From NCBI GenBank assembly GCA_016839785.1, contig JAEOTQ010000039.1, forward strand, positions 1-13,923: a stretch of DNA of 13,923 nucleotides, in the 5' to 3' direction. The stretch comes from Candidatus Hodarchaeota archaeon (GTDB lineage Archaea; Asgardarchaeota; Heimdallarchaeia; Hodarchaeales; Hodarchaeaceae). The position numbers and the translations under genes were made by a program. Numbering within the stretch: the stretch's first letter is position 1; the number at the start of each line of letters is the position of its first letter. The notes under the pieces are model-generated. The model was not told the DNA's origin. It was given only the letters and a program-made list of their open reading frames with translations, and made no database searches. Below are positions 1-13,923 of the stretch, piece after piece.

Positions 1-30
1 AATTTCAAGAATTCTCATGAGGTTTATTCT

Positions 31-1020
31 ATGTCACAAGAAAAATATCGTTTTGATTTAAGTGATGGATTTGGAAAAGAGGATATATTTGCAATATTCG
101 GCTCAATTTGGCATTTTTTTGCATTCATTTTGAAATTGATCTTCTATCCTTATGTATGGATTTTTAGAATGTTTGGACGGTCAATTCGTTTCGCTCGTAC
201 TAAAAAATCCCCAGAAAAGGCCCTAGAAGCCGATGAACGCAGTTTTATTGAAAGTGTACCTGGATTTTTTGTCTTAACTGGTTTCTTTGGTGGTATATTG
301 TTCGCCGCTGTCATTTGGTTGTCTGATCAAACCGGTTTGAGTGCCTTTCTGGATGATATTAACCTAACATCTATTATAGAGATGTTGGGACATTTCTTTG
401 GATTCATTTTAGAGGTCATCCTTTGGATTATTGGTATCGATAAGAGAGGACCTGATGGATATGATCGTTTTGGATTATTGGACATCATTTTTGATATATT
501 CTATGAGGGTATCTTACTTAATATCGTAGGATTCGTTGCTCAAGATGCAATCATGACATTTATTGGAATAGGTGTCGTCGGTGTTATTATAGCTATAGTA
601 TGGATCATTATTTCGGAAACAGGAATTGTGGGTGGTATTATAAGTGTCATTGCAAAAACAATCAACTTTATAATAACCGTTCCAACCACATTCTGGGATA
701 GAGCAAACACTATCTACCTTAAGTTTAATCATATCCTATCTTCAATTGTGATTGGACGGGAAAGACTGAATGAAAGAAATATCGGTTTTCATCGCAAGAT
801 CCTATTATTAACTTTAGGATTAGGAATCTATACATTTATTGCAGGCATTGTAGTAGGTGTATCAAACCCCCAAGACTTAATTAGTCCTATTGGATACATT
901 TTTGTAGTTATCTTGGTGCTTGGAATTGGTGTTGGTATTATCGAAATGTTTCTTATTGTTAGAATCTTAGATATAGTTTCTCGCAAGAAATATGTTCCAG
1001 GAAAATCTGGTCAAGAATAA
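31..1020 (+). CDS. Uncharacterised polytopic membrane protein (~7 hydrophobic segments)
   Basis: 329-aa ORF, ATG preceded by GAGGT (19-23). Multiple long Ile/Phe/Gly-rich hydrophobic stretches, basic C-terminal tail. No family motif recognised. Confidence 0.85.
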   Translation: MSQEKYRFDLSDGFGKEDIFAIFGSIWHFFAFILKLIFYPYVWIFRMFGRSIRFARTKKSPEKALEADERSFIESVPGFFVLTGFFGGILFAAVIWLSDQTGLSAFLDDINLTSIIEMLGHFFGFILEVILWIIGIDKRGPDGYDRFGLLDIIFDIFYEGILLNIVGFVAQDAIMTFIGIGVVGVIIAIVWIIISETGIVGGIISVIAKTINFIITVPTTFWDRANTIYLKFNHILSSIVIGRERLNERNIGFHRKILLLTLGLGIYTFIAGIVVGVSNPQDLISPIGYIFVVILVLGIGVGIIEMFLIVRILDIVSRKKYVPGKSGQE

Positions 1021-1034
1021 TTCTATTCGATGGT

Positions 1035-1063
1035 AAGAGGTTTCCTCTTCCTTTTCTTTTTTT
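1035..1063 (+). terminator. Putative intrinsic terminator (short hairpin plus T-tract)
   Basis: AAGAGG-TTT-CCTCTT (1035-1049) followed by CCTTTTCTTTTTTTG, 15 nt after the TAA of the first ORF. Confidence 0.6.
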
Positions 1064-1180
1064 GTCATCACAAAAATCTTGAAAAACGGGGATTGTGAGT
1101 TCTTAGATTAGAACTATTATGACAGACTCAATTAGCCCCTCGTTATCTGACTGGATTAAAGATAGTGGAAGAATAACTTC

Positions 1181-1194
1181 GTTAAATTATAAAA
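1181..1194 (+). promoter_or_regulatory. Possible archaeal TATA box for polB
   Basis: GTTAAATTATAAAA about 65-80 nt upstream of the likely ATG (1261). The AT-rich background makes this weak. Confidence 0.3.
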
Positions 1195-1260
1195 TCAGTT
1201 CTAGAAAATGATCAAGAAAATTCTTTGGTGTCGGTGGTGAATCAGAATCCTGAAATAGAA

Positions 1261-3843
1261 ATGGAATTCATATTACTGGATGCTGATTATTCTATTTCCA
1301 ATGACCAACGAGAATCTAATATTCATTTATGGGGAAGAATAGAACAAAAAAGAGTGGAAGTGGTAGTTACTGGGTTTTTTCCTTATTTTTATGTTGAAGC
1401 ATCAGAGGATACAGTTCAAAAAGTGATTAGAGATAATGGAAAATTTCTCCACTCATGGGTAATTCGAACTGAACTGTGTCATAAGCAAACCTATTTTGGT
1501 GCAGAAAAAAAGGTTCTCACTAAAATTGTTGGTCATCGTCCTTATCAAGTTCCCAAGATTCGTTCAATTTTTGAGCGTGAAGGAATTAAGGTATTTGAGG
1601 CTGATATACCATTTGTTAAACGATTTTTAATTGATCGGAAGCTAAAAGCCCTTCAAACAATCAAAGTAAGAGGGACAACGAGAAATAAGACCTCTGAAGA
1701 AATGGTAATTAACGTGGCTTATCAGAACGTAAAGGTTTCTCACTCTCAAATAGCAGATTTTCAGCCTTCATTTCTTGCATTCGACATTGAAGTAGATGAA
1801 CATGGAGAAACGTTTCAGGAATTGTACTTTCATAAAAAACGGAGAATTACTGCTATTTCTTATGCCTGGGGAAAAGCAGGTGTGGATAAACCGAATGCAA
1901 ATGCCCTCATTCTGACTGCTGATACTGATGGTGCTGAGAAGAGCTTATTACAAGATTTCATTATTAATATAAGAAAAATAGCTCCTGACGTTCTTGTTTC
2001 TTTTAATGGTACCTATTTTGATATTCCGTATCTTAAAGAACGTATGACTCGATATAGTTTATCTTTAGGATCATTGGCACTATTTGAAAAACGCCAAACC
2101 GACATTATTAGAACTAATGTCCCTGTTGATGGATATCGATTGAAAGGGAGGGCAGTTGTCGATTTGATGCCGAAAACACGGTACATCCATCCTTTATCAG
2201 GTCAAAAGAATCTAGACACGATAGCAAATTTATTGTTGGGAGAATCAAAAGTCAAATCAGATAAAAGTCTTGGAGAACTTTGGAGGAATAGCATCAAGGG
2301 GTCTCGAAGTGATGGAGACCAATTCTATCAGTATTCCATAACAGACTCTATTCTAACATTCCGTTTGGTTGCTGAATTAGGATTGATTACTGCAGTTGAA
2401 TTATGTAAACTAGCTGGATACTTATTGCCAGAAGGTTTACTTTCTACTAGTAGAAATATTGGAGAATTCGAATTAATGCGTATTTTACATGATCGAAACA
2501 TTCTTATCCCTTCTAAACCCACAAAATCAGAAATTACAAAGCGAAACTCGTTGAAGGAACAATATCCTCACCTCGGGGGGTGGGTTATTGATCCAGAAGT
2601 GGATGAGGCACTATTTGTGGCTATTTTTGACTTTCGATCACTTTATCCTAATATCGTTCGAACACATAACATATCTGGTGAAACGCTAATCCCCCGTTCT
2701 GAGTCAAAAGCACCTGAAGATCGATTTCTTACACTACCGAGAGGTGCATTTGCAGATCTCATGGACCGTATACTTGCAGAAAGATATAATTCTCTTAAAA
2801 TGTTGAATTCACTTAAAGAACGAAATATTTCTTCCGATACACAAATGAATATCCACCTACTTGAAAAGCAACAACGTTCGTTAAAATTAATGGCCAATTC
2901 ATTGTGTGGGGCGGCTAATTACCCTCGTGGCCGATTCTACCATCATCTCCTATCAAATAGTATTACAGGGATTGCACGGGAGTTATTGGGGGAAAGATTG
3001 CAGAAATGGACAATAGATTTCTCAAAAACGCGAGATTATAATGTAGAAGTACGATATGGTGATACAGATTCAATTTTTTGCGAGTTTATTAGTTCTGCCT
3101 TGAGTCCATCGGAGTTTCTTCCCTCTTTACCTAAAGAGAAGCGAGATAGAAGCATTAAATTACTTGAAGATTATATCCACGAATATCAGCAGTATTTATC
3201 AATGAAACTTCCAGACTTATTAGAACTCAAGCTTGAGGATATCGCTCTTAGAATCATCTTAAAAAAGGGTCGGAAGAAAGCCTATGCTTATCTCTCCCTC
3301 CTTACCCAGGATGTGATAATTCGTGGTTTTGAGGCTGTTCGTTCTGACTGGTCTCCTTTGGCTAAAAAAACTCAGCGAAAACTCCTTGAAATTCTCTTAA
3401 TGGATTTTAGTGATAATCGATTACAAAATGCTCGGAAATTTGTAATTCAAACATGTCGTTTTATCTTGAAGACTCCCCTTAACGACTTACTTCCAGAATT
3501 AAGTATTAGGGGACCTGTAAAACGGGCCCCTACTAAGTATAAAACCCGAACTCCAGCAATTGGTGCCTTCCTCAATTACTGTAAAACTCAAGAATTAGAC
3601 CCTGAGGTTGAATGGAAACAGTGGGATGGTTTTCCATATATTATAGCGAAGAGTGCACTTAAACAACCTCAGTTTAAACGTGCATACCATCCTGATGTTT
3701 TTCGGAATGGTATAAAAGAGATTGATCGTTTTCATTACATAAAAGAGATACTTGGAGCTAGTAATCGGTTTGAGATTTCTATCAATGAGAATGAAGCTCT
3801 CCAAGGTCGTTTTATTATCCCATTAACTGAATTTTTCAATTAG
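1261..3843 (+). CDS. polB: Family B DNA polymerase, archaeal PolB3-like, with 3'-5' exonuclease domain
   Basis: ExoI FDIE (D at 1783), ExoII FNGTYFD (2002-2022), ExoIII YSITD (2332-2346), motif A DFRSLYP (2629-2649), motif B KLMANSLCG (2884-2910), motif C YGDTDS (3055-3072), KKAYA, RGFEAVRSDWS. The ORF track starts at TTG 1225, but ATG 1261 (MEFILLDADY) matches the MILDxDY N-terminus of euryarchaeal PolB. Confidence 0.96.
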   Translation: MEFILLDADYSISNDQRESNIHLWGRIEQKRVEVVVTGFFPYFYVEASEDTVQKVIRDNGKFLHSWVIRTELCHKQTYFGAEKKVLTKIVGHRPYQVPKIRSIFEREGIKVFEADIPFVKRFLIDRKLKALQTIKVRGTTRNKTSEEMVINVAYQNVKVSHSQIADFQPSFLAFDIEVDEHGETFQELYFHKKRRITAISYAWGKAGVDKPNANALILTADTDGAEKSLLQDFIINIRKIAPDVLVSFNGTYFDIPYLKERMTRYSLSLGSLALFEKRQTDIIRTNVPVDGYRLKGRAVVDLMPKTRYIHPLSGQKNLDTIANLLLGESKVKSDKSLGELWRNSIKGSRSDGDQFYQYSITDSILTFRLVAELGLITAVELCKLAGYLLPEGLLSTSRNIGEFELMRILHDRNILIPSKPTKSEITKRNSLKEQYPHLGGWVIDPEVDEALFVAIFDFRSLYPNIVRTHNISGETLIPRSESKAPEDRFLTLPRGAFADLMDRILAERYNSLKMLNSLKERNISSDTQMNIHLLEKQQRSLKLMANSLCGAANYPRGRFYHHLLSNSITGIARELLGERLQKWTIDFSKTRDYNVEVRYGDTDSIFCEFISSALSPSEFLPSLPKEKRDRSIKLLEDYIHEYQQYLSMKLPDLLELKLEDIALRIILKKGRKKAYAYLSLLTQDVIIRGFEAVRSDWSPLAKKTQRKLLEILLMDFSDNRLQNARKFVIQTCRFILKTPLNDLLPELSIRGPVKRAPTKYKTRTPAIGAFLNYCKTQELDPEVEWKQWDGFPYIIAKSALKQPQFKRAYHPDVFRNGIKEIDRFHYIKEILGASNRFEISINENEALQGRFIIPLTEFFN

Positions 3844-4041
3844 AATGAGAAACAAGCTGAATTTTTGCCCAATCAACTCTTTATACGCATTTACAGATGA
3901 TTTTCTCTGAAAGAACCTGAAAAGAGAGTGGTTCGAAAGTCTAGGACAGGCAAAATTTGTGCGTTCTAATGCTTGGTATCTAATACAAGTGAGAAGTTCA
4001 TTCAATTCAGAAATCTAAGTCTCAATCTTTCCTTAAACGTG

Positions 4042-7000
4042 ATGAAAATGATTAAACACAAAGTTATTAGCTTAACAATTTTATTAGTCTTATTACTTGG
4101 GATAGTACAAATTACATCAGCTGATTTAAATACTAATCAAGATAATAAAGCGTTAGATGGTTTGAACAATCAAGAGTTTACTGTTCCAGATTTTGAACCG
4201 GAAATCCAGCCATTAGAGGAACAGGAAATATCCGTTTTGTCAACTTTTGATCCTAGTCCCTTAAATTTAAATAATATGACACCTGAGGTAACATCAAAGG
4301 TTGTTCAAGATGACGATGAGCGATTAATCACTCAAATAGACCTGGAAAAAGAAATAACTCAACCAGATCAACCTTTAAGATATGTTATTCAAGTATCACG
4401 TGGATTAAATCCAATTCCTGGAGAAAAACTCACGATTGAGATCATTAAAGGGGAATATTGGGGATGGTATCATTATTATTATTACGATATTATGGATTAT
4501 GAAGATCGAGTTGTTGAAAGAAAAACAGTCTATACAGATGCAGATGGTCAATATGAAGGTGTATTTCAATCATCTGTACGAGGACGTTACTCAATCATAA
4601 TTCGTGACGATGACAATTACTATTACAAATCTCGGTCCTTTAATATAGCGGATATTGGAATATTTTGGAGAGTATCGCGTGAGTTCGTCAAGGGACAACC
4701 TCACTACTCAGTAGCATATGTTTTAAACACAACAGACTTTTCTCCTATCACAGGTGCTGCTGTAACGTTAACAGGTGAATTATATACTTATGATTATCAA
4801 TTAAGTACTTATTCCCTATACTCTGAAGAATTATTTGGCGGAATCTCTGATGTCCAAGGAGTAACAGAGATCGTCTTTACTCCCCCTTCAAATTTTAGTG
4901 ATAATTATCACTTCATGGCCAATCTCTCGGTAACCTTTGACGGTGAAACAACATATGTTTTACGTGATATCTATAGAGGGGGCAATTATTGGACTTCAGA
5001 TGGTTATCAAGAATTTAGCCCCTATGAGTTTATTGTCACAACTGATAAGCCAATCTATAATCCAGGGGAAACTGTACAAGCACGGATACTTTTGTGGCAT
5101 AATGATTACCTGAAAGCAACAAAAGAACCCATTGCTACGTCATTTACTTTGAAGTTACTTACACCATCTCACCATACATTATTTCAAAAGACTCTCAAAT
5201 CCAACTCGTATGGGGTCGCTATCTATTCATTCGAACTTGATTCTGAAAGTGAACTAGGAGCCTACAGTATTGTAATTCAGAAAGATGAGGTAATAACAAC
5301 AACTGACATCCGTGTGGATAAATATGAAAAACCTGCCTACAGAGTCGGGATAGAATTAGATAAGGAGTATGTTGCTCCTGGTCAGGAGATTTCTGGAACA
5401 TTAAGTGCGATCTATTACTTTGGAAAACCTGTAATTCAAGGACAAGTCGAACTCCTTATTGGTGATATTACAACCCTAACTGGAGTTACTGATGAAGATG
5501 GAATGTGGCAATTCTCCTATAGATTGCCAAGCTCCTTAAAAGATAGTGGTTTATACGCATTATCACTAAATGCGACGGTAACAGATACTGTGAATCGAGA
5601 AGTTAGTATATCCACCTCTATCCAGATAACTGAAGATGTCTATGTCTGGGCATGGGTGAATCCTTGGTTCCCCAAAGCAGATGAAAATGTCACAGTATAT
5701 TTTGGAGCATATCAATACTCTCCAGGATTTTACTATTGGAGGAGTTACCAACCGCTCCCAGAAGCTAAGGTAACAATAAAATTATATGGAATGTTATCAA
5801 CTTCAGTCACTGTATACGTAGCTACTTTTCAATCGCAAACAGATGCAAATGGATATGGTAGATATGAATTTGCCGTTCCACAGGAAATTCTTGTTCTTAC
5901 TACTAGATTTACAGGAGTTGTTGAACTAGATACTGGTGATGGTCGAAATGGGAGGTCCACTTTTTATTTCTCAGTAGATCTTTCTAAGGCAGTAGCATTT
6001 CTTGATTCAGACAATTATTCACGTGGTGAGACGGTAAGTATTAACGTTAATCTTATCAGCATTCTTACATTTAGTCAATTATCTGGGAGTGTTCGTGTAC
6101 GGATCTTTGACACAGATTATGAACTTGTAGGTGAAAAAACGAGTGATGTCCCGACCTCAGGAAAGGAATTTTCATTTGAACTCTCTCCTTATGCTCCCAA
6201 TGGAAAGTATCATGTCCATATCTACGTGAGTAAAACTTTTACTTACGAATGGGGTTCATATAATTATTATAAGTACGATACCTCAGTTACATTTACAGTT
6301 GGGACCTCACAAGAGTTTTCCATGAGTTTGGATAAACCATCCTATACTCTGAGTGACAGTTTGACCCTAACAGGCCAAGTCGAAGGCGAGACCAATGCTC
6401 CTGTTATGATTCAGTTTGTGAAAAAAGGAATTCTAACAACACAATATATCCCATATAGTAATGCTAATTCTTTCAGTCTGACAATTACTGACATAACTAC
6501 TCTTGCACCGAAAGTTTGGATTCATGGATTCGCAATCTTATCCACTGGATTAATTCAAGAAGTACGTTTATACGTGGAAATCGACTCAACTCTTATTGTA
6601 GAAATTGATTCAGACAAAGATGTTTATACACCTGGTGAAGAAGCGCAAATAGATATTCAAGTCTATGATGCAAATAAAAATCCCGTTTCAACGGTTCTTG
6701 CCATTTCATTTATTGATAGTTCAGTATTCGGAGTCGAACCAGATCCTGAAACTGAAACTGAATTCTTTAAGGAACAGGAGTACTGGCCTTCTGTCTGGAC
6801 TGTTACTTCATGGAAAAATCGACAATTAGACTGGTGGTTCTGGTGGTATGACGATTTCTATGGATTAGGTTATGGTGGAGGTTATTGGAGGGGTGGTTTA
6901 ATTGTCCATGATTTCTATGCGTTAGAAGATACCGCTGCTCCCGAACAAGGAGCGAAATCTACTGGTGAAAGTCCACCTGATGCCGATGTTGGCCAAAAAA

Positions 7001-9915
7001 TTAGAGATAATTTACCCGAAAATGCCTATTGGACTCCATTTGTTGTGGTGGAAGATGGTTCAATGTCCATCACTATTACACTTCCTGATACAATTGGTGA
7101 ATGGACAGTAAGAGTTGTTGCTACCTCTTCTGCTTCTGGTATCGGTGTTTTAGAAAAATATACCTTTAAGACATTCATCCCATTCTTTGTTGAAATTGTA
7201 AAAGATCCTTTTGTTCTTCAAGATGATATTTTCGTAATAAAAGGTGTTGTGTACAATTACCTAGGTGAATTAGCTGATATTGATGTTTCTATAGAACCTG
7301 AAGAGGGAATAACAGTCTTGGGTGAAGCATCACAAACAATTCGACTACCTGGTGACTTTTTGGGGGCTATTTCTTGGGCATGTCTAGGTGAAGATGCAAA
7401 CTTTGTAAATGTCACAATTTATGCGACAACTGAACTTAACAATGGCTCTCGTTATTCTGATGCAATAAGAAAAGCGGTAGAAATCGTTCCAAACGGGGTT
7501 GAGGTGGAATTCAAGGCAAGTGGATTCGTCTACGAAGACCCACAATTTGATTATCTACGCTACTCAGAGGCCGTAAAACACGTCGAATTTCTTGAACTAT
7601 CCCTTGGACTGGGAGCGACTGCTATTAGTTCTTGGGAAAGATTAGTGGGTTATCCTTATGGCTGTACAGAGCAGACAATCTCCCGAATTGTGCCTGATAC
7701 TCTAATATTAGATTATCTCAACCAATCCAATCAACTAACGAATGAAACTGCAGATTTATTAACTGATATGATCGTAACTGGCTTATCTCGATTATATAGC
7801 CAGCAACATGCCGATGGAGGATGGGGATGGTGGTCAAGCGACTCCTCACGGGTTTATATGACTGCTCTTGTCCTTTATGGTTTGAGTGCTGTCCGAGATG
7901 TCGGTATCTACGTTGATTTATCAGTGGTAAAAGCAGCGTTACAGTCCCTCTTGGTAAAACAAAACTATGATGGAAGTTGGACTGTAGATTCCTGGCGGAA
8001 TATCGATGGAGTTTCATTTACCGCTTTCGCATTACGATCACTTGTCTATTGGGCGTCTGAACTAACAGACCCAGATCCGATTAATGATGCCATTAGCTAT
8101 ATATCAAATGCATGGAGTGATTCTACAAAGCAATCATCATATTTAGCTGCTCTTTATCTTGATGCTGTATTGGATTCACCATTTGGCACTCCCGCGTTTG
8201 AATCTACCTTACTTTCACATTTAGTGAGTGAGGTTCAGTTCACTGGTGATGGAAATTATTGGAAATACTCCTCATCCACTGGTTATTATTGGAGAGCTCT
8301 AGGGGGACAAGTCGAAATAACTGGATTAGCAGTGAAGGCCTTGGTAAAAACTAACCCTGCCTCCTATATGCCGATCATTCGTGGGGCAATTCAGTGGTTA
8401 TTAGAGAAACAATCTAGATATGGATGGGGAAACACCGCTGATACCTCTGCAGCAATCTCAAGCTTGATTACGATTAGTAAAGAAGGGTTCAGCTCTGATG
8501 AGGATGCAAATGTGAAGGTATTCTTAAATGAGGAAGAGTTAGGTGATTATAATCTATCTGTTGATGGTCAATCTGTAATTTATTTAAATCTCAAGTCTGA
8601 AATTCAACCTGGAGAAAATAACTTCACATTCATAAAATCTGGAGAGGGGAATGTCAGTTATTATTTCTTTAGCCATCAGACGTTGAGATCACTACCTGAT
8701 ATACTCTTACCGTCTGAAGTATCTTCAGCTCCGAATCAAGAAATCAGTGTCCCAATTAAACTAACACCATTGTCATCAGAGGTTTTCGCTGCGAATATAA
8801 CAGTTAACCCAGTACAAGGGGACATTGTTCCAGTTGTTAATCTTCCCCAAACCATCCAATTGTTAACCCAAGAAACAACTTTGAATTACAAATATGAAGC
8901 ACCCGCTACTCCAGGGATTTATTCAATTCCAGGCTTTCAGATAAATTATCTCCTTTCTAACAGTGATCTATCCTCGTTCTCACCAGGGATTATAAGCCGA
9001 CAATATGGACCTATTGATTTAGTGGTGCTTAGCTCCACTGAAGGGATGCTACCTGCTTCATCCCCCGTCCCATCCCATCCTCCTCTACCCGAAGTCAGGA
9101 TGAATCTTCTTACTAAGTCAAGTGTTACTGGCTTAACAATAGATCGAGAATTTTCTAAAGAGAAGTATATCCAACCAGGAGATCTTATTTTGGTCACTCT
9201 CCAAGTAACGAATGAAAATGATACAATGAATTTTCTTATGTTAGAAGAATCTGTGCCAGTTGGCTTCTCTGTTGATCCTAGTACAGTCCAACATTCACAG
9301 GATACATACCAAATTACAAACAGAGGCATTACCTTTTTCTTTGCTCAATTACCAGAAGGAGAAACTGTGGTAAAATACGGATTAATCGCTTCAAATATCC
9401 GTCAATCCTTGGTAATTCCTGCAAAATTATCAAGTATGTATGATGATTGGATTGTGAAAAGTGCCCCCGCAATCTTAGGAGAAGCACGAGTTCCAATTGA
9501 TCCATTAACGGGTGAAATTATCAAAGACTTAAGTTACCCATCTCTTGTAAATCTTAAGCTTTCAGAAGCGCGTGATACTGCTTCCCCTTATCTGAACATT
9601 GAAGTAACTGCAGAGGATAATTGGGGTATTGCCTCTGTAATAGTATATATCAAACAATCGACATGGTTTTCATTTGATTGTTTCGAGAATGATGAGCAGT
9701 GGAATGCCAAAGGTCGAGGATTAACAACAGGGAATGCTCAGATATATGTTGAAATAATGGATTATGCAGGAAATGTCTTTGTGACCAGTGAAAGTGTGCA
9801 TATGCTTGATTTGAGTGTGATCTTTATTCCATTCATCCCCATAATCTCATTAATTGTATTTGCTTTAGTCACTGGAGCTGGAATTAGCGTTTATGTTCGT
9901 AAACGGGGTATCTAA
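4042..9915 (+). CDS. Alpha-2-macroglobulin family thioester-containing protein, secreted and C-terminally membrane anchored
   Basis: Signal peptide (M)KMIKHKVISLTILLVLLLGIVQITSA. MG-domain motifs TDKPIYNPGETV, VDKYEKPAYRV, SDKDVYTPGE. Post-bait IRDNLPENAYW and LPDTIGEW. Thioester YPYGCTEQT (7651-7677). TED motifs QHADGGWGWW, VEITG, WLLEKQ...WGNTADT. MG8 PGDL...VP.GF...PAKLSSMY. C-terminal TM helix plus RKRG. Start likely ATG 4042 or 4048 rather than TTG 3973. Confidence 0.95.
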   Translation: MKMIKHKVISLTILLVLLLGIVQITSADLNTNQDNKALDGLNNQEFTVPDFEPEIQPLEEQEISVLSTFDPSPLNLNNMTPEVTSKVVQDDDERLITQIDLEKEITQPDQPLRYVIQVSRGLNPIPGEKLTIEIIKGEYWGWYHYYYYDIMDYEDRVVERKTVYTDADGQYEGVFQSSVRGRYSIIIRDDDNYYYKSRSFNIADIGIFWRVSREFVKGQPHYSVAYVLNTTDFSPITGAAVTLTGELYTYDYQLSTYSLYSEELFGGISDVQGVTEIVFTPPSNFSDNYHFMANLSVTFDGETTYVLRDIYRGGNYWTSDGYQEFSPYEFIVTTDKPIYNPGETVQARILLWHNDYLKATKEPIATSFTLKLLTPSHHTLFQKTLKSNSYGVAIYSFELDSESELGAYSIVIQKDEVITTTDIRVDKYEKPAYRVGIELDKEYVAPGQEISGTLSAIYYFGKPVIQGQVELLIGDITTLTGVTDEDGMWQFSYRLPSSLKDSGLYALSLNATVTDTVNREVSISTSIQITEDVYVWAWVNPWFPKADENVTVYFGAYQYSPGFYYWRSYQPLPEAKVTIKLYGMLSTSVTVYVATFQSQTDANGYGRYEFAVPQEILVLTTRFTGVVELDTGDGRNGRSTFYFSVDLSKAVAFLDSDNYSRGETVSINVNLISILTFSQLSGSVRVRIFDTDYELVGEKTSDVPTSGKEFSFELSPYAPNGKYHVHIYVSKTFTYEWGSYNYYKYDTSVTFTVGTSQEFSMSLDKPSYTLSDSLTLTGQVEGETNAPVMIQFVKKGILTTQYIPYSNANSFSLTITDITTLAPKVWIHGFAILSTGLIQEVRLYVEIDSTLIVEIDSDKDVYTPGEEAQIDIQVYDANKNPVSTVLAISFIDSSVFGVEPDPETETEFFKEQEYWPSVWTVTSWKNRQLDWWFWWYDDFYGLGYGGGYWRGGLIVHDFYALEDTAAPEQGAKSTGESPPDADVGQKIRDNLPENAYWTPFVVVEDGSMSITITLPDTIGEWTVRVVATSSASGIGVLEKYTFKTFIPFFVEIVKDPFVLQDDIFVIKGVVYNYLGELADIDVSIEPEEGITVLGEASQTIRLPGDFLGAISWACLGEDANFVNVTIYATTELNNGSRYSDAIRKAVEIVPNGVEVEFKASGFVYEDPQFDYLRYSEAVKHVEFLELSLGLGATAISSWERLVGYPYGCTEQTISRIVPDTLILDYLNQSNQLTNETADLLTDMIVTGLSRLYSQQHADGGWGWWSSDSSRVYMTALVLYGLSAVRDVGIYVDLSVVKAALQSLLVKQNYDGSWTVDSWRNIDGVSFTAFALRSLVYWASELTDPDPINDAISYISNAWSDSTKQSSYLAALYLDAVLDSPFGTPAFESTLLSHLVSEVQFTGDGNYWKYSSSTGYYWRALGGQVEITGLAVKALVKTNPASYMPIIRGAIQWLLEKQSRYGWGNTADTSAAISSLITISKEGFSSDEDANVKVFLNEEELGDYNLSVDGQSVIYLNLKSEIQPGENNFTFIKSGEGNVSYYFFSHQTLRSLPDILLPSEVSSAPNQEISVPIKLTPLSSEVFAANITVNPVQGDIVPVVNLPQTIQLLTQETTLNYKYEAPATPGIYSIPGFQINYLLSNSDLSSFSPGIISRQYGPIDLVVLSSTEGMLPASSPVPSHPPLPEVRMNLLTKSSVTGLTIDREFSKEKYIQPGDLILVTLQVTNENDTMNFLMLEESVPVGFSVDPSTVQHSQDTYQITNRGITFFFAQLPEGETVVKYGLIASNIRQSLVIPAKLSSMYDDWIVKSAPAILGEARVPIDPLTGEIIKDLSYPSLVNLKLSEARDTASPYLNIEVTAEDNWGIASVIVYIKQSTWFSFDCFENDEQWNAKGRGLTTGNAQIYVEIMDYAGNVFVTSESVHMLDLSVIFIPFIPIISLIVFALVTGAGISVYVRKRGI

Positions 9916-9917
9916 AT

Positions 9918-9941
9918 CTTTTTTCCCTCTTTTTTTTTCTT
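9918..9941 (+). terminator. Archaeal-type oligo-T terminator
   Basis: CTTTTTTCCCTCTTTTTTTTTCTT immediately after the TAA of the macroglobulin gene. Confidence 0.7.
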
Positions 9942-10167
9942 ATCTTGGTAATAATATGAGAAAAGTCGCTCCTTTATCCGTACCCTCGCTCTCTGTGTAT
10001 AGAATTCCCCCATGAGCTTTGATGATCATACAAATGAACTAGATAAAATACTCGGAATAGTAGCCCAGCTTTTAATAAGAAAAATATTGAATAAGAACCA
10101 GCATTTTGATGCGATTAAATATAGAACTAGTACATGATGAAAAGAAAGCCAATGGATTCTTAAATGG

Positions 10168-10920
10168 CTATTGATCTTGCTCAGCAACAACAGAACGTAT
10201 TTTCTTCAATTCTGTTAACATCTGCTTACGGAGTATCGCGATTCCAGTAGCGCGGTCTTCTTCACGTCGTCCACGAACTTGTGCTAATGGATTTATCGGT
10301 ACTGTTTCTGCTGGTTTTGCGGAAGTTGGAAAGGAGATTTTCGGAATGGATGGTGGGACCAATGGACTTGGCGCTGTTGGTTGTTTGATCTCTGGTTTTG
10401 GTGCAGCAGCAGGTAACGGTTCCGATGCTGCAGTGGGAAACGAAAAACTGATTTGTGGAGCCGGTTCCTCTATTTGGGTAGGTATAGGTTCTGCAGGAAG
10501 TTCAGCTATGGAGGGAATCTTTTCAGGTGTGACAACTGGAATAGGTGTGGGCACTTCAAGTTGGCTTGGTGCAATAACCTCGGGAATCGCTTCTTTTCCT
10601 AGAACGGGAACATGTTTTTTCGAAAGAATATCTGCAGATTCTTGGCCAAACATCGTACGTACTGTATCAGTCACGGGGATATTTAATTCACGGACATCAG
10701 AAAAGTTAAACTCTTGAGAAATGCGTTCCAACGTGGTGGACGTAATAAAACCTTCCAAAAGCGATTCTTTCAGCATCCGTTCGAACCGTAATACTGCCGT
10801 TTGAAATGCAAATACTACATGCGAATACTCCTCGAGAGGAAGATCCTTTAATTTGATAGAAGCGTTGAACTTAAAATTAGCTTTTTTCTTCTCTTCTTTT
10901 CGTTTAAAAAGTTTAACCAC
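10168..10920 (-). CDS. Hypothetical protein: small N-terminal folded domain, long Pro-rich disordered linker, C-terminal WH2-like amphipathic helix
   Basis: 250-aa ORF, GTG start with GAAGG upstream. The second half is rich in P/E/A/I. C-terminus is EEDRATGIAILRKQMLTELKKIRSVVAEQDQ. Confidence 0.85.
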   Translation of the reverse strand: MVKLFKRKEEKKKANFKFNASIKLKDLPLEEYSHVVFAFQTAVLRFERMLKESLLEGFITSTTLERISQEFNFSDVRELNIPVTDTVRTMFGQESADILSKKHVPVLGKEAIPEVIAPSQLEVPTPIPVVTPEKIPSIAELPAEPIPTQIEEPAPQISFSFPTAASEPLPAAAPKPEIKQPTAPSPLVPPSIPKISFPTSAKPAETVPINPLAQVRGRREEDRATGIAILRKQMLTELKKIRSVVAEQDQ

Positions 10921-11128
10921 GGATAATGCCTTCTAACCATACGTCTTGTTTATTTTATTGATTGTCAACTTAAAAACCTAATTAATATAAATGCGGACAG
11001 TTAGGCTAGGCTATTAATCTGAATAGATCCTCTTGTATTTGCAAATTCATTGGATTTAGATGTTTTATTAGACAGTTTCAATGAATTCTTGCTGATCAAG
11101 GAGATATTCACCTCACCTAATTATGTAC

Positions 11129-11178
11129 TGAGGGAAAATATATTCTTCCCTCCTTTTGAGGGAAAATACTTAGAGGGA
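11129..11178. repeat. 12-bp direct repeat flanking an inverted copy (putative operator or RNA structure)
   Basis: TGAGGGAAAATA at 11129-11140 and 11157-11168. Near-perfect inverted copy TATTCTTCCCTC at 11141-11152. Partial GAGGGA at 11173-11178. Confidence 0.75.
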
Positions 11179-11255
11179 CTAAAAAAATTCTTAATTACTC
11201 AATAATAATTCAAATATCAAATTAAATCCTTTTTTATGAGTTGGATGTCAGCAAT

Positions 11256-12326
11256 GTGGTAAAAGCAAGAGTTATTCTAGTCGGAGTGGGTAATGCAACA
11301 TCTGCCTTAGTCCAGGCGTTAAAATATTATACAGAACACGATACGTCTGTATTGAAATATGAAACAATCGGAGGAATGAGGTTAGATGATATTGAGATTG
11401 TTGCAGCCTACGATGTTGTGAAAAGCAAGGTAAATAAAGACTTGAGCGAGGCGATATTCGCTGAACCCAATGTGGCTCCAAAATTTGTTGAATTTTCTTC
11501 ACCTTGGGGTGTTACAGTCAAAGGAGGACCTGTTCTCGATGGTATATCTCCAATGTTAGGGGAAACTGTTGAAGTTATTGTCCCTCCATCAAATCAGAAT
11601 CTTTCTACGGAATTTAAAGAAACTCAAGCGGATATGGTGATTTCTCTTCTTCCCTCTGGAGCAAAAGAAGCTACATATGCGTATGCAAATGCAGCTATTG
11701 AGGCAGATATGGCATTCATAGAGGCAGCACCCACCAGAATATGTTCAGATGATCAATGGGTCAGAAAGTTCAAAAAAGCCGATCTTCCAGTTGTAGGTGA
11801 CGATCTTCAATCTCAACTTGGAGGTACCCGTATCCATAAGGGTATTCTTGAAATGTTAAACTCCTTTGGAGCAAAAGTGAAAAATACGTATCAACTGGAT
11901 GTATCGGGAGGCAGTGAGGGAATGAATACCTTATACACTGATCGAAGATTTGAAAAAAGGCGGATAAAGACGGAAAGCATTAAACGAGTCCTTCCTTACT
12001 TGAGAGATGATGATATAGCTAGTGGAACAACAGATTATCTAGATTTTTTAGGTAATGAACGTACAGGATACTTCTGGATTTACGGAAATTATTTTGTTGA
12101 TACACCGTTTAAAATAGATGTCACAATCAAAACAACCGATGGACCTAATGCTGCAGGAACACTTGTTAATGTAATTAGAGCAACTAAAATTGCGTTAAAT
12201 CGTGGAATTGATGGACCACTCCTTTCAGTATCAGCTTATGGCTTCAAATATCCTCCAGTTCACGTTGGTGAACAGGATGCAGTGAAACGATTCGATGAAT
12301 TCATTGCAGGAGACCGAGCTGACTAA
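11256..12326 (+). CDS. ino1: myo-inositol-1-phosphate synthase family protein (archaeal/actinobacterial type, divergent)
   Basis: Rossmann RVILVGVGNATSALVQ, AAYDV..SKV.KDLSEAIFAEPN, GDDLQSQLGGT, YQLD, DGPNAAG, FKYPP all align with MIPS motifs. Start TTG 11241 or, more likely, GTG 11256. Confidence 0.9.
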   Translation: MVKARVILVGVGNATSALVQALKYYTEHDTSVLKYETIGGMRLDDIEIVAAYDVVKSKVNKDLSEAIFAEPNVAPKFVEFSSPWGVTVKGGPVLDGISPMLGETVEVIVPPSNQNLSTEFKETQADMVISLLPSGAKEATYAYANAAIEADMAFIEAAPTRICSDDQWVRKFKKADLPVVGDDLQSQLGGTRIHKGILEMLNSFGAKVKNTYQLDVSGGSEGMNTLYTDRRFEKRRIKTESIKRVLPYLRDDDIASGTTDYLDFLGNERTGYFWIYGNYFVDTPFKIDVTIKTTDGPNAAGTLVNVIRATKIALNRGIDGPLLSVSAYGFKYPPVHVGEQDAVKRFDEFIAGDRAD

Positions 12327-12345
12327 AAAGTATTATTCTAAAAAA

Positions 12346-12627
12346 ATGAAAAGTGTTCAAATCCTTGCGACAGGCAGAGTACAAGGAGTTTTTTTCAGGG
12401 TATACACCCAGAAATTTGCTCGTGAACTATCCGATGTAACAGGTTATGTCCGAAATCTCCGTGATGGACAAGTGGAAATTTTTGCTGAAGGGCCAGAGAT
12501 ATCATTATCTAAACTAGTAAACTGGGTGCAAACAAAAGGATCACCAGGCTCCAGAATTATGAAAACACAAATGAAATGGGCTGATATTAACGTACGTGAG
12601 TACAGTGATTTTCAAATTACATATTAA
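12346..12627 (+). CDS. acyP: Acylphosphatase
   Basis: GRVQGVFFR phosphate-binding loop with catalytic Arg, and GYVRNLRDGQVE with catalytic Asn. 93 aa from ATG 12346, which avoids the overlap with ino1. Probably co-transcribed with ino1. Confidence 0.95.
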   Translation: MKSVQILATGRVQGVFFRVYTQKFARELSDVTGYVRNLRDGQVEIFAEGPEISLSKLVNWVQTKGSPGSRIMKTQMKWADINVREYSDFQITY

Positions 12628-12657
12628 CCCTTTATGTGATTGGATTGGAGCAAGAAT

Positions 12658-12789
12658 TTACAAATTGTCAATTTTTTCCACAATTTGAGCATATAGTTGT
12701 TCATTCCCTTTGGATCGACTTAGTTCTGCAGCAGTTTGGAAAGATATCCTAAAAATTAATTTGGAAACATTTTTTCCATTGAAGTCCAT
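12658..12789 (-). pseudogene. Short ORF or gene remnant with a TPR-like terminal helix pair (43 aa)
   Basis: Manual translation: MDFNGKNVSKLIFRISFQTAAELSRSKGNEQLYAQIVEKIDNL*. Below the ORF-track cutoff. Resemblance judged by eye only. Confidence 0.3.
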
Positions 12790-12838
12790 TGTTATATGGA
12801 ATCTACCTTCAATTTTAGATCCACTGGATACTTATTTA

Positions 12839-13128
12839 ATGAAACCATATATCACTTTTACACTTGATTTCGAATATCGGGAAAGAAAAAGTACTCTCCT
12901 ACAATCTTTACTGAGTATCTGTCCATTTGATCATCTTCCAAGAGAAATAAGGACAATTCGGAAAGATGACGTAAGAATACCTTTGAAATCCAGGTTTTTT
13001 TCCAAGAAGTGGAATATCTCGAAGTTATCTACCAACATCTTGAAAAACAATCTAAAGAGATGGAACAACAACTGAACAGGGTAACCGAGGGGAAGGTTTC
13101 AAATATTGAGATTGGAGTCGTAAATTGA
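12839..13128 (+). pseudogene. Frameshifted small protein (~96 aa if repaired), predicted beta-alpha-beta-beta-alpha-beta pattern
   Basis: ATG 12839 gives MKPYITFTLDFEY...REIRTIRKDD. The -1 frame is open from 12970 and reads RKNTFEIQVFFQEVEYLEVIYQHLEKQSKEMEQQLNRVTEGKVSNIEIGVVN* (TGA 13126-13128), which is more protein-like than the 0-frame tail. Confidence 0.55.
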
Positions 13129-13162
13129 GGAGAGAGAATGTAATTCCAGAATTATTCTCCCA

Positions 13163-13816
13163 TCAATTATCATTGTGAAAATCCTCATCAATTTCCGGTA
13201 TTACGGTAGAAGCAATTCTTTTAAAGAAAGCTAATTCATCTATTTGATGGTAATCAGATAAAATAAGTGAATCATTTATAATCTTTAAATAAAGAGTATT
13301 TCCATAATACACTTCATTATCAAAGACGAAAAAATCTTTGTTTTTTGCATTTGGGGTGAGGCGATTGAATGGAGATTCAAAATTCAATGAAAAAGAATCT
13401 AGTACACTGTAAATCCCATCGGGAAGTATTTCAAATCCAATTAGTGTGTCATTCATAATCCATAATGGAATAGCTAATTTCTTATTCTTCCAATGGCCAA
13501 TAAGAGCTAAATTGATCGAATCTTGATGATCCCGTTGAATGAAACTAATAGAACAGTCTTGGAAAAAATGGATTATAAATTTCCAGAAGAAATCTTTCGC
13601 TTGGGAAAAGTAAATTGGTAGGGGGAGTTCGAAAAGAGTGGATAATGATGCCCCAAAATCACTCACATCAAACTCCACCATCCAGGAATGTAAGTCTAAC
13701 TTAAGATAATCACGTATCGAATGAATTTCTACAATTTTACTCGAATGCTTCATTGTCTTCATCTTCGCTATTCTCTGTCTATGTACTTTATAAGCACCTA
13801 AAAATCCAGTTTTCAC
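13163..13816 (-). CDS. Hypothetical protein (217 aa)
   Basis: GTG start preceded by a strong SD GGAGGTGA and overlapping the upstream stop. Globular composition, no recognised motif. Confidence 0.85.
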   Translation of the reverse strand: MKTGFLGAYKVHRQRIAKMKTMKHSSKIVEIHSIRDYLKLDLHSWMVEFDVSDFGASLSTLFELPLPIYFSQAKDFFWKFIIHFFQDCSISFIQRDHQDSINLALIGHWKNKKLAIPLWIMNDTLIGFEILPDGIYSVLDSFSLNFESPFNRLTPNAKNKDFFVFDNEVYYGNTLYLKIINDSLILSDYHQIDELAFFKRIASTVIPEIDEDFHNDN

Positions 13817-13923
13817 GCATCACCTCCCTGAAAATGAAGCTGTGGCAGTATTTCTTGTCGTACAAATCGGAGAAACCAGCGAGCTATACATACTAATTCA
13901 TCCATTTGTTTAACTGTCACTAA
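13813..13923 (-). CDS. 3' end of an upstream gene running off the window (partial)
   Basis: Open frame from the window edge: ...LVTVKQMDELVCIARWFLRFVRQEILPQLHFQGGDA*. Its TGA (13813-13815) overlaps the next GTG as GTGA. Confidence 0.7.
   Translation of the reverse strand, partial: LVTVKQMDELVCIARWFLRFVRQEILPQLHFQGGDA
13820..13827 (-). promoter_or_regulatory. Shine-Dalgarno site GGAGGTGA
   Basis: Plus-strand TCACCTCC at 13820-13827, which matches the 16S rRNA 3' tail sequence, lies just upstream of GTG 13816. Confidence 0.85.

Follow-up and report, generated by a model that had tools for sequence, protein, structure and literature searches.

Locus and reading frame

The window analysed here, a stretch of 13,923 nucleotides, carries a gene of a Hodarchaeales (Asgard) archaeon for a predicted membrane-anchored thioester protein of the alpha-2-macroglobulin (A2M) family, and the neighbouring genes encode a family-B DNA polymerase, a family-less 250-aa protein, a myo-inositol-1-phosphate synthase and an acylphosphatase. 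The reading frame is open over 3973..9915 (+), corresponding to 1980 codons. The second methionine (MIKHK, ATG 4048) is the start in orthologues, and the true start may therefore be ATG 4048. The features of the gene and its predicted product are as follows.

3844..4041 (+): intergenic region from the family-B DNA polymerase gene to the A2M gene, presumed to hold the gene's own promoter
4042..9915 (+): coding sequence of the membrane-anchored thioester A2M, 1957 aa from ATG 4042, stop counted in
4042..4122 (+): Sec-type signal peptide, residues 1-27 (...ITSA/DL), without lipobox Cys
4123..4323 (+): acidic, poorly conserved N-terminal stretch predicted to be disordered, residues 28-94 (AlphaFold, conservation)
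4324..6819 (+): all-beta macroglobulin (MG) domain array (Pfam, AlphaFold, Foldseek)
5029..5313 (+): MG2, residues 330-424 (Pfam, 97 bits)
6322..6729 (+): bait-region domain A2M_BRD, residues 761-896 (Pfam, 21.2 bits, below the cut-off of 22.7)
6820..6996 (+): candidate bait region, residues 927-985 (disorder, variability)
7024..7290 (+): A2M domain (MG7), residues 995-1083 (Pfam PF00207, 55.7 bits; aligns to human and frog A2M)
7606..8481 (+): thioester domain (TED), an alpha/alpha toroid with beta (CUB-like) flanks, residues 1189-1480 (Pfam, AlphaFold, Foldseek)
7660..7674 (+): thioester motif G-C-T-E-Q, residues 1207-1211, with Cys1208 and Gln1211 (read directly)
9040..9123 (+): Pro/Ser-rich variable linker before the last MG domain, residues 1667-1694 (pLDDT, conservation)
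9166..9444 (+): MG8-type domain with a bMG10 match, residues 1709-1801 (Pfam PF17973, 30.3 bits, cut-off 26.2)
9541..9807 (+): extra stalk domain with an Ig-like beta-sandwich fold, located after MG8 and ahead of the membrane, residues 1834-1922 (AlphaFold)
9817..9912 (+): C-terminal transmembrane helix (residues 1926-1952) and tail RKRGI (hydropathy, AlphaFold helix)
9919..9938 (+): two T-tracts, T6 (9919-9924) and T9 (9930-9938), a candidate archaeal-type oligo-T terminator

A TTTATA element lies near 3881 in the intergenic region, and the TAA stop codon (9913-9915) is directly followed on its 3' side by the two T-tracts, which the initial annotation had also recognized. A scan for sigma-70 promoters and hairpin terminators returned 21 promoter-like sites against 22.9 expected and is uninformative for an archaeal host. 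A pseudogene was ruled out by the open 1980-codon frame and by orthologous frames free of stops. The gene is single-copy in the genome, its G+C content matches that of its flanks, and tblastn searches of the genome with the extra parts at the N-terminus, in the middle and at the C-terminus of the protein matched only the A2M gene itself. Its synteny is conserved in 8/8 Hodarchaeales-type loci. The earlier description of the gene as standalone holds for these loci but fails for the Loki-type loci, in all eight of which a membrane-bound wHTH gene is located just upstream. Among the genes of the window and of the orthologous loci, no pbpC lies beside the A2M gene and no gene for a convertase-like protease or a receptor is conserved as a neighbour; no other surface-protein genes adjoin it.

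Six short contigs from an RNA-library run fall on nucleotides 4754-7034, five of them at a level of at least 99%, which gives a weak hint of expression, with DNA carry-over a possible source. The runs had been picked by the A2M gene itself, making a ranking of expression impossible. The flanking genes lack contigs from RNA-library run X10, a missing cover that proves nothing; run X15 is probably DNA, and the small-share runs X6-X16 carry no evidence of habitat.

Domain architecture and predicted fold

The complete A2M architecture with an intact GCTEQ motif that the initial annotation had read from the sequence is borne out by Pfam, in which MG2, A2M, TED and bMG10 score above the cut-offs and A2M_BRD just below, and the whole protein indeed contains only three cysteines (1114, 1208 and 1880). 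Chance similarity is ruled out by these scores together with hundreds of homologues. The exception concerns the receptor-binding domain, for which the eukaryotic model PF07677 has no match in the protein, the bMG10 model being matched instead. The structural comparison that had been proposed with ECAM, A2M, C3 and CD109 gave Foldseek matches to all four. The AlphaFold model of the N-terminal half is all-beta with a pLDDT of 74, and its best match is ECAM (5a42, E 7e-28), followed by CD109, A2ML1 and the C5 beta chain. Before the MG array, the pLDDT is below 50 at model residues 1-65 and conservation is low at residues 21-40. The candidate bait region (about 927-985) consists of a Trp/Tyr/Gly-rich stretch and then the hypervariable linker of this 59-residue region, which extends up to a conserved IRDNLPENAxW. 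Its pLDDT is below 30 in both AlphaFold models and 26-46% of its cells are gapped; no other 20-aa window of the whole protein is as poorly conserved as residues 961-980 within it, and residues 941-980 are among the lowest in conservation and the richest in gaps. An exposed, variable bait is thereby predicted to precede MG7, as the A2M superfamily requires.

The C-terminal half was modelled with a pLDDT of 82.3 and a pTM of 0.72 and contains the TED toroid, its flanking beta domains and a terminal helix. Pfam places the TED at residues 1197-1475 with 93 bits, and the toroid helices lie at model residues 230-521; NCBIfam returned only sub-threshold squalene-cyclase matches for this domain. The CxEQ motif is present in 79/79 clade members, and residues 1201-1220 around it are the most conserved 20-aa window of the whole protein. 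The lowest Foldseek E-values for this half were obtained with native C5 and C3 (2e-31), and TMq values of 0.51-0.55 for native C5, C3 and A2M compare with 0.24 for C3b. This better fit to the native forms than to C3b suggests a closed, native-like arrangement in the model. At the sequence level, the protein matches solved A2M, A2ML1, TEP1, C4 and CD109 with E-values of 3e-31 to 1e-15. The position 112 residues after the thioester cysteine is Asn1320, aligned with an Asn of human A2M, in a column that we take to be that of the C3 catalytic His, based on one HMMER alignment and the correspondence between C3 and A2M. Of 28 orthologues, 10 have N in this column, 10 have S, 6 have G and 2 have H. 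Towards the C-terminus, the Pro/Ser-rich linker has a pLDDT below 50 at model residues 708-735 and low conservation. About 155 residues follow the bMG10 match, comprising the stalk domain, the transmembrane helix and the tail. The stalk strands are well predicted (model residues 875-963, pLDDT of about 90), with no Pfam match to the domain and no paralogue of it in the genome. An Atlas search with residues 1820-1957 returned Ig-like families at 0.82-0.88, which is under the 0.9 level and serves as a lead only.

Signal peptide and membrane anchor

The N-terminus, MKMIKHKVISLTILLVLLLGIVQITSA/DL, combines a positively charged n-region with a hydrophobic core and a TSA site, in agreement with the Sec-type signal lacking a lipobox Cys described earlier. 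There is no cysteine in residues 1-1113, hence none in the signal peptide, and for this reason a lipoprotein was ruled out. At the other end, the C-terminal helix followed by RKRG that had been noted corresponds to a hydrophobic stretch of 27 residues (1926-1952, nt 9817-9897) followed by RKRGI. The signal and transmembrane calls rest on hydropathy and AlphaFold, and they point to a type I topology with a predicted ectodomain of about 1900 residues outside and a five-residue basic tail. A hydrophobic N-terminal stretch was found by a hydropathy test in 73/79 clade members, and the transmembrane helix is present in 78 of the 79, the sole exception being a partial protein; only 1/74 other database matches passed the transmembrane test. 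These counts of 79 and 74 leave out P0052 (a 1123-aa partial) and P0113-P0115 (transmembrane-bearing, outside the clade). Genome contigs scanned with P0113 and P0115, which represent a sister-like clade of giant proteins, gave matches of 23-29% identity at best. The anchor is not unique to the Asgard clade, as two other prokaryotic A2M clades likewise end in a transmembrane helix.

By its sequence, the C-terminus, in which the 27-residue helix runs into a conserved basic stop-transfer tail, has the pattern of a retained transmembrane anchor. The tail reads ...LDLSVIFIPFIPII... and lacks PGF, which rules out an archaeosortase (PGF-CTERM) substrate. No sorting-signal model of NCBIfam matches the protein, and no Exosortase_EpsH match indicating an archaeosortase was found in the genome, which is 84.5% complete. 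With neither a PGF-type motif nor an archaeosortase match, a plain transmembrane anchor is the simplest reading.

Orthologues and phylogenetic position

The proposed archaeal, Asgard source of the contig is supported by orthologues at 81-84% identity that carry the name Hodarchaeales and by a named B3_Heim locus with a near-identical tail. A bacterial contig, one of the outcomes that would have spoken against the initial annotation, was ruled out by the named orthologues and the synteny. Members of the clade reach down to 27% identity to the 1957-aa protein. Strong matches occur in 39/400 genomes of the phylum, 19/21 of the own genus and 0/31 of a sister family, a patchy distribution which indicates that the protein is no general requirement of Asgard envelopes.

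Trees were built on the MG7-TED core, cut with phmmer, from hand-picked subsets of the database matches; P0204 was dropped, having no core to cut. The Asgard clade is monophyletic (SH-aLRT 99-100), and four trees place it outside the named bacterial clade, so that another adverse outcome, nesting within a bacterial clade that shares the anchor, did not occur either. The named non-Asgard archaeal sequences (Undinarchaeales, Nanoarchaeia, Bathyarchaeota) are also placed outside the Asgard clade, and the two of the non-Asgard archaeal sequences with a complete C-terminus both lack a transmembrane tail. These trees bear on whether the gene is an ordinary bacterial-type A2M acquired by recent horizontal transfer and devoid of clade-specific biology. 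Such an origin would account for the patchy distribution, the match of the last MG domain to the bacterial bMG10 model and the resemblance of YPYGCxEQT(I/M)S(R/K) to acidobacterial and chloroflexal A2Ms, and A2M transfers into Methanomicrobia have been reported by Makarova et al. (excerpts of PMC8416519). However, the clade is separate from the named bacterial one, in the TED the closest non-Asgard proteins are just about 30% identical, synteny is conserved throughout the Hodarchaeales-type loci, the G+C content resembles that of the flanks, and anchor and stalk are missing from 73/74 other matches, making a recent transfer highly improbable.

The deep origin of thioester proteins is disputed, bacterial A2Ms having been read as transfers from animals, and the present finding brings a third party into the question of A2M/TEP origin. 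The protein may bear on this origin, as the initial annotation had inferred. An AU test retains a grouping of Asgard and eukaryotic sequences (delta lnL 0.66, p 0.48; 35 rows under LG+G4, a model more prone to long-branch artefacts than a mixture model), but the free trees pair the eukaryotes with bacterial lipoproteins. The placement of the eukaryotes is weak since they are represented by just two sequences, both vertebrate and both on long branches. We give little credence to the idea that the eukaryotic A2M/TEP/complement family descends vertically from an archaeal stem lineage represented by the C-terminally anchored Asgard thioester proteins. If it were true, the archaeal ancestor of eukaryotes would have had a covalent, protease-triggered surface defence on its naked membrane, and secondary transfer would explain the bacterial lipoproteins that carry eukaryote-like domains. 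Consistent with a stem lineage, the core resembles eukaryotic A2M far more closely than it does ECAM, and the clade is found in the same poorly resolved cluster as the eukaryotic sequences.

Comparison with known thioester proteins

The protein resembles ECAM (YfhM) and Sa-A2M in being a monomer-sized multi-MG protein with a bait region, CxEQ and a bMG10-type last MG domain. Like ECAM, for which envelope protease capture has been proposed, it would be tethered at the cytoplasmic membrane and face outward. As the initial annotation had stated, it differs from the E. coli-type A2M, both the lipobox and the pbpC context being missing. The anchor of ECAM is an N-terminal lipid on the lipobox Cys, in contrast to the C-terminal transmembrane helix of the Asgard protein, and the pbpC neighbour typical of bacterial type I A2Ms (excerpts of PMC5764988) is not found. 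The Asgard protein is also about 300 residues longer than ECAM, which ends in bMG10, and has the extra stalk domain. In the core, similarity to ECAM and Sa-A2M (E 1e-4) is much lower than to eukaryotic A2M (E 1e-30). The top matches among solved structures are human A2M, frog A2Moo and A2ML1 (E 3e-31 to 1e-24, MG7-TED), and the protein shares with eukaryotic A2M a native-like predicted fold (TMq 0.55 to 7s62), a hypervariable bait immediately ahead of MG7 and, with the human protein, the Asn at the aligned position. Eukaryotic A2Ms are, however, soluble, often oligomeric and without a membrane anchor, end in the receptor-binding domain PF07677 and are richer in cysteine, with 31-32 Cys in two eukaryotic matches compared with 3 here.

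CD109 has in common with the Asgard protein a C-terminal cell-surface tether, an intact thioester, a sequence match (E 1e-15) and a fold match. The trees contained no CD109 sequence and show no specific relationship to it. GPI anchors are not known from archaea. In CD109 the anchor is a GPI lipid, attached once a C-terminal signal has been cleaved off (excerpts of PMC7016707), whereas the Asgard protein has a conserved transmembrane helix and basic cytoplasmic tail. A C-terminal transmembrane helix is found in MCR, a TEP-family protein of insects and molluscs, but in MCR the thioester site is mutated and an LDLa domain is present (excerpts of PMC7016707), the latter without a Pfam match in the Asgard protein. 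Because MCR has lost its thioester, the parallel drawn earlier with the animal transmembrane form is one of topology only.

That A2M-like proteins exist in archaea, as had been cautioned, is documented by Makarova et al. 2021, who described homologues with CxEQ in Halobacteria and Methanomicrobia and proposed a role in defence or conflict (27 proteins in 24 genomes; excerpts of PMC8416519). The signal peptide, Ig/MG domains and TED with CxEQ of those proteins recur in the Asgard protein, but their loci contain Ig-domain proteins, peptide transporters, endoproteases or arCOG14565 (PMC8416519), none of which was found by ORF clustering and Pfam scans in the window or in 16 orthologous loci. The term "Asgard" is absent from the main text of that survey (PMC8416519), and no paper on Asgard A2Ms was found in the literature, the survey being covered by its main text. 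The Asgard C-terminally anchored thioester A2Ms apparently constitute an undescribed family.

With C3/C4/C5 and TEP1, the protein shares the MG7-to-MG8 domain order and, in the model, the TED between beta (CUB-like) stretches, at 13-15% identity in structural alignments. Complement and the protease defences of insects and vertebrates are built around thioester proteins. Rather than inhibiting proteases, the Asgard protein could act as a complement- or TEP-like innate defence in which the thioester, after proteolytic activation, marks or immobilises viruses, vesicles or foreign cells at the archaeal surface. The core sequence, nearer to eukaryotic A2M, TEP1, C4 and CD109 than to ECAM, would fit such a role, as would the fold match to native C3 and C5, the conserved outward-facing tether and the position of the clade on the side of the tree that also holds eukaryotic sequences. 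Nevertheless, Pfam detects no anaphylatoxin, C345C or PF07677 domain in the protein, the hydroxyl-directing C3-type His occurs in only 2/28 orthologues, no convertase-like protease or receptor gene is conserved nearby, and a long hypervariable bait is a hallmark of A2M, unlike the defined site cut by a convertase. A tagging function of this kind thus appears unlikely, though less so than the alternatives considered above.

Proposed function

The combined domain order, motif and anchor suggest that the protein is probably a type-I-anchored, protease-triggered covalent trap on the archaeal surface. In the native protein, the Cys1208-Gln1211 thioester would be buried, as in native C3 and A2M, and the exposed bait would be cut by a foreign or self protease. 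The molecule would then rearrange and the thioester react with a nucleophile of the protease, leaving the protease covalently fixed to the membrane-tethered trap. Amines (Lys) are the likely target of the thioester, since the His by which C3-type thioesters are steered towards hydroxyl groups shows no conservation. The anatomy fits other roles too, and TEP-family proteins also serve as opsonins or junction proteins.

The likely role of the trap would be to shield the naked membrane and its surface proteins from extracellular proteases, because cultured Asgard relatives have no ordered S-layer and live among protein degraders. Periplasmic ECAM has been proposed to do the same in bacteria, by way of another anchor. 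Excerpts of PMC9834061 describe L. ossiferum as having no ordered S-layer and complex surface proteins on a single membrane, and in excerpts of PMC11284389 an S-layer protein was not detected in the P. syntrophicum proteome; both are Lokiarchaeia cultures, from another group than Hodarchaeales.

The same envelope would be compatible with a structural or adhesive surface protein, one of its large protruding proteins, whose thioester bonds covalently to a syntrophic partner or particulate substrate. Only one of the genome's 152 ORFs with at least 200 aa, a C-terminal transmembrane helix and a basic tail is larger than this one, the Ig-like stalk domain of the protein adjoins the membrane, and surface proteins of L. 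ossiferum have been discussed for cell-cell contact (excerpts of PMC9834061). However, the full A2M machinery has been kept (bait, MG7, CUB-like flanks, presumably buried TED), which simple adhesion would not need, and the gene is single-copy and located away from other surface-protein genes. Known bacterial thioester adhesins, moreover, have a different fold, and adhesion as the main function is accordingly judged improbable. Should the protein instead trap proteases at the cell surface, Asgard archaea would have in it their first proposed extracellular anti-protease defence. It could also put a name to the large surface proteins seen on S-layer-less Asgard cells, and a member of the family is found in the cultured species Promethearchaeum syntrophicum (P0047).

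Architecture of the window A2M

The alpha-2-macroglobulin (A2M)-like thioester protein is encoded in one long frame of the window, 3973-9915 (+), where a start at ATG 4042 gives 1957 residues (the window A2M); in close orthologues the second Met (ATG 4048) is the start. The initial annotation had described a complete A2M architecture with an intact GCTEQ motif, a Sec-type signal without a lipobox Cys, a C-terminal transmembrane (TM) helix followed by RKRG, only three Cys residues and a T-tract terminator of its own, and these features were all recovered. The HMM scan that it had proposed placed the macroglobulin (MG) domain MG2, the A2M domain, the thioester domain (TED) and bMG10, the bacterial last-MG model, above the Pfam cut-offs, with the bait-region domain just under its own.

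Domains and motifs of the window A2M (residues)
330-424, MG2, Pfam 97 bits
761-896, bait-region domain, Pfam 21.2 bits, slightly below the cut-off of 22.7
995-1083, A2M domain, Pfam 56 bits
1197-1475, TED, Pfam 93 bits
1207-1211 (nt 7660-7674, +), thioester motif GCTEQ
1709-1801, bMG10, Pfam 30 bits
1926-1952, hydrophobic C-terminal helix of 27 residues, then RKRGI

The N-terminal Sec-type leader is free of Cys, and the three Cys residues of the protein are at positions 1114, 1208 and 1880. T6 and T9 tracts directly follow the stop codon, and the G+C content of the gene (0.34-0.42) is similar to that of the flanking DNA. A single PF00207 match is present in the window genome (4.04 Mb, 84.5% complete), of which the window is contig C225. 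Membership of the protein in the A2M/thioester-containing protein (TEP) superfamily is secure, and the feature is real.

Orthologues and distribution

The proposed archaeal, possibly Asgard, origin agrees with the closest database matches, which are 1940-1961 residues long with 81-84% identity, the named ones being Candidatus Hodarchaeales. The named record of Heimdallarchaeota archaeon B3_Heim contains an orthologue with a leader and tail almost identical to those of the window A2M. Whole-length and TED-only searches combined gave 79 proteins that we assign to one clade (the Asgard clade), about one-third of them Asgard-named (Hodarchaeales, Heimdallarchaeota, Thorarchaeota, Promethearchaeota, Promethearchaeum syntrophicum, and Harpocratesius). 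P. syntrophicum is in culture, and its named member is P0047. The NCBI annotation of the proteins is "MG2 domain-containing protein," nothing more. CxEQ is kept in all 79, and a C-terminal TM helix, defined as a Kyte-Doolittle mean of 1.6 or more over 19 residues within the last 120, is found in 78, the exception being a partial protein of 1501 residues. Only 1 of 74 matches outside the clade passed this test (database proteins P0052 and P0113-P0115 are left out of both counts). The cytoplasmic tail is charged and 38-53 residues long in Loki-type members compared with about 5 residues in Hodarchaeales-type members.

Of 400 genomes scanned in the phylum, 47 have a match at E ≤ 1e-20; by our reading of the table, 39 of these matches are strong (E ≤ 1e-70) and the other 8 are weak ones to different A2M types. 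Positive genomes make up 19 of 21 in the same genus, none of 31 in a sister family of the same class, and 8 of 14 and 10 of 135 in two further families, and the family is old but patchy within the Asgard archaea. A C-terminal-half profile searched against 1.84 billion representatives matched 3451 proteins at E ≤ 1e-30, only about 30 of which were matched through the stalk and tail (1948-2129 aa where complete, the remainder being fragments).

Predicted structure

For AlphaFold, each half of the window A2M was aligned to the corresponding stretch of 27 orthologues, whose DNA came from loci in the phylum genome scan. The model of the C-half (residues 960-1957) has a mean pLDDT of 82.3 and a pTM of 0.72.

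Elements of the C-half model (residues)
960-1017, disordered start
After the disordered start, MG7 beta sandwich
1189-1480, 12-helix TED with beta structure on either side
Between TED and Pro/Ser linker, further beta domains
1667-1694, disordered Pro/Ser linker
Between Pro/Ser linker and extra sandwich, MG8/bMG10
1834-1922, extra beta sandwich
1931-1956, terminal helix

The N-half model (28-1000; pLDDT 74, pTM 0.64) is a beta-sandwich array with disordered ends at 28-92 and 927-1000. In the Foldseek comparison that the initial annotation had proposed, both halves match known A2M and complement structures. The N-half matches the bacterial A2M ECAM (7e-28), CD109, A2ML1, and the C5 beta chain, and the C-half matches the native C5 and C3 alpha chains in the PDB (TMq 0.51-0.53 at E 2e-31) and, with a TMq of 0.55, native frog A2M. 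The C-half is predicted to adopt a closed, native-like arrangement, because native C3, C5, and A2M fit the model better than C3b, for which TMq is just 0.24.

Thioester motif and candidate bait region

Conservation was calculated as the mean top-residue frequency over 17 Hodarchaeales-type orthologues in 20-residue windows. It is highest around the thioester (1201-1220, 0.89) and lowest at 961-980 (0.33) and 21-40 (0.35); 941-960 (0.38) and 1661-1700 (0.40-0.41) come next, and gaps amount to 26-46% in windows 941-980 across all 28 sequences. This variable stretch is preceded by a conserved aromatic motif, YWPSV..SWK..Q..WWFWW, and lies directly N-terminal to the conserved IRDNLPENAxW at the start of MG7, thereby occupying the position of the bait in A2Ms.

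In TEPs, a catalytic residue is located about 110 residues C-terminal to the thioester, according to PMC7016707. In the window A2M, Asn1320 is positioned 112 residues after Cys1208. HMMER aligns it with the first Asn of the LLNN stretch of human A2M, which we take to be the counterpart of the C3 His. The column contains Asn in 10, Ser in 10, Gly in 6, and His in 2 of the 28 orthologues, a make-up that would make an amine-reactive, A2M-like thioester more likely than a C3-like thioester.

Membrane anchor

The PGF motif is absent from the window A2M tail, the NCBIfam sorting-signal models gave no match to the protein, and Exosortase_EpsH has no match in the window genome at 84.5% completeness. 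In this genome a TM helix and basic tail close 152 of the ORFs that are 200 aa or longer; the window A2M is the second largest of the 152 and is of the plain anchor type. The simplest reading is that the window A2M is held by a retained type-I anchor. Among 80 named loci just 3 encode a TM-helix end, all of them Asgard. Many of the 152 ORFs (examples of the set, by contig, strand, and position, are C178 + 4387, C207 + 26876, and C135 + 47353) have xPGF after linkers rich in Thr, as PGF-CTERM archaeosortase substrates do; even so, Exosortase_EpsH was not found in the same 84.5% complete genome.

Phylogeny of the MG7-TED core

The proposed TED phylogeny was carried out on the MG7-TED core (583-594 columns) in four trees, built by quick searches from hand-picked rows, many of them unlike in composition and only two of them eukaryotic, both long. 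The Asgard clade is monophyletic with support of 99 in a 71-row tree (PMSF mixture model, quick search) and 100 in an 87-row tree with 16 named loci added, where every named bacterial bMG10-type row falls in a separate cluster (92). In the 87-row tree the Asgard clade lies within an unresolved cluster (92) with Undinarchaeales and P0113/P0115, Nanoarchaeia, and Bathyarchaeota, which also includes a group (97) of 2 vertebrate proteins and 13 others. These 13, of which 5 start with lipoprotein signals, carry the eukaryote-type receptor-binding domain PF07677 in precomputed Pfam lists, and PF07677 is in none of the Asgard rows listed from both protein searches. Constraining Asgard and eukaryotic rows to group together cost 0.66 log-likelihood units (AU p 0.48; 35 rows, LG+G4), and this grouping is neither rejected nor supported. 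The initial annotation had called the protein relevant to the origin of the A2M/complement C3/TEP family; the bold reading of that link, with Asgard A2Ms at the root of the eukaryotic TEPs, is improbable.

In a 72-row tree that includes representatives from the C-terminal-half profile search, C-terminal TM tails occur in three places: the Asgard clade (100); a clade of 12 giants (98), most of them 2400-2800 aa long, that shares its half of the tree with the Asgard clade; and, within the bacterial half, a clade of 9 proteins (97) that are mostly close to 1600 aa in length. The A2M-like giants (P0113, P0115, P0178, P0179, P0184, P0185, P0188-P0190, and P0203; mostly 2400-2800 aa) have a C-terminal TM helix with a charged tail and GCTEQ-type motifs (two with D, one with N); an Asp-rich N-terminal repeat is common to P0113 and P0115, and the best match in species-representative genomes was 23-29% identical. 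L054, an Undinarchaeales (DPANN) locus with a 2500-aa A2M-like frame lacking CxEQ and a C-terminal TM helix, falls with them. The TM-tailed thioester A2Ms of about 1600 aa (P0114, P0191, P0202, P0205, P0206, P0211, P0229, P0252, and P0276) are nested among named bacterial rows beside a Bacillota locus and may represent a separate anchor gain or a transfer into archaea. P0186 (6303 aa) is a giant repeat protein of an MG8-type domain (profile positions 702-827, matched in 40 stretches) with a C-terminal TM helix.

Comparison with known systems

By sequence, the MG7-TED core is closest to solved eukaryotic A2Ms (E 3e-31 to 5e-30), followed by TEP1 (6e-20), C4 (7e-17), and CD109 (1e-15), with ECAM and Salmonella A2M no better than 1e-4. 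PMC5764988 describes bacterial type I A2Ms with CxEQ and a gene adjoining pbpC, and YfhM is called a lipoprotein in PDB entries. CD109 is GPI-anchored, and MCR has a C-terminal TM helix and a mutated thioester (PMC7016707). For archaea, Makarova et al. (PMC8416519) describe 27 CxEQ-bearing A2M homologues from 24 genomes, chiefly of Halobacteria and Methanomicrobia, and the word "Asgard" is absent from the main text. No paper on Asgard A2Ms was found in the literature searched, mostly main texts from outside the subscription journals. Prokaryotic and archaeal A2Ms are already known, and the TM anchor recurs in other clades; what no described family shows is the combination seen here, in which proteins of a distinct Asgard clade have an intact thioester, an extra stalk domain, and a C-terminal TM anchor made of protein.

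As for the cell surface, L. ossiferum has a single membrane that bears complex surface proteins and no ordered S-layer (PMC9834061), and the proteome of P. syntrophicum yielded no S-layer protein (PMC11284389). Of the protease or particle trap suggested initially for an archaeal surface, the protease trap has the best support as the mechanism of the window A2M and is reasonably probable.

Gene neighborhood

Neighbors of the A2M gene in the window
1225-3843 (+), family-B DNA polymerase
10168-10920 (-), 250-aa protein without family
11241-12326 (+), myo-inositol-1-phosphate synthase
12295-12627 (+), acylphosphatase

In all 8 Hodarchaeales-type loci (the window and 7 others), the polymerase gene immediately precedes the A2M gene on the same strand, and the 250-aa gene is downstream on the opposite strand in 6 of the 8, followed by the synthase and then the acylphosphatase, whose frames overlap by 32 nt in the window. 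This order is synteny between close relatives and suggests no partner for the A2M. All 8 Loki-type loci (L040-L047) have a gene of 154-202 aa just upstream on the same strand (e.g. L045:6173-6685 + and L044:13009-13548 -), with another ORF intervening in one locus by a crude ORF list. In the product of this upstream gene, a winged-helix DNA-binding domain precedes hydrophobic TM-like stretches, and its only Pfam matches are weak ones of TrmB/ArsR type under the cut-off (E 0.0025-0.005). The window genome has five winged-helix paralogues (contigs C140, C197, C79, C157, and C75), none beside the A2M.

Occurrence and transcription

Near-identical DNA is present in sediment metagenomes, including run X3 from a second study, in which 28 contigs lie on the window DNA, 26 of them at 95% identity or more. 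One RNA-library run contains six contigs of 151-160 nt on nt 4754-7034, five at 99% or more, a weak hint of window A2M transcription, as DNA may occur in such libraries. In one X3 contig, 64 nt of the downstream intergenic segment 10039-10104 are replaced by 13 other letters and the T9 tract (window 9930) is one T shorter, which is strain-level variation just past the terminator candidate.
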